Source: an uncultured Caproiciproducens sp. (lineage in GTDB: Bacteria; Bacillota; Clostridia; Oscillospirales; Acutalibacteraceae). Taken from it: 64,000 bases of DNA. How positions within the stretch are numbered: position 1 is the stretch's first letter; every line of letters begins with the position of its first letter. Positions 1-64,000 of this stretch are shown in pieces. The stretch lies in assembly GCA_963664915.1 (NCBI GenBank), contig OY761810.1, forward strand, positions 446,661 through 510,660, written 5' to 3'. The notes below the pieces were generated by a model. It was given only the letters and a program-made list of their open reading frames with translations, searched no databases and was not told the DNA's origin. The position numbers were made by a program, and so were the translations under genes.

Positions 1-244
1 ACTATATTATAACATTTGCACAGTGAATTGCAAGATCATTCTGAAAAGCATTGTACTATATGTACTAGACCATCGAATTAAACTTCATATTCGCCCCTTT
101 ATAATATACTAGATTTACTCATTCTTTGCAGGTGCCCCGAAAATAGGGAAGTCGTGGATGAAAACAGATCAGCAGCGGTGAGCCAATATGGGATTTTGAA
201 AAATCATTGATACTTTCCCTTCCATTTTAAATTTATTTCTGTCG

Positions 245-778
245 TTATACGATTAAGAAATCGCTTTCCTGATCCATATAGTTTATAAAAACAAAAAGAA
301 CCGCTATAAAAAATGGATCTTGAATCTCATTTTTTGAAATATAAAAGCTTGTATGAGAAAAGCATTTTAATGATCCAACCAGTTTGGATTTATGGTAAAT
401 GGGATATCTTCCTCTCCCTGAATTTCTAATCATAAACTCACCATAAATTGATTGTATAATTAAACTATCTGGATCTGGCAGCCTATTGATATAAGTCGGT
501 TTTCTGTCACAACTTTTATAGAATAGGGAAGCAGTTGCGATTACTTTGGATTGATCATTTGTGTCATAAGCAATATATCTTTGGCCTTCATTGAACACAG
601 AATTTTCTTCCGGAATCTCTTTGTTCATAATATCTGTAGTAATAACGACCGTCGAATTATGAACTTTTCTTTTAATACTTAGTAAACTCTTTCGTGAGAT
701 TTTACAAATAACTTTTTTATTCTCATCCATCACTAAATAATAAATAAAATAATTTTTTATAAGTAATTTCATATTCAT
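245..778 (-). CDS. hypothetical protein (possibly tubby C-terminal-like / YxjI-LURP1 fold)
   Basis: 177-aa ORF in the AT-rich block. The C-terminal '...NEIQDPFFIAVLFVFINYMDQES' resembles the buried C-terminal helix of B. subtilis YxjI-type proteins. No other motif recognised. Confidence 0.45.
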   Translation of the reverse strand: MNMKLLIKNYFIYYLVMDENKKVICKISRKSLLSIKRKVHNSTVVITTDIMNKEIPEENSVFNEGQRYIAYDTNDQSKVIATASLFYKSCDRKPTYINRLPDPDSLIIQSIYGEFMIRNSGRGRYPIYHKSKLVGSLKCFSHTSFYISKNEIQDPFFIAVLFVFINYMDQESDFLIV

Positions 779-1129
779 ACCTTCCGGTCTTATTGTTTTT
801 TATTTTAATTATATTATTAACTGCAATAATACTTTACAACATTTCGATTCATATGTAAAATAGTATTATCTTATAATATTGATTGCTATTTTATTATGAA
901 AGACTATAATAATGGCATTAAGGCATTTTAAAATCTTTGTTGTCGTCATGTCAAACAAATTGAAATGTGAATTTTTCGCGGAATTTTTTTATCATCTATC
1001 ACAAAAACAAATTATTAACGAAATCAGCACATGCGTTTATAGATTTGGTCAATCAAGGTTGTAAATGAAGAAGGGGCTGTTGCAAAATGAATTTGCGATA
1101 GCAATTTGCACAAATATTTTCTTAATTGG

Positions 1130-1174
1130 CCAAGAAAGAAGCCCAAAAAAGCGTTGTAAAACGTTTTTTCGGGC
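1130..1174 (-). terminator. probable intrinsic terminator of the beta-helix protein gene
   Basis: Imperfect 15-bp hairpin gcccaaaaaagcgtt/gtaa/aacgttttttcgggc (1141-1174). On the minus strand it is followed by ttctttctt. It lies about 80 nt downstream of the stop at 1255. Confidence 0.45.
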
Positions 1175-1254
1175 TGATTCTTTGTGCATTTCTATTTTCC
1201 GGAGCTGTTTTGCAACAGCCCCTTTTATCTGCGTAGAAAATATGAATCTTACGA

Positions 1255-3921
1255 TTAAGAGATAACACCTACCGTACTCGGCGTTTTCAATCCGTTGATA
1301 TAAAATCCGGCAGATGAGCCGGGTTTACCAACGGCTTTTACCCTAAAGTAATAGTCATTGCCGGAAGCTTTAACAAACTCCGTTTGAAATACGGAAGAAT
1401 CACCTGAGTTAAAAACCGGCTTTGTATCCGACGTTAGTTTGAAGATATATGATTTGCCTGTGACAACTTTCAGCCTGGAAGGAGTATCGCTACTCACAAC
1501 CGGACCGGTGTCGCCTACGGTTGCGACCAGCAGCTTCACGCCGTTGACATAAATACCAACTTGCGCACCCGGCTGCCCAATTGCAATCAGTTTAAAATAA
1601 TAATCATCCCCGTCTGTCTTTACGAGCTGATACTGAAACACGCCGCTGGTTCCGAGTGTAAAAGTTGGAATTATACCATTCTGGCTGGTAATCTTAAATT
1701 GATACGTTTTGTTGATATGTAGATCGCGTGTTGTATCGCTAACGAACGGAGCATTCGTCTGATTTCCGTTTGCCGGAGTTGAACTAGAATTATTGTTATG
1801 GTGTGAACCGTTGTTTTGGCTGCTCTGTGCTGCAGTTACCGGCCACAAATCAAAGGTGTTGCTTCCGGCCTTCAGATTTGCGAAAGGACCTGCAATTGTG
1901 TTTTTGCTGTCTCTTGCATTGCCAAAGTAGTCGGTGTCAACATCAGGAGCATAGAAGTTATAGCCCAACTGTTGATACAGCTCTGTGTTACCTAAATATT
2001 TTCCGGTAATAGCCGGAGATTTTATCGTCGAACAGCTGTCATCAACGTTCAGTGTCAGCTTGAAGGAGTTTGGTGTAGCTGTAATATTATAGTTATTTCC
2101 GCTGCCCTCTACAACTTTACTGTTTTTGTCTGCTTCATAACCGCGCGCCGAAGCATACTGATAACCAACCTTCTGAGCTCCACCGTAGTATACGTTGTAG
2201 TCGCACTCATTGCCATAGATTATGGAGCCGGTCCCTACCGTGTTTGCCTTCGCTTCAACCCATGCGATTGGAAGGCCGCCAACTGCAGGATGTGACCAAC
2301 TGCCGCCGCTGTAGTCCGGATTGACATTTGCTGCTTTAGAGAGAACAACTTCTGTATTGGCGCCGTTATATACGCTTTGGGATACTTCAACTGAACTGGA
2401 AGAGGTATACAGACCATTGTCAAAGAAGACATTGTCAAGCATCTTGTTAAATCTGTTATAGGTCTCAAAGCGACTGGTCGAATCGTCAACGGTACTGATG
2501 ACATCCAAAGTACCGGGCTTCATAACTCTCATCGCGCGTTGGTATCCGTCCCAGCCTTCTGAACCAATAAAGCCCCATTTACCTGTACCGGGCCAGCTTC
2601 TTTTCGTTGTATCGTTTGGCACATTCAGCCAGAGATTGTTTACAAAGTAATTGTGACTGGCTGACATGACGTGCAGACCCACACCGACAAAGATGTTATT
2701 GTCGTACATCTGCCAACCGTGATTTACTTCTGAATCCACATAGGTAAAGCCATGACCGTCACCCTTACAGTAGAATACGTTTTTGGAGATACGGCAACCG
2801 TCACATTCGCTATCCAGCCAAATAGGATACACCGCCCAATCCTGATCGCTGTAGAAGTAGTTATTGTGAATATTGATGCCGAAGCCACCGCTGACATCCT
2901 TGATATAAGCTTCAGAGAGCAGACCGGTGTCCAGTGTGTTGTTGTTGTTAAGAGTATTTCCGTAAATTTCGGTGTATGCGCCTCTGTATGCCATCATACC
3001 ATTGGTGCCGTTGTCATGAACATTACAGTTGCGAATAATGTGATGGCCGTACAGCTTCGGTTCACCGCCATTTTGAAGTTCTAACATCCGGGAACCATTG
3101 CCGTAATCAATTGCGACGCCACGATTCTGCGTAACTTCGCAGTTTTGAATGACCCAGTAGTAGCCGCCGTTTGTAGCAATGGCCCCGGCCATGGGTTTTG
3201 CCACGGTCTGCCAGAAATCAATCGTCTTCGGCCCACAGCCATGAATCACCGTCATTCCGTCAACGGTAATATAGCCCTGATTCCATTTGGCCGTAATACA
3301 CTGTTTCCTTACATTAATTTCGGCATCGTTGTTTTTATCTGTGGGATCGATCCCGTCGAAATTGGCCCATATCGTTGTTTTGTCGGTTGCTTCTGCAAAC
3401 CAGGAATTTGGAGTTGTGTAAACATCTGACTTCTTGAATACCTGCTGCAAAACATTGCCGTTGATGTAAACGCAGCCACAGGAAAAGAAGTCGGAATAAT
3501 TACTTCCTTTAGACTGCCATTTTGTGGCAAACGGATTGAAATCGCCAAAATAAGCACTATCTTTAACCAGCTTATAAGTGCTGTTACTGTCTTTCGTCCA
3601 ATCAGTTACCGCGTTTGAACCTGTTACAACTGGTTTTTGGCCGTCTGCCGCTTTTAATGTTATTCTGGATGACTCGCTGTTTCCACCTCTTGGGAAAGTT
3701 ACCGTCTCCCTGTAGGTACCTCCGTAAACAATAATGGTATCCCCCAGCTGCGCAACTTGAACAGCCTCACTGATTGTAGCATAATCACATGAACTATCCT
3801 GACTTACAGTAATTATCTTACTGGATGCAAAGGCGCTGTTGTCAAACACTCCCCCAATTGAAAAGGCCACAAATGACAAAGCAATAATAAAACTTAAGAA
3901 CTTCTTCGATACATATTTCAT
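1255..3921 (-). CDS. secreted right-handed parallel beta-helix protein (pectate-lyase-fold glycan-active enzyme) with two C-terminal ~80-aa uncharacterised modules
   Basis: 888 aa. N-terminal signal peptide (MKYVSKKFLSFIIALSFVAFSIGG..AFA). Beta-helix repeat signatures (NCEVTQNRGVAIDYGNGS, IIRNCNVHDNGTNGMMAY, GNTLNNNN). Ser/Asn/His-rich linker followed by two tandem modules related to those at the C-terminus of the 25551..30059 protein. Confidence 0.85.
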   Translation of the reverse strand: MKYVSKKFLSFIIALSFVAFSIGGVFDNSAFASSKIITVSQDSSCDYATISEAVQVAQLGDTIIVYGGTYRETVTFPRGGNSESSRITLKAADGQKPVVTGSNAVTDWTKDSNSTYKLVKDSAYFGDFNPFATKWQSKGSNYSDFFSCGCVYINGNVLQQVFKKSDVYTTPNSWFAEATDKTTIWANFDGIDPTDKNNDAEINVRKQCITAKWNQGYITVDGMTVIHGCGPKTIDFWQTVAKPMAGAIATNGGYYWVIQNCEVTQNRGVAIDYGNGSRMLELQNGGEPKLYGHHIIRNCNVHDNGTNGMMAYRGAYTEIYGNTLNNNNTLDTGLLSEAYIKDVSGGFGINIHNNYFYSDQDWAVYPIWLDSECDGCRISKNVFYCKGDGHGFTYVDSEVNHGWQMYDNNIFVGVGLHVMSASHNYFVNNLWLNVPNDTTKRSWPGTGKWGFIGSEGWDGYQRAMRVMKPGTLDVISTVDDSTSRFETYNRFNKMLDNVFFDNGLYTSSSSVEVSQSVYNGANTEVVLSKAANVNPDYSGGSWSHPAVGGLPIAWVEAKANTVGTGSIIYGNECDYNVYYGGAQKVGYQYASARGYEADKNSKVVEGSGNNYNITATPNSFKLTLNVDDSCSTIKSPAITGKYLGNTELYQQLGYNFYAPDVDTDYFGNARDSKNTIAGPFANLKAGSNTFDLWPVTAAQSSQNNGSHHNNNSSSTPANGNQTNAPFVSDTTRDLHINKTYQFKITSQNGIIPTFTLGTSGVFQYQLVKTDGDDYYFKLIAIGQPGAQVGIYVNGVKLLVATVGDTGPVVSSDTPSRLKVVTGKSYIFKLTSDTKPVFNSGDSSVFQTEFVKASGNDYYFRVKAVGKPGSSAGFYINGLKTPSTVGVIS

Positions 3922-4184
3922 AAATCTTCTTCCTTCCCAAACATTTTTGTCCAGCTACTCTACCTAATGTAGAGTAATCTTTCGTAAAACCGAAATAATC
4001 AACCTCCCGCGCTAGAAAAAATCAGTCATTAGCAAGACTCCTTTTCAATTTAGTGGGAACAACACACAATAGTTTAGTTAAGCATCCATCAACTCCATAT
4101 TGTTCCAATGCTTTGCAGCTTGTTTTGCATATTCTAATATGAAATCATCTCCTTTATAAGATTTCAGTATATTGTTAAGGATAC

Positions 4185-4976
4185 TTATCCTATCACTAGA
4201 AACTTATAAATGTTATAGCTGCTGATTATAACAATAACAACCATAATTGATATAAATAAGTGATTGACGGTTTTATTGTCGATCCGCTTATTAAAAATAC
4301 GCCCCAAGATTCCACCAGTAACCCCGCCAACCACCATAACAGCTAAACTCATTGGGGCAAAATTGGGTACCGTACCGCTTACAAAAGTAAAAAGCAAGCT
4401 AAAAATTTGAGAAATCAGGATGATATAAAGAGAATTCTGCGCGGCAGTTTTCGTATCCATCGAAAAGAAAAAAAACAAAACCACTAAATTAATTGGTCCA
4501 CCGCCAATGCCCAAAAAGCTGGACATAATTCCCAAAAACAAACCAATTGCAGCACAGATCGTTTTACTTGTAAGATGCATTGCGGGAATCTTATCTTTAT
4601 AAAGAGTATAGAGCAATGTTCCAACGGTAATGAGCACCAGACAAATTGACTGAATCGCTCCTATTGTTTCAGTATTCTGAAATAGAGCCTTAACGTTATC
4701 AAAAAGGTATTTTCCCAGCAATCCTCCGCAGGCTGCTCCGATCGCGAGCGGAGTTCCAATTTTCATATCTACTTTGCTGTCATGTGCGATGAATGCCTTT
4801 CCTACGGAATAACATGACATAGACAAAACGGTACAGCCGGATAAAAAGCTGATTGTTGATACGCTCGCAACATTAAAACAGTCCAGCACCGGTTTGATAA
4901 TTACGCCGCCGCCGATTCCGCAAATTGCACCTACTACAGATGCAATGAAGCTAACTATGAAATACATTGCTTCCAA
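4185..4976 (-). CDS. TauE/SafE (TSUP) family anion permease
   Basis: 263 aa, polytopic. Has the duplicated G-rich motifs typical of TauE/SafE (VVGAICGIGGGVIIKPVL; FLGIGGGPINLVVL). Confidence 0.85.
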   Translation of the reverse strand: MEAMYFIVSFIASVVGAICGIGGGVIIKPVLDCFNVASVSTISFLSGCTVLSMSCYSVGKAFIAHDSKVDMKIGTPLAIGAACGGLLGKYLFDNVKALFQNTETIGAIQSICLVLITVGTLLYTLYKDKIPAMHLTSKTICAAIGLFLGIMSSFLGIGGGPINLVVLFFFFSMDTKTAAQNSLYIILISQIFSLLFTFVSGTVPNFAPMSLAVMVVGGVTGGILGRIFNKRIDNKTVNHLFISIMVVIVIISSYNIYKFLVIG

Positions 4977-5149
4977 TAAAATTCCTCCATATCAGCAATC
5001 GCTATTGTGTCGCCATATTAAATAATGGCAACATCACGCATAAGCTGCCAATTTTCAATTCACTTGCAACAAAAAATGAGTACAATGAAAAAAGCCTTAA
5101 AATCCCGCAAAATTGTGAATTTTAAAGCTAAATTTTCAAATTAAAACCT

Positions 5150-6619
5150 TTATAAGTATTCTGATAAATCCATTCTTTCGAACTGTTCGGCAGGACTGTC
5201 GTTTTCCTTCATCAGTCTTACCATGTGACCGATCATCTGCCGTTCTATCGAGCTGTTTTCAATCGGATGTTCCTGCTTTGGATCAATGGAAAGATCGTAA
5301 AGCTTTGTACCCATTTTCTTGTTTACGTCTATGTCTCCGCCTTCATCTACGAAATGTTTAATTTTCATTAATTTGCAATCCTTAGTAAACGCGAACGGCT
5401 GCGCAATCTCCATAGTTCTCATTTCTTCAACAGAAAATAATGAACGCATATGTGTAGGCATCAGTGTGTAATTATAGAGGGGCAAGTTACTGTCAACAGA
5501 ATCTCGCATATATACATACCGACCGTCTGTCACATCAATCTGTGCACCATGCAATCCAAAAAGAGCGGCTTGACGGACTGGTTCATCATTCTCAATTGTC
5601 GATTTTAGTGGCTTTCCCTGCATATTGGCAGGTATTGCAACATTAAAAAAGTCGAGTAGCGTTGCAGGCAGATCGATCCCTTGTACAAGTGAATTACGAC
5701 GTTCCCCTGCAACCTTTGTACGGGGGTCCCAGATGAACAGCGGAATGTGTGCTACTTCATTGTAAAATGGATGTACGCATTTTGCCCAGCAATCATGTTC
5801 ACTCAGTAAAAATCCATGGTCGGTATTTAAAATCAGCATTGTGTCTTCCCACATGTTGTTATCATCCATGTAGTCTAACAGTTTGCCAAGATAGTGGTCA
5901 CACATACTTAACAAGGCAGCATATTGATAGCGGCAATGTTCAACCGCATCCGGTGATTCCGTCACTTTGTCATAGGGGGGCCAGTCAAACTGCGGGCCAT
6001 CGTATTCGTGGGGATAAAGTTCTTGATATTTCTGCATGGTATAAAACGGCTCATGCGGATCAAATAGTTCTAAATGTAAAAACCAATTATCTTCATCCTT
6101 GTTTTTTTCCAAAAATTCAAAGCCTTGGTCAAAGCAGAGTTTTTGAGGCTGCTTACTTTCTTCGTCTATATAACTTCGATTGACGATGTCCTGCCGCCAT
6201 GCGCGACCTAAATGTTGTGGAATTTCAGGATCCCTCACACAGCCCTTCCAGCGATCTCCCTCTTGCCCACGCACGATTTCCCACGAATTATAGCGATTAT
6301 GATAGGTACAGCCGCCGTCTTCCCAATAATGCATATGATCACTAATCAGATGTGTATAAACACCGTTTTGGCTTAATAGTTCCGGCATGGAATCGTCATA
6401 TGGTTCTAAAGGCCCCCAACTCCTATGCAAAAAGTTCAATCGACCGGTGTGCAGCTCTCTTCTGGCAGGAATGCAAGGCAGAGAACCGGCATAGCAATTA
6501 TCAAAAGTAACCGCATGTTGTGATAAACGTTGAAAATTAGGCGTATGTGTCCAATCGCAGCCATATGGAGCAAGCATATGCCGATTCAAAGAATCGAATA
6601 ATAATAAAATCGCTCTCAT
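5150..6619 (-). CDS. Cys-type sulfatase, no signal peptide (predicted cytoplasmic)
   Basis: 489 aa. The N-terminus starts directly with the sulfatase fold (ILLLFDSLNRHMLAPYG). Formylglycine motif C-x-P-x-R is present (SLPCIPARRELHTGR). NTDHG motif present. Confidence 0.9.
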   Translation of the reverse strand: MRAILLLFDSLNRHMLAPYGCDWTHTPNFQRLSQHAVTFDNCYAGSLPCIPARRELHTGRLNFLHRSWGPLEPYDDSMPELLSQNGVYTHLISDHMHYWEDGGCTYHNRYNSWEIVRGQEGDRWKGCVRDPEIPQHLGRAWRQDIVNRSYIDEESKQPQKLCFDQGFEFLEKNKDEDNWFLHLELFDPHEPFYTMQKYQELYPHEYDGPQFDWPPYDKVTESPDAVEHCRYQYAALLSMCDHYLGKLLDYMDDNNMWEDTMLILNTDHGFLLSEHDCWAKCVHPFYNEVAHIPLFIWDPRTKVAGERRNSLVQGIDLPATLLDFFNVAIPANMQGKPLKSTIENDEPVRQAALFGLHGAQIDVTDGRYVYMRDSVDSNLPLYNYTLMPTHMRSLFSVEEMRTMEIAQPFAFTKDCKLMKIKHFVDEGGDIDVNKKMGTKLYDLSIDPKQEHPIENSSIERQMIGHMVRLMKENDSPAEQFERMDLSEYL

Positions 6620-6640
6620 TTAATGTTCTCCTTTAATCAA

Positions 6641-7384
6641 TTACCACCATTTAATCAAATCTGTAACTTGATTTCTCAAGTCTATGAAATCAGGAGAGGT
6701 GATATCCCGGGGACGAGGCATCGGATTATCCAGCACCTTTTTCACCTTAGTCGGTTTATTGGTTAAAATCATAATCCTTTCACCCAAATAAACGGCTTCT
6801 TCGATGTTATGTGTTATAAAAAAGATGGTTGTTTTTGTTTTTTGCCAGAGTTTAACCAACTCATCTTCAAGTTTAAAACGCAGTTCAATATCCAATTGAC
6901 CATATGGTTCATCCATCAGCAGTAATTCCGGCTTTGTCGCAAATGCTCGGGCAATTACAACTCGCTGCAACATACTGGAAGAAAGCTGGGAAGGATAATA
7001 TTTACGGAAAGGTGTAAGGCCTACAATATCCAGTACCTCTTCCACACTTTCTCTTTTTTCTTTTTCAGGCACTTTTTTAATATCTAAACCAAAGCTTACG
7101 TTTTGTTCAACATTCAGCCAGGGCATTGTCGAATTTTCTTGAAATATATATGCCAGATTTTGTTTTCTTAAATTAACCGACTCATTGTTTACAAGAATCT
7201 CACCGGATGTAATATCATACAGTTTCGTCAAACTATTCAGAAAAGTAGTTTTCCCACAGCCGGTTGGTCCGACCACACAAAGCAATTCACCCTGAGCAAT
7301 ATCGAAAGAAATATCATCCAGTACTAATAAATCTCCAAATTTCTTTGTCAAATGATTTACCCGCACTTTAGGATTGTTCTCCAT
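6641..7384 (-). CDS. ABC transporter ATP-binding protein (NitT/TauT family), copy 2
   Basis: Walker A GPTGCGKTT, signature LSSSMLQR, Walker B LLLMDEP. Length and C-terminus are typical of SsuB/TauB-like ATPases. Confidence 0.9.
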   Translation of the reverse strand: MENNPKVRVNHLTKKFGDLLVLDDISFDIAQGELLCVVGPTGCGKTTFLNSLTKLYDITSGEILVNNESVNLRKQNLAYIFQENSTMPWLNVEQNVSFGLDIKKVPEKEKRESVEEVLDIVGLTPFRKYYPSQLSSSMLQRVVIARAFATKPELLLMDEPYGQLDIELRFKLEDELVKLWQKTKTTIFFITHNIEEAVYLGERIMILTNKPTKVKKVLDNPMPRPRDITSPDFIDLRNQVTDLIKWW

Positions 7385-7398
7385 TTTGATTACCTCCT

Positions 7399-8172
7399 TT
7401 ATAGCGTTTTATCCACCGCCCCGGTAATCTCCATACGAAGCCGGAGAAACTCGGGATCTACGTAATTTCTTGGTCTTGGAAGATCGATGTTATATTCAGC
7501 TTTCACCTGTGTTGGACAATTCGCCAGTACAACGATACGGTCAGCAAGGTAAACTGCTTCTTCAATATTATTTGTTACAAATACTACTGTGCGCTTTTCT
7601 TGTTCCCAGATGCGTTCCAGTTCCTTTTGCATCAGGTAGCGGGTCTGGGCGTCCAAAGCACCAAAAGGTTCGTCCATTAACATGACAATCGGATTATTGG
7701 CATAAGCACGGGCGATACCAACTCTTTGCTTCATACCGCCGGACAGCTGAACCGGGAAAGACTTTTCATAGCCTTGAAGCCCGACCATATCAATATAATG
7801 TTGAGCTGTGATTTGACGTTCTTCCTTTTTCACCCCTCGTACCTTAGGGCCATATTCAACATTTCCCATTACTGTGAGCCATGGAAAAAGGGAGATAGTC
7901 TGGTAAACTACTCCGCGTTCCGGTCCAGGCTCAAGCACTTTTTTTCCATTTACTGTCACAGTGCCTTCACTAGAGGACTCCAGTCCGGCGATCATATTTA
8001 GAATTGTAGTCTTTCCACATTGACCCGGCCCAAAAAGAACTAGAAATTCATTTTCTTTAACTTCTAAATCAATATTCTTAACGACCTCAAAATCTTTATT
8101 CCCTGACTGAAAGGTCTTTTTCACGCCTTTGCATTCAATCATATTGTTTATTCGCTCTTGTTCCATCTGCAT
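7399..8172 (-). CDS. ABC transporter ATP-binding protein (NitT/TauT family), copy 1
   Basis: Walker A GPGQCGKTT, signature LSGGMKQR, Walker B MLMDEP. GAGGA Shine-Dalgarno upstream of the ATG at 8172. Overlaps the upstream permease gene by 25 nt. Confidence 0.9.
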   Translation of the reverse strand: MQMEQERINNMIECKGVKKTFQSGNKDFEVVKNIDLEVKENEFLVLFGPGQCGKTTILNMIAGLESSSEGTVTVNGKKVLEPGPERGVVYQTISLFPWLTVMGNVEYGPKVRGVKKEERQITAQHYIDMVGLQGYEKSFPVQLSGGMKQRVGIARAYANNPIVMLMDEPFGALDAQTRYLMQKELERIWEQEKRTVVFVTNNIEEAVYLADRIVVLANCPTQVKAEYNIDLPRPRNYVDPEFLRLRMEITGAVDKTL

Positions 8173-8933
8173 AATTTTTCCTCAACTCCTCGCATAATAG
8201 TCGCAAGAATAAATCCTACGATACCAATCGCCAAAATCCCCACTAAAGTCTGGTTCATATCATTTGTCTGCTGTGCGCTGACAATAACCCAACCGACACC
8301 TTCCGTGGAACGTACCATCTCAGCTGCTACGACAGTGGCCCAGCTGGTGGAAATTGCCACTTGCAGTCCTGCAAAAATAGAGGTCATTGATCCTGGGAGC
8401 ACAACGGTAAGCAAAGTTTGCGTTCTGTTGGCCCCTAACATCCTAGATGCTCCAACCAAAACCGGGTCAACCGATTTTGAGCCTTCGTATGCGTTGAGGG
8501 TAATGTTGCTGAATGCTGAGAGGAATATTAAAAAGTATTTTGTCATTTCCCCTAAACCGAACCATACAATAGCTAACGGAATCCATGCAATTGGGGGGAT
8601 CGGCCGGATGATATCATAAAGCGGCTTGAAAATTGCTTCTATTTTTGGGCTCCATCCCATCAGAACGCCTAAGGTGATTCCAACTACAGCCGCCACCACA
8701 TAGGCAATCATTACACGGGATAAACTCCATCCAACATGTTGTATAATGTTACTTGTGCCGATAGGTGTGTAAAAAGATTGAATAAAACTGCTGATAACCG
8801 TAATAGGCCCAGGCATCAACTGCCCCAAAGAAGTAGCAATAACAGCCCACTGCCATAGCATCAGGAATATACCAATAGAAATAACTGCGGCAAAAACTTT
8901 TTTAGTGGATTCTTTGTTATTTGATTTAGTCAT
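8148..8933 (-). CDS. ABC transporter permease (BPD_transp_1; SsuC/TauC-like)
   Basis: 261 aa, about 6 TM segments, EAA-like loop (GASRMLGANRTQTLLTVVLP). Confidence 0.9.
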   Translation of the reverse strand: MTKSNNKESTKKVFAAVISIGIFLMLWQWAVIATSLGQLMPGPITVISSFIQSFYTPIGTSNIIQHVGWSLSRVMIAYVVAAVVGITLGVLMGWSPKIEAIFKPLYDIIRPIPPIAWIPLAIVWFGLGEMTKYFLIFLSAFSNITLNAYEGSKSVDPVLVGASRMLGANRTQTLLTVVLPGSMTSIFAGLQVAISTSWATVVAAEMVRSTEGVGWVIVSAQQTNDMNQTLVGILAIGIVGFILATIMRGVEEKLCRWNKSE

Positions 8934-9748
8934 TTGTTACCGGCCCTCCCTTTTACAACCACACGCTCCAATAAAGAAAGCAAATACGTTAGGAATGCTC
9001 CAAGAGCACCAATCGCAATCATGCCTACAATGATAACATCAGTACGATAAATTCCGCGGCATTGCTGAATCATGAACCCAAGGCCGCTGTCGGATGCGAT
9101 CATTTCTGCTGCTACGAGCGCCATCCAAGAAGCACCTAAGGCAACACGAGCACCCGTCATTATCATTGGCAGAGAAGTTGGAATAGCCACTCGAGTCAAC
9201 AACTGAAAATCCGAAGCTCCAAATGTCTGCCCAACCCACAAATGCACTTGCTTCGTCTGGCGGATTCCCGAGTAAGAATTCACTACGCAGGCGACAAAGG
9301 CTGAAAGAAAGATTACCATTGCCTTCGACATCATACCGATTCCAAAGAGCGTAATCATTACTGTAATCCACGCCAAGCCAGGTACCGGTCGCAGTAAATC
9401 GAACAACGGCCTTACAAACATATCTACTTTTTTATACCAAGCCATTAAGATGCCTAAGGGGATACCAATCACAAGTCCGAGGGCATAACCGGAAAGAGCC
9501 ACCTGTAGACTAGCTCCGATATTTTCAATAAGGGTTGAGCCATCCGGTGCCGGATCATAAAGTTTAACAAAAAATGTTTGTAAAACCTTTACAGGACTGG
9601 GCATCGCTATTGTGGAAACCAAATGAAATCCATCAGTAACCAGCCACCAGATAACTAAAACAGTACCTACCGAAAGTACTGAAAGCCAAGCGTAATTTGA
9701 TTTCTTTACGCGTTTCAATATGTTATTCCCCCTACCTATTAGGATCAT
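8930..9748 (-). CDS. ABC transporter permease (BPD_transp_1; SsuC/TauC-like), second distinct copy
   Basis: 272 aa, EAA-like loop (GQTFGASDFQLLTRVAIP). 4-nt overlap with the downstream permease gene. Confidence 0.9.
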   Translation of the reverse strand: MILIGRGNNILKRVKKSNYAWLSVLSVGTVLVIWWLVTDGFHLVSTIAMPSPVKVLQTFFVKLYDPAPDGSTLIENIGASLQVALSGYALGLVIGIPLGILMAWYKKVDMFVRPLFDLLRPVPGLAWITVMITLFGIGMMSKAMVIFLSAFVACVVNSYSGIRQTKQVHLWVGQTFGASDFQLLTRVAIPTSLPMIMTGARVALGASWMALVAAEMIASDSGLGFMIQQCRGIYRTDVIIVGMIAIGALGAFLTYLLSLLERVVVKGRAGNK

Positions 9749-9757
9749 TTTTTAGAG

Positions 9758-9790
9758 TACCCGTTCCCTGTTTTCACTAAGAACGGGTAC
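9758..9790 (-). promoter_or_regulatory. intercistronic stem-loop between the binding-protein and permease genes
   Basis: Perfect 10-bp inverted repeat gtacccgttc ... gaacgggtac with no following T-tract. The position is typical of mRNA-stabilising or attenuating hairpins after SBP genes. Confidence 0.4.
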
Positions 9791-9806
9791 CATTCAGAAT
9801 TAAGTT

Positions 9807-10925
9807 TTATTGAGCAGTTTTCAGATCAGCGCCAATCGCCTCTTTAATTAGTGATGGATCAATGGATTTCGCAACATTCGGATAATTTTCAGCTGTAATT
9901 TTTCCATCTTCTTTATAAATCTTTGCAATATCCTGCATACCGTTGCCATAGTTGTATTTGTCAGCCTGGCTGCTGATATAGTCCTTATTAACATACTTAC
10001 GAGCGTCTATTTCTTTGTTAAGAATGCTCTCCGTATATTTTTTACCGTTTTTAGTAAACCACTGCATTGAATAGTCATAACGTGTTTTTTTGTCCTGAAG
10101 TTCATCACAAGCCTTATAAGTAGCCTTAAGGAACTTCACAACCGCATCGTGGTTGGCATTGATAAACTTGCTGCTTGCGAAGATACCGTCATAAAGTGAT
10201 ATTCCGGTTGCATCTTCAAAAGTGGCAGCGCATACATAACCTTTTTCTTCTGCTTGGAAAGAATATGGCGGATTAGCCGCAAAGGCATCACCTTGTCCAG
10301 ACTGGAACGCCTGCCATGCCGGTCCGTAATCCATTTGTGTCATCTTAATGTCGGTACTCTTCAGTCCAAATCTCTGCGCATAACCATCGGCATTAAATTC
10401 AGCTGTAGTACCTACAGGGCCAAGCACTTTCATGCCTTTAATCAGATCAGCGTTTCCATACATGTTTGGATAATCTTTCAGCTCACCTTTTTTGGTCAGT
10501 AGTTTGCTGTCTTTGCGCACATAAACACCCAAGCCACCTGTGGAATTAATTTCGCCGATCCATTTTGTATCCGGCAATGATAACGAAAACACGGATGCAA
10601 GTCCGCTGGCGGCGATATCGATCTGCCCTGCGGAAAATGCTTCGTTAATCGGGTTCCCCGTGGCAAACATTACTATGTCAACATCCAGACCCTCATCTTT
10701 GTAATAACCTTTGTCATAAGCGTACTGCACAGGTACACCAACGGTTAACGCCATGGTGCCCACTCTTATTTTTGAGGACGTTTTCACGGCTTGTGAAGTA
10801 GTTTGGGAAGCGGCATTCTGCTCACCGGTGGATGTACTGCTGCTTGTCGCAGGTGATGATGCACAACCTGAAAACATACTGGCTGCCAACATCATAGCTA
10901 ATAAAGTACTAATTGCTTTTTTCAT
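9807..10925 (-). CDS. ABC substrate-binding lipoprotein (NMT1/SsuA/TauA-like)
   Basis: 372 aa. Lipobox MFSGC after the signal peptide, Ser/Thr-rich tether, then a periplasmic-binding fold typical of NitT/TauT systems. Confidence 0.9.
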   Translation of the reverse strand: MKKAISTLLAMMLAASMFSGCASSPATSSSTSTGEQNAASQTTSQAVKTSSKIRVGTMALTVGVPVQYAYDKGYYKDEGLDVDIVMFATGNPINEAFSAGQIDIAASGLASVFSLSLPDTKWIGEINSTGGLGVYVRKDSKLLTKKGELKDYPNMYGNADLIKGMKVLGPVGTTAEFNADGYAQRFGLKSTDIKMTQMDYGPAWQAFQSGQGDAFAANPPYSFQAEEKGYVCAATFEDATGISLYDGIFASSKFINANHDAVVKFLKATYKACDELQDKKTRYDYSMQWFTKNGKKYTESILNKEIDARKYVNKDYISSQADKYNYGNGMQDIAKIYKEDGKITAENYPNVAKSIDPSLIKEAIGADLKTAQ

Positions 10926-10947
10926 TTTCTACAACTCCTTTTCGATT

Positions 10948-10965
10948 TGCGTGTTCGATAACGCA
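10948..10965. promoter_or_regulatory. candidate LacI-family operator (imperfect palindrome)
   Basis: TGCGTgtTCGAtaACGCA lies in the divergent intergenic region between the SBP gene and the LacI gene. The half-site TCGATAACGCAT recurs inverted at 11088-11099. Confidence 0.3.
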
Positions 10966-11087
10966 TTTGTCGAAATTAGTATATCAAATGTTTGTGTATG
11001 TGTCAATATACAAGCTAAATTTATTTTATTATTGTTTAATATGTTCAATAATATCGAGCTTCATTGTTAATTGTGACATTTTATATT

Positions 11088-11099
11088 ATGCGTTATCGA
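11088..11099. promoter_or_regulatory. second copy (inverted) of the candidate operator half-site
   Basis: ATGCGTTATCGA is the reverse complement of TCGATAACGCAT at 10955-10966. It lies about 85 nt upstream of the LacI start. Confidence 0.3.
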
Positions 11100-11185
11100 T
11101 TTTACTATAATATTATTGACCTTCTATTTTTTATGCGCTATACTATATTAAGAACATAATTAAATTTAAGATGAGGAACTATAAT

Positions 11186-12229
11186 ATGGCTGTTACAATA
11201 AAGAAAATAGCGGAAATTGCAGGCGTATCTGCTGGAACTGTGGATAGAGCTCTTAATAATCGAAGCCGCGTAAAACCAGAGGTTGCCGAACGAATCCGCG
11301 CATTGGCAAAAGAATTAAATTACCAGCCGAATTCAGTAGCAAAGTCATTGTCAATTAAAAATAAAGGCCTAAAGATTGCAGTTATTTTGCATATCACCAA
11401 AAACTCCTTTTTTGATGAAGTAATACAAGGCATAAAAAAGGCAGGAAAGGAGATCTCTGATAGCGGAATTCAAGTTGTTATAAAAGCCTGCAAAGATTTT
11501 GATGCAAATAATCAATTGAGTCTAATTGAGGAAGCCTTAAACGAAGATGTAAAAGCAATCGCTATTGTTCCAATTAATCATCCGATGATTAAAAATAAAA
11601 TAAATGAACTTACCTCGTCTGGTTTTCCTGTGGTATTACTGACTTCAATTGTAGAGGATACGAATTATCTTGCCTATGTGGGATGCGATTATCGCAGAGC
11701 CGGTAAAATATTGGCGGGGTTAATTAACTTAATCACGAAAGGAAAAGCAAACCTAGGGGTACTATCACCGACTTTTCAAATGTGTGGCCATTTATACCGT
11801 GTGAATAGTATGTGTGAGTATTTGTCCGAAAACTACCCTGAAATTCATATTACTTCGATGGCTGAAGTACCTAACGATGAAATTGGTACCTATATGGAAG
11901 TGAAAAAGATGATGAATGCTCACCCAGACATAGATACTGTCCTCTATGGATCCAGTACTGTTAATGCAGGACTTAGGGCTATTCAGGAATGCATTGGCAA
12001 TAAACCCATTCAAATCATTTCTTTGGATTTAAACGACTCAATTAAGGAAGAGCTGCTATCGGGCAAAATAATAGCCACTCTTATTCAAAATCCAAGAGAT
12101 CAAGGATATAAAGCAATTCGTATTTTAGTCGATTATCTTACTAGAAATCAGAGCCCCAAAAATCCTCTATGCTATGTAAACACGGAAATTATTGTAAAAG
12201 AGTGTATCAAGGACTCAGGAACACTATAA
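11186..12229 (+). CDS. LacI family transcriptional regulator
   Basis: N-terminal HTH (TIKKIAEIAGVSAGTVDRALNNRSRVKPE) and a periplasmic-binding-protein-like core. The ATG at 11186 has GAGGA 8 nt upstream; the ORF track start at 11171 is less likely. Confidence 0.9.
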   Translation: MAVTIKKIAEIAGVSAGTVDRALNNRSRVKPEVAERIRALAKELNYQPNSVAKSLSIKNKGLKIAVILHITKNSFFDEVIQGIKKAGKEISDSGIQVVIKACKDFDANNQLSLIEEALNEDVKAIAIVPINHPMIKNKINELTSSGFPVVLLTSIVEDTNYLAYVGCDYRRAGKILAGLINLITKGKANLGVLSPTFQMCGHLYRVNSMCEYLSENYPEIHITSMAEVPNDEIGTYMEVKKMMNAHPDIDTVLYGSSTVNAGLRAIQECIGNKPIQIISLDLNDSIKEELLSGKIIATLIQNPRDQGYKAIRILVDYLTRNQSPKNPLCYVNTEIIVKECIKDSGTL

Positions 12230-13386
12230 AAACTGATTCTTTAGGTAAATCTATTTTTCGGGGGGTGAAGGCAATTCCGAACATTAGTGTTTTAATCAAA
12301 CCTGCGTCAGGCAATTGTAATTTGCATTGCAAATACTGCTTCTATTTGGATTTAATAGACAACAATAACCATGATAATTGTGGATATATGTCTTTAGAAA
12401 CTCTTGAAACACTGGTCAAGTCAATTTTACAATATGGTGATAACTGTGCCAGTTTTAATTTTCAAGGCGGTGAGCCAATGCTTTCCGGATTACCTTTTTA
12501 TCAAAAATTAATCGAACTGCAAAAAAAGCATAATACAAAAAACATAAAGATACAAAATGCAATTCAAACGAATGGAACTTTAATAAATAGTGAATGGGCA
12601 GATTTTTTTTATAAGAACAATTTTTTGGTAGGCGTGTCCCTTGATGGACCAGAAGGTATTGATAATATAAACAGAGTTACCAGCCATGGCGAAGGAACTT
12701 CTCAACGGGTTATGCAAGCGATTAAGATACTTAATAGCCACAAGGTTAAATATAACATCCTATGTGTTGTGACAAAATCAGTCGCGAAACATGCTGAGAA
12801 AGTTTACAATTTTTTTGCTAAACAGGGTTTTGATTATCTGCAATTTATTCCTTGCCTGGACGGCTTAAAAAAAGAACCTGGCACCGACGATTATTCATTA
12901 TCTCCCCAAAATTACGGAATATTTTTAAAAAAGCTATTTGATTTATGGCTTTTGGACAGGCTGTCTGAGAAATATATTAGTATTAGGATGTTCGATAACA
13001 TATTGGGAATGTTTTTAGGTTATCCGCCTGAAAGCTGTGATATGCGAGGAAAATGCATGGCTAATCTAGTAGTGGAAGCTGACGGTTCCGTATATCCATG
13101 CGATTTTTATGTAATAGATCAGTGGAAACTTGGAGAGATTGGTAAAGATACCGTTGACGAAATGCTCTTTGGTCAAACAGCGCACGACTTCGAAGATGTT
13201 TCGAATACTCGTCCGGAATCATGCCTGAAATGTGAATATTATAATCTTTGCCGGGGCGGCTGCAGAAGGAACTATGAACCAATCCGCAACGGGGTTCTGG
13301 GGAAAAACTATTTTTGCCCTGCCTATCAAGATTTCTACCGCTATGCCATTCCAGGGTTTTACAAGCTGGCAGAAAAGAACCGTTAA
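12169..13386 (+). CDS. anaerobic sulfatase-maturating enzyme (radical SAM / SPASM)
   Basis: CX3CX2C cluster (CNLHCKYCFY). anSME-type motifs (EADGSVYPCDFY; CLKCEYYNLCRGGCRRN). The true start is probably downstream (for example GTG 12265), because the track start overlaps the LacI gene. Confidence 0.9.
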   Translation: MLCKHGNYCKRVYQGLRNTIKTDSLGKSIFRGVKAIPNISVLIKPASGNCNLHCKYCFYLDLIDNNNHDNCGYMSLETLETLVKSILQYGDNCASFNFQGGEPMLSGLPFYQKLIELQKKHNTKNIKIQNAIQTNGTLINSEWADFFYKNNFLVGVSLDGPEGIDNINRVTSHGEGTSQRVMQAIKILNSHKVKYNILCVVTKSVAKHAEKVYNFFAKQGFDYLQFIPCLDGLKKEPGTDDYSLSPQNYGIFLKKLFDLWLLDRLSEKYISIRMFDNILGMFLGYPPESCDMRGKCMANLVVEADGSVYPCDFYVIDQWKLGEIGKDTVDEMLFGQTAHDFEDVSNTRPESCLKCEYYNLCRGGCRRNYEPIRNGVLGKNYFCPAYQDFYRYAIPGFYKLAEKNR

Positions 13387-13487
13387 AAAACTTGGAGCGA
13401 TAGCCAATCATTTAAATACTATTTATTATTATTCTAATTTAGAATAATAATAAATAGTAACTGATTAACACAGAATTTTGATACCTT

Positions 13488-15557
13488 TTGAATCTATCAT
13501 CTATTTTAAACACATATAAAAACTTTTTTGAAAAGAAAGCCGGAATTGAATTGAAAATCAATAAAAGAAAAACATGGTCAATTAAAGGGAAACTTCTGGT
13601 ACGAATGATCGGTTTAACTGCATCGGTAAGTATATTATGTGGTGTGATAGCGGGCATTCTGCTTTACCAAAGTAGTTATCAAAGCATGTCGAATGAAGTA
13701 AGTATGGCGTCTAAAAATTACAGCGAATCAGTAGAGGATAAAGTACAGCAGTATAAGATGGCGATTGAATTGATCGCCAATAATGCGACCATAACATCCA
13801 GTTCGGCCCCCGAAGATGAAATAAGACTGGAAAAAGAAAGACTTGCGAAAAAATACGGTTTTTTATCTGTTACAACTGTCGATGCTACGGGACAAACCAA
13901 TGTGGCTGGGGTCAATGTCGCTGATAAGGATTTCTTTAAACAGGCAATAACCGGAAAAACTTATTTTTCAAGTCCGATCTACAGTAAAAGCGACAACAGC
14001 ACAGTCATATACCTTTCCGCCAAAATATCAAATTTCAGCGATTTTCAGGGAATCGTTTATGCGACACTAAGCAGTGATGTGTTCTGCAACTTGGTGGATA
14101 ACGCAACCATAGGAAAATCGGGATACAGCTTTATTACAGATAAATTCGGAACCATCATCGCGCATAGGGACAGATCCGTTGTAAATAGTTCGACAAATTA
14201 TATTGAAAAAGCAAAAAGCGATAGTAGTTTTTCAGGTTTGGCGAATACCGTAAAAAAAATAATTTCCGGACAAAACGGCACCACAACATACACATTGAAG
14301 GGTATGGAATATTACACGTCTTATTATCCGATTAAGAACACAGATGGATGGTCAATTTGCGTGACGACTTTATTCTCAGAAATGATGAGCAATTTTTACA
14401 CCAGTATTTACATAACGCTTGCCATCATGATTTTATTTATTATTCTTTCGATATTTATTTCATTGAAAACGGCCAAACACATAGTAGAGCCCATAAAAGC
14501 TTTGGTCACGCGAACGGAAATGCTTGCAGAGGGAGATCTGCACTCTCAAATTCCTCATGTAAATACCAAGGATGAAATCGAAATTCTTTCTCTATCATTT
14601 TCAGATACGATAGATGCATTAAAAGGTTACGTTGGTGAAATCTCTTCAATAATGAATAATTTGACAGCAGGGGACTATTCTGTTGAAACCCACCAAAATT
14701 ACAAAGGAGACTTTATAGCAATTAAAGATGCACTAAACCTTATTATTTCAAATTCAAATGAAATCTTTTTCAATATTAAACAGTCAGCTGAACGGGTATC
14801 AATTGGAGCAGAGCAGGTTTCTGACGCATCTCAGACTTTGTCTCAGGGTGCTACCAGACAGGCTAGCTCCCTAGAAGAGTTGTCTGCCGCTATCACAGAG
14901 ATAGCAGATCAGGTAAACAAAAATGCTTCGAATGCGGCACAGGCGAGCCAATATTCGTTGGACGTTTCCACTGAAGTGATGCACGAAAATGAGCAGATGC
15001 AAAAGATGGTAGATGCAATGTCAGACATCAACGATTCCTCTAACGAAATCAAGAAAATTGTTAAAACCATCGAAGACATCGCTTTTCAGACCAATATTCT
15101 CGCTCTAAACGCGGCAGTAGAGGCCGCGCGTGCCGGCTCAGCTGGTAAGGGCTTCGCCGTTGTTGCGGATGAAGTGAGAAATCTTGCGAACAAAAGTGGA
15201 GAAGCCACAAAAAATACAACAGCTTTAATTGAAAACTCAATAAAGGCTGTTGAAAACGGCACAATTATTGCTGATCAAATGGCAAAATCACTGAATGAAA
15301 TCGTTTTAACTGCAAATAAATCATCAGATTTAATCGGCGAAATATCCATAGCTTCAAACTCACAGGCAACTTCGATTAATCAGATTACGCTTGGTGTTGA
15401 TCAGATTTCCGAAGTAGTGCAGACTAATTCTGCATCTAGCGAGGAAAGCGCCGCGACCAGCGAAGAATTAAATGGTCAAGCGCACACCTTGAAAGATATG
15501 GTATACCACATAAGGTTAAAAGATGATACGATTCGTGCTGGAATAATAAATGCATGA
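13488..15557 (+). CDS. methyl-accepting chemotaxis protein with double-Cache-like sensor and HAMP domain
   Basis: TM, extracellular Cache-like region, TM, HAMP, then the highly conserved MCP signalling hairpin ([40 protein letters not shown]). The start is uncertain; TTG 13551 gives MKINKRK... Confidence 0.9.
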
Positions 15558-15589
15558 AGAGTATAAAAAGGTATTAAGTGGTGAAAGTT

Positions 15590-16281
15590 AGAACCATATT
15601 TTGACACTCTTCACGATTTGCACGGAAAGCGCGGGTAACCGCTGGGGAAGAATAGCATTCCAAGCATATTTAGCAATGAACGATATATCAGCGTGCACAC
15701 ATGGAACAAACGTAAATAAAACTAATGCGTAAATTGGCGGGCGGCAACCCGAATCCGGACTACGTGCGGATTGATGCTATACCGTCAATTATTGATCGCG
15801 AACTGTGGGAATATGTGTGTGGCAATAAATACCGTACCCGTACATGCAGCGTTAAAAATGTTAATGCCGATCAGCTTGAAACCTTTGTTGTTCAGCATTT
15901 TAAAGCCTATTTGCTGGATGCTAATTTTGAGGAAGTCGCGCAAACCATTGCAGACGCAGTAAACAACGTCACTCCCGATCTGTCGAAAGAGCGAAAGGAA
16001 TTTTCCAAAGTAAAGGCCGTACTATCTGGTATGGAGTTTCCCGAACTGAAAGATGAAGTTTCTCGACTGCGTGTCCGCAAAAGTGAGTTAGAGGACATCA
16101 TCGCCCACTCAGCAAGCAGCTGCGGCGCAAAGCCTGATCCGGCAAAAATTATTGATATTTTCTGCTATTCGGCTGAACATTTCAATGATGAACATTTGAA
16201 GGAAATTATAAACTTTCACATAACAAAAATATACGCCAATATAGACGGGTCTTTCACCGTAAATATAGGCGTACATTTGGA

Positions 16282-16303
<22 letters not shown>
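15590..16303 (+). pseudogene. remnant of a large serine recombinase (catalytic N-terminal domain missing, frameshifted)
   Basis: The 15725..16303 ORF has a recombinase / zinc-ribbon-like segment (IPSIIDRELWEYV..CGNKYRTRTCSVKNVNADQLETFV) and a coiled-coil tail. In another frame, interrupted by stops, the upstream 15590-15724 reads GKNSIPSIFSNERYISVHTWNKRK (recombinase-domain W..IL.N..Y motif). No resolvase domain is present. Confidence 0.6.
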
Positions 16304-16358
<55 letters not shown>

Positions 16359-16882
16359 ATATTTATTTATGCATCTTCCCTAAACTCAACTGTGATATCT
16401 TGTTTAGAGCGCTTAACTATAATACCATTCTAAGCATGGAATGTCAAGCCTTTTTTATAAACCATTGCTATTCATATACTAACTGTTGATAACCGTTGCT
16501 ATTTGTGGTTTAAAGGTGTCACTCGATTGGCATTAATGGTCATCAACTTATTGGTACCCTTTGGCTCTCTTCCCTACGCTCAAAAATTACGGAATTACGC
16601 TTTTTATAATGGATAAATAATTATATAAAAGTATATGAGATTTTAATTGAAATATGAGTTTTAAAGAGAAATAATTTTTATTTATCTATATCTTGCCTTA
16701 TAGAGAGTTCTCCTTTATTTTAGTAATCCTACTAACAAGTGCACTCTAAGGATTCAGCTCGGAAAAATTGCAGAATAGGATAAAAGCTTTTTATAGACAT
16801 TCAGGAGGAATTTTAATGAAATTAGTAGCATAAAAGGCTTTCCGTCGTAAAAAAAGTAAATCAAGAACAGTTGGAAAAATTC

Positions 16883-17200
16883 ATGACACAGTATCATAAA
16901 TCTATTCAGGAAAACACAGGCAGCGTAGAAAACATTCCTCTGTATAACAGTATTGATGACACGTATGATTGGATCAACTATACAATAGAGTTATTGGATG
17001 AAAACGGGTTGGATACTAGCATGGGCTTGGTTGAGACTGATACAGGCATATATCATAATTCAATATCCTCATATATCGATGTTATGATTTACCTGTATTA
17101 TTTGCTGAATCATTTGGATGATGAATTTATACATGCTGAATTTAATGAAAATGACAGCAGCTTTAGAATCGATTCTGATCTGTACTCAGCAGAAGGTTGA
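16883..17200 (+). CDS. hypothetical acidic protein
   Basis: ORF of about 105 aa (track start TTG 16871; first ATG 16883). No recognisable motif. AT-rich context. Confidence 0.4.
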   Translation: MTQYHKSIQENTGSVENIPLYNSIDDTYDWINYTIELLDENGLDTSMGLVETDTGIYHNSISSYIDVMIYLYYLLNHLDDEFIHAEFNENDSSFRIDSDLYSAEG

Positions 17201-17488
17201 TGCTGTTTACAAAATCCATGTATGGATCCTTTAGGTGAGTATCAAGATGTAGTATTTGCAAACGTAAATTGTTCTGAATGTCATAGGAGCAAAATAGTCA
17301 TGACCACACGTAAAACGTGTGGCTTGAACGAGCCCTAAAAGGACATAAGATTGCCAGCGCCTAAAAGACGCTGGCTTTCACTTTGTTCAAACCGTAGTGG
17401 ACTGAATACCGGCTAACCCTTAAAAGGGTCTTGGTATATTTGTCCCGGTATGAAGCCAGTGTCAGGTTTGCGGTTTTTTCTTGCCTGC

Positions 17489-18379
17489 TTATACTGGAAA
17501 TTTATCAAAAAAAGGGAATTTTTCTTGGTGGTGATAGTCGGACTGCCATATCAGAATCTGGATTTCATAAAGAGACTCAATAAAGCTGGTAAAGTTCTCC
17601 TCATACTCATTCGCTACCACGAGGGTGGGGAACTCACCTTCCGGAACCGTTTCAAAGAGCTTACGAATATAGGTGGTATTCCAATCATTTATCAGCGGGC
17701 GCCCCTGGAAGCACAGGTACTCACCGGCCGGAATCCGAATGATGTTGGGGTCCTGAAACCCCGGATCACCTTTTAGGTAAACAAAATATTTTTGTGCAAC
17801 CCATTTCTCTTCCAGCATGCATTTAAAGGAGATGATATTGCCATTTTGCCGCAAAAACGCTACATCTTTAAATTTTTTATCAGCCTTTAGGCCCTTCAAA
17901 AGCAAGGAGGCCTTTGAGGGCTGATTGGAATTTTGTATATTCTGCTCTTCCGGCAAACTGGACACCGCCAGCATATAACGCTCCCCGATCATGCGTCTAT
18001 AGGGAACTGCCTGAAATTGCTGCCGATTCGAATAGCAGAAAAAGTTGATGTACCACTTCAGAATATCGACAGTTTCCTGTATCTTCTGTTGTTCTTCCAT
18101 TTTTCCTTTGAGCTGTTTCTCTAAATAAGGGAGGAGCGCCTTGCTAGTTCCGGTAGTAAAGGCATTTTTAATCTCCGTAAGAGATAGGCCAATGGTCTCT
18201 AGATAGCGGATACGGTCAATGAGAGAAAGTTGAATATAAGTATAGTAGCGATATCCCGTTTCTGGGTTAATGTAGGCTGGCTTCAGTAATTCAATTTTAT
18301 TGTAATATCGCAACGATTGGACGGATATGCCAAGAATTTTCGCAACCTCACCAATCGAGTAAAAATTTTCTCTGTCCAT
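17489..18379 (-). CDS. MerR family transcriptional regulator with C-terminal effector-binding (GyrI-like) domain
   Basis: MerR HTH (YSIGEVAKILGISVQSLRYYNKIELLKPAYINPETGYRYY). The ATG at 18379 is preceded by GAGGGGG; the track's upstream extension is unlikely. Confidence 0.85.
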   Translation of the reverse strand: MDRENFYSIGEVAKILGISVQSLRYYNKIELLKPAYINPETGYRYYTYIQLSLIDRIRYLETIGLSLTEIKNAFTTGTSKALLPYLEKQLKGKMEEQQKIQETVDILKWYINFFCYSNRQQFQAVPYRRMIGERYMLAVSSLPEEQNIQNSNQPSKASLLLKGLKADKKFKDVAFLRQNGNIISFKCMLEEKWVAQKYFVYLKGDPGFQDPNIIRIPAGEYLCFQGRPLINDWNTTYIRKLFETVPEGEFPTLVVANEYEENFTSFIESLYEIQILIWQSDYHHQEKFPFFDKFPV

Positions 18380-18860
18380 TTTCTCGCGCCCCCTCAACTT
18401 TCTCTGTTTTGGTATCGGCAATGCAAACGATGGCATACGGGCAATACTGCATTCTTCAGCACATTAAACGGCATAAACACTGTTATTATATCATAATACA
18501 TCATAATATGATGCGCAATAAACAGATTCGTCCTTTTCAGTCGAGAAATCAGCTCCGGCGGGCTGTCAACTGCCGAGGCTAACAGCTACTAAGATGCCGT
18601 TCTACCTGCCGTCGGAAAGTTATATGCATATATCCAAGTGCGAAAACTGTCATTTTTTACAGTTTTTTCTACTATCATGTAACATAATTGTAGAAAAATA
18701 AAATTTCTCTTGACTCTATATCTGCTATAGCTTTTATAATAAGCATCAGGAAATGAGATTTTCCAGTTTATTCTCGGCCGGAATAACAGATCGTCCATCA
18801 ATCCGCTTAACACACCAATAATCAGAAAACAAGAAATACTTATGAGGGGATTTATTAATT

Positions 18861-20390
18861 ATGTTGAACAGTGTCCTTACAAACCTGGATAGCTTTCTCT
18901 GGGGCGCACCGTTTACCCTTTTTGTCATTGGCGTTGGTCTGTACTTCCTGATTCGCTCTGGATTTTTCCCGCTAGCGCATTTCCATCACATGATGCATCA
19001 CACAATGGGAAGTCTGACCAGCAAGGAGACTCATAATAAGAAAGCCGGTCAGACCACTCCGTTTGAAGCCATCTGTATCGCGGTTGGTGGCAGCGTAGGC
19101 TGCGGCTGTATTGGCGGCATCGCCACCGCAGTCGCCGTCGGCGGCCCCGGGGCCGTGTTCTGGATGTGGGTGTTCGGTCTGGTGGCCATGATGGTCAAGA
19201 TGGTCGAAATTACTCTGGGCTGTCATTACCGGAGTAAGAACGAAAAAGGTGAGTATTTCGGCGGCGCCACCTACTATATGGAAAAAGGCATCGGCAGGGA
19301 GCAGAAGCACAAATACGGCTTTGCGCTTGCCTGGCTGTTCGGCATCGGCTTCGTAGCGCAGTTCCTGGGCGGCTCCCAGGCGTACACCATTTCCGAGGTG
19401 CTGAACACCACCTTCCATTTCAACATGATTGTTGTCACACTGATTTACTCTGCATTTGTGTTTTACATTATCTACAAGGGCGTTCCCCGCATCGGCGCGG
19501 TGGCTAAGAAGCTTGTGCCCTTCAAGTGCGTGGCTTTTCTGGTGGGCGGCGTGCTTCTGATGATTCTCAACTATCAGAATTTGCCCAGCGTGTTTTATTC
19601 CATCTTCCATGACGCGTTTAACGGTTCTGCGGCGCTGGGCGGTTTCGGCGGAGCGACCATAATGGTTGCAATGCGCAACGGCGTTGCCCGCGGCCTGAAC
19701 TCCAACGAGGCCGGTCAGGGCTCCTCGCCCCAAATCCAGAGCACTTCCAATACAGTCCACCCCGTTCGGCAGGGACTATGGGGCTGCTTTGAAGTGTTTG
19801 TTGATACCTTTATTGTCTGTTCCATTACCGCTCTGTCCATTCTAGTGACCGGCGTTCTAGGTACCGGCAAGACGGGTGCCACGCTGACCATCGCTGCATT
19901 CCAGACCGACTTCGGCATTATCGGGCCCATATTTATCGCACTCATGTGCGTTATGTTTGGTATTACTACCACCAGTGGTTGGTTTACCTACTATGTGTCC
20001 ATCATCAACCATGGCCTGCGTTACAAGCCCATCCTCCGCGACAAAGTGCTCAAGGTTTTCAAATTCCTGTATCCGATCCCGAACATTATCATCGTATCCT
20101 CCATTGTGCTCACCGGCAACGGTCCCGACCTGTTCTGGACCATTGTGGACCTAACGCTGGTCATTCCCGTGTTCGGAAATCTGCTCGGTCTGATTTGCCT
20201 GAGAAAAAAGTTCTGGTCTCTTCTGAAGGACTACAAGGCCCGCTATCTGGGCGTCGGCGAAGTTGACCCCAACTTCAACCTGTTCTATGAAGACGACCCG
20301 AAGGTTGCAGCTGAGGAAGAGGCCATCCGCGAAGAGGCACGCCGGATTACCAGCGAGGCCTATGCCAAATCAAACAAGGCAGCGATGTAA
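18861..20390 (+). CDS. alanine/glycine:cation symporter (AGCS) family transporter
   Basis: 509 aa, polytopic. The N-terminus (LDSFLWGAPFTLFVIGVGLYF) and NSNEAGQGSSP motif are typical of the AGCS family. Confidence 0.9.
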   Translation: MLNSVLTNLDSFLWGAPFTLFVIGVGLYFLIRSGFFPLAHFHHMMHHTMGSLTSKETHNKKAGQTTPFEAICIAVGGSVGCGCIGGIATAVAVGGPGAVFWMWVFGLVAMMVKMVEITLGCHYRSKNEKGEYFGGATYYMEKGIGREQKHKYGFALAWLFGIGFVAQFLGGSQAYTISEVLNTTFHFNMIVVTLIYSAFVFYIIYKGVPRIGAVAKKLVPFKCVAFLVGGVLLMILNYQNLPSVFYSIFHDAFNGSAALGGFGGATIMVAMRNGVARGLNSNEAGQGSSPQIQSTSNTVHPVRQGLWGCFEVFVDTFIVCSITALSILVTGVLGTGKTGATLTIAAFQTDFGIIGPIFIALMCVMFGITTTSGWFTYYVSIINHGLRYKPILRDKVLKVFKFLYPIPNIIIVSSIVLTGNGPDLFWTIVDLTLVIPVFGNLLGLICLRKKFWSLLKDYKARYLGVGEVDPNFNLFYEDDPKVAAEEEAIREEARRITSEAYAKSNKAAM

Positions 20391-20453
20391 TTTTAAATAC
20401 CAAACGACCGGCAGCGTTCTGCCGGCTTGATAAAAAGGAGACAACTATATATC

Positions 20454-21650
20454 ATGTTTAAGGAAACCGACCAACAGTTCACTTTTTCTACCGACGTGCT
20501 CTCCAAGGGAGCTTATACAAGGCATCCGGTAACCAATCCAGAGACACTTCCAATTTTTATGACCACCGCATTTAATGTGGAGGATCTGGACGATCTGCAG
20601 AAGAGGTATGACGAGAAGGGATTCTGCTACAACCGCAACCGTAACCCGAACAGATCCTGCCTGATCGAAATGATGACTTATATCGAACACGGCGAGGATT
20701 CCATTTGCTGCAGTTCCGGCATGGGTGCCATCTCCACCGCTGTGGTTGCCCTGACAAAAAAGGGTGATCACATTCTCTCAGACCGGACGCTTTACGGTGA
20801 GTCACTGGAAATTTTCACGAAAATTCTAGGTAAGTATGGCGTGGAAACCACATTTATCGACTTTACCAACCTGGACGAAATCAAAGCCAATATCCGCACC
20901 AACACCGCCCTCCTGTATACGGAAACCGTCTCCAACCCGATGATCGCGGTGCCCGATCTGCATACTGTGGCTGAGATTGCTCACGCGCATAATGCCCGCT
21001 TCATTGTGGACAACACCTTTATGACCGGCGCGCTTGTAAAGCCTCTCGATTTCGGTGCTGATCTGGTGGTCAACAGCCTGACCAAATTTGCCAACGGACA
21101 CAGCGACGCTGTCTGCGGTTCCGTGACCGGCAGCAAGGAACTGATTGCAAAGTGCTATGATCTTCAGGTTCTGATGGGCACGCAGTCGGATCCGTTCACC
21201 TCCTGGTTGGTTCAGCGCGGCATTCGCACTCTGGATCTGCGCGTCAAGCACCAGGCAGAAAATGCAGCCGCTCTGGCTGCGGCGCTCTCCAAGAGCCCGT
21301 ATGTTCAGAAAGTTTATCATCCCAGTCTGCCCAATCATCCCCAGCATGACATTTCTGTAAAGCAGTTTGGCAAGTACTTCGGCGGCATGCTCAGTGTGGT
21401 ACTTCCGGATACCCGTGAAAAGATGAACAAATTCATGCGGAATTTACATTTTGCTCATTATGCCATGACCCTGGGCGGATACCGCACCTCTCTGTCCTAC
21501 CCTCCCATGAGCTCCCATTATGACGTACCCCGAGAAGAGCGGCTGAAGATGGGCATCACCGACGGTCTGCTCCGCATTTCCTGCGGTATCGAGGACACTG
21601 ACGATCTGGTCAATGATTTCCTGCAGGCCATAGAAAAAGCCTATCAATAA
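20454..21650 (+). CDS. Cys/Met-metabolism PLP-dependent enzyme (gamma-lyase/gamma-synthase family; specificity unknown)
   Basis: YNRNRNPNR and the PLP-lysine motif NSLTKFANGHSDAV. Family PF01053-like over the full length. Confidence 0.88.
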   Translation: MFKETDQQFTFSTDVLSKGAYTRHPVTNPETLPIFMTTAFNVEDLDDLQKRYDEKGFCYNRNRNPNRSCLIEMMTYIEHGEDSICCSSGMGAISTAVVALTKKGDHILSDRTLYGESLEIFTKILGKYGVETTFIDFTNLDEIKANIRTNTALLYTETVSNPMIAVPDLHTVAEIAHAHNARFIVDNTFMTGALVKPLDFGADLVVNSLTKFANGHSDAVCGSVTGSKELIAKCYDLQVLMGTQSDPFTSWLVQRGIRTLDLRVKHQAENAAALAAALSKSPYVQKVYHPSLPNHPQHDISVKQFGKYFGGMLSVVLPDTREKMNKFMRNLHFAHYAMTLGGYRTSLSYPPMSSHYDVPREERLKMGITDGLLRISCGIEDTDDLVNDFLQAIEKAYQ

Positions 21651-21779
21651 GGCAAGATGCAATCTATAAAAAACGAGTGGATGCATAAGGCCCTCCGCCC
21701 TTCCGGCTCAATAGGCCTTGTGGTCACAATTGTTCAGACGACACAGATCAAGATAAATGATAAAAAAGGTGTGTTTCAA

Positions 21780-22154
21780 ATGTTACATATCACAAACACT
21801 CCGCAGGCACCAGCAGCGATTGGACCTTATTCCCAAGCGATTGCCGCCAACGGATTTCTGTTTGCATCAGGTCAGGTAGCTCTGGATCCAAAGACCGGCG
21901 AGATTGTCGGGAAGACGGTTGAGGAACAGGCAGAGCGGTGCTGTACAAGCATTAAGGCCTTATTGGAGGCCAACGGCTTGACATTTGACGATGTTGTGAA
22001 GACGACCTGCTTTCTGGCAGATATCAACGACTTCGGAAGGTTCAACGAAGTGTACGGCAAGTACTTTACGGGCAAACCTGCCCGTTCCTGCGTGGCAGTC
22101 AAGTCAATTCCGAAGAATTTACTGTGCGAAATTGAGATCATCGCAAAACTGTAA
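21780..22154 (+). CDS. ridA: RidA (YjgF/L-PSP) family reactive enamine/imine deaminase
   Basis: MLHITNTPQAPAAIGPYSQAI.. and the C-terminal CVAVKSIPKNLLCEIEIIA are typical RidA. ATG 21780 was chosen over the track's upstream start. Confidence 0.9.
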   Translation: MLHITNTPQAPAAIGPYSQAIAANGFLFASGQVALDPKTGEIVGKTVEEQAERCCTSIKALLEANGLTFDDVVKTTCFLADINDFGRFNEVYGKYFTGKPARSCVAVKSIPKNLLCEIEIIAKL

Positions 22155-22160
22155 TTTAAA

Positions 22161-22197
22161 ATGTTGTGGAACGCACAGCCTGTGCGTTCCACAACAT
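22161..22197 (+). promoter_or_regulatory. perfect 17-bp stem / 3-nt loop hairpin between ridA and the oxidoreductase genes
   Basis: atgttgtggaacgcaca-gcc-tgtgcgttccacaacat, with no T-tract after it. It sits 7 nt after the ridA stop and 23 nt before the next ATG. Confidence 0.5.
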
Positions 22198-22219
22198 AAT
22201 CCGAAAGGAGATAAAACAC

Positions 22220-22798
22220 ATGAAAGATATGATGGAAATACGCTGGCACGGACGCGGCGGACAGGGCGCAAAGACAGCATCCTTGTTGCTGGCGGACGCA
22301 GCTTTCAATACGGGTAAGTTCGTACAGGGCTTTCCCGAATACGGCCCGGAGCGTATGGGTGCCCCCATTACGGCATACAACCGGATCAGCACGGAGCGGT
22401 GTTCGGTACATTCCAATATTTATGAACCGGATTATGTAGTGGTGGTTGACGAGACACTGCTCTCGTCCGTGGATGTGACGTCAGGCTTGAAAGAAAGTGG
22501 CACCATCGTGATCAACAGCGCAAAAAATCCGGAGGAGCTGCGTTCGAAGCTCAAGGGATACAAGGGCAAGGTGTGCACGATCGACGCGGGCAAGATCAGT
22601 GTGGAAACGCTGGGCAAGAACTTTCCGAACACACCGATGCTGAGCGCCATTGTAAAGATCAGCGGAGTAGTGCCGAAGGAGGAATTCATTAAAAACATGG
22701 AAGACTCCTTCAAGCATAAATTTGCAAGCAAGCCTCAGGTAATCGAAGGCAACATGAAGGCATTGAAGCGTGCCATGGAGGAGGTGCAGGAAGGATGA
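22220..22798 (+). CDS. 2-oxoacid:ferredoxin oxidoreductase, gamma subunit
   Basis: IRWHGRGGQGAKTAS... motif. AAAGGAG Shine-Dalgarno before ATG 22220. Confidence 0.9.
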   Translation: MKDMMEIRWHGRGGQGAKTASLLLADAAFNTGKFVQGFPEYGPERMGAPITAYNRISTERCSVHSNIYEPDYVVVVDETLLSSVDVTSGLKESGTIVINSAKNPEELRSKLKGYKGKVCTIDAGKISVETLGKNFPNTPMLSAIVKISGVVPKEEFIKNMEDSFKHKFASKPQVIEGNMKALKRAMEEVQEG

Positions 22799-23106
22799 AG
22801 TACAAAAAGGCAAAGGATATAGATGGAAACATCAGTTGGAGGGACATTACTCCGGGCTGCAACGTGTATGAGGGCGGCACGTCCGACACAGTGGAGACCG
22901 GCGAGTGGAGAACAATGCGCCCGATCCTGCACACTGAAAAGTGCAAACAGTGCTTGTTGTGCGTACCTGTGTGTCCAGACATATCCATTCCTGTGGACAA
23001 GGACGGCAAGCGTGAAGATTTCAATTACTTTTTCTGCAAGGGCTGCGGCATCTGCTCGGCAGTCTGCCCGTTCGGAGCAATTGAGATGGTCCAGGAAGAG
23101 AAATAA
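22795..23106 (+). CDS. 2-oxoacid:ferredoxin oxidoreductase, delta subunit (2x[4Fe-4S])
   Basis: Two CxxCxxCxxxCP motifs (CKQCLLCVPVCP; CKGCGICSAVCP). 4-nt overlap with the gamma subunit gene. Confidence 0.9.
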   Translation: MKYKKAKDIDGNISWRDITPGCNVYEGGTSDTVETGEWRTMRPILHTEKCKQCLLCVPVCPDISIPVDKDGKREDFNYFFCKGCGICSAVCPFGAIEMVQEEK

Positions 23107-23122
23107 GGAAGGAGATCACACA

Positions 23123-24301
23123 ATGGGAATAAGAGAGAGACTTTCAGGCAACGAAGCGATTGCCTATGCAATGAAACAAATCAATCCGGATGTGATGGGT
23201 GCATTCCCGATTACCCCCTCCACCGAGATTCCACAATATTTTTCATCATACGTAGACGACGGCAAAGTGGACACTGAGTTCATTCCCGTGGAGAGCGAGC
23301 ACAGTGCCATGTCCGCCTGCATCGGTGCAGAAGCCGCGGGCGCCCGCGCCATCAGCGCCACGTCCTCCTGCGGGCTGTGCTATATGACCGAGATGCTGTA
23401 TGTGGCGGCGTCGGACCGGCTGCCCATTACACTGGCGGTCTCCACACGTGCCCTGTCCGGCCCCATCAACATTAACAATGACCATTCGGACGCCATGGGC
23501 GTGAGGGACACAGGCTGGATTCAGCTCTTCGCCGAAACGAATCAGGAAGCCTACGACAACTATCTGCAGGCGATGAGGATTGGCGAGGCCGTGAATCTGC
23601 CTATCATGATTTGTCAGGACGGCTTCATCACCTCCCATGCTATTGAGAATATCGAACTGCTGGAAGACGACAAGGTAAAGCAGTTCGTGGGTGAGTACCA
23701 TCCGGACAACGCCCTGATGGGGAGAGAGAACCCGATGTCCGTGGGCGCGTTTGGCATGCCATGCTACTACATGGAGTGCAAGCGCCAGCAGGCACAGGCC
23801 ATGATCGACGCAAAGGATGTCATTCAGAAGGTCGGCAAGGAGTTCGGCGAGATGACCTGCCGCACTTACAGCCTGATTGAGAACTATCAGATGGACGACG
23901 CCGAGGAGGCAATTGTCATCATGGGTTCTTCTGCCGGCACCGCCAAGCAAACGGTGAACGAGCTGCGCGCTCAGGGCAAAAAGGTGGGTCTGGTGAAGAT
24001 CCGCGCATTCCGTCCATTCCCGTCCGAGGAGATTGTGAAAGCACTGAAGGGCGTTAAGGCATTCGCCGCCATGGATAAGGACGACAGCTTCAACGCACAT
24101 TGCGGTCCAATGTATGCAGAGATTGCTGCATCCATGTACGCAGCGGGTGAAACTGCGCCGAAGGGCATCAATTATATCTACGGTCTGGGTGGCCGTGACG
24201 TCCGTGTCGAGAGTATCCGGCAGGTATATACAGAGCTGGAAAAAATTGCTGAGACGGGCAAAACGGGCGAGACCTACCGCTACCTGGATGTCCGGGAATA
24301 A
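23123..24301 (+). CDS. 2-oxoacid:ferredoxin oxidoreductase, alpha subunit
   Basis: MGIRERLSGNEAIAYA..FPITPSTEI..ESEHSAMSA is typical of PorA/VorA. GGAGA Shine-Dalgarno before ATG 23123. The first 100 codons of the 22823 track ORF overlap the delta subunit gene in another frame. Confidence 0.9.
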   Translation: MGIRERLSGNEAIAYAMKQINPDVMGAFPITPSTEIPQYFSSYVDDGKVDTEFIPVESEHSAMSACIGAEAAGARAISATSSCGLCYMTEMLYVAASDRLPITLAVSTRALSGPININNDHSDAMGVRDTGWIQLFAETNQEAYDNYLQAMRIGEAVNLPIMICQDGFITSHAIENIELLEDDKVKQFVGEYHPDNALMGRENPMSVGAFGMPCYYMECKRQQAQAMIDAKDVIQKVGKEFGEMTCRTYSLIENYQMDDAEEAIVIMGSSAGTAKQTVNELRAQGKKVGLVKIRAFRPFPSEEIVKALKGVKAFAAMDKDDSFNAHCGPMYAEIAASMYAAGETAPKGINYIYGLGGRDVRVESIRQVYTELEKIAETGKTGETYRYLDVRE

Positions 24302-24316
24302 GGAGGAGAAGCAATT

Positions 24317-25252
24317 ATGAGTTATAGTCTGAAAGAAAATGTCATGAGGGAAGAACGCCTTTCCGGCGGCCACAGAATGTGCGCCGGCTGCGGCTCTCCC
24401 ATCGCAATTCGTTCCGTACTCCGCGCCTTGAACCCGGAGGATAAGGCTGTGGTGTGCTCGGCAACGTCCTGCTTGGAAGTATCGACGTTTATGTATCCGT
24501 ATACGTCCTGGCAAGACAGCTTCATCCACAACGCATTTGAAAATGCGGGTGCGACGATTTCTGGTGTCGAGACGGCGTATAAGGCGCTTAAGAAGCGCGG
24601 CAAGTTGGATGACACGTATAAATTCATCGCCTTCGGCGGCGACGGCGGCACGTACGACATCGGCTTCCAGAGTCTGAGCGGCGCTATGGAGCGGGGTCAC
24701 GACATGGTGTATGTATGCTACGACAACGAAGCATACATGAATACCGGCATTCAGCGCTCCTCCTCCACGCCTTTCTTTGCCGATACCACCACCACCCCCG
24801 TTGGCACCGTGATCCCCGGCAAGACACAGCACAAGAAGGATTTAACGAAGATCATGGTGGCCCACAACATTCCATATGTGGCGCAGACCACGTCCTTCGG
24901 CAACTTTTCCGACATCAACACGAAGGCACACAATGCCATCTACACGGAAGGTCCGGCGTTCCTGAACATCATGGCTCCCTGCCCCCGCGGCTGGCGCTAC
25001 CCCTCAGAGCAGCTGATGCAAATCACGAAAGCTGCTGTAGAAACCTGCGTGTGGCCTCTGTATGAGGCTGTGGACGGAAAATATATTTTGAACTATAGGC
25101 CGAAGAACAAGTTGCCGGTCATTGAATACTTAAAGATGCAAGGGCGTTTCAAGCATATGTTCAAGTCCGGAAACGAGTGGATGTTGGAGCAGACTCAGAA
25201 GGAAGTTGACCGCAACTGGGAAGATTTACTGGCCAAGTGCGGCGAGCTGTAA
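24317..25252 (+). CDS. 2-oxoacid:ferredoxin oxidoreductase, beta subunit (TPP-binding)
   Basis: CAGCG...GGDGGTYDIG...YDNEAYMNTG TPP-binding signature. Confidence 0.9.
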   Translation: MSYSLKENVMREERLSGGHRMCAGCGSPIAIRSVLRALNPEDKAVVCSATSCLEVSTFMYPYTSWQDSFIHNAFENAGATISGVETAYKALKKRGKLDDTYKFIAFGGDGGTYDIGFQSLSGAMERGHDMVYVCYDNEAYMNTGIQRSSSTPFFADTTTTPVGTVIPGKTQHKKDLTKIMVAHNIPYVAQTTSFGNFSDINTKAHNAIYTEGPAFLNIMAPCPRGWRYPSEQLMQITKAAVETCVWPLYEAVDGKYILNYRPKNKLPVIEYLKMQGRFKHMFKSGNEWMLEQTQKEVDRNWEDLLAKCGEL

Positions 25253-25426
25253 TCTAAACGACATAGTAAAAATAGCAGCAGAAAACGGACACAGCATAGT
25301 TACAATGCTTAATACTTATGCACATGTTATGCGAAAAGTGGATTGTCAACAGAAATGACGAAGGTGCTATAAAACCGGATAATGCGTTCTATAAAAAGTT
25401 ACAAGCAGAACGGAGAATTCAGCTTC

Positions 25427-25520
25427 GGATTTTCGCTCTCCAAACGGCAAGACGTTTGGAGAACCTGCTAAAGCAGATTGAAAAAGGCTGGTATCGCGAA
25501 AATACGGTACCAACCTTTTT
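25427..25520 (+). repeat. copy A of a conserved two-hairpin element plus intrinsic terminator (possible small RNA 3' module)
   Basis: ggattttcgcTCTCCAAACGgcaagaCGTTTGGAGAacCTGCtaaaGCAGat, followed by the terminator aaaaaggctggta..taccaaccttttt. About 50 nt are shared with 61536-61587. Confidence 0.4.
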
Positions 25521-25550
25521 GCATAGGTAGAAATTTTTAGAGTAATCTAA

Positions 25551-28500
25551 TTAAGCTACACTTACCGCGCACTGGAAAACAGGTGTTTGACCAGGTGTTG
25601 CCGTATAGACTCCCGTGGATGCTCCCGTCTTACCGACAGCTATAATCTTATAGTAGTAATCGTTGCCAACTTTCTTGACAAACTGTGTTTTAAAGACACT
25701 GCCGTTTCCTACAGTAAAAATTGGTGTCCTGCCGTCTGCAGATGAAATCTTGAAGCAGTATTCTCTGCCTGCCTTTACGCTAAACGGACGAGTTGTATCG
25801 CATTTCACTGTTGAGGTTGAAACAGGGGTTTCAACCGTTGCCGCAAAGAGCTTTACACCATTCACATAAATTCCGGCCTGTGCTCCAATCTTGCCAATCG
25901 GAATCAGCTTCACATAGTAATCATTGCCGTTTTTAACAAGCTGAACTTCAAAAACGCCTGCTGTGCCGACTACTACGGTTGGTGCCTGACCGTTGTTACT
26001 GGTAAGTTTAACGGTATAGCCGCCCTTTACACGAACGTCTGTTGTTGTATCAGTCACAAATGTTGTTCCATCGCTGGTTGTAATAGTGCAACCTGTTATG
26101 GTTGCTCCTGTGCTAGTTGTTGTTCCAGTGCTAGTTGTAGCACCTGAATTACCCGAGCTGTGGTGTGAACTAGAACCAGAACTTGAATCAGATCCACTTT
26201 GTGATGCTGCTAATGTTTGAGCAGCAAGCCATTGCATAATTGTAGTTGTTTTGCCGTTAATTGTGTCTTTGCATTGATTGTTGAACACATAAATCCACGA
26301 CCAATGTCCTATGTACTCATAAGGTGTACCGTCTGTTTTTGTGTATAAGCCGGTAGTATCAGCTACATTATCAAAGTATGAAAAATGAACGTCTTTTGCT
26401 CCGGCTTTTACCAAACGGTTATAAGTTGGAACTACATATTTTGTTGGATCTACTATTGTATCTGTTTTTGCAGCAGTGAACCACATTGGAAGATTCTTCA
26501 TGGTTTGTATGTTTGCATCAGTTATTAAATTATCAGCCAAAGCTTCGCAGGTTGGCATTGCAGCTGCAAAGTAACTTGTATAATCCCGTGCCAAAAGCAT
26601 TGTCATGTATCCCCCGTTAGAATCTCCTCCAACGTAGATTCTATTGGTATCAATGTCACTATTTTTAGAAACATAGTCTTTGATCAACGCCATCAGTGAC
26701 GCTTCATATTTTGAATTTACGCCTCCGACTTCACCATTAGGACCTGCCATCCACATAGATGGACACTGGGGGACTAAAACATAAGTTCCGCCAAAATAAG
26801 ACTGCATATCCGATGAAGCAAAGTTGAATGCCTTATTTGCAGAAATTGGAATAGTTGCATCTGTTCCACCTTCTCCAGCACCATGCAGCCAGACAATTAA
26901 TGGATTCTTTACTTTATCTGTTGCCGGCGCATAGCTTGCATAAGATAGAGTAATATTATCATTTGTTTCTTTTCCAGTTGTAAAGTTATCTACACCTACT
27001 CTAATTTGATCTGTGCAGTTATTTGCAACAAGGTTGGATATGGTTGTACTATCAGATACAATATCTTTTAACTGACTAATCGTATAATCACATTGAATCC
27101 AGTTATTAAACCCTGTTGTCATATAATCATAATTGAGTGGTGAGCCTAAGGTTACAGTTGGCCCGATTTTCATTTCAAGAGTTGCATAATTTCCGTTGTC
27201 AACCGAGTTCCCTTTTGCATCAGAAACATAAGCGTTCGTAACATCGCGATAACCTGATTCTAAGAATGGAGTTGCTAGCCTATTGTCACTTCTGGAAACA
27301 AAAACTTTGAAGGTATCATTACTTACAGAGCCTTTCTTTACTGATTTGCCCAAATTTACGATCACTTTTGTAGTCGCTGCTCCCCAATCTTCAATTTCAG
27401 CAACAGTGGAATAAGTGGTTGCATTGCCTGTCACTGTTACATCGGACTTAGTTGAGTTCACGTAATTTGTAAGCTTAAACTGGCTGGAATAAGATTTTGC
27501 AGAAATATTATTCATTTTCGCGAATTGAGATGATTGCTTAATGATGTTCAACACATTGATAGCACTCTTCTGCAGATCGCCAAGACAGATACTGCCGTTC
27601 TGCAAACCATCAGTGATATCAGTTTGACCATAACCGGGCATGATTAAATCATTGCCTGCATGCATAGATTCGGCTTTGTTTGCCTGACTAAACCAATCCG
27701 TCATAATTAAGCCTTTGAACCCCCATTCGCCGCGGGTAATGTTTGTACAAAGGTCATAGTTTGCGGCAGAGAAAGTTCCGTTAATTTTGTTGTAAGATGT
27801 CATAATTGCCATTGGCTGTGCCGATTTTATAGCAATTTCGAAACCTTTGAGATAAATTTCGCGCAAGGCTCTCTCAGACACAACATTATTCTCCGTACTT
27901 CTGTTGTTCTCCTGATTGTTTGTCGCAAAATGTTTGATTGTCACGCCGATACCAGGGTGAGACTGAACTCCGTTTGTCTCAGCCGCGCCGGAAAGTCCGG
28001 TTACTAGAGGATCCTCCGAATAATATTCGAAATTACGGCCGCAAAGCGGATTTCTATGAATATTCATGCCCGGAGCCAACCACAATGTAATGCCGTACTC
28101 CGTCATTTCGGTACCAATTGCCGTACCAACTTTTTTCAACAGGTTAACATCCCATGTCATGGCAAGTAGGGTGCCAATCGGCCAAGCAGTGCAATACTGA
28201 TAGTAAGAGTCTTTCACATTACTCGTTGCGTCTGTACCCGTAAAGCTTTGCGTAATCCGGATACCTGCAGGACCATCAGAAAGGACCATATTCGGAATAC
28301 CGGAATCTTTATAGTTGCTGGTGGTTTCTCCTGCCGCGCCTTGAATCGAGTCTGATTGCGAACCAACAACGGGAGTAGTGCTGCCAGTTCCATAACCTAT
28401 TCCATTTACGATGGTGGTAAGTTGCTGCACACTCATTTGTGCAACAAATTCCTGCATAGTAGCTTTTCCGCTATAAACATCATTCAAAGTCAATTTATCA

Positions 28501-30059
28501 TTTTTTGCAACATATTTTTTTATCTCATAATTAATGGTGGAGTCCTTAACCTGACCATCTAATAAATATGTTGTAACTGTTTGGTTATCATACACAGAGG
28601 CATCGTCTTTCGTTACAATGTCATCCGCACTTAGCGCAATCACTTTACCAGCGCTGATTTCCGATGCTTCAGAAGTATACATATATGGAGTTGCTCCTTC
28701 TGAAGAGATTTCATCCAATGAGTCTTCCGGCTGCAACTGGCTGCTGAGTTGTTCAGTCGTTGCATCATTATCCAAACGGATAATCGCTCCCACATGAGTG
28801 TCTCTGGAAGAATTTCCAACTCTAATGACGTACTTGCCAGCCTCCATAATATAGGATTCGCTGGACTCATCATACGAGGACATCTCCGTTGTATTGTATG
28901 TAATCGTTAATGTCTGCTGCTTACCAGGAGCCAATTCATCCGTCTTAGCGTAACCCGCAAGCTCCTGATAAGGTTTCTCGATAGAGCCTTTTGGCGCGGA
29001 GAAATAAACCTGTACCACTTGCTTACCGGAATATGTACTGCCTGTATTTGTAACAGTTGCCTTTACGGTAACTTTACTTGCAGTTGCTGTAACGGAGTCA
29101 ATTTTTGTGCTGAAAGTAGTGTAAGATTTGCCATATCCAAATTCATATTGTGGTGTCACACCAAATGTGTCAAAATAGCGATACCCAACGTAAATGCCAT
29201 CCGTATATTCTTCAGTATTAATTTCGTTGTCATTTGAGCTGAAAGTATCTGAGGATGGATAATCCGCATAATTTTTTGCCCAAGTGTCAGTCAACTTACC
29301 GGAAGGGGTAACTGTGCCGTTGAGGACTTCTGCGACCGCATTACCGGCTTCCATACCTGGCTGAGATATGAGTAACATTGCATCCAAGCCATTTATATCG
29401 TTGAAAAACTTGGTGTCGATCACTCCACCGACATTTAACAGGACAATAACATTTTTAAAGCTGGCACCCAATTTTGTCAGATTCGAAGTCTCGTTATCTG
29501 ACAGCAGATAGTCACCTTTTCCGCTGTCTCTATCAGAACCCTCACCGGAATTCCTTGCAATGACATAAATGGCAGTATCCGCAGATTTTGCAGATGTCAG
29601 CTGATCATCTGTAATTTCCGTATCGGGTAAAAAAAACGAATCGAACATCCCTGTACTAGTCCAATTAGCTTTCGCTGTTGTATAGGCCGAATCAAAATCA
29701 TTTAACCATGCAGTAGAAGTAATCTCATACCCTGCTTTTTTTAAGCCATCATCAATGGAAACCGTGTATCTCTGGTTTACATCGCCAGAACCTGTTCCAC
29801 CTTTCACAGTGTGCCTAGCACCGCTTCCAAAAAGAGCCAGCTTCTTAGTCGAACCAGCCAATGGCAAGGAATTGTTCTTATTTTCCAATAGAACCATCCC
29901 CTGTGTTGCCGCCTCTTTGGACAGTGCTGCATTTGTTTTTTCTCTGTCGGACTCTACGTTCGATGTGCTCGCTGCAAAGGCACTTGTGCACATGCTGACA
30001 AATAGTGCTACTACTAAAATGAGCGCCAATGCCGATTTACTAATCTTTTTCATAATCAA
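25551..30059 (-). CDS. secreted multidomain glycoside hydrolase family 3 (permuted domain order) fused to an alpha/beta-hydrolase (esterase) domain and two C-terminal uncharacterised modules
   Basis: 1502 aa with a signal peptide. The GH3 C-terminal-type domain comes first (MVLLENKNNSLPL), then an Fn3-like domain, then the GH3 catalytic barrel (HRNPLCGRNFEYYSEDP; nucleophile context GLIMTDW). This is followed by an esterase-like domain (LIVWLHGAGEGG; GGDSNGG; DTIVD; GHWSW), a Ser/Thr/His linker and two modules homologous to those of 1255..3921. Confidence 0.9.
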   Translation of the reverse strand: MIMKKISKSALALILVVALFVSMCTSAFAASTSNVESDREKTNAALSKEAATQGMVLLENKNNSLPLAGSTKKLALFGSGARHTVKGGTGSGDVNQRYTVSIDDGLKKAGYEITSTAWLNDFDSAYTTAKANWTSTGMFDSFFLPDTEITDDQLTSAKSADTAIYVIARNSGEGSDRDSGKGDYLLSDNETSNLTKLGASFKNVIVLLNVGGVIDTKFFNDINGLDAMLLISQPGMEAGNAVAEVLNGTVTPSGKLTDTWAKNYADYPSSDTFSSNDNEINTEEYTDGIYVGYRYFDTFGVTPQYEFGYGKSYTTFSTKIDSVTATASKVTVKATVTNTGSTYSGKQVVQVYFSAPKGSIEKPYQELAGYAKTDELAPGKQQTLTITYNTTEMSSYDESSESYIMEAGKYVIRVGNSSRDTHVGAIIRLDNDATTEQLSSQLQPEDSLDEISSEGATPYMYTSEASEISAGKVIALSADDIVTKDDASVYDNQTVTTYLLDGQVKDSTINYEIKKYVAKNDKLTLNDVYSGKATMQEFVAQMSVQQLTTIVNGIGYGTGSTTPVVGSQSDSIQGAAGETTSNYKDSGIPNMVLSDGPAGIRITQSFTGTDATSNVKDSYYQYCTAWPIGTLLAMTWDVNLLKKVGTAIGTEMTEYGITLWLAPGMNIHRNPLCGRNFEYYSEDPLVTGLSGAAETNGVQSHPGIGVTIKHFATNNQENNRSTENNVVSERALREIYLKGFEIAIKSAQPMAIMTSYNKINGTFSAANYDLCTNITRGEWGFKGLIMTDWFSQANKAESMHAGNDLIMPGYGQTDITDGLQNGSICLGDLQKSAINVLNIIKQSSQFAKMNNISAKSYSSQFKLTNYVNSTKSDVTVTGNATTYSTVAEIEDWGAATTKVIVNLGKSVKKGSVSNDTFKVFVSRSDNRLATPFLESGYRDVTNAYVSDAKGNSVDNGNYATLEMKIGPTVTLGSPLNYDYMTTGFNNWIQCDYTISQLKDIVSDSTTISNLVANNCTDQIRVGVDNFTTGKETNDNITLSYASYAPATDKVKNPLIVWLHGAGEGGTDATIPISANKAFNFASSDMQSYFGGTYVLVPQCPSMWMAGPNGEVGGVNSKYEASLMALIKDYVSKNSDIDTNRIYVGGDSNGGYMTMLLARDYTSYFAAAMPTCEALADNLITDANIQTMKNLPMWFTAAKTDTIVDPTKYVVPTYNRLVKAGAKDVHFSYFDNVADTTGLYTKTDGTPYEYIGHWSWIYVFNNQCKDTINGKTTTIMQWLAAQTLAASQSGSDSSSGSSSHHSSGNSGATTSTGTTTSTGATITGCTITTSDGTTFVTDTTTDVRVKGGYTVKLTSNNGQAPTVVVGTAGVFEVQLVKNGNDYYVKLIPIGKIGAQAGIYVNGVKLFAATVETPVSTSTVKCDTTRPFSVKAGREYCFKISSADGRTPIFTVGNGSVFKTQFVKKVGNDYYYKIIAVGKTGASTGVYTATPGQTPVFQCAVSVA

Positions 30060-30476
30060 CCTCTTCTTTCCAATATTGTTGAAACTATTTCAACCTATTT
30101 CTTCCACTGAATGAATGTCCCCCCTTGCTGGTTTTCAAATGAATGAATAATTCCACCTTTAAAAAATACAAAGCATTGGAGAATTATTTGTTTACCCCTA
30201 GGGTAATATCTATCTGCAATGATCTGCACCTTCTATAAATTAAAAAACTCCGAAAATTATAACCATCGAATGTATTAATTCATTCAACTTAGTATTATAT
30301 ATATTAAACCAGTTTTATATTGTATTGTCAATAATTAATGTACAATATTAATATAAAAATTCTTTTGTAATTCTACAAATTTCTTTGATTTCTTATATTT
30401 AATTCTTATTTAAACTATTTTTATTGCAAAGTGGTGTATTATTATAGACAATATATATTTCATTTGGAGATTAACA

Positions 30477-31706
30477 ATGAATACAGAAGAAACAAAAAGA
30501 AGTTTTAATCAAGAAAAGAGCCAGCTCTTTAATCGCTCTTTGGTTTTAGATTTGATTCGTCAGCAAGGCATCTGTTCTCGGGTAACTCTTTCCCAACTCT
30601 CAGGATTGAAGCAAACTACAATTACAAACATCATTAATGAGTTTATCGGCTATGATCTTGTGGTAGAAACCGGTCTGATGAGCGGAAGCAAAGGGAGACG
30701 CTCCATCGGGCTTAAGCTTAATGATGATCAATATAAGGTAATCGGTGTACGCATGACACGTATGTCCTTCTATATATGTCTATTTGGCCTCTCGGGACAG
30801 ATTTACGGTATTAGTCAATATACAATTCCCCATAATGAACGGGTTGAAGAAACTATTGCAAGAATTCGGACAGCTATCCAAATTTTTCTCAATAAAAACT
30901 CTGATTGTGAAATACCAGCAATTGCAATGGCTATGCCAGGCCCCTATCGTGCGGATATTGACCGTCTACTGTTTGTAACAGAATTAGTCGGATGGCAGAA
31001 TTACCCAATAAAAGAAGCATTAGCAAAAGATTTGTCTATCCCTGTATATATTGTAAATGACGCAAATGCGAGCGCTTTTGCACAGCTTTGGTATCGAAGT
31101 AAAAAAAGCGAAATAAAAAATATGATTTATGTATTGGCAGGGCAAGGCATTGGATGCGGCATGATTGCAGATGGGAAGCTTGTTGACGGTGATGGCGGAA
31201 TTGCAGGAGAGTTCGGTCATAACACCATAAATTTTAACGGTCCAAAATGCGAATGCGGAAATCATGGTTGTCTTGAAAAATACTGTTCCTCTTTAGTATT
31301 TTGCGAAAATATAAAAAAACGACTTCAGGCGGGCGAGCAATCTGTTCTAACCATTGATAATTTAACGGGCGTAAAAATTTCTGAAGCAGTACAAAGCCGA
31401 GATACTGTAGCGCGTGAGGAATATATAAAGGTATGTGCCTTTCTATCTATCGGTATTGTGAATCTAATCAACCAATTTAATCCTGGTCTCATTGTCATTG
31501 GGGATGAACTTACACAAATTGCACCGGATTTATTATTATCTATCGTTCAAAAAAAAATATATGAATGTATCAACCCTCTGGTTTTAAATGATTTAACAAT
31601 TGAGATAAATCAGCTCACAGAAAGTCCCTGCCTATTAGGTGCTGGAGCAATTGCAGCACAGAATGCGATTGCTGATCTTTCAAAATTAATGAACCAAAGC
31701 AAATAA
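30477..31706 (+). CDS. ROK family transcriptional regulator (NagC/XylR type)
   Basis: N-terminal winged HTH (LIRQQGICSRVTLSQLSGLKQTTITNIINEF). ROK glycine-rich and zinc motifs (GEFGHNTINFNGPKCECGNHGCLEKY). Confidence 0.9.
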   Translation: MNTEETKRSFNQEKSQLFNRSLVLDLIRQQGICSRVTLSQLSGLKQTTITNIINEFIGYDLVVETGLMSGSKGRRSIGLKLNDDQYKVIGVRMTRMSFYICLFGLSGQIYGISQYTIPHNERVEETIARIRTAIQIFLNKNSDCEIPAIAMAMPGPYRADIDRLLFVTELVGWQNYPIKEALAKDLSIPVYIVNDANASAFAQLWYRSKKSEIKNMIYVLAGQGIGCGMIADGKLVDGDGGIAGEFGHNTINFNGPKCECGNHGCLEKYCSSLVFCENIKKRLQAGEQSVLTIDNLTGVKISEAVQSRDTVAREEYIKVCAFLSIGIVNLINQFNPGLIVIGDELTQIAPDLLLSIVQKKIYECINPLVLNDLTIEINQLTESPCLLGAGAIAAQNAIADLSKLMNQSK

Positions 31707-31740
31707 CTGTTTTGTTCACGGCTAGCTTCAAGCAATGGTT

Positions 31741-31769
31741 ACCCCCCGGTAAAACCGGGGGGTTTTGTT
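31741..31769 (+). terminator. intrinsic terminator after the ROK regulator gene
   Basis: accccccggt-aaa-accggggggt followed by tttgtt. A second hairpin (aagaccgtttt..aaaacggtctt) follows at 31776-31806. Confidence 0.7.
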
Positions 31770-31849
31770 ATACAAAAAAGACCGTTTTCACTAGGAAAAC
31801 GGTCTTATATTATGCATTTTTAATTGTTCAAAATATCACTACTTTTGCC

Positions 31850-31885
<36 letters not shown>

Positions 31886-32207
31886 AAGTATCAATTGTCA
31901 AGTCTTTTTTTAGATAGAATACTATCCAAGTAAAAAATAAGCAATTCCGTATGATAACTGTTGAATATTGCTGCAATTCGAAGCAAAGAATGACCACATT
32001 TCCAGAGTATCCTTTTGTTGTTTCCTCATGCATCACAATTACAGAAATATACCTTTTTAGCCAAAAAACATTTATATTAAGTATATGAGATTATAATCAA
32101 AATATAACTTTTATAAAAAAGACTTTTTAAATGCTTTAATGAATTCAGCATGTTGATAATATAATGTATCAAAATTACAAGGAAAACACACAATTTTAGC
32201 AGAGGCT

Positions 32208-32237
32208 TTAAAAAAGAAGTCTGAAATTATGTCAGAC
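32208..32237 (-). terminator. probable intrinsic terminator of the cohesin-like protein gene
   Basis: On the minus strand: gtctga-cataatt-tcagac followed by ttctttttt, immediately after the stop at 32249. Confidence 0.5.
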
Positions 32238-32248
32238 ATGCTAATTAG

Positions 32249-33382
32249 CTAATTTCTGGGTTTGATTTTTAAATAAAAGCTAAGAGAGATTCCAATCATA
32301 ATGCACAAAGCGGCTGTCAGCATACCCACAAGATAGATGGGCATCTGATTCCCTATGATGTAGATATTCCTGTCTGCATGTCCTGTGATTGCGGACTGCT
32401 GTGCCATCTCCTGCACCGGCTGCTGTTCCGGCTCCGCCTCTTGAAAATTTTCAGGCGATCCGTCTTTCCCGACGGTCACCGTACCGGCAGTTAGTCCATC
32501 GCCGGACTGTCCTGCTTGTTCTGAAGTCGTTTTCGCCGGACGGGATGTTTTCTCCGATTGGGTTGCCACACCGGAACTTTCACCCGCAACTGCATTCGGT
32601 TTGTCCGCCCTGCTGACAAGAATTACATACTGCGTTTTCGTCTCTTTATTTGCTGAAGTAACCGTTGCGACAATCGGCGTGTCCGTACCGGCCTTCAGAA
32701 GCGTCTTACGATTGATTTTGACCGTACCGTTTTCCTGTGCCGAGGCATAAAATTCTACGGATTCCACATTATACTTCACATACATACGATATTGAAATAC
32801 ATCGGGAGAAAATTCCGGCACCAGCACACCCTGAAAGGGTTCCAGTTCGGAAAGCACGGCCTCGTCGGATGGCGTTTGTGCCTGCGGCTCAATATTCACA
32901 GTTAAATTTTCCTGAATATCAACATCCAGCTGCTTTGCCTGATAGTCGCAAACCTCGTCAATATGTGCGCCTATGGTTGTCTTCCCCGCCGATGTGCCAT
33001 TCTTCACCTGAAACACAAAGGAAATAATATTCCCGGAAAGTTCCGGTGCGACCCCCTTGTCCACATTGCATACATAGACGCTGCAGATCGGATTTGCCGT
33101 GCTGTTTGTAACCATTGTTCCGCTTTTAATCTGCGAAGAGGTCTCTGTACGGACAAAGCTGAGTTCAGCAGTATTATATGCAACCCTCATCCTGAAGCCA
33201 GCGGCGGTATCCGGAGTTTGTCCCGCATTGATCTGCAGTTTGACAAGCTCTCCGCAAGCAACGGATTCTTTATCCAGACTGTATGTAAAATAAGGCATTG
33301 TGGCAGCATTGGCCGGAATACGCAAAATCACCAACAAAAATAAAGACAGAAGAAAAAACGCATCAACACAATGCCTTTTCAC
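32249..33382 (-). CDS. membrane-anchored surface protein with cohesin-like and cadherin-like beta-sandwich domains
   Basis: 377 aa. Signal peptide, then an N-terminal ~135-aa cohesin-like module (GELVKLQINAG..AAGFRMRVAYNTAELSF..GNIISFVFQVKNGTSAGKTTI). This is followed by a cadherin-like beta-sandwich (LVPEFSPDVFQYRMYVKYNVESVEFYA), a Pro/Ser/Thr/Gln linker and a C-terminal TM helix. Confidence 0.65.
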   Translation of the reverse strand: MKRHCVDAFFLLSLFLLVILRIPANAATMPYFTYSLDKESVACGELVKLQINAGQTPDTAAGFRMRVAYNTAELSFVRTETSSQIKSGTMVTNSTANPICSVYVCNVDKGVAPELSGNIISFVFQVKNGTSAGKTTIGAHIDEVCDYQAKQLDVDIQENLTVNIEPQAQTPSDEAVLSELEPFQGVLVPEFSPDVFQYRMYVKYNVESVEFYASAQENGTVKINRKTLLKAGTDTPIVATVTSANKETKTQYVILVSRADKPNAVAGESSGVATQSEKTSRPAKTTSEQAGQSGDGLTAGTVTVGKDGSPENFQEAEPEQQPVQEMAQQSAITGHADRNIYIIGNQMPIYLVGMLTAALCIMIGISLSFYLKIKPRN

Positions 33383-33472
33383 GAATGACTCCTCCCGACG
33401 GCCTATCGATGAAAAACCAGCTGTGCCGGGTTATCGACATAGCTGGTTTTATTGCGGAAAAAAGATGGCCCG

Positions 33473-33988
33473 CTAAGCGGTAACTGTTTGCCCCATTCCG
33501 TTCGCACGCATGTCACGCAATAATTTTTTACGTAAAACCTGTAGCCTAAAACGGTTATACCGCTGTATGGCGGCAAAAGGCAGATTCCCAAGCATAATAA
33601 AAAAAGAAAATACAAGTCCCACCATGAGCGGGTTAATCAGAAGCGTGACCACAATGCAGATGCAGTTTTTCATGTGCATCCATTCACCTCGGCATGTCTC
33701 AAAAATAAACTCGTCAACATACTCAAGTGAAACATCTGTAAGGTGTTCTTTCGAAAAACCATCCTTGCCGATATGCTGCGGCACTTTATCCTTCCACATT
33801 TGAATTTTTAATTTATCCCTGTACCAACGCCCGCTGTGCTCCCATGTTTTTGGCGCAAACCGCTCTTTTTCGGGGGTAAACATGGAATGAGGAAGCTTGA
33901 CGCAAGCCAGAAAGATTGTCAAATGCCAAGTGCCAATAATAAGAAGGTTCCCAAGAAACATATCGAGAAATGAAAAATTTTTCAGCAT
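33473..33988 (-). CDS. CrtO-like membrane acyltransferase family protein (glycosyl-4,4'-diaponeurosporenoate acyltransferase family)
   Basis: FETCRGEWMHM and NLPFAAIQRYNRFRLQVLRKK match, from memory, S. aureus CrtO (IETKRAELIHW; NVPIIIVQRYNRPRL). Similar length. Confidence 0.7.
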   Translation of the reverse strand: MLKNFSFLDMFLGNLLIIGTWHLTIFLACVKLPHSMFTPEKERFAPKTWEHSGRWYRDKLKIQMWKDKVPQHIGKDGFSKEHLTDVSLEYVDEFIFETCRGEWMHMKNCICIVVTLLINPLMVGLVFSFFIMLGNLPFAAIQRYNRFRLQVLRKKLLRDMRANGMGQTVTA

Positions 33989-34114
33989 TTGTAATCCCCT
34001 CCCTGCAAAAATAGATTATTTATAGAAATAGCACACGGATGATTACATCACACATGTGATAATATTAACATACATATTATAATACAATCGTCGAAAGTGT
34101 GCAAGGTCTAAAGT

Positions 34115-35494
34115 CTATAGCCGTTCGCTGTATTTTTTCACAATCATGTTCGCACATTTATAGACATCGCCGCCGCCGAGGGTGAGAATCAAATCGCCCT
34201 CCTGCGCATTGGCGGTTACATGCTCTGTGATTTCCTCAAATGTCTTAAACCAGACGCTTCCCGGAACCTTGTCGGCTAAATCCTTCGCATAAATATGATA
34301 GGTATTTTCTTCGCGCACTGCGAGAATCTCGGAAAGGACAACCTTGTCCGGGATGGAGAGTGCTTTTGCAAATTTATCAAGAAGCATATAGGTTCTCGAA
34401 TACGTATGAGGCTGGAATACCGCCCAAACGCGCTGAAAATTCATCCTCATGGCAGCGGTCAGCGTCGCTGTGAGTTCCGTGGGATGATGCGCAAAGTCGT
34501 CGGCAACCGTGATTCCGCCGAAAGTGCCGAGTATCTCAAACCGTCTGTGAACGCCGGTAAATTGGTGCAGACTTTCGGCAATGCTTTCAGCCTCCACACC
34601 CATTTGATCCGCAGCCGCAAACGCGGCCAGCGCGTTGTATATATTGTGTTTTCCGGGGATACTCAGCGTAACGTCCGCAAGTTTTTTCCCGTTCTTTTGG
34701 ACGCTGAAGCATTCCCTTGCCCCTTTTGTGTCCTCAATATGATCGGCATAATACACATTGGATGCGTTTAAGCCGAACGTAACGACGGACGCATTTTTTA
34801 TGTCTTCGACCGCTTTCATGGTGTTGGCATCATCGCCGTTGACAATCAGTCTTTTTGTGGTCTGCGACGCAAACTGATGGAAAGATTTGATGATATTTTC
34901 GACCGTTCCGAAATAGTCCAAATGGTCGCCGTCGACATTTAATATGATGGATGTTTCAGGATTCAATTGTAAAAAAGTATCCACATATTCGCAGGCTTCA
35001 CAAACGATGATGCCGGATTTACCCACGCGTCCGTTGCCGCCGATAAACGGGAGCTTGCCCCCGATGATAGCGGAAGGGTCTCTCCCGGCATTGATCAGGA
35101 TTTGCGTGATCATTGCGGTCGTTGTCGTCTTGCCGTGCGTACCGGAAACCGCGACAGAGTGTGAGTAGCGGCGCGTCACCATGCCGAGCATGACGGAACG
35201 TTCCACGACCGGAATCCCTTTTTCACGGGCGGCGACAAGCTCCGGGTTGTCGGCTTTGACGGCCGCCGTGTAAACGAGCATCTCGGCGTCTGCTATATTC
35301 TCCGGTCTATGGCCCATGGAAACCGGTATTCCATAAGAACGGATTCTTGCGAGCGTATCGGACTCATTTGTGTCCGACCCAGTCAACTGAAAACCCCGGT
35401 GATGCAGAATTTCAGCAATCGGGCACATGCCCGAGCCGCCGATCCCTACAAAATGTATTTTTTTAACCTCGGATAGAGTATCTTGATAATCCAT
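34115..35494 (-). CDS. murC: UDP-N-acetylmuramate--L-alanine ligase
   Basis: IHFVGIGGSGMCPIAEIL, GTHGKTTTT and the overall Mur ligase architecture. Confidence 0.95.
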   Translation of the reverse strand: MDYQDTLSEVKKIHFVGIGGSGMCPIAEILHHRGFQLTGSDTNESDTLARIRSYGIPVSMGHRPENIADAEMLVYTAAVKADNPELVAAREKGIPVVERSVMLGMVTRRYSHSVAVSGTHGKTTTTAMITQILINAGRDPSAIIGGKLPFIGGNGRVGKSGIIVCEACEYVDTFLQLNPETSIILNVDGDHLDYFGTVENIIKSFHQFASQTTKRLIVNGDDANTMKAVEDIKNASVVTFGLNASNVYYADHIEDTKGARECFSVQKNGKKLADVTLSIPGKHNIYNALAAFAAADQMGVEAESIAESLHQFTGVHRRFEILGTFGGITVADDFAHHPTELTATLTAAMRMNFQRVWAVFQPHTYSRTYMLLDKFAKALSIPDKVVLSEILAVREENTYHIYAKDLADKVPGSVWFKTFEEITEHVTANAQEGDLILTLGGGDVYKCANMIVKKYSERL

Positions 35495-35633
35495 GATTGT
35501 TGTGCTCCTTAAAATGAGTTAATTAGTATGTTATTATTCTCTCTATTATATTGCCATACCTGTTTATAATAAACAGTTTTTTAAATATTTGCAATAAAAA
35601 ATAAAATCGCCGTACGGATCTGCAAGGTCAATC

Positions 35634-35661
35634 ACATTGAACGTTCTGATTCCATAATATA
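35634..35661 (+). promoter_or_regulatory. candidate sigma-K-type sporulation promoter upstream of dpaA
   Basis: AC - 17 nt - CATAATATA matches the B. subtilis sigma-K consensus (AC-N17-CATA---TA). spoVF is sigma-K dependent in B. subtilis. Confidence 0.35.
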
Positions 35662-35689
35662 AGGAAAGAAGTTTGTGGAGGTTTGTACA

Positions 35690-36550
35690 ATGGTTGACAT
35701 AAATAGTTTTGGCGTGCTGGGCGGTGACAAACGTCAGATTGCACTTGCTGAATCCATTGCGTCGGACGGATACACCGTCTACGTCTGCGGATTTGACAAC
35801 ATTGAATTTTCGAAAGACGTAAAAAAAGCGGACTTGGAAGAAATGATTATTCACTGTGAAAATATTATTCTTCCCCTGCCGGTCACAGCCGACGGCCGAC
35901 ATTTAAACACGGTTTACAGTGAAGACAGTATTGAACTGAATGACAACTTTGCCGAACTGATGAGAAGCAAACAGGTTTTTGGAGGTATGATGGGAAAGCT
36001 TTATCAAACCAGCGATGGTTGGGATTCTATCGATACCTATGATTATTATACCCGGGAGGAATTCGCCGTACACAACGCAGTTCCGGCAGCCGAGGGCGCA
36101 ATCGAAATTGCAATGCGCGAATATCCGGGTACAATCAACGCAAGCAAGTGTCTTGTTGTCGGTTACGGAAGAATCGGGAAAATCCTGGCGCTGATGCTGC
36201 GCGGAATCGGAGCGTCGGTCACGGTGAGCGCCCGCAGATATTCCGACATAGCCTGGATCGAATCCTTCGGTTATTCCTCCGTCCTGACGGAAAACATCTG
36301 TGATAAAGATCAGTTTGACGTTATTTTCAACACCGCGCCCGCATTAATATTCAATCGGCGCATGCTCTCAAAAATACGTTCCAAGCCGCTGATCATTGAT
36401 CTTTCGTCACCGCCGGGCGGTGTGGATTTTGAAGCCGCCCAAAAATTCGAAATGAAAGCAATTCACGCTCTTTCCCTTCCCGGCAAGGTTGCGCCGAAAA
36501 CCGCCGGTGAAATTATCAAAAATACAATTTACAATATGATGGAGGAGTGA
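35690..36550 (+). CDS. dpaA: dipicolinate synthase subunit A
   Basis: MVDINSFGVLGGDKRQIALAE.. and an NAD-binding Rossmann motif (VVGYGRIGK). GGAGG before ATG 35690. Confidence 0.9.
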   Translation: MVDINSFGVLGGDKRQIALAESIASDGYTVYVCGFDNIEFSKDVKKADLEEMIIHCENIILPLPVTADGRHLNTVYSEDSIELNDNFAELMRSKQVFGGMMGKLYQTSDGWDSIDTYDYYTREEFAVHNAVPAAEGAIEIAMREYPGTINASKCLVVGYGRIGKILALMLRGIGASVTVSARRYSDIAWIESFGYSSVLTENICDKDQFDVIFNTAPALIFNRRMLSKIRSKPLIIDLSSPPGGVDFEAAQKFEMKAIHALSLPGKVAPKTAGEIIKNTIYNMMEE

Positions 36551-36554
36551 GAAT

Positions 36555-37127
36555 ATGAAGAGCCTTACATTCGGTTTTGCCTTTTGCGGTTCCTTCTGCA
36601 CCTTCAGCAAAGTGATAGAGCAAATGCGCAGCATTGCTGAAGCGGGGTATGATCTATTGCCGATCATGTCACAGAACGCTTTATCAACAGACACCCGTTT
36701 TGGAAAAGCGGACGATTTCATCTGGGAAATTGAAGACATCTGCGGTAAAAAAATCATCAAAAGCATTGTGGACGCGGAACCCATCGGACCTAAAAAAATG
36801 GTTGACCTGATGATTGTCGCCCCCTGCACCGGCAACACGCTTGCCAAGCTGGCAAACGGAATTACCGACACCACCGTAACCATGGCGGTAAAGTCGAATC
36901 TGCGCATCGGCAGGCCGGTCCTTCTGGCACCGGCCACAAACGATGCGCTCGCCGCGTCGGCGCAGAACATTGGAAAACTGCTGAACTGTAAAAATGTTTA
37001 TTTTGTCCCGATGAAACAGGATGATCCGGATAAAAAGCCCTCGTCCGTCGTGGCGAATTTCGGCCTGATCCTGCCAGCCGCGATTGCCGCTCTGGAGGGA
37101 AAACAGATTCAGCCCATCCTGTTGTAA
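36555..37127 (+). CDS. dpaB: dipicolinate synthase subunit B (flavoprotein)
   Basis: 190 aa flavoprotein-fold (GFAFCGSFCTF...APCTGNTLAKLANGITD). Immediately follows dpaA. Confidence 0.9.
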   Translation: MKSLTFGFAFCGSFCTFSKVIEQMRSIAEAGYDLLPIMSQNALSTDTRFGKADDFIWEIEDICGKKIIKSIVDAEPIGPKKMVDLMIVAPCTGNTLAKLANGITDTTVTMAVKSNLRIGRPVLLAPATNDALAASAQNIGKLLNCKNVYFVPMKQDDPDKKPSSVVANFGLILPAAIAALEGKQIQPILL

Positions 37128-37201
37128 ATATGAATATTCATAAATATTTATGCTGATTTATTGTAAGTTAGTAAATAAATGTGATATGATAAAAAAATGA
37201 A

Positions 37202-37753
37202 ATGGAAGTGAAAGGAATGCTGTATTGTCCTAAATGCCAATTGCTCAACGACAGTGACGCCGACCGCTGCCCCGCGTGCGGCTCGAAAAAGCTGCGGACG
37301 CCCGAACCGGATGACCCGGTGCTCCTTATGACGGCGGATGAGGTAAAGGTCGGAATGATCAGGGCTGTTTTTGAGGAAAACGGAATCATATTTGTCGAAC
37401 AGGACAGCGGGTTCGGTTCGCCGCCCTCCATGCTGCTTGGCAAACATTTTTACGGGAACCGGAATATCTATGTGGCCTGCCGCGATCTTCAAACCGCCAA
37501 GGAGCTGATAAACGGAGTTGGGATTGCGGACGCAGCCGATGCGGAACTTCAGAGAAAAGAAGACGAAGAGGCCGGCGTACAACCGCAGGATCCAGCATTG
37601 GATGACGAAACGGAACCCGAAACAATGAGCTCGCGCAAACGTTTTTTTTGGCGGATTATTTCGGCAATGTTATTTATTCTGGTTGTGTGGGGCGTAGTGG
37701 CGGCAGCGGACTTTGTAGCCAACGCGCTGAAAGCGCTTTTCGCAAACGGGTAA
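37202..37753 (+). CDS. hypothetical zinc-ribbon protein with C-terminal TM helix
   Basis: CPKC..x11..CPAC zinc ribbon, an acidic linker and a C-terminal hydrophobic helix (FFWRIISAMLFILVVWGVVAAA). Start uncertain. Confidence 0.55.
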   Translation: MEVKGMLYCPKCQLLNDSDADRCPACGSKKLRTPEPDDPVLLMTADEVKVGMIRAVFEENGIIFVEQDSGFGSPPSMLLGKHFYGNRNIYVACRDLQTAKELINGVGIADAADAELQRKEDEEAGVQPQDPALDDETEPETMSSRKRFFWRIISAMLFILVVWGVVAAADFVANALKALFANG

Positions 37754-37777
37754 ATCTAATATTAAAGGAGAATTAAC

Positions 37778-39052
37778 TTGAGTCATTATCATATTGATAC
37801 AAACTGCATCCACGCCGGATATGAGCCAAAAAACGGCGAATCACGCGTGCTCCCCATTGTGCAGAGCACAACCTTTAAATATGACAGTGCCGAAATGCTC
37901 GGTGAGCTTTTCGACCTGAAATCCGACGGTTTCTTTTACACCCGCCTCGGCAACCCGACCATTGATGGTGTCGAGAAGAAAATTGCTGCTCTTGAAGGCG
38001 GAGTCGGCGCTCTGCTGACTTCCTCCGGTCAGGCCGCTTCAATGATCTCGGTACTCAACATCTGCCACGCAGGCGGCCATGTGGTCTGCTCCAGCGCAAT
38101 TTACGGCGGCACATTCAATCTTTTTTACAAGACAATGCGTGAAATGGGTCTGGAGTTCACATTCCTTTCCCCAGAATGCACCGAAGAAGAGCTAAACGCG
38201 GCTTTTCAGCCAAACACACGCTGTGTCTTTGCCGAAACACTCTCCAATCCGTCTTTGATTGTGACTGATCTTGAGATGTTCGTAAAAGCGGCGCACGCGC
38301 ATGGCGTTCCCGTTATTGTTGACAACACCTTCCCGACGCCGGTCAACTGCCGCCCGTTTGAATTCGGTGTTGATATCGTAACCCATTCCACCACCAAGTA
38401 CATGGACGGTCATGCCGTTCAGGTCGGCGGCGTCATTGTGGACAGCGGAAATTTCGACTGGGGAAACGGCAAATTCCCCGGACTGACCGAGCCCGACGAA
38501 TCCTATCACGGAATTGTTTATACCAAACAATTCGGCAAGGCGGCCTACATTACAAAAGCCCGTACCCACCTGATGAGGGACCTGGGCGCACAGTCCAGCC
38601 CAAACAATGCGTTTTTGCTTAATTTAGGACTGGAAACGCTCGCGGTAAGGATGGACCGGCATTGTTCCAATGCAATGGCTGTGGCAATTCATCTTGAACA
38701 AAACGACCAGATCGCATGGGTAAACTATCCGGGATTAAAAAGCAGCAAGTATTACAAGCTTGCTAAAAAATATATGCCGGGCGGCACCTGCGGTGTCATT
38801 TCATTTGGTATAAAGGGCGGCCGTGAAGCCGCTGTCAAATTCATGGAGGGCCTGAAGCTCGCATCCATTGTCATCCATGTTGCGGATTTGCGCACCTGCG
38901 TGCTTCATCCGGCCAGTACTACGCACCGCCAGCTGAATGACGAACAGCTTGCGGAGGCCGGGATCAGTCCCGACATGATACGGATGTCGGTTGGTATTGA
39001 AAATGTCGAGGACATTATTGAAGATATTAACCAGTCGCTCGAAAACCTGTAA
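37778..39052 (+). CDS. metY: O-acetylhomoserine sulfhydrylase (aminocarboxypropyltransferase)
   Basis: Full-length Cys/Met PLP family with MetY-type features (IHAGYEP.., YTRLGNPT, HSTTKYMDGHA, long C-terminal insert). TTG start 7 nt after AAAGGAG. Confidence 0.88.
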   Translation: MSHYHIDTNCIHAGYEPKNGESRVLPIVQSTTFKYDSAEMLGELFDLKSDGFFYTRLGNPTIDGVEKKIAALEGGVGALLTSSGQAASMISVLNICHAGGHVVCSSAIYGGTFNLFYKTMREMGLEFTFLSPECTEEELNAAFQPNTRCVFAETLSNPSLIVTDLEMFVKAAHAHGVPVIVDNTFPTPVNCRPFEFGVDIVTHSTTKYMDGHAVQVGGVIVDSGNFDWGNGKFPGLTEPDESYHGIVYTKQFGKAAYITKARTHLMRDLGAQSSPNNAFLLNLGLETLAVRMDRHCSNAMAVAIHLEQNDQIAWVNYPGLKSSKYYKLAKKYMPGGTCGVISFGIKGGREAAVKFMEGLKLASIVIHVADLRTCVLHPASTTHRQLNDEQLAEAGISPDMIRMSVGIENVEDIIEDINQSLENL

Positions 39053-39080
39053 AACAACATACTAAAAGGCGGAGCAGCTG

Positions 39081-40705
39081 CTCAATGTCAATAAGATAAG
39101 AATAAATGAAAAAGAGTCGAGTATCTGAAAAGATACCCGGCTCTTTTTCTGTAACAAATGCAAAAAAATTATCAAAAATAACTTGACAAAACACAAAAAA
39201 TTTGCGGCGAAGCCTTTGAGAAGAAATTATTTTTGGAGGCTGGCCGATGAAAAGCAAATCTGTATCCGTAAAGAAAAAGCTCATATCCTTAATCCACGAG
39301 ATATCCCAAGCACCCGACTTGTTCGTTAAAACTCCAGGCAGGGATTTCACCCGCAACCGAAAACTGCCTTTGGAAACGATGCTGAAGCTACTCATCTCCA
39401 TAGGAGGCGGCAGTTTGGCCAAAGAATTGTTGGCCTTTCATGACTTTGACTCGAACACCGCGACCAGTTCTGCGTTCATTCAGCAGCGCGAAAAGCTTCT
39501 TCCCAACGCGTTTGAATTTCTACTGCACGAATTTACTGCCACAGCTTCGCCAAGGTGTTTTCACGGCTATCGCCTGCTTGCCGTAGATGGATCAGACGTT
39601 CATATTCCAACAAATCCAAAGCATGAGGACAGCTTTTTCAGCGGAGGCGATCATGCAAAGGGCTACAACCTGCTTCACCTGAACGCGATCTATGACCTTT
39701 GCAGTAAGTTGTTTGTGGATGTTTTGCTCCAGCCACGCAAACGTCTGAATGAACATTTGGCTCTGACTGCCATGGCTGACCGTTCGTACATTGCAGACAA
39801 GGTAATCCTTGTTGCTGACAGAGGATATGAAAGCTACAACAGCATTGCCCATCTTGAACAAAAAGGCTGGAACTATGTGATTCGTGTACGCGGCAAAAGC
39901 GGTATTGTTTCCCGCCTCCGCCTGCCGGAAACCGATGAGTTTGACATCCCCGTTTCCTTCTCCCTCACGAGAAAACAGACAAAGCAGGTAAAATTACAGC
40001 CTGAGCGTTACTGGTTCCTCCCTTCTAATACGCATTTTGATTATCTGAATGATACCAACAGTCTATATTCCATAGCATTCCGTGTCGTGCGCCTCAGAAT
40101 TGCAGATAACTGTTATGAAACACTTCTTACAAATCTGAACCCCTGTGAATTCCCGGCCAACGCGCTGAAAGATGTTTATAGGCTGCGCTGGGGAATTGAG
40201 ACTTCCTTTCGCGAGCTGAAATATGCTGTCGGGCTACTCAATTTTCACTCAAAAAAGGTGGAGTACGTTACACAGGAAATCTTCGCACAACTGATTATGT
40301 ACAACTTTTCTATGATGATTACCTCGTCCGTAATCATTCAACAAAGCGACACAAAGTATGCCTACCAGGTCAACTTTACTCAGGCCATACATATCTGTGG
40401 ATTCTATTTCCGATGTCGTAACGGTACTCCACCCGACGTTGAAGCCCTCATACGCAGATATATCCTCCCAATCCGACCGGGGCGAAGTAACCAGCGCAAT
40501 ATCCGATACCGCTCGGCTGTAAGCTTCCTATACAGAGTAGCATAATTTTACTTTCATAAACAAGTCTTTTTCGCAGATTATTCATCTGCCTGCTTTGCTA
40601 TGCCCAAAATTAGAAAAAAACGGCTTGGCACGCTTTTCTGCACGCCATTCCGCTTTCCTCTCTTTTACAGCATTTTTCAATTCTGACTATCTTATTGACA
40701 TTGAG
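39081..40705 (+). mobile_element. IS4-family insertion sequence (intact)
   Basis: 18-bp terminal inverted repeats ctcaatgtcaataagata (39081-39098) and tatcttattgacattgag (40688-40705). One DDE transposase ORF. Flanked by cagctg on both sides, although the target is itself palindromic, so the IR/TSD boundary is ambiguous. Confidence 0.8.
39247..40545 (+). CDS. IS4-family DDE transposase
   Basis: DDE residues in context (AVDGSDV; VADRGYES; GIETSFRELK), with the exact Y-(2)-R-(3)-E-(6)-K signature YRLRWGIETSFRELK. Confidence 0.9.
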   Translation: MKSKSVSVKKKLISLIHEISQAPDLFVKTPGRDFTRNRKLPLETMLKLLISIGGGSLAKELLAFHDFDSNTATSSAFIQQREKLLPNAFEFLLHEFTATASPRCFHGYRLLAVDGSDVHIPTNPKHEDSFFSGGDHAKGYNLLHLNAIYDLCSKLFVDVLLQPRKRLNEHLALTAMADRSYIADKVILVADRGYESYNSIAHLEQKGWNYVIRVRGKSGIVSRLRLPETDEFDIPVSFSLTRKQTKQVKLQPERYWFLPSNTHFDYLNDTNSLYSIAFRVVRLRIADNCYETLLTNLNPCEFPANALKDVYRLRWGIETSFRELKYAVGLLNFHSKKVEYVTQEIFAQLIMYNFSMMITSSVIIQQSDTKYAYQVNFTQAIHICGFYFRCRNGTPPDVEALIRRYILPIRPGRSNQRNIRYRSAVSFLYRVA

Positions 40706-40753
40706 CAGCTGCTCCGCCTTTTTCATTTGTTAATTAAATGCCATTTTGTGCGC

Positions 40754-41476
40754 TTAATAAAACGTATAGAGCGACTTATACGGATTCTTGGTATTCGGCG
40801 TCAGAACGTAAAAGTTCCTGGAAAGCACTTCCTGTTTATCGATTTTAAAAAGACTGCAAAACTCATCAAGATAACCGTCGATTTCTGCCATGTCTTCCGC
40901 AGAAGCGGGAGCCGCCTGCACCTGTACCGGCAAATCCTCCGGAAGCGCCTCGCAGCGCAGATAAATCTTGCCGCCATGCATTCCCGTTCCGCAAAGGTTG
41001 CCCACGGGAACTTTGTTCGTAGAGTCCAGACCGAGTACGACAATGGTGCCGCCGGCCAGATATTCGCCCAAAAAGCTGCCGGTCTCGCCGCCGATCATAA
41101 TCAGCGGATGATGTGTCTGATACTCCTTCATATGAATACCCGCACGGTAGCCCGCGTTGTACCGCACATAAATCTTGCCGCCCCGCATCGCATAGCCCGT
41201 GGCGTCTCCGCTGGAGCCGTTGATGATGATTGCGCCCTCATTCATGGTGTCGCCGGTGGCATCCTGTGCGTTTCCGTTCACTTCAATGGTCGCGCCGTTC
41301 AGATAGCAACCCAGATCATTGCCCGGCACACCGTTGACCGTAATGTGTTTGCCGCTCATGCCGGAGCCGATATAGCGCTGCCCAAGGCAATTGTCGATTG
41401 TGATGTCCGTGTCCGCCGATACGCGGATTTCATCATTTAAATCCTTAAAATGTTTATTTTCAGCATTGATTTTCAT
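40754..41476 (-). CDS. glutamate synthase GXGXG-domain subunit (GltB C-terminal-domain-like)
   Basis: Repeated GxGxG beta-helix motifs (GQRYIGSGMSGKHITVNGVPGNDLGCYLNGATIEVNGNAQDATG..GGKIYV). Confidence 0.9.
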   Translation of the reverse strand: MKINAENKHFKDLNDEIRVSADTDITIDNCLGQRYIGSGMSGKHITVNGVPGNDLGCYLNGATIEVNGNAQDATGDTMNEGAIIINGSSGDATGYAMRGGKIYVRYNAGYRAGIHMKEYQTHHPLIMIGGETGSFLGEYLAGGTIVVLGLDSTNKVPVGNLCGTGMHGGKIYLRCEALPEDLPVQVQAAPASAEDMAEIDGYLDEFCSLFKIDKQEVLSRNFYVLTPNTKNPYKSLYTFY

Positions 41477-42714
41477 TCTTTGGCACCTCCGAGCTTAACG
41501 GCTCTTTCTGTCGCGGTAAACGCCATGAGCTGGGGTTTTTCTTTAATCAATTCGTAATCAACGGTATCAAGCGGGGTCTTTTCGCGAATCAGCGAAGTGT
41601 AAATCCCTGCCCTTGCAACATCGCCGATCAGGATATATCCTTTTAATAAATTGTCTTTGGAAACAATTTTTTTGTAAGTTTTATCGGTTTTTACCACATA
41701 GGCTTCCCCGTCATAGCTGCCGGCGGTGATGATATGCAAGCCGAAAAATCCGATTGCGTTCATGGGGATGGCCTTGCCATAGTTTTTTTCTCCGCCCGCC
41801 ATATTGATTCCGGCGGTTTCACCCTGCATGTATGCGTTCGGCAAAAGTGCCAGCACGCGGTACTGGTCGGACGTGATGTCATAGCTTTCACTGCAGTCGC
41901 CCGCCGCATAAACACCATCAAGATTCGTGGCGCAGTGTTCATCAGAAAGAATTCCCTTATTTACTTTGCAGCCGATGTCCGCGGCAAGCTTCGTTTCCGG
42001 CCGCACGCCGACCGCTACAACCAGAACATCAAATTGCAGCTCCGCTCCGCTTTTCAGCAGGGCGGAATTTTTGTGGAACTGTGCGACGCTGTCGCTCAGA
42101 ATAAACTTTACACCCTGCTCCTCAATATGCTTCTGCATGATTTCAGAACCTGTTTCATCAAGAATGCTGGGCAGGATGCGCGGAGCCAAATCCACCACGG
42201 TGATCTCTTTCACTTTGCCGGAGATTCCCTCGGCACATTTCAGCCCGATCAGCCCCGCGCCGATAATCAGCACACGGCTTTCCCTGGTAATAACCGTCTG
42301 AATGGCTGTGGCGTCGTCCAGCTTCATAAAGCTGTATTTTTGTTCTACCTCTTCCAGTCCCGCCATGGGCGGCACAAAGGGCGAGGACCCGGTTGCAAAA
42401 AGCAGTTTATCGAACGCAACTTCATTTCCGTTGTCCAATAGAACTTTTTTATCGTCATAATCCACCTTTGTAACCGCAACCCCAAGAATGGGAAGAACAC
42501 CGTTGTCTTCATAAAAGCTGTCAGGACGGTATTTCATACGCTGTTGCGTGGTTTTACCGTAAAGGAGGTAGGAAATGAGCGGACGTGAATAAACATGATG
42601 CGGTTCTTTGGAAATCACCGTAATTCCCCCTGTTTTGTCCACAGAACGGATTCCTTCGATGCAGCCAACCGCGGCGGCCGAATTTCCGATAATTACATAA
42701 TTCATTCTATTCAC
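41473..42714 (-). CDS. FAD/NAD(P)-dependent pyridine nucleotide-disulfide-family oxidoreductase
   Basis: Two dinucleotide-binding motifs (VIIGNSAAAVG; LIIGAGLIGLKCAE) and AAGDC. 4-nt overlaps with both neighbouring genes. Confidence 0.85.
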   Translation of the reverse strand: MNRMNYVIIGNSAAAVGCIEGIRSVDKTGGITVISKEPHHVYSRPLISYLLYGKTTQQRMKYRPDSFYEDNGVLPILGVAVTKVDYDDKKVLLDNGNEVAFDKLLFATGSSPFVPPMAGLEEVEQKYSFMKLDDATAIQTVITRESRVLIIGAGLIGLKCAEGISGKVKEITVVDLAPRILPSILDETGSEIMQKHIEEQGVKFILSDSVAQFHKNSALLKSGAELQFDVLVVAVGVRPETKLAADIGCKVNKGILSDEHCATNLDGVYAAGDCSESYDITSDQYRVLALLPNAYMQGETAGINMAGGEKNYGKAIPMNAIGFFGLHIITAGSYDGEAYVVKTDKTYKKIVSKDNLLKGYILIGDVARAGIYTSLIREKTPLDTVDYELIKEKPQLMAFTATERAVKLGGAKE

Positions 42715-43145
42715 CTCTCCTCAAACACGATGGCCCTGTTCGGACAGCCCTGTACACACGCGGGTTCTCCGAACAGGTTGTTCGTGCAAAGCTCGCATTT
42801 TTGAATGACGCTTCCGTCGCTGCCCGGCATGATTGCGCCGTAAGGACAAACCATGATGCAGGTGTAGCAGCCCACACATTTATCCTTGTTGACCTCAATT
42901 ACGCCGTTGTCCACGCTGAGCGCGCCGGTTATGCAGCTTTTTACACACAGCGGTTCCGTACAGTGGCGGCAGGAGACGGCAAAGCTGATTCCCTGATTAT
43001 TTTCTTCAATTTTGATTCTCGGATTAATATGAATATCCTTCAGCGCCTTGACCATATCGTTGCTGCCGGAATTGGCAAAAGCGCAGTTATATTCGCAAAG
43101 ATGGCATCCGAGGCACCATTTCTCATTTACATATATCCTTTTCAT
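42711..43145 (-). CDS. 4Fe-4S ferredoxin-domain protein
   Basis: 144 aa with multiple Cys clusters (CLGCHLCEYNC; CRHCTEPLCVKSC; CVGCYTCIMVCP; CELC..C..C). Confidence 0.85.
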   Translation of the reverse strand: MKRIYVNEKWCLGCHLCEYNCAFANSGSNDMVKALKDIHINPRIKIEENNQGISFAVSCRHCTEPLCVKSCITGALSVDNGVIEVNKDKCVGCYTCIMVCPYGAIMPGSDGSVIQKCELCTNNLFGEPACVQGCPNRAIVFEER

Positions 43146-43148
43146 CGC

Positions 43149-44657
43149 TTATTCCCCCGCATGCTTGATACCAAGAATTTCAAGCTCTTTTTCGTTTAAT
43201 CCGATTCCGCGCAGCATCAGGCGGTTGCCCTTGAGCGCTTCAATCGAATTGATTCCCATACCGCCCATCATTTCCTTAATTTCGTGCTGCCACGCGGAAA
43301 CGAGGTTGACAAGGCGTTTATAACCGATGTCGGGGTTCAGGCGTTTCACAAGGTCAGGTCTCTGTGTGGCAATGCCCCAGTTGCATTTGCCCGTCTGGCA
43401 GCTGCGGCAAAGATGGCAGCCCAGCGCCAGAAGCGCCGCTGTTGCAATGTAAACCGCATCCGCGCCCAAAGCGATTGCCTTGACGATATCCGCGGAGTTG
43501 CGGATGCTGCCGCCGACCACAATGGAAACGTTGTTGCGGATTTTCTCCTCACGCAGCCTCTCGTCCACAGCGGCCAAAGCAAGTTCAATCGGGATACCGA
43601 CATTGTCGCGGATTCTGGTCGGTGCCGCGCCGGTGCCTCCGCGGTAACCGTCGATGGCAATGATATCGGCGCCGCTGCGGGCAATGCCGCTGGCGATGGC
43701 CGCAACATTGTGAACGGCCGCAATTTTGACAATTACCGGTTTTTTGTAATTGGTGGCTTCTTTCAGGGAATAAACAAGCTGACGAAGATCCTCAATGGAA
43801 TAAATGTCGTGGTGAGGCGCGGGTGAGATTGCGTCCGAACCTTCCGGAATCATTCTGGTACGGGAAACGTCTCCGACAATTTTCGCCCCCGGCAGATGCC
43901 CGCCGATGCCCGGTTTTGCGCCCTGCCCTATCTTAATTTCGATTGCGGCCCCGGCCTCAAGGTAATCCTTATATACGCCGAAACGTCCGGAGGCAACCTG
44001 AACAATGGTGTTTGCGCCATATTTGTAAAAATCTTCGTGCAGGCCGCCCTCACCGGTATTGTAATAAATGCCAAGCTCCTGGGCGGCTCTCGCGAGGCTT
44101 TCATGTGCATTGTAGCTGATGGAGCCGTAGCTCATGGCCGAGAACATAATCGGCACGGAAAGCTCCAGATTCGGAGGCAGGTTAGTCGTATCGATGCTGC
44201 CGTCCGGATTGCGCTGAAGGGCTTCCGGTCTTTTGCCTAAAAAGGTCTTGGTTTCCATCGGTTCGCGCAGCGGGTCAATGGACGGATTGGTAACCTGCGA
44301 CGCATTAATCAGGATTTTATCCCAATAGACCGGATACGGTTTCGGATTCCCCATGGAGGAAAGCAGCATGCCGCCCGACCCCGCCTGACGGTACACCTCA
44401 CCGATGACCTCATTGGTCCAGTTGGCGTTTGTTTTAAATGTATGGTCTGTTTTCACGATTTTCAAAGCCCTTGTCGGGCAAAGCGACACACAGCGGTGAC
44501 AGTTGACGCATTTGGATTCGTCGCTCTTCATCAAATTCAATTCCGTATCGTAGGAATGAACCTCATTGGCACATTGTCGTTCGCACACGCGGCAGGCAAT
44601 GCAGCGCTGCGGATTACGGATTACTTCATATTCAGGATATAAGAAATCAACAGGCAT
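43149..44657 (-). CDS. glutamate synthase FMN/[3Fe-4S] domain subunit with N-terminal ferredoxin domain
   Basis: GltS FMN-domain motifs (SAMSYGSIS; QGAKPGIGGHLPG; ISPAPHHDIYSIEDL; DGYRGGTGAAP; GGSIRNSADIVKAIALGAD). N-terminal CxxCxxCxxxC x2. Confidence 0.9.
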   Translation of the reverse strand: MPVDFLYPEYEVIRNPQRCIACRVCERQCANEVHSYDTELNLMKSDESKCVNCHRCVSLCPTRALKIVKTDHTFKTNANWTNEVIGEVYRQAGSGGMLLSSMGNPKPYPVYWDKILINASQVTNPSIDPLREPMETKTFLGKRPEALQRNPDGSIDTTNLPPNLELSVPIMFSAMSYGSISYNAHESLARAAQELGIYYNTGEGGLHEDFYKYGANTIVQVASGRFGVYKDYLEAGAAIEIKIGQGAKPGIGGHLPGAKIVGDVSRTRMIPEGSDAISPAPHHDIYSIEDLRQLVYSLKEATNYKKPVIVKIAAVHNVAAIASGIARSGADIIAIDGYRGGTGAAPTRIRDNVGIPIELALAAVDERLREEKIRNNVSIVVGGSIRNSADIVKAIALGADAVYIATAALLALGCHLCRSCQTGKCNWGIATQRPDLVKRLNPDIGYKRLVNLVSAWQHEIKEMMGGMGINSIEALKGNRLMLRGIGLNEKELEILGIKHAGE

Positions 44658-45751
44658 TATGCATCCACCCCCTTGTTTAATGTTACAATAACAGGTACTC
44701 CGCCCCTGGGCGCCCAGGTTTTATCCGGATTCTGTTCAATCGCCCTGATGGCGCATTCTTCGCTTGCGACATAGGTCATGTCGCCCTTTTCGGCGACAAC
44801 CATGGAGCGCAGCTTCAGACGGTCGTTCAACGCCATCATTCCGCCGCTGAATCCAAGAAGAATAGAGAACGGTCCCGTAATCAGAAGACTTGAAAACACA
44901 TTGCGCAGATAGGTGAACTTTTCTTTTTCCGCCTGCGGCATTCTGTCAATCTCATTCCAGAACGGCGCTGCGATTACATCCGCGACTTCTTTCAGACTGA
45001 GCTTCTGTTTACGGTTCAGGTAATCAATGATATAGGTAATCACCTCGGTGTCGGTCAAAAGCGTGCATTTGTAGCCGAACATTTCAATAAAGCGGCGGTT
45101 CGCGTCGTAGGACGAAATTTCACCGTTATGTACAATGGAATAATCCAGCATGGCAAACGGATGCGCTCCGCCCCACCAGCCCGGCGTGTTTGTCGGGTAA
45201 CGCCCGTGCGCCGTCCAGCAGTAGCCCTCGTATTTATCAAGGCAGTAATATCTTCCGACATCTTCCGGAAAACCGACAGCCTTAAACACACCCATATTTT
45301 TTCCGCTGGAAAATACATAAGCGTCCTTGATCTGTGTGTTGATTTTCACAATGCAGCGCGCCACGAATTCTTTTTCATCAAGCTGTGTGTCTTTGAGCAG
45401 CTTTTCAAAAGGAAGCCCGAAATAGCGCCAAATTGCAGGTTCATCTGTAATTACCGGCATTTTTCGAGTCGGAATTTTCTCAGCGACGGTCACATCAAAA
45501 TTTGACATGATCTCTTTTTCACATTCCTCTTTGGCACGGGCACTGCCGTAAAATACGTGAAAGGCATATAAATCCTTATTGCGCGGATAGATGCCGTAGG
45601 CCGCGAATCCTCCGCCGAGCCCGTTGCTGCGGTCGTGCATGGTGGTAATGGACTGGATGATGGCCTCGCCATTCATTTTCTTTCCGCTGCGCGAAAAAAT
45701 TCCCGATATGGCGCAGCCCGAAGGTATCCTTACATCTCCCTCTTTTTGCAT
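44657..45751 (-). CDS. class II (Ntn) glutamine amidotransferase subunit of split glutamate synthase
   Basis: Motifs ..IPSGCAISGIF.., HDRSNGLGGGFA and HGRYPTNTPGWWGGAHPF. The ATG at 45751 is preceded by GGGAGG; the track start at 45772 is a TTG without a Shine-Dalgarno sequence. Confidence 0.9.
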   Translation of the reverse strand: MQKEGDVRIPSGCAISGIFSRSGKKMNGEAIIQSITTMHDRSNGLGGGFAAYGIYPRNKDLYAFHVFYGSARAKEECEKEIMSNFDVTVAEKIPTRKMPVITDEPAIWRYFGLPFEKLLKDTQLDEKEFVARCIVKINTQIKDAYVFSSGKNMGVFKAVGFPEDVGRYYCLDKYEGYCWTAHGRYPTNTPGWWGGAHPFAMLDYSIVHNGEISSYDANRRFIEMFGYKCTLLTDTEVITYIIDYLNRKQKLSLKEVADVIAAPFWNEIDRMPQAEKEKFTYLRNVFSSLLITGPFSILLGFSGGMMALNDRLKLRSMVVAEKGDMTYVASEECAIRAIEQNPDKTWAPRGGVPVIVTLNKGVDA

Positions 45752-46009
45752 AAAAAACTGACCTCCCTGCAATTCTATGATTTTGGCGCATTTTCATGCT
45801 CCATGGTTAAAATTGCGAATATTGCAGCTGGTTGCTGCGTAGTAGTGGTTTTTAGTTTTTATAATATAATGTTTACGCGCTAATGTCAATAGATTCTGCA
45901 TAATTCTGCCATCAGAATTGCAATGCAGTGTAAATTTCCATAAAACTTTACTAATAACAAGGCGGTTCTGCATGTAATATTATCAAATCTTGCAAATTTT
46001 AATTTTTTG

Positions 46010-46038
46010 TTGACATTCTTATTTCACTGTCATATAAT
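46010..46038 (+). promoter_or_regulatory. consensus sigma-A promoter for glnN
   Basis: TTGACA (46010-46015) - 17 nt - TATAAT (46033-46038), about 90 nt upstream of the glnN ATG. Confidence 0.55.
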
Positions 46039-46129
46039 AATTGCATAGCAGCAAAGGCGCTGTAGGGATTTGCCCTATAGGGCCTTATTTTTATATTCTT
46101 TTTTGTAATTTATGTAGGGAGTGATTTTA

Positions 46130-48223
46130 ATGAGCAATATTCCTGAATTGTTCGGCAGCATGGTATTCAACGATACCGTGATGAAGGAAAAACTGCCAAA
46201 GGACACCTATAAGGCTCTGAGAAAAACCCGAGAGCAGGGCAAACCGTTGGATGCACATGTTGCGAATGTAGTCGCAAACGCGATGAAAGATTGGGCAGTC
46301 GAAAAGGGGGCGACCCACTTTACCCACTGGTTCCAGCCAATGACCGGAATCACTGCGGAAAAGCACGACAGCTTTATCTATCCGGTTGAAAACGGCAAGA
46401 TCATTATGGAGTTTTCAGGCAAGGAACTGATTAAAGGCGAACCCGATGCTTCAAGCTTTCCGTCCGGCGGACTGAGGGCTACCTTTGAAGCAAGAGGCTA
46501 CACCGCTTGGGATCCTACCAGCAATGCATTCATTAAAGACGGCTCCCTTTGCATTCCGACAGCGTTTTGCTCCTATGGCGGCGAAGCGCTTGATAAAAAA
46601 ACCCCTCTGCTGCGTTCCATGGACGCAATTGACAAGCAGGCGATGAGAATTTTAAAACTGTTCGGCAACACGGAAGCCCACCGCGTCATTACAACGGTCG
46701 GACCGGAACAGGAATACTTTTTGATTGACAAGGCAATGTACGAGAAAAGAAAAGACCTGATCTATACCGGCAGAACGCTGTTCGGCGCAAAGCCTCCAAA
46801 GGGTCAGGAACTTGAGGATCACTATTTCGGCGTCATTAAGCCGAGAGTATCCGCTTACATGAAAGAACTGGACGAAGAGCTTTGGAAGCTCGGAATTTTT
46901 GCCAAAACAAAACATAACGAAGTTGCTCCTTCCCAGCATGAGCTTGCTCCTATCTTTACCACAAGCAACGTGGCATCCGACCAAAACCAGCTCACAATGG
47001 AGGTCATGAAGAAAATTGCCACAAAACACGGTCTTACCTGCCTTCTTCATGAAAAACCGTTTGCCGGCATTAACGGAAGCGGCAAGCACAACAACTGGAG
47101 CATTTCAACCGATACAGGCGTAAACCTTTTGGAACCGGGCGATTCTCCGCGTGAAAACGCACAGTTCCTGCTTTTCCTTGCATCCATTATCAAAGCGGTT
47201 GACGATCATCAGGATTTGCTCCGCATTTCCGTCGCAAGCGCCGGAAACGATCACCGTCTTGGCGCAAATGAGGCTCCTCCGGCAATCGTATCCATGTTCA
47301 TCGGCGACGAATTGATGGGCATTCTGAAATCCATCGAAGACGGCACTGTATACAAGCAGAAGGACAAAGCCTTCATGAATATCGGTTCAGACATTCTTCC
47401 TTCCTTCCCGAAGGATTCTACCGACAGAAACCGTACTTCTCCTTTCGCTTTCACCGGCAATAAGTTTGAGTTCCGTATGCTTGGTTCGACTGTTTCCATT
47501 TCGTGCCCGAACATCATGCTCAACACCATCATTGCCGACGCATTGTGCGGCTTTGCCGACGAACTTGAAAAAGCGGATGATTTTAATGCTAAGCTGACAG
47601 AGCTTGTTAAGAAGACCATGAAGGAACACAGCCGCATCATCTTCAACGGCAACAACTATTCCGAAGAGTGGTTACAGGAAGCCCAAAAGCGCGGCCTTTT
47701 GAATTTGCGTTCCACAGCGGATGCACTCCCTTATTATATCAGTGACGCGAATGTGGCTTTATTCGAAAAATACGGCGTTCTGTCGAAAACCGAAACTTAT
47801 TCCCGTTATGAAATTCAGCTTGAAAACTACTGCAAGCAAATTCATATTGAAGCATTGACCATGGTGGATATGATCAAGAAAGATATCCTGCCTGCGGCAT
47901 GCTCCTATATGAAGGATCTGAGCAAAGAAGCAATCAATAAAAAACAGCTTTGCGCCGATATCAGCTGTGAGCTGGAAGAAATTCTTTTAAAGAAGCTTTC
48001 CACACTCAGCTCTGACTTATATAAGAAAATGAGTCTGCTTGACGAAACTGTTGAGCCCGAAAAAGAGTTTTCGGATGTTCTTGAGAAGGCAAAATACTAC
48101 CGCAACAAGGTGTTTACCGCAATGGAGGACACCCGTGTCATCGCAGATGAAATCGAGAGTATGGTCGGCGAAAAATACTGGCCGTATCCGACATACGGCG
48201 ACCTGCTTTTCAGCGTAGTTTAA
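46130..48223 (+). CDS. glnN: glutamine synthetase type III
   Basis: About 697 aa. The N-terminus ([28 protein letters not shown]) and motifs ([15 protein letters not shown]; [10 protein letters not shown]; [14 protein letters not shown]) are typical of GSIII. Confidence 0.92.
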
Positions 48224-48283
48224 GAGCAGACAGCTTCATTAGCTTATTATGTATATTGAAATAAGAATATGAGATGCACAATG

Positions 48284-48330
48284 GCGTGTATTCTGTTTTA
48301 GCTTACAGAATACACGCTTATTTTTTTTTT
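48284..48330 (+). terminator. strong intrinsic terminator between glnN and amt
   Basis: 12-bp stem gcgtgtattctg / cagaatacacgc, then ttatttttttttt. It abuts the AGGAGG Shine-Dalgarno sequence of the ammonium transporter gene. Confidence 0.75.
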
Positions 48331-48344
48331 AGGAGGCAACACGC

Positions 48345-50054
48345 ATGACGCAAGTATTCTCTTCTGTTGATACGATCTGGGTACTACTCGGCGCGGCCCT
48401 GGTGTTCTTTATGCAGGCGGGCTTCGCAATGGTTGAAACCGGTTTTACAAGGGCAAAAAATGCTGGCAACATTATCATGAAAAACCTGATGGATTTCTGT
48501 ATCGGAACACCCATTTTCTGGATTTTCGGATTTGGTCTGATGTTTTCAGGAACAGCACCTTTGATCGGCGGTATCGACTTTTTCACAAGAGGCGATTACG
48601 CCGCGAACATGGGATTGACTGTTCCCACAACGGCCTACATTATTTTCCAAACCGTTTTCTGCGCGACAGCCGCGACAATTGTCTCGGGTGCCATGGCGGA
48701 AAGGACAAAATTTATTTCCTACTGCATTTACAGCGCATGTATCAGCGCATTTGTCTACCCTGTTTCCGGTCACTGGATTTGGGGCGGCGGCTGGCTGGCG
48801 CAGATTGGATTCCACGATTTTGCTGGTTCCACCGCCGTTCATATGGTTGGCGGCCTTGCAGCATTAATCGGCGCAAAAATGCTTGGCCCCCGTATTGGCA
48901 AATATGACAAGAACGGGAACCCAAAAGCGATTCCCGGGCACAGCCTGACCCTTGGTGCGCTTGGCGTATTCATTCTCTGGTTCTGCTGGTTCGGATTCAA
49001 CGGATGCTCTACAATCTCCATGACCGGAGATGATATGCTTGCATCCGCAAGCAAAATCTTTGTCAACACAAATCTTGCCGCTGCTGTGGCAACTGTGACT
49101 GTTATGATTATCACATGGTTTCGTTACAAAAAACCGGATGTTTCCATGACCTTGAACGGATCCCTCGCAGGCCTTGTTGCAATTACCGCGGGCTGCGATG
49201 CGGTTTCTCCGGTCGGCGCATTCTTCATTGGTTTGATTTCCGGGTTTATTGTCGTATTCGGCATTGAATTTGTTGATAAGAAATTAAAAATAGACGACCC
49301 GGTCGGCGCGGTCGGCGTACATTTTCTAAACGGAGCCGGCGGCACCATATTAACTGGATTTTTCGCGGTAGACGGCGGACTGCTTTACGGCGGCGGTTTC
49401 AAGTTCCTTGGCACACAAATCCTTGGTGTTCTGGCCGTGTGCGCATGGGTTACCGTTGCAATGCTGATTATCTTTACGGTAATCAAGAAAACCGTTGGCC
49501 TTCGTGTTGACCCGGAAGAAGAACTGATGGGTCTGGACATTAAGGAACATGGCATTGTAAGCGCATACGCAGATTTCCTGCCAATGGACGGCCACGCTTT
49601 GTTTACTGAGGCAGATTTCGTATCTGTTGAAGAAAGCGTACCCGTGTCACACTATCCCGAAGCACCGACTGTTTCTTCCTCCGTCAGCGGTAAAAAACTG
49701 ACGAAAGTTGTGATGATATTCAACAAGAGTAAATTTGAGGCAATGAAATCCGCAATGAACGAGATCGGCGTAACGGGAATGACCGTTACCAATGTTCTTG
49801 GCTGCGGAACTCAAAAGGGCCAGACAGAATATTATCGCGGTGTGAAGTTTGATGAGGTTACTCTGCTTCCAAAAATAAAGCTTGAGTTGGTAGTCAGTGC
49901 CGTCCCTGTTGAACTCGTTACCAGCACGGCCAAGAAGGTTTTGTACACCGGAAAAATCGGCGACGGAAAAATCTTTGTCTACGACGTTGAAAACGTGATT
50001 AAGGTCCGTACCGGTGAAGAAGGCTATGAAGCGTTGCAGGGTGATGCTGATTAA
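48345..50054 (+). CDS. amt: ammonium transporter fused to a C-terminal P-II (GlnK/GlnB) domain
   Basis: The N-terminal ~430 aa are Amt ([25 protein letters not shown]; [11 protein letters not shown]). The C-terminal ~112 aa align with P-II ([26 protein letters not shown]...[24 protein letters not shown]). Confidence 0.9.
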
Positions 50055-50092
50055 TTATTTAGAGTACAAGATCTTTACATATCTTCCTATAT

Positions 50093-50132
50093 AAAGCGGG
50101 CGGTCTGTCATCACTGGCAGGCCGCCCGCTTT
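50093..50132 (+). terminator. 18-bp hairpin after amt (probable terminator)
   Basis: aaagcgggcggtctgtca-tcac-tggcaggccgcccgcttt with two G:U pairs. It starts 39 nt after the amt stop. The T-tract is short. Confidence 0.55.
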
Positions 50133-50135
50133 ATG

Positions 50136-50245
50136 ATGCCACTTGACAGAAAGAGTAATTCATATAATAATGAGAGAATATATGGGAAGGCCGCACGCCG
50201 AGGATGAGTTCAAGCCAGGAGACCTGCCGTAAATAAGGTTCGTAA
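50136..50245 (+). promoter_or_regulatory. cobalamin-riboswitch-like leader (B12 box; only the 3' half is recognisable)
   Basis: Blocks in canonical order: GCCACT (50138), TGGGAAGGC (50183), GAGGATGAGT (50200), B12 box AGCCAGGAGACCTGCC (50213-50228), ATAAGG (50233). The usual GGGAA..GGTG.AA.TCC..CCCGC core was not convincingly found upstream. Confidence 0.4.
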
Positions 50246-50265
50246 ATTTAGTCGGAGGGATTAAA

Positions 50266-51723
50266 ATGACTGTAAAAAAAATAACGGCGGCGCTGTGTGC
50301 GCTTGCCTTCGTGATTTCAGCCGCGGTCGGTGCGTCGGCAGCCGACAGCGCGGACTGGCCCCAGTTTCTCGGTTCGCCGACGGCGTCCGGGCTGACCACT
50401 GCCAAAACGTCGGTCAACGCCGCGTCGGCTAATCAGATTTGGACGGTGAAGCACAGCATTACCAGCGAATACAACGGAGCAAAATATGAGAATAACGCCT
50501 GCGGAACTCCTATCGCTGTAGGCAGTTATCTTTATATGACAACTGCGGACGGTAAACTGCTGAAGCTCGACGCGGCGACCGGAAAAACCGCCGCATCCGC
50601 CGAGTGTTTGAACATTCCCCTGTATTTTTCCCAAATTGCCTTTGGCGACGGAAAAATTTACGTTCCGCAGCAAACGTTTGCCGGCGTTCAAATTTCCGCC
50701 TTTGACGCAGAGAATCTGACCCCCGTCTGGCAAAGCGACGCAATCGCTTATGGGGAATCGGCACAGCAGATCTCCTCCCCCATCACCTATTACGATCACC
50801 GCATTTATTTTGGAACCTATACGCAGGATGCGGCGACCTACGCCTACACTTCCGGCGTGTTTGTCTGCATGGACACTTCCACAGGCAAAACCGCGTGGCT
50901 GCATGAAAACAGCACTGCGGGTTATTACTGGAACGGCAGCGCCGTTACGGGCACAGCCGTCGCGGTCTCCGACACCGCCGGAACCATTACCGCCTATCGT
51001 CTGACGGACGGCGCCGTTGTCAGCACCGTTACCGCGGGCGGGCCGGTCAGTTCCACCCTTTGTATTGCACAGGGCAGACTGTACGCCTCCGTAAAATCCG
51101 GTTATATCTATTCGGCGAAAATGGATGCAGGCGGCATGATTTACGGCAGTACGGCGGTCAAATCCGCGGTACTTGGCAACAGCATTACCTCAAGCCCTGT
51201 CGTTTTCAACAACAGGCTTTACGTTGCTGGCGGCGGCTATAACGCAACGACGCCATTCTCCGTTTTAGATGCCGAAAGTCTAAAAACCATCTATCAGATC
51301 AGCGGCATCCAATCACAATCCTCCCCCCTCGTCTCCACCGCTTACGCGGCGGACAAAAACAAACAGCAGGTGTCTATTTACGTCACGAAATACGGCACAC
51401 TGGACGAGAATTACGCCTTTACGAAGGATTCCTCCAGTGTATATGTCATTAGCGACCACGCGGGACAGACAAAGCCTTCTTACGAAATCCTGTTTACGCC
51501 GCCGGTGCCGCAGTCTTCCTCGCAGAGCCTTGTGCCCTCAAAAGACGGCTCCCTGTTCTATTTTAACGACAGCGGCAGTTTATACGCCATTGCAAGAAAA
51601 GCGCCTCTCGCGTCCCCGGCGACCGGGGAAGAGCCTGTCGCAATGCCTATCGTCGTTGTGATGTTGAGCGCCGCCGTTGTTTTCGTCCTGCAAAGAAAGC
51701 CTGATTTTTCGGAGCTGCCATGA
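50266..51723 (+). CDS. secreted PQQ-like beta-propeller repeat protein with (S/P)PXTG-like sorting signal
   Basis: Signal peptide (AAVGASAADSADWPQF). Repeated PQQ/BamB-like blades (YLYMTTADGKLLKLDAATGK; VFVCMDTSTGKTAWL; GTITAYRLTDGAV; SLFYFNDSGSLYAI). The C-terminus has SPATGE, a hydrophobic stretch and QRK. Confidence 0.85.
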   Translation: MTVKKITAALCALAFVISAAVGASAADSADWPQFLGSPTASGLTTAKTSVNAASANQIWTVKHSITSEYNGAKYENNACGTPIAVGSYLYMTTADGKLLKLDAATGKTAASAECLNIPLYFSQIAFGDGKIYVPQQTFAGVQISAFDAENLTPVWQSDAIAYGESAQQISSPITYYDHRIYFGTYTQDAATYAYTSGVFVCMDTSTGKTAWLHENSTAGYYWNGSAVTGTAVAVSDTAGTITAYRLTDGAVVSTVTAGGPVSSTLCIAQGRLYASVKSGYIYSAKMDAGGMIYGSTAVKSAVLGNSITSSPVVFNNRLYVAGGGYNATTPFSVLDAESLKTIYQISGIQSQSSPLVSTAYAADKNKQQVSIYVTKYGTLDENYAFTKDSSSVYVISDHAGQTKPSYEILFTPPVPQSSSQSLVPSKDGSLFYFNDSGSLYAIARKAPLASPATGEEPVAMPIVVVMLSAAVVFVLQRKPDFSELP

Positions 51724-52391
51724 AATATAAAATCCTAACAATTCTGTGCGTACTCTGCGTCCTGTCCGGATGCAGAGTGGAACTTCCGCCTCAAAGTGCG
51801 GCCGGTCAGGCAACCTCAGCTGTAAACTCTCAGGAAGTTTCACAGGACGAAAGCGGCAGCGAGGCTTCCGCAATGGTTCCTTCCGTTCCGGAAAGCGCGG
51901 CTGTCTCTGCTTCAACTCCGGTTTCTCCCGCGCCCTCAAAGGCAAACACTTCCGGTCCTGCTGCTGCTTCAAAACCGGCTGCTTCAAAACCGTCCGCTTC
52001 GGGAACTGCGAAAGAACAAAGCTGTACCCTGTTAATCTCATGCGGTGATATTTTGAAGAGCAGGGACAAATTCAGCGCGGATCAGCTTTCCATAGTACCG
52101 GAGGACGGCGTGATCTACAGTGAAAAGACCATTGCCATAAAAAGCGGAGACACCGTCTTTGATGTGCTTCTGCGCGAAACAAAAGCAGACAAAATACAGA
52201 TGGAATTCGTTGCTTCTCCGGTTTATCAGACCAACTACATTAAGTCAATTGATAATATTTATGAAAAAGCTTTTGGCAGCACAAGCGGCTGGATGTACAC
52301 GGTAAACAGCAAACAGCCGCCCGTTGCCGCAAGCGGCTATAAGCTGAAAAACGGCGATAAAATTCAATGGCTGTACGTATGCGGCCAATAA
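51720..52391 (+). CDS. DUF4430-domain lipoprotein
   Basis: Lipobox VLSGC. Ser/Ala/Pro-rich tether with an AASKPAASKP repeat. The C-terminal domain has GSTSGWMYTVNSKQPPVAASGYKLKNGDKIQWLY, the DUF4430 hallmark. Confidence 0.85.
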   Translation: MKYKILTILCVLCVLSGCRVELPPQSAAGQATSAVNSQEVSQDESGSEASAMVPSVPESAAVSASTPVSPAPSKANTSGPAAASKPAASKPSASGTAKEQSCTLLISCGDILKSRDKFSADQLSIVPEDGVIYSEKTIAIKSGDTVFDVLLRETKADKIQMEFVASPVYQTNYIKSIDNIYEKAFGSTSGWMYTVNSKQPPVAASGYKLKNGDKIQWLYVCGQ

Positions 52392-52414
52392 ACGGCATTG
52401 GGAAGAAAACTTTG

Positions 52415-53293
52415 ATGAAAAACCATTTCGGCAGGCTCCATCCTGCTATTCTTTTTATTTATTTCGCGTCTGTTATCCTGTTCTCCATGTTCTTCATGCA
52501 TCCGGTTTTTCTGGCGATTTCGTTTTTGAGCGGCTTCGTCTGTTCTCTTATGCTCAATTCAAAAAAAGCCTTGGGGTTTAATCTGAAATTTCTTTTGCCG
52601 CTCATTCTGGTAATGGCGATAATCAACCCTCTGCTCAACCACGCCGGAGCAACCATCCTGCTATATGTAAATGACAACCCCATTACACTCGAATCGTGTA
52701 TATACGGGATTGCGGCGGCGTGTATGTTCGCAAGCGTGCTTCTGTGGTTCTCGTGCAGCAACGCCGTGATGACCTCCGATAAAATCACCTATCTTTTCGG
52801 ACGCGCGGCTCCCTCGTTCTCGTTGATGTTTTCCATGGTTCTGCGTTTTGTGCCTCGCTTTAAAGCGCAGATTCTAGTCATCAGCAATGCGCAGAAGGGA
52901 ATCGGAAAAGGCGCGGACACCGGCAGCATTGCCGTGCGTGCAAAAAACGGGATCAAGATTCTTTCGATGTTGACCACGTGGGCGCTTGAAAACGGGATTA
53001 CCACCGCGGATTCTATGCGGGCACGCGGCTACGGTCTTGCCGGACGCACGAATTTCAGCCGGTATAAATTCGCCAAAACGGATAAAATAACTTTAATATT
53101 ACTCTTTGTATTATTGGCAGTCGTTATTTACGGCTTTATAGCGGGAGAAAACAATATCAGATACTTTCCGTCGTTTTCTGTCAAGCCAGTAACGCCGTTC
53201 AGTGCTTTGATTTACGCGGCATATTTTCTGCTCTGTTCGTTTCCCCTGCTGATTCATGCAGTATTCGAGGTAAAATACCATGGCAATCATTGA
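52415..53293 (+). CDS. ECF transporter transmembrane (T) component (CbiQ/EcfT family)
   Basis: Polytopic protein with a conserved C-terminal Arg-containing helix region (TADSMRARGYG). ATG 52415 was chosen over the track start. Confidence 0.85.
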   Translation: MKNHFGRLHPAILFIYFASVILFSMFFMHPVFLAISFLSGFVCSLMLNSKKALGFNLKFLLPLILVMAIINPLLNHAGATILLYVNDNPITLESCIYGIAAACMFASVLLWFSCSNAVMTSDKITYLFGRAAPSFSLMFSMVLRFVPRFKAQILVISNAQKGIGKGADTGSIAVRAKNGIKILSMLTTWALENGITTADSMRARGYGLAGRTNFSRYKFAKTDKITLILLFVLLAVVIYGFIAGENNIRYFPSFSVKPVTPFSALIYAAYFLLCSFPLLIHAVFEVKYHGNH

Positions 53294-54914
53294 AATAAAA
53301 CAGTTCAGCTTCACCTATCCGGATGAACAGGAGCCCGCGCTGAAAAACGTCAGTCTAAAGGTCGGCGAAGGTGAATTTATTGTGCCCTGCGGGCTGTCTG
53401 GCTGCGGCAAAACAACGCTGCTGCGCCAGTTGAAACCCGCATTGACCCCGCACGGCGAAAGCAGCGGAGGCATCCTTTTTTGCGGCAAACCGCTGAAGGA
53501 GCTTGATTTGCGTACCCAGACGGCAGGCATCGGTTTTGTCATGCAGTCGCCGGAAGAGCAGATTGTAACGGATAAGGTATGGCATGAGCTCGCGTTCGGA
53601 CTGGAAAGCCTCGGCCTTGATAATCAGACCATCCGGCTGCGCACTGCGGAAATGGCCAGTTTCTTCGGGATTGAAGCATGGTTCGAAAAGGACGTTTCTT
53701 CCCTTTCCGGCGGGCAGAAACAGCTTTTAAATCTGGCTTCCATTATGGCTATGCAGCCAAAAGTGCTGCTGCTGGACGAGCCCACCTCGCAGCTTGACCC
53801 AATTGCGGCGGCGGATTTTCTTGCCGCTGTGCGAAAAATAAATGCTGAACTGGGCGTTGCCGTCATTCTGACCGAACAAAGGCTGCAGGAAGTATTCCCC
53901 ATGGCCGACCGGGTGGTTGTGCTGGACCGCGGTCGAATCTTCGCAGATGCACCTCCGCGTGAAGCCGGCGCGGTACTGTTTCAAAGCAACCACCCCATGG
54001 CGGCGGCTCTGCCTGCACCCATGAAAATTTGCGGTGCCGTAAAAAACAGCCTCCCCTGTCCGATGACCGTACGGGAAGGCAGGCAGTGGCTGGAAGAACT
54101 GTTCCGGAATCAAACAATACGGTTCAACAGCATAGAAGAACCGCATACCAAAACAGAGGGCAGCGATGCAGTCAGTTTAAAGGAATGCTGGTTTTCCTAT
54201 GATAAAAATGAACCCGACGTGATAAAAGATCTTTCCCTGCACATTCCAAGGGGCGGTTTATACTGCATCGTAGGCGGGAACGGAACCGGAAAAAGCACCG
54301 CGCTCGGCATCATGGCTGGAATCTATAAACCGTATCGCGGCAAGGTGAAGGTCAGCGGGCGCACCGCATTACTTCCGCAGAACCCGCAGGCGCTTTTTTT
54401 AAAAAACACGGTTGAAGGTGATCTGGCCGAAGCACTGGACGAAAAGCTTTCCGCTGATGAAAAGGAACAAAAAATACAAGATGTCGCCGAGCTTGTGGAA
54501 ATCGGTAATCTGCTCCACCGGCATCCGTATGATCTGAGCGGCGGCGAACAGCAGCGGGCGGCTCTTGGGAAGGTGCTGCTGACGCAGCCTGAAATTCTTC
54601 TGCTGGATGAACCGACCAAAGGACTGGATTCTTTTTTTAAAATAAGATTTGCGGATATTCTGAATAAGCTGATCAAATCCGGAGTCACCGTTGTGATGGT
54701 ATCGCATGATATCGAATTCTGCGCCGAATTTTCCGACAGCTGTGCCCTGTTTTTTAACGGAACCGTCGTCGCTGACGGCAGCGCACATACTTTCTTCTCC
54801 GGCAACAGCTTTTACACCACCGCCGCCAGCCGAATGACGCGGGGCTTGTTCCAAAATGCTGTGAGAAACGGAGATGTGATCGCGCTGTGCAACAAAAATC
54901 AAGACGCAGACTGA
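53280..54914 (+). CDS. ECF transporter fused double ATPase (A-A')
   Basis: Two complete ABC cassettes (GLSGCGKTT..LSGGQKQ..LLLDEP; GGNGTGKST..LSGGEQQ..LLLDEP). Confidence 0.9.
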   Translation: MAIIEIKQFSFTYPDEQEPALKNVSLKVGEGEFIVPCGLSGCGKTTLLRQLKPALTPHGESSGGILFCGKPLKELDLRTQTAGIGFVMQSPEEQIVTDKVWHELAFGLESLGLDNQTIRLRTAEMASFFGIEAWFEKDVSSLSGGQKQLLNLASIMAMQPKVLLLDEPTSQLDPIAAADFLAAVRKINAELGVAVILTEQRLQEVFPMADRVVVLDRGRIFADAPPREAGAVLFQSNHPMAAALPAPMKICGAVKNSLPCPMTVREGRQWLEELFRNQTIRFNSIEEPHTKTEGSDAVSLKECWFSYDKNEPDVIKDLSLHIPRGGLYCIVGGNGTGKSTALGIMAGIYKPYRGKVKVSGRTALLPQNPQALFLKNTVEGDLAEALDEKLSADEKEQKIQDVAELVEIGNLLHRHPYDLSGGEQQRAALGKVLLTQPEILLLDEPTKGLDSFFKIRFADILNKLIKSGVTVVMVSHDIEFCAEFSDSCALFFNGTVVADGSAHTFFSGNSFYTTAASRMTRGLFQNAVRNGDVIALCNKNQDAD

Positions 54915-55603
54915 CGAAGAGTGAATGGCTGACCTGTGTATCGGCATTGGTTCTGGCTCCCGCAGCTGTTCTTTGGGGCGTGTACGGGCCGGGCGACCGG
55001 AAATATTATTTCATCAGCTTTATCATCATTCTATGCGCCATGCTTCCATTTTTTCTGGTGTTTGAACGCCGACGCCCGCAGGCGCGGGAGTTGGTCACAC
55101 TGTCGGTGCTGTGCGCCGTTGCGGTAGCCGGACGCGCGGCGTTCTATATGCTGCCGCAATTCAAGCCTGTCGCGGCGATTGTCATCATTACCGGCGTATC
55201 ATTGGGTGCGCAGTCCGGTTTTCTTGTGGGCGCTATGAGCGCCTTTGTTTCGAATTTCTTTTTTGGACAGGGACCGAACACACCGTGGCAGATGTTCGCG
55301 TTCGGCATTCTCGGATTTCTGGCAGGTATTCTGTATGAACATGGCCCGCTGAGCAGCAGCCGGTTTTCGCTTTGCATTTTCGGCGGATCAGCAACCCTTG
55401 TTCTGTATGGCGGGATTGTAAACGCCGGCACGCTGCTGGTCAGCGGCTTGCCCGTGACTCTTCCCGCATATTTTGCGGTCTGTCTCGGCTCGCTGCCCTT
55501 TGACCTGATTCATGCGGCGGCAAGCGTATTCTTTCTGTTTTTTATTTCTAAGCCGATGATTGAAAAAATCGAAAGAATCAAGAAGAAATACGGATTAATG
55601 TGA
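54887..55603 (+). CDS. ECF transporter substrate-specific (S) component (CbrT-like position)
   Basis: 238 aa, about 6 TM segments and small. It is the last gene of a dedicated ECF operon. Substrate assignment is by context only. Confidence 0.65.
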   Translation: MQQKSRRRLTKSEWLTCVSALVLAPAAVLWGVYGPGDRKYYFISFIIILCAMLPFFLVFERRRPQARELVTLSVLCAVAVAGRAAFYMLPQFKPVAAIVIITGVSLGAQSGFLVGAMSAFVSNFFFGQGPNTPWQMFAFGILGFLAGILYEHGPLSSSRFSLCIFGGSATLVLYGGIVNAGTLLVSGLPVTLPAYFAVCLGSLPFDLIHAAASVFFLFFISKPMIEKIERIKKKYGLM

Positions 55604-55830
55604 GATTTTTGTCTAATAATATAATCTGTTGACTATTTTATACAGATAGTATAATTTATTTTATCGTGCAGGGAACTTGCGGTGACCTGTATCTGCGTTT
55701 CGCTTCGCTTTTTCAGATGGGAGTAATTGAGTCTGCATTGGTAGGTTGGCTTATTTTCATTACTCGTGTTCAATGGATTTTCGTGCTATAATCTTTTCAA
55801 TATAATACAGTTTGAGGGGAAGCGGTAATT

Positions 55831-56238
55831 TTGTATTATCAGCAGGACTGGGTTATGCGTCAAATTGAAATGATGGTTCAATTTATAACAATGACGGTAT
55901 TGCACAAGGATTCAATCCACTACGAGATTATTGATGAGACCAATCTGTCTAAAACAGATTCTTTGTATAAAGAATTGTGCGGTTTGATTGCAAAACATCG
56001 GATTTGTGAAGCTGAAAATCTATTATATGAAAACCTGAATGAAGGTAACACAGAGTATCTGGAAATGGCTCTTGATTTTTATCAGACGATCAATCAGATG
56101 ACTGACGATGAATTAGAGAAATGTAATTTTTCCAGAGAGGAAATCAACGACGGTATCAATGAAATGCTACGCAGGTTTCATATTGCTATTGACATAGCAG
56201 GGGATGGAAGTGAATCCCATACGAAATATGATAAGTAA
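55831..56238 (+). CDS. hypothetical protein
   Basis: 135-aa ORF (TTG start; alternative ATG 55855). Followed by a strong terminator. No motif recognised. Confidence 0.5.
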   Translation: MYYQQDWVMRQIEMMVQFITMTVLHKDSIHYEIIDETNLSKTDSLYKELCGLIAKHRICEAENLLYENLNEGNTEYLEMALDFYQTINQMTDDELEKCNFSREEINDGINEMLRRFHIAIDIAGDGSESHTKYDK

Positions 56239-56280
56239 CGGTAGGGGAACTGCTGACCAGCAGTTCCCCTACCGTTTTTA
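56237..56280 (+). terminator. intrinsic terminator
   Basis: 19-bp perfect stem aacggtaggggaactgctg / cagcagttcccctaccgtt, 3-nt loop, then ttt. Confidence 0.8.
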
Positions 56281-56505
56281 AGTGCTCGCCAAAGCTGAAA
56301 AGAAAAATGCCGCCGTTTTATAGACGCTATTTATGAAAGAAGAGAAATCCCCTGTGTTCCAACCGGCTGAACGGGTGGATGTGCAAAGGATGTGCAGAAG
56401 AATGGTTATTTGCAAGACGTTTAACGTATGCTATATTGATTACAGCGCTTTAAGTAATGAATGAAACAGAGCAGCTATTGAAATTTGTGATTGGCAGGGA
56501 TTTTT

Positions 56506-56763
56506 ATGAAAAAATTTACTTATCAAATTACGGACGCGCAGGGAATCCATGCACGGCCCGCGGGTTTATTGACACAGGAAGCAAAACAGTTTTCATCTTC
56601 GGTTAAAATATGTAAAGGAAGCGTCGAATCGGACGCCAAGCGTATTTTTTCGATTATGGGCCTTGCTGCCAAGCCGGGTGAAACCGTCAGCGTGATCGTG
56701 GAGGGCGAAGACGAAGGAAAGGCCGCCGCCGCACTGGAAGCTTTCTTTAAGAAAAACCTTTAA
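56506..56763 (+). CDS. ptsH: HPr-family phosphocarrier protein
   Basis: MKKFTYQITDAQGIHARPAG (His-15 context) and a Ser-46-like KRIFSIMGL. 85 aa from ATG 56506. Confidence 0.88.
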   Translation: MKKFTYQITDAQGIHARPAGLLTQEAKQFSSSVKICKGSVESDAKRIFSIMGLAAKPGETVSVIVEGEDEGKAAAALEAFFKKNL

Positions 56764-57036
56764 TCCGGGAAGGGCCGCTGCCTGAATTCAAGCAGCGGCC
56801 CTTCTCATAATCAAACGTCAAAATCAGAAATAACGATTCCCATGTTCGAATAAAATTTACAATTAATTAATAATTATTTTATATTATTTATAGTTTTAGC
56901 CAAAATATATTGATTATTTTCTCGGATTGATTGTGCAATACGTGTGCAACAAGTTGGTATTGCAGAACGACTCTGATTATTTATAATGGAAATAGAGGCT
57001 CTTCTGATCTTCAGGATCAGATAGTGGGGAAAACAC

Positions 57037-58962
57037 ATGAAAAACAGAGAAAAAAATATTCTGAACTTTATACTTGAGAACAGCCGGGTGACTTTGGCGG
57101 AATTACTTTCTCATTTCAGCATTTCAAAAAGAACGCTTTATTATGATGTTGAAAAAATCAACAGCCAGATTAAGGGCTGCGGCCAGATCAAAAATATCGC
57201 ACAGGAATTCTCGTATATCGGGAATTGCGAAGCGCTGAAAAAAATGATCAGCGGCGCGGGGTCTGTTGATATGTTTACATCAGGCAGCAGGCAGGATTAC
57301 ATTTTAGAAAAAATTCTGACCGGACAGACCTTTACGCTGGAAAGTCTTGCGGAAGAACTGAGCATTAGCAAAAACACCTGTATCAGTGATATGGACGCTG
57401 TGAAAACAACCCTCCGTTCCAAAGGACTGCGACTGCAGGCAAAGCCGTCCTATGCTATTTTGGGAAACGAAATTGATATCCGTGAATTATACCTGATTCT
57501 TTTACAGGAAAATGCCAGTCTGATTGAACGCATTTCTCCAGCCATCGTAGCCTTTGACCACTCGAGCAATTTGCAGCTCACCGATTATTCCCTTGGCAGC
57601 CTTTCCGCTTTCCTTGAATTTCTCAAAATGAGAATGGCAAAGGAGCACTTTGTAAAAAGCAGTCCCTATTTAACAGAAGCGCAGGAATTTCCCTTCTATT
57701 CCTCTGTCGCTTTGCTGATTGGACAGGAAAACGAGCCTGAAAAAATGTATCTGTCTGCTTATATCGCTTCACTGCCCAGCCTGAACCATAATGTAGACGA
57801 CAGTCTGATTGAGCGCTATGTTAACAGGATAATCGAAAAATTCGAAGTAAAAACAGCAATTACGCTGGAATCTAAGGACGAGTTCAAGCGCAACATTAAG
57901 CGGCACCTGCTTTCGTCTTATTACAGAATTAAATTTCATTTTCCCATCAGCAACCTAGGTCTGACGGAAACCAAGGTTCAGCAGGGGGCTTTGTACAGGA
58001 TCATAAAATCCATTCTTACTGAAATCGATGGAGATTTTCCGGAATTTCATGGAATGCGCGACGAAGAAATCGGGTTTATTACCGCCTATTTCGGCGGTTA
58101 CCTTGCTGGAAGCAGAGACAGCGGCGTGCGCAAAAACAAGGTTCTGCTTGTGTGCCCGAACGGACTTATGATTTCTAAAAACCTCGGAATTCAGCTTTAC
58201 AGGTATATTCCCGCGGTGGAAGTGGTAGATACCATCGCAATAAGCAGGCTGGCGGACTATACGGGATATTATGATTATATTATTTCTACTGTTGAACTGC
58301 CGGCTTATGAAAATGTAATCGTCGTTAATCCGTTTTTAACAAAGCTTGATATACAGCGCATCATGAATAAGCTTCTCGATTTTTCCGGTTTCACGTATAG
58401 TTTTGACGTTGAACTTCTGATGCAGGTGATTAGAAAGAATGCGGATATCGTCAATGAAAATCAGCTGTACCATGATTTGGAAGCTTTAATATATCCTAAG
58501 AAAGAACAGAACAAAGAGGTAAAGAATCCCATGCTGAAAGATTTAATTTATGACGAACGCGTAAATGTGGTACAACATGTTGACAAGTGGCAGGACGCAA
58601 TCGCAATTGCGGCAAAGCCGTTAATCGAAGACCATTCCATTGAGTCCGCCTATGTGGACGCGATGATAGCCAGCGTGAATCAATTTGGTCCTTATATTGT
58701 GCTGGATGATTATTTCGCCCTTCCGCACGCCATGGCAAAAGTCGGCGTTAACCGGGTGGCAATGTCGTTGCTGGTAGTAAAAGATGAAGTGGATTTGATG
58801 GGGCAGCCGGTGAATGTTTTTCTTGTTCTTGCAACTGTGGATTCCACATCCCATCTGGACGCGCTGGCAAACCTTTCGGACATTTTGTGCGAAAGAGAAA
58901 ACCTCCGGACCTTTCGTACCGGCAATAAGAAGGAAATTATCAGCCTGATTAACCGGTATTGA
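57037..58962 (+). CDS. PRD-domain transcriptional regulator (HTH - PRD - PRD - EIIB-like - EIIA(Mtl/Fru-type))
   Basis: N-terminal HTHs, central PRD regions, an EIIB-like segment (KVLLVCPNGLMISKNL) and a C-terminal PTS EIIA-2 domain (YFALPHAMAKVGVN). Confidence 0.88.
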   Translation: MKNREKNILNFILENSRVTLAELLSHFSISKRTLYYDVEKINSQIKGCGQIKNIAQEFSYIGNCEALKKMISGAGSVDMFTSGSRQDYILEKILTGQTFTLESLAEELSISKNTCISDMDAVKTTLRSKGLRLQAKPSYAILGNEIDIRELYLILLQENASLIERISPAIVAFDHSSNLQLTDYSLGSLSAFLEFLKMRMAKEHFVKSSPYLTEAQEFPFYSSVALLIGQENEPEKMYLSAYIASLPSLNHNVDDSLIERYVNRIIEKFEVKTAITLESKDEFKRNIKRHLLSSYYRIKFHFPISNLGLTETKVQQGALYRIIKSILTEIDGDFPEFHGMRDEEIGFITAYFGGYLAGSRDSGVRKNKVLLVCPNGLMISKNLGIQLYRYIPAVEVVDTIAISRLADYTGYYDYIISTVELPAYENVIVVNPFLTKLDIQRIMNKLLDFSGFTYSFDVELLMQVIRKNADIVNENQLYHDLEALIYPKKEQNKEVKNPMLKDLIYDERVNVVQHVDKWQDAIAIAAKPLIEDHSIESAYVDAMIASVNQFGPYIVLDDYFALPHAMAKVGVNRVAMSLLVVKDEVDLMGQPVNVFLVLATVDSTSHLDALANLSDILCERENLRTFRTGNKKEIISLINRY

Positions 58963-59115
58963 GGATAGAAGATAGGTAGAATCTTGTATTTCAAAGACTG
59001 AGCGGTATTTCTGTTATTTTTTTGGTAAGGCTGATTCCTGGTGATAAAACTCCATGAAGCCCCTACTGAACGCTTATTCTTTAACAGACTAAATTTATGT
59101 TAGGAGGTGACAAGG

Positions 59116-59394
59116 GTGAAAATACTTGCTGTTTGCGGCTTTGGCTGCGGCTCATCCATGATTTTAAAGATGAGTCTGGAACGGGTTTGCAAACAAATGG
59201 GCATCAACTGCGAAGTGGAAGCAACCGACATTAACTCCGCGCGAGGAGCCTCATGCGAAGCGATCTTCACAAGCGCAGAACTGGCCAACGAACTAAAAAG
59301 CGCAAGCACCGTACCAATTTACAGTGTAAAAAAGTATATGGACTTGGCTGAGGTAAAAGGGGTATTTGAAAAATTTTTAAGCGACAGGAAATAA
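59116..59394 (+). CDS. PTS EIIB component, ascorbate (UlaB/SgaB) family
   Basis: VKILAVCGFGCGSSMILKM with the active-site Cys. GTG 59116 lies 9 nt after GGAGG; the track start is 59107. Confidence 0.85.
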   Translation: MKILAVCGFGCGSSMILKMSLERVCKQMGINCEVEATDINSARGASCEAIFTSAELANELKSASTVPIYSVKKYMDLAEVKGVFEKFLSDRK

Positions 59395-59406
59395 GGGGGT
59401 AATGAT

Positions 59407-60660
59407 ATGATGGATTTTATTACAACAAACATTTTGCGCAATCCTCCGGTTTTGCTCGGACTGATTGCTATGCTGGGGTTGATTCTTCAGAAAAAAAGCA
59501 TTGCCGAAATAGTGAAGGGAACCCTGCTTGCGGCATTTGGCATGGTAATTTTAAACGCCGGCGTAGGAATGCTGGTTGGCTCTATTTCACCGATCAACGC
59601 GGCTTTCCAGTCTTTGGCGGGCACAGGCACAGCCCAAGGACTGAACGATGTAACCTTTACCGGGACCTATGGCGGAGATGTGGGACTCGCAATGTTTATC
59701 GGCCTCATTCTTCACCTGATGATCGCGCGCTTTACGCCGATTAAAACAATTTTCTTAACCGGCCACATGTTATGGTGGTTCCCGTTCATCTTCGTTGCGG
59801 CAGGTGTGGAAGCGGGACTGCGCGGGCCGGTTCTGATCGGTACCAGTGCTGTTTTCTCCGCACTCTATTGGTCTGTAATGCCTTGGCTGCTCAGGAAATA
59901 TGTTTTTGCCGTTACCGGAGACGAATCTTTTACCTTAGGCCATCCGACCGGCGTTTTGAGCCTTATTTCCGGCTTTGTTGCCAGCAAAGTCGGAAATAAG
60001 AAAAAATCCACGGAGGATCTGAATATTCCTCAGGGACTTTCCTTTTTCCGTGAAATTTCCATTACCGGCGCATTAGTCGTTTTTATCATGTTCATCGTTG
60101 TGGGACTTGTCATTCCATCTTCGGTTGAAAAGGGCCAGAATTTATTTTTCGTATCGGTTAACCAGGGTCTTAACTTCGGCGCGGGCCTGATCATTATGCT
60201 CCAGGGCGTTCGCATGCTGATTAACCAGATTGTTCCTGCCTTCAAGGGCATTTCCGAAAAATTAGTTCCCAATGCACTGCCTGCCTTTGACTGCCCGATC
60301 ATCTTCAACTACAAGCCAAATGCAGTCTTAATCGGATTTATTACGGCTATGATTACCTCTACGATTCTGATTATGATCTGCAACGGAACCGGTGTATTCC
60401 ATGTTATGCTGATTCCGCTTGTTATTACTTCCTTCTTTGAGTGCGGCGCCGCGGCAGTAATCGGCGAAGGCCAGGGCGGACTGCGCGGGTGCATTATCGG
60501 CACCGCCGTCGCTGCCGTTGTCATGGTCGCGCTGGTTGGAATTTCAGCGGTGATGTACTCCGGTACCATTCAGAACTGGATGCTGATTTTCGGCGGCAAT
60601 GATCTGTCCCTGTTTGGTATTATCGCAAGGCTGATCGATAAATTGTTCGCGGTGATCTAA
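59407..60660 (+). CDS. PTS EIIC component, ascorbate (UlaA/SgaT) family
   Basis: 417 aa, polytopic. The N-terminus (DFITTNILRNPPVLLGLIAMLGLILQKKS) is typical of UlaA/SgaT. Confidence 0.9.
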   Translation: MMDFITTNILRNPPVLLGLIAMLGLILQKKSIAEIVKGTLLAAFGMVILNAGVGMLVGSISPINAAFQSLAGTGTAQGLNDVTFTGTYGGDVGLAMFIGLILHLMIARFTPIKTIFLTGHMLWWFPFIFVAAGVEAGLRGPVLIGTSAVFSALYWSVMPWLLRKYVFAVTGDESFTLGHPTGVLSLISGFVASKVGNKKKSTEDLNIPQGLSFFREISITGALVVFIMFIVVGLVIPSSVEKGQNLFFVSVNQGLNFGAGLIIMLQGVRMLINQIVPAFKGISEKLVPNALPAFDCPIIFNYKPNAVLIGFITAMITSTILIMICNGTGVFHVMLIPLVITSFFECGAAAVIGEGQGGLRGCIIGTAVAAVVMVALVGISAVMYSGTIQNWMLIFGGNDLSLFGIIARLIDKLFAVI

Positions 60661-60662
60661 CC

Positions 60663-61403
60663 ATGAGCTTTCAATACATTTCTGAAATCCGACGTTTGCT
60701 CGACCTGATTGAAGAAAAGGAAGCAAACGCAATGGAGCAGGCCGTATCCGTTCTGACAAAAGCGATTCTGGAAAAGCGTTCCGTCTATGTTTTCGGAGCA
60801 AGCCACGCCGGAATCCTGACACAGGAAATGTTTTACCGCGCCGGCGGACTTGTGGTAATCAATCCGATCTTCGGCAGCGAGGTGATGCTTGACACTTCCC
60901 CCATCACCCATACAAGCCGGATGGAACGCCTTGTGGGATACGGCACGCTTCTTGCACAAAAAGCGCCTATCCGTGAGGGTGATGTCCTGATCGCGCACTC
61001 CGTATCAGGAAGAAACCCCGTCACAATTGAAGTAGCGATGGAAGCAAAGAAACAAAACGCGACTGTGATTTCCATTACCAATTTGAACTATTCCAAGACG
61101 GTTTCCTCCCGTCATCCGTCGGGTAAAAATCTGTATGAAGTCAGCGATATTGTCATTGACAACCATGGAGAAAAAGGAGACGCCTGCATTCAAATCGACG
61201 GTATTTCGCAAAAGGTCAGCCCAACCTCCACGGTAATCGGCGCGACGATCCTCAATTCCATTGTCGCGGCGACTACGCAGTCACTGGTGAACAGCGGACT
61301 GAAAAATCCGCCTATTTTCTACAGTGCGAATGTAGACGGCGGAGATGAGCTGAACCGTAAAATTTTTGAGGAATACAAGGACAGCATCCATTACAGCTAC
61401 TGA
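60663..61403 (+). CDS. SIS-domain protein (UPF0309-like sugar-phosphate isomerase/binding)
   Basis: SIS motifs (VYVFGASHAGILTQE; VLIAHSVSGRNPVTIEVA). 246 aa. Confidence 0.85.
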   Translation: MSFQYISEIRRLLDLIEEKEANAMEQAVSVLTKAILEKRSVYVFGASHAGILTQEMFYRAGGLVVINPIFGSEVMLDTSPITHTSRMERLVGYGTLLAQKAPIREGDVLIAHSVSGRNPVTIEVAMEAKKQNATVISITNLNYSKTVSSRHPSGKNLYEVSDIVIDNHGEKGDACIQIDGISQKVSPTSTVIGATILNSIVAATTQSLVNSGLKNPPIFYSANVDGGDELNRKIFEEYKDSIHYSY

Positions 61404-61535
61404 TTTTTGTATGTGCTAAACTGTTTGCCATAGAGTATCACCTTTCTTTTGTTTTTTGACGGCTTGAACACTCGTCATTATATCAGAAAGGTGGTGCTCT
61501 TTGCTTAAGCTTCGACTCTCATCCGCGTAGCGGGT

Positions 61536-61628
61536 GGATTTACGTTCTCCAAACGGCAAGAAACTTGGAGATTCTGCTAAAGCAGATATAGAAAAAACCC
61601 GCCATTTTGGCGGGTTTTCGGTATTTTT
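61536..61628 (+). repeat. copy B of the conserved two-hairpin element plus intrinsic terminator
   Basis: ggatttacgtTCTCCAAacggcaagaaacTTGGAGAttCTGCtaaaGCAGat, then aaaaaacccgcc-atttt-ggcgggtttt..ttttt. Homologous to 25427-25478. A TTGACG-17-TATATC promoter-like motif lies at 61456-61484. Confidence 0.4.
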
Positions 61629-61629
61629 G

Positions 61630-61972
61630 GTGCGACCAGGCCTGTAAGCCGAGTTCTGTCGTGAACAGCCATCTATCTTGGCCGGATGTTGCCATCACGG
61701 CTCAGTGCCACCTTCTCGGGACGCGCCGGGCCGACGCATATATCCCTCTGCGGTGTTGCTCCGAATAGGGTTTGCAGAGCCGCGCGGTCTCCCACGCGCT
61801 GGTGAGCTCTTACCTCGCCTTTCCATCCTTACCGTTTCCGGCGGTATATCTCTGTTGCACTTTCCCTGGGGTTGCCCCCGGCGGCCGTTAGCCGTTATTC
61901 TGCCCTGTGGAGCTCGGACTTTCCTCGGGCACGCCCTTTCGAGCTGTGTCCGCAGCTGTTCAGCCTGCTCGC
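61630..61972 (-). ncRNA. rnpB: RNase P RNA
   Basis: The reverse complement contains the universally conserved blocks GAGGAAAGTCCGAGCTCCACAG, GGTAAGAGCTCACC and ACAGAACTCGGCTTA. Terminal P1 pairing is GCGAGCAGGC / GCCTGGTCGC. Ends are approximate to within 10 nt. Confidence 0.88.
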
Positions 61973-62051
61973 TTTATTATTTTAATGGATTTGAAGCCGT
62001 CTGTCAACCACAGAATATGGAAGTGCAGGAAATAAGTATCTATTATATCTA

Positions 62052-63509
62052 TTAATAGCTATGTTCGGAAATCAGACGGTTCTTTTCGTCCCAAAGTTTT
62101 TGCGACAAATCCACATTATACTGGTGAGGATTTTCAAAGCGGGTCACTTCATCCCAAAGCGTGTCGACCTGCTGCAGGCAGTATTCCTTAATTTCGTTCA
62201 GCTCACGCGGTTTGGTCAAACATTTTCCATTTTCAAACAGTTTTGGGCGAAGTTCGACCGCACGGAAATTCTTTACGATTTTGCGCTTCCATATATGCTC
62301 CGGATCAAACAGCTCATATGGTTGGGAATCATCTATTACCTCTCCTTGCAAGGTGATCAGGTCCGCAATGGCCTTACCGCTTTCACGGTCAAACAGCCTC
62401 CAGAGATTTTTGAAGCAAGGAGTGGTGATCTTCGTCACATTCTCGCTGATTTTAATTTTAGGGATCACGTTTCCCTGCGCGTCCTCAACCCCGCTCAGTT
62501 TGTAAACGCCGCCGAAAACAGGCTCGCTGGAAGAGGTAATCAGACGTTCGCCCACACCAAAACTGTCCACACACGCACCTTGCATCAGCATATCGCGTAT
62601 AATATACTCATCGAGTGAATTCGATGCACAGATTTTGCAGTCCTCAAATCCGGCTGCATCAAGCATTTTCCTCGCTTTTCGGGAAAGATAAGTAATGTCG
62701 CCGCTGTCAATGCGAATGCCCGCCGGGCGGAAACCAAGCGGCAGAAGTTCTTCATTGAACACCCGTATTGCGTTGGGGATGCCTGACTTTAAAACATTGA
62801 ACGTATCAACCAGCAGAGTGCACTGGCTCGGATATTCTTTGGCATAAGCACGAAAAGCATCCAGTTCACTGTCAAAAAGCTGTACCCAACTGTGTGCCAT
62901 CGTGCCGAGCGCCTTAACGCCATAGTCACGGTCGCAAATCGTGCAGGCCGTTCCGCAGCATCCGCCGATAAACGCGGCTCTTGCTCCAAGGATGGCTCCG
63001 TCTGGACCCTGCGCACGGCGGGAGCCGAATTCCATAACCGCTCTGCCCTGCGCGGCACGGACAATCCTATTGGCTTTTGTAGCAATCAGGCTTTGGTGGT
63101 TGATGGAAAGCAAGACCATGGTTTCAATGAATTGTGCCTGAATCACCGGACCGCGCACAGTGACAATCGGCTCAACAGGAAAAATGGGAGTACCCTCCGG
63201 AACAGCCCAGACATCGCAAGCGAATTTGAAGTCCGCAAGATACTGAATAAAGTCTTCATTGAATATTTTACAATCTTTCAGATACTGAATGTCTTCCTCG
63301 GTAAAGCTCAAATCCTCAAGATATTCAACGACCTGCTGAACACCGGCCATAATCGCATAACCGCCGTCATTTGGCACATGTCGGAAAAACATGTCGAAAT
63401 AGACTATGGTATCCTGATATCCGTTTGTAAAGTAGCCGTTTGCCATGGTGATTTCATAAAAATCGGTCAGCATGGTCAGATTGGTTTTTAATCTGTTCAG
63501 TTTCTTCAT
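62052..63509 (-). CDS. pncB: nicotinate phosphoribosyltransferase
   Basis: LTMLTDFYEITMANGYF.., GTMAHSWV and IRIDSGD motifs. ATG 63509 was chosen; the track's 35-codon upstream extension lacks support. Confidence 0.9.
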   Translation of the reverse strand: MKKLNRLKTNLTMLTDFYEITMANGYFTNGYQDTIVYFDMFFRHVPNDGGYAIMAGVQQVVEYLEDLSFTEEDIQYLKDCKIFNEDFIQYLADFKFACDVWAVPEGTPIFPVEPIVTVRGPVIQAQFIETMVLLSINHQSLIATKANRIVRAAQGRAVMEFGSRRAQGPDGAILGARAAFIGGCCGTACTICDRDYGVKALGTMAHSWVQLFDSELDAFRAYAKEYPSQCTLLVDTFNVLKSGIPNAIRVFNEELLPLGFRPAGIRIDSGDITYLSRKARKMLDAAGFEDCKICASNSLDEYIIRDMLMQGACVDSFGVGERLITSSSEPVFGGVYKLSGVEDAQGNVIPKIKISENVTKITTPCFKNLWRLFDRESGKAIADLITLQGEVIDDSQPYELFDPEHIWKRKIVKNFRAVELRPKLFENGKCLTKPRELNEIKEYCLQQVDTLWDEVTRFENPHQYNVDLSQKLWDEKNRLISEHSY

Positions 63510-64000
63510 CCTGCTCAGCTCCAATAAATTATTAAAATTTGCTGTAACTTTAACTCCGCTGGTCATCATATTATAGAACAGCAGTAAAACAATTTGTGGA
63601 TACCACAGCGGCATCCGGGTTTAAGCGAAAGCATATCTTTCAGCATTTAAAATAAAATTATAAACCTTTATGAAGAATATTATAACAATGTTAAGGCAAA
63701 ATAACAAATAAGAAATGCAATTATGTTTGAATCATTAATAATTTGAAAATTATTGGTTTAATATGTGAAAATTTTTTATATTTTATTGCATTTTAGACAA
63801 TAAAATATTATACTATAAGACATTAACAGAATTTGCACTGGTTAATTTCCAATAATTTGTAAATTTTCAGGAAATTTTGTTACAGGCGCTGTGCAGATGG
63901 AATATGTATGTGCGTAAAAAATATTTCGTAGGGAGATGAATTCAGTGAGATTACGCAAACAAGCACTCGGAACCCGTAATTTAGTCGGTGCGCGTGTTGA

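Follow-up and report, generated by a model that had tools for sequence, protein, structure and literature searches.

A deletion remnant of a cobalamin riboswitch in front of an intact operon for predicted corrinoid capture and import

The window analyzed here is a stretch of 64,000 nucleotides from an uncultured Caproiciproducens sp., and it contains an operon of five open reading frames that are co-directional, overlapping and intact. The features of the operon and its leader are as follows.

50093..50132, + strand: GC-rich, terminator-like hairpin 3' of the amt-PII gene (read from the sequence; conserved in relatives)
50143..50171, + strand: sigma-70-type operon promoter, TTGACA-17 nt-AATAAT (11/12 consensus positions)
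50180..50181, + strand: deletion junction, where ~93 nt of the relatives are absent (alignment of the window with L021 and L001)
50184..50237, + strand: remnant of a cobalamin riboswitch, comprising the aptamer's 3' third (RF00174, 19.6 bits, E=0.0058)
50247..50265, + strand: hairpin presenting the Shine-Dalgarno (SD) sequence, stem TTTAGTC/GATTAAA (MFE and centroid structures)
50266..51723, + strand: cell-wall-anchored 8-bladed PQQ/BamB-like beta-propeller, 485 aa (Pfam PQQ_2, E=9e-16)
51720..52391, + strand: lipoprotein with a C-terminal DUF4430/transcobalamin-like SLBB domain (Pfam PF14478, 68 bits, cutoff 23.8)
52367..53293, + strand: EcfT transmembrane T component, CbrV-like (PDB EcfT 5d3m_D, E=1.6e-8)
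53280..54914, + strand: CbrU-like ECF ATPase, an A-A' fusion with two ABC domains (Pfam ABC_tran in two stretches, E=1.4e-50)
54887..55603, + strand: ECF S component, CbrT homolog (PDB 6fnp_A, E=8.3e-13; Pfam ECF_trnsprt, E=4e-9)

A preliminary description of this DNA had read the five genes as a PQQ-like propeller, a DUF4430 lipoprotein and the T, A-A' and S components of an ECF transporter, and the domain searches agreed with it for every gene. The surface signals that it listed were also present and are conserved in orthologs. The propeller protein has a signal peptide, and at its C-terminal end an SPATG sorting signal, kept as SP[KAP]TG in orthologs, precedes a hydrophobic segment and a QRK tail. 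Its AF2 model (pLDDT 79) contains 34 strands, which fits 8 blades, and its top Foldseek matches were BamB and YxaL; BtuG, a 7-bladed propeller, was not among its top 50 structural matches. The lipoprotein has an LSGC lipobox (Cys18) that is kept in orthologs, a Ser/Ala/Pro-rich linker of ~80 aa and the DUF4430 domain at residues ~100-223. This domain was modeled with a pLDDT of ~97, and 17 of its 19 Foldseek matches with E<1e-3 were intrinsic factor, transcobalamin or haptocorrin, the other two being chains of the DUF4430 structure 3u7z. Judged from the predicted model, the domain folds like the beta domain of transcobalamin and intrinsic factor, in line with the transcobalamin-like character given for DUF4430 in the preliminary description. 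A Pfam scan gave no match to a BtuH-type domain in either extracellular protein.

In the transporter, the T component aligned with 5d3m_D over residues 21-250, including an Ala-Arg-Gly motif, and translation may in fact begin at an internal ATG (Met17). It had no CbiQ match in the Pfam scan, and its orthologs have a precomputed CbiQ match. The A-A' ATPase scored 231 bits with the NCBIfam cbiO model TIGR01166 (cutoff 211.8) and 308.7 bits with ECF_ATPase_1. The only meaningful PDB match of the S component was 6fnp_A, the CbrT subunit of L. delbrueckii ECF-CbrT, with residues 61-236 aligned to residues 4-177 of 182. The S component is thus a CbrT homolog and putatively the corrinoid-specific subunit, as expected for the dedicated B12-type ECF importer that had been proposed.

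In the leader, the 16-nt B12 box AGCCAGGAGACCTGCC reported upstream of the operon was found at 50213-50228, where it aligns with the true cobalamin riboswitches of relatives. The remnant consists of GGGAAGGCC, GAGGATGA, the B12 box and the P1 3' strand CCGTAAA. Of the flanking blocks described earlier, GGGAAGGC (50184-50191) and GAGGATGA (50200-50207) are real, and together with CCGTAAA (50227-50233) they fall into the same alignment columns as their counterparts in the relatives' riboswitches. The block GCCACT (50139-50144) was rejected as a riboswitch element and assigned to the promoter region, as it adjoins the -35 box on its upstream side (CCACTTGACA). L001 and L021 carry this promoter-region GCCACT plus a real GGCCACTGG block ~130 nt downstream, and the latter sits inside the stretch absent from the window. 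The promoter itself stood as described, with its -35 and -10 boxes aligned in 16 relatives directly 5' of their riboswitches, and transcription is predicted to start at ~50178. The GC-rich hairpin at 50093..50132 lies upstream of the promoter, where relatives keep it as well, and is no part of the riboswitch. Only TTTAT follows it, and the terminator scan left it unflagged because of this short T-run. Rfam matches of this hairpin to Chloroflexi-1 and MIR8643 were far under threshold.

Comparison with related loci revealed how the leader differs from an intact riboswitch. First, the alignment of the window with L021, the closest syntenic relative, and L001 contains a single gap of 93 columns, and the absent stretch comprises the P1 5' strand TTTACGG, AGGGAATGCGGT...CCGC, the L5 region AGCAGCCCCCGCT, ACTGTA and GGCCACTGG. 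The P1 5' strand, P2-P5 with their C-rich L5 loop and the real GCCACTGG block are thus lost; the junction is uncertain by ~3 nt, the window having TAT and the relatives GCC just 5' of GGGAAGG. Second, RF00174 scored 68-130 bits at the same position in 16 related loci, and the riboswitch is intact in every one of the 16 relatives that have this type of leader. Third, the covariance scan of the window leader that the preliminary description had proposed gave 19.6 bits, under the RF00174 gathering threshold of 31.5 bits. Its alignment placed the 3' half with high posterior probability and forced the 5' half onto amt-PII coding sequence and an unrelated hairpin, where many pairs are non-canonical. 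Finally, the leader taken as a whole did not exceed shuffled sequence in stability (z = +0.99), and apart from the SD hairpin it was no more structured.

The deletion and the homology of the remnant to true riboswitches are evident from these alignments, by which the B12 box is true riboswitch sequence by descent. The remnant shares common descent with the translational type of RF00174, which has an L5-L13 kissing loop: like members of that family it keeps the B12 box, GGGAAGGC, GAUGA and the P1 3' strand in canonical order, and like the translational type it is followed by a hairpin presenting the SD sequence. Unlike them, it lacks ~93 nt that make up two-thirds of the aptamer on the 5' side, and it scores under the threshold. 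The leader is a riboswitch remnant, or pseudogene, and probably no working member of RF00174, and the remnant is predicted to be unable to form P1 or the ligand pocket. The earlier caveat that the switch might be truncated or non-functional was correct, and it has become the chief result of the analysis.

We also considered that an atypical minimal leader might still respond to cobalamin, either through the 3' half alone or together with read-through RNA from amt-PII. The B12 box and its flanking blocks are 94% conserved despite the loss of the 5' half, RF00174 can be forced over 49985-50245 (E=0.0058 in a 451-nt search), and some read-through is conceivable at an upstream hairpin without a good T-run. 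However, besides the low score and the z-score, the 5' part of the forced model is coding sequence plus a separately conserved hairpin, the promoter sits downstream of that supposed 5' half, and the core of the ligand pocket (P1 5' strand, the GGGAA...GGUG P3/P4 region, L5 and ACUGU) is absent, its former place being exactly visible in relatives. We regard a responsive leader as very improbable.

Over 50185-50237, the remnant is identical to L021 at 50/53 positions and to L001 at 50/53 (94%), compared with 65% identity for third positions of codons and 11/17 across the promoter spacer; the probability of at least 50/53 at p=0.65 is 5e-7. Since the remnant is so much closer to its relatives than neutral sites are (~65%), the deletion looks recent, although the high conservation could instead mean that some function was kept. 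Such near-perfect conservation would also fit a very recent event in culture, and we weighed whether the deletion is non-biological, either an error of assembly or sequencing or a mutation acquired in laboratory culture. The allele is unique beside the 16 intact relatives, and junction searches of the metagenome collection did not find it in other sequences. Against an assembly error, the propeller protein of the window is recorded on a 3.1-Mb contig, which suggests a high-quality assembly, and the junction has no repeat that could provoke collapse. Complete riboswitch loss has occurred naturally in the clade, which makes a loss here biologically plausible: L008 and L011 retain the genes for the propeller and the DUF4430 protein and have neither riboswitch nor ECF genes. 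Even if it arose in the laboratory, the allele would be real and its consequences unchanged. We consider a non-biological origin unlikely. L008 and L011 also indicate that the surface proteins are not strictly dependent on this transporter.

The consequence of the deletion may be read from the SD hairpin, whose GGAGG loop (50254-50258) lies 7 nt 5' of the ATG. Its inner 5 base pairs are paired in 14/14 distinct sequences, among which one A-U to C-G/U-G double change is compensatory, and it is probably the L13-type partner of the L5 loop in intact relatives. The ancestor would have had the order promoter, full aptamer, SD-presenting hairpin and operon, which is still seen in relatives, until a ~93-nt deletion in the lineage of this genome removed the 5' two-thirds of the aptamer and spared the promoter, the B12-box-bearing 3' third and the SD hairpin. 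In the intact relatives, no terminator appears to separate the aptamer from the start codon, and the terminator scan likewise found no intrinsic terminator 3' of the promoter in the window leader; control in these relatives is probably translational, by B12-stabilised kissing of L5 (CCCCC) with the GGAGG loop. The kissing pair, CCCCCG against CGGAGG, has a central C-A mismatch, and both partners are invariant, so that there is no covariation signal for or against it. With L5 lost, the ribosome site would stay free and the operon would be expressed at any B12 level, and the bacterium probably makes its B12 scavenging machinery whatever its B12 level. Conversely, the remnant could in principle hold the leader in an off state or make the mRNA less stable.

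The substrate is suggested by the wider distribution of the riboswitch. The operon is kept in most orthologous loci, and identities of 0.90, 0.91 and 0.65 at the three codon positions point to purifying selection. As the neighbourhood comparison suggested in the preliminary description brought out, RF00174 matches of 85.7-130.5 bits lie immediately upstream of the orthologous operons in 14 related loci (L001-L005, L009, L010, L012-L016, L021 and L022), in one of which, L012, the riboswitch precedes only the propeller and DUF4430 genes. Locus L025, from a high-GC organism, has a distantly homologous five-part operon (27-42% identical) with an RF00174 match of 67.7 bits, and its propeller is fused to a DUF4430 domain; in L027, a standalone propeller homolog stands behind a match of 96.1 bits. 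B12-riboswitch-linked CbrT systems were reportedly predicted by Rodionov et al. in 2009. These sequence comparisons support membership of the operon in the B12 regulon, so the earlier picture of a B12-box-led operon holds for the regulon, whereas the switch in this genome is a deletion remnant and does not place the operon under B12-box control of the usual kind.

An operon for capture and import of corrinoids is well supported by this evidence. Both surface proteins, the sortase-anchored propeller and the DUF4430 domain lipid-anchored on a long flexible linker, would capture the corrinoid, and the dedicated importer (T, fused A-A' and CbrT-like S) would move it across the membrane. From gene order and the fusions, the propeller would act with the DUF4430 domain in binding, filling the place that an alpha/alpha-toroid protein has in sister operons. 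Heme or another tetrapyrrole is a further candidate substrate, since the homologous Lactobacillus sakei lsa1836-1840 operon was experimentally linked to heme uptake (10.1101/864751), the corrinoid role of the family is a prediction, and the B12 switch is lost in this genome, L008 and L011. Nevertheless, cobalamin riboswitches precede the 14 orthologous operons, the distant L025 operon and the standalone L027 propeller, the DUF4430 fold matches B12-binding beta domains, and the closest solved relative of the S component is CbrT, whose ECF complex transports cobalamin and cobinamide with hemin as no competitor (PMC5997447). We hold such a substrate to be quite improbable. Taken together, we assign a probability of about 0.75 to the combined reading of a genuine-riboswitch stump left by a ~93-nt deletion, probable B12-blind expression, and an intact corrinoid capture and import operon.

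The scavenging idea is not new, as Burroughs et al. (2007) predicted the same kind of system, with surface SLBB/DUF4430 proteins in CbiO/CbiQ operons scavenging B12 or its precursors, and noted an SLBB-propeller fusion in C. tetani; the riboswitch link and its decay lie outside that work (PMC1796856). The window shares with those systems an anchored DUF4430 domain, a beta-propeller partner, Gram-positive anchors and CbiO/CbiQ-type linkage, but differs from the fusion in that propeller and SLBB are separate and their anchors differ (sortase versus lipid). The L. sakei Lsa1836-1840 system likewise combines S, A-A' and T components with a secreted protein resembling transcobalamin beta and with another extracellular partner, which there is a transcobalamin-alpha-like alpha/alpha-toroid, as in locus L029, rather than a propeller; the preprint mentions no riboswitch (10.1101/864751). 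The Bacteroides lipoproteins BtuG/BtuH also place surface capture of corrinoids, including one beta-propeller, before a membrane transporter in riboswitch-controlled B12 loci (PMC8941943, PMC10404256). The proposed likeness to them did not extend beyond function and can only be a functional analogy, no homology having emerged: our propeller is 8-bladed and BamB/YxaL-like, the DUF4430 fold differs from the BtuH domain, and the proteins would be anchored to the wall and membrane of a Gram-positive cell instead of the outer membrane beside BtuB. With ECF-CbrT of Lactobacillus delbrueckii (6FNP; PMC5997447), the operon shares an S component homologous over nearly the full length of CbrT, an EcfT-homologous T component and two ABC ATPase domains. 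Its ECF module is dedicated (group I, with T, fused A-A' and S together), in contrast to the shared module of L. delbrueckii, two genes for extracellular proteins precede its transporter genes, and its S component is ~55 residues longer than CbrT at the N terminus.

The operon (50266-55603) encodes a beta-propeller protein, a DUF4430 lipoprotein, and the T, fused A-A' ATPase and S components of an ECF transporter. Between its first ATG at 50266 and the preceding amt-PII fusion gene (48345-50054) lie 211 nt, in which the following elements were located.

50064-50096: conserved 33-nt motif GTACAAGATCTTTACATATCTTCCTATATAAAG
50093-50132: GC-rich hairpin
50143-50171: promoter TTGACA-17-AATAAT, matching 11/12 consensus positions
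from 50184: riboswitch block GGGAAGGCC
50200-50207: riboswitch block GAGGATGA
50213-50228: B12 box AGCCAGGAGACCTGCC
50227-50233: P1 3' strand CCGTAAA
50247-50265: small hairpin TTTAGTC-GGAGG-GATTAAA, whose loop is the Shine-Dalgarno (SD) sequence

When the whole window was scanned against Rfam at gathering thresholds, no cobalamin riboswitch was matched, and only RNase P RNA and one tRNA were returned. A sensitive scan of 49950-50400 gave RF00174, the cobalamin riboswitch family, 19.6 bits (E=0.0058), which is under its gathering score of 31.5 bits, and listed no other cobalamin-clan family; matches to Chloroflexi-1 (20.4 vs 80 bits), MIR8643 and P31 were rejected as noise on the upstream hairpin or leader. 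In the RF00174 alignment the 3' half of the element has high posterior probability, and the conserved 3' blocks, namely the B12 box, GGGAAGGC, GAUGA and the P1 3' strand, are present at 50184-50233. The 5' half of the alignment is spread across the end of the amt-PII coding region and an unrelated hairpin with many non-canonical pairs, and the P1 helix and the 5' core (GGGAA..GGUG of P3/P4, the C-rich L5 loop, ACUGU and GCCACUG) are absent from the window. The preliminary description had placed a B12 box in front of these five genes, and both the box, at exactly the reported position, and the gene content were confirmed. The leader falls short of the RF00174 threshold, however, and the 'GCCACT' at 50139-50144, which had been counted as a riboswitch block, is the flank of the -35 box; two relatives, L001 and L021, carry the same flank plus a true GGCCACTGG block in a stretch that is deleted from the window.

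We then compared the leader with those of related operons. A protein-pattern scan with one genome per species yielded 18 orthologous loci from Caproiciproducens and related Oscillospiraceae genomes, with propellers 46-85% identical, and four metagenome loci (L021-L024) were added by a look-up of P0002, the closest propeller ortholog (83% identity). The leaders can be aligned from a common promoter to a common SD hairpin, and 15 of the 17 aligned relatives contain a full aptamer between these two landmarks, in the order TTTACGG, AGGGAATGCGGT...CCGC, AGCAGCCCCCGCT, ACTGTA, GGYCACTGG, GGGAAGGCC, GGATGA, B12 box and CCGTAAA. RF00174 scores were 85.7-130.5 bits in thirteen loci (L001, L002, L003, L004, L009, L010, L012, L013, L014, L015, L016, L021 and L022), and 67.7-130.5 bits when distant loci were included, so that homologous operons in relatives do stand behind B12 riboswitches. 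The riboswitch of L003 (6716-6979) carries an insertion of about 50 nt in the P4 loop with the inverted repeat TTATACGAATTCCTGT...ACAGGAATTCGTATAG, and it still scores 95 bits. When aligned with L021, which shares 83% protein identity with the window and likewise has amt-PII upstream, the window has one gap only, 93 columns wide, located between 50180 and 50181. In L021 the stretch reads ACCGAATTTACGG...GGCCACTGGTTC; it carries all of the P1 and 5' core elements that the window lacks, and it is also found in L001. From the comparative leader alignment and the RF00174 scores in the relatives, the window element is therefore a riboswitch remnant, and the earlier caution that the switch might be truncated or atypical was correct.

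A deletion between two GGGAA direct repeats of the aptamer was considered and is not supported, since the window also lacks the TTTACGG located 5' of the first GGGAA and has TAT in place of GCC at the junction. The remnant at 50185-50237 is identical to L021 at 50 of 53 positions, and likewise to L001. In the adjacent gene, identity at third codon positions is 65%, and the matches are 11/17 in the promoter spacer and 6/13 in the segment after the -10 box; at 65% neutral identity, the probability of at least 50/53 matches is 5e-7. Based on this high identity, we favour a recent deletion over the alternative that the remnant is still under constraint. The deletion may also have arisen in assembly or in the laboratory. 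Metagenome contigs were searched for the junction with both an exact and a gapped promoter-to-GGGAAGG pattern, and no match was found in this collection, which may lack the species.

P1 and the SD hairpin lie only about 15-35 nt apart in the intact relatives, whose leaders contain no terminator. Both the predicted MFE and centroid structures contain the SD hairpin. Its inner five pairs are kept in 14/14 distinct sequences; L008 and L011 show a double change there, from A-U to C-G/U-G. Published structures of cobalamin riboswitches show L5 in a B12-stabilised kissing interaction with an L13 hairpin carrying the ribosome-binding site. A similar contact could form in the intact relatives, with five Watson-Crick pairs and one C-A mismatch between AGCCCCC of L5 and the CGGAGG loop; covariation is uninformative on this pairing because both sides are invariant. 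The window leader shows no excess stability over shuffled sequence (z = +0.99), and the SD hairpin alone is predicted to form. With L5 and the P1 5' strand gone, control of the ribosome site by B12 would be lost, and B12-blind, constitutive expression of the operon is the most likely prediction for this genome. The switch being a deletion remnant, and probably a recent one, the preliminary description's B12-regulated operon is probably wrong for this genome.

Further stages of loss were observed among the relatives. In L008, a related MAG, and L011, which is C. galactitolivorans BS-1, the promoter runs directly into the SD hairpin with no RF00174 match, and only the propeller and DUF4430 genes are present, the three ECF genes being absent (6900-9100 in each). 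L014 is C. galactitolivorans YR-4, labelled as the same species as BS-1, and it has the riboswitch and the full gene set. Riboswitch loss therefore recurs in the clade. In L012 (6813-9124), a 93-bit riboswitch precedes the propeller and DUF4430 genes alone and the next ORFs lie on the opposite strand, an arrangement indicating that the two surface proteins are probably B12-regulated in their own right; the pair in L012 may serve a transporter encoded elsewhere.

The propeller protein (485 aa; Pfam PQQ_2, 9e-16) carries an N-terminal signal peptide and ends in LASPATGEEPVAMPIVVVMLSAAVVFVLQRKPDFSELP, in which SPATG is followed by a hydrophobic segment and a QRK tail. In 15 orthologs P451, T453 and G454 do not vary, and the gene is under purifying selection. 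This C terminus is of the (S/P)PXTG type, consistent with the predicted sortase-anchored surface protein. The AF2 model (pLDDT 79) has 34 strands and fits eight blades, and the top folds among its best 50 Foldseek matches were BamB, YxaL, tetrathionate hydrolase and PQQ dehydrogenases, with no BtuG among them. BtuG is a seven-bladed propeller lipoprotein partnered with BtuB. The present propeller differs from it in its eight fitted blades, its PQQ_2 assignment and its lack of a BtuG fold match, and there is no BtuB here because the organism is Gram-positive. Pfam scans of the extracellular proteins gave PQQ-type families and DUF4430 only, with no BtuH C-terminal domain, and BtuH is described without a DUF4430 assignment in PMC8941943. 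The proposed analogy with BtuG/BtuH could thus only be one of function, and not of homology.

The DUF4430 protein (223 aa) begins with MKYKILTILCVLCVLSGC and has the lipobox LSGC at the end of its signal peptide, which bears out the lipoprotein assignment; L[SAT]GC is conserved in close orthologs. A Ser/Ala/Pro-rich linker of about 80 residues is present, and PF14478 matches residues 143-219 with 68 bits (cutoff 23.8; E=1e-18). The AF2 model of the domain (pLDDT ~97) gave 19 Foldseek matches at E<1e-3, of which 17 were intrinsic factor, transcobalamin or haptocorrin and two were chains of the DUF4430 structure 3u7z; the matches included 2pmv (1.5e-6), 8ixu (3.5e-6) and 4kki. Superposition on the isolated human transcobalamin beta domain 5no0 gave a TMt of 0.77 and an rmsd of 2.8 Å. 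The domain thus has the beta-grasp fold of the transcobalamin/intrinsic-factor beta domain, in agreement with its earlier description as transcobalamin-like. Sequence-only PDB searches, with the single protein and with a 36-sequence profile, found no transcobalamin match, and the relation is visible only at fold level. The NCBIfam search assigned none of the DUF4430, T and S proteins to a specific family.

The dedicated ECF transporter was recognized in all its parts. The S component matches CbrT (6fnp_A) at E=8.3e-13 over nearly its full length (query 61-236 vs chain 4-177 of 182), and the PDB search found no other solved S component at E<=1. The T component matches EcfT (5d3m_D; E=1.6e-8) and contains the Ala-Arg-Gly coupling-helix motif, aligned as MRARGY; it has no Pfam CbiQ match at E<=0.01. 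Orthologs of the T component carry precomputed CbiQ matches, unlike the window protein (52367-53293). Since the annotated T-component ORF begins 25 nt inside the DUF4430 gene, its true start may be Met17. The ATPase has two ABC_tran domains and scores 231 with cbiO TIGR01166, above the cutoff of 211.8. In comparison with their orthologs, all five genes are full-length. The interval 55603-55831, which separates the S-component gene from the following ORF for a DUF6483 protein (55831-56238), gave no terminator-like site. ECF-CbrT moves cobalamin and cobinamide, and hemin is no competitor (PMC5997447); according to the same paper, CbrT was predicted as the B12 S component by Rodionov et al. 2009.

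Corrinoid capture and import is a well supported prediction for this operon, and it was already made in the literature. Burroughs et al. 2007 (PMC1796856) defined the transcobalamin-like SLBB clade and predicted that it scavenges B12 or B12 precursors; they described signal peptides and Gram-positive anchors in it, a fusion to a beta-propeller, pairs of paralogs and location in CbiO/CbiQ operons. A literature search on DUF4430 with cobalamin gave marginal matches only, and nothing under the name cbrTUV. A homologous operon of L. sakei has been tied to heme uptake (10.1101/864751), which would make heme and not a corrinoid the substrate, but the linkage of homologous operons to cobalamin riboswitches argues against heme. 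This linkage extends to distant loci. L025, from a high-GC organism (64% GC), encodes a DUF4430-propeller fusion, a second DUF4430 protein and T, A-A' and S genes, 27-42% identical to the window's parts, with RF00174 at 67.7 bits upstream. In L027 (3144-5456), an SLH-anchored standalone propeller homolog (652 aa, 31% identical) is the sole gene behind a 96-bit riboswitch, with no DUF4430 or ECF gene nearby. L029 (2754-8893) encodes a Flg_new_2-DUF4430-SLH protein (883 aa), an alpha/alpha-toroid (SQHop_cyclase_C)-SLH protein (501 aa), a DUF4430 lipoprotein, CbiQ and an ABC ATPase, and a scan of 9.6 kb gave no RF00174 match at the gathering threshold. Its alpha/alpha-toroid fills the slot held by the propeller in the window operon.

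We tentatively propose, with a probability of roughly one in four, a reading that joins these observations. The wall-anchored eight-bladed propeller would be a corrinoid-binding partner replacing the alpha/alpha-toroid of sister operons, which resembles the transcobalamin alpha domain, and would form with the lipid-tethered, beta-like DUF4430 protein a two-protein sandwich that hands B12 to CbrT. The 93-nt deletion would be adaptive, leaving B12 scavenging 'always on', and would mark one stage of a decay that recurs in Caproiciproducens, from an intact to a truncated switch and then to no switch and no ECF genes. Gram-positive corrinoid uptake is poorly understood beyond the ECF-CbrT core, and the roles of DUF4430 and the propeller are predictions from 2007. 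Surface scavenging of B12 by transcobalamin-like proteins is thus already known as an idea, and the useful addition here is a natural experiment, with an intact switch (L021, L001 and YR-4), a truncated one (this genome), and none together with no ECF genes (BS-1). Comparison of these genomes could reveal the contribution of the switch, whether a dedicated importer is needed for the surface proteins to work, and how riboswitches are lost. Annotators should note that B12 regulation does not follow from a perfect B12 box.

Several features of the flanks were also observed. The amt-PII gene is one 569-aa ORF in which Ammonium_transp is fused to a P-II (GlnB-like) domain. Only the window, L003, L016 and L021-L023 have it between glnA3 and the B12 operon; in the other relatives glnA3 lies immediately 5' of the operon, so its presence is an indel polymorphism. 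The 33-nt motif occurs once in the window and is almost unchanged in relatives that share only about 65% identity at neutral sites. It directly precedes the hairpin 5' of the operon promoter, always between a nitrogen gene (glnA3 or amt-PII) and this promoter, and contains the quasi-palindrome GTACAAGATCTTTAC, which we take to resemble loosely a GlnR/TnrA-type box (TGTNAN7TNACA, 2 mismatches). The two non-coding RNAs of the window are a class A RNase P RNA (61629-61971, minus strand, 254.5 bits) and a tRNA (16285-16358, minus strand), and the RNase P RNA lies at a similar distance 3' of the operon in L002, L008, L010 and L011, indicating conserved synteny.
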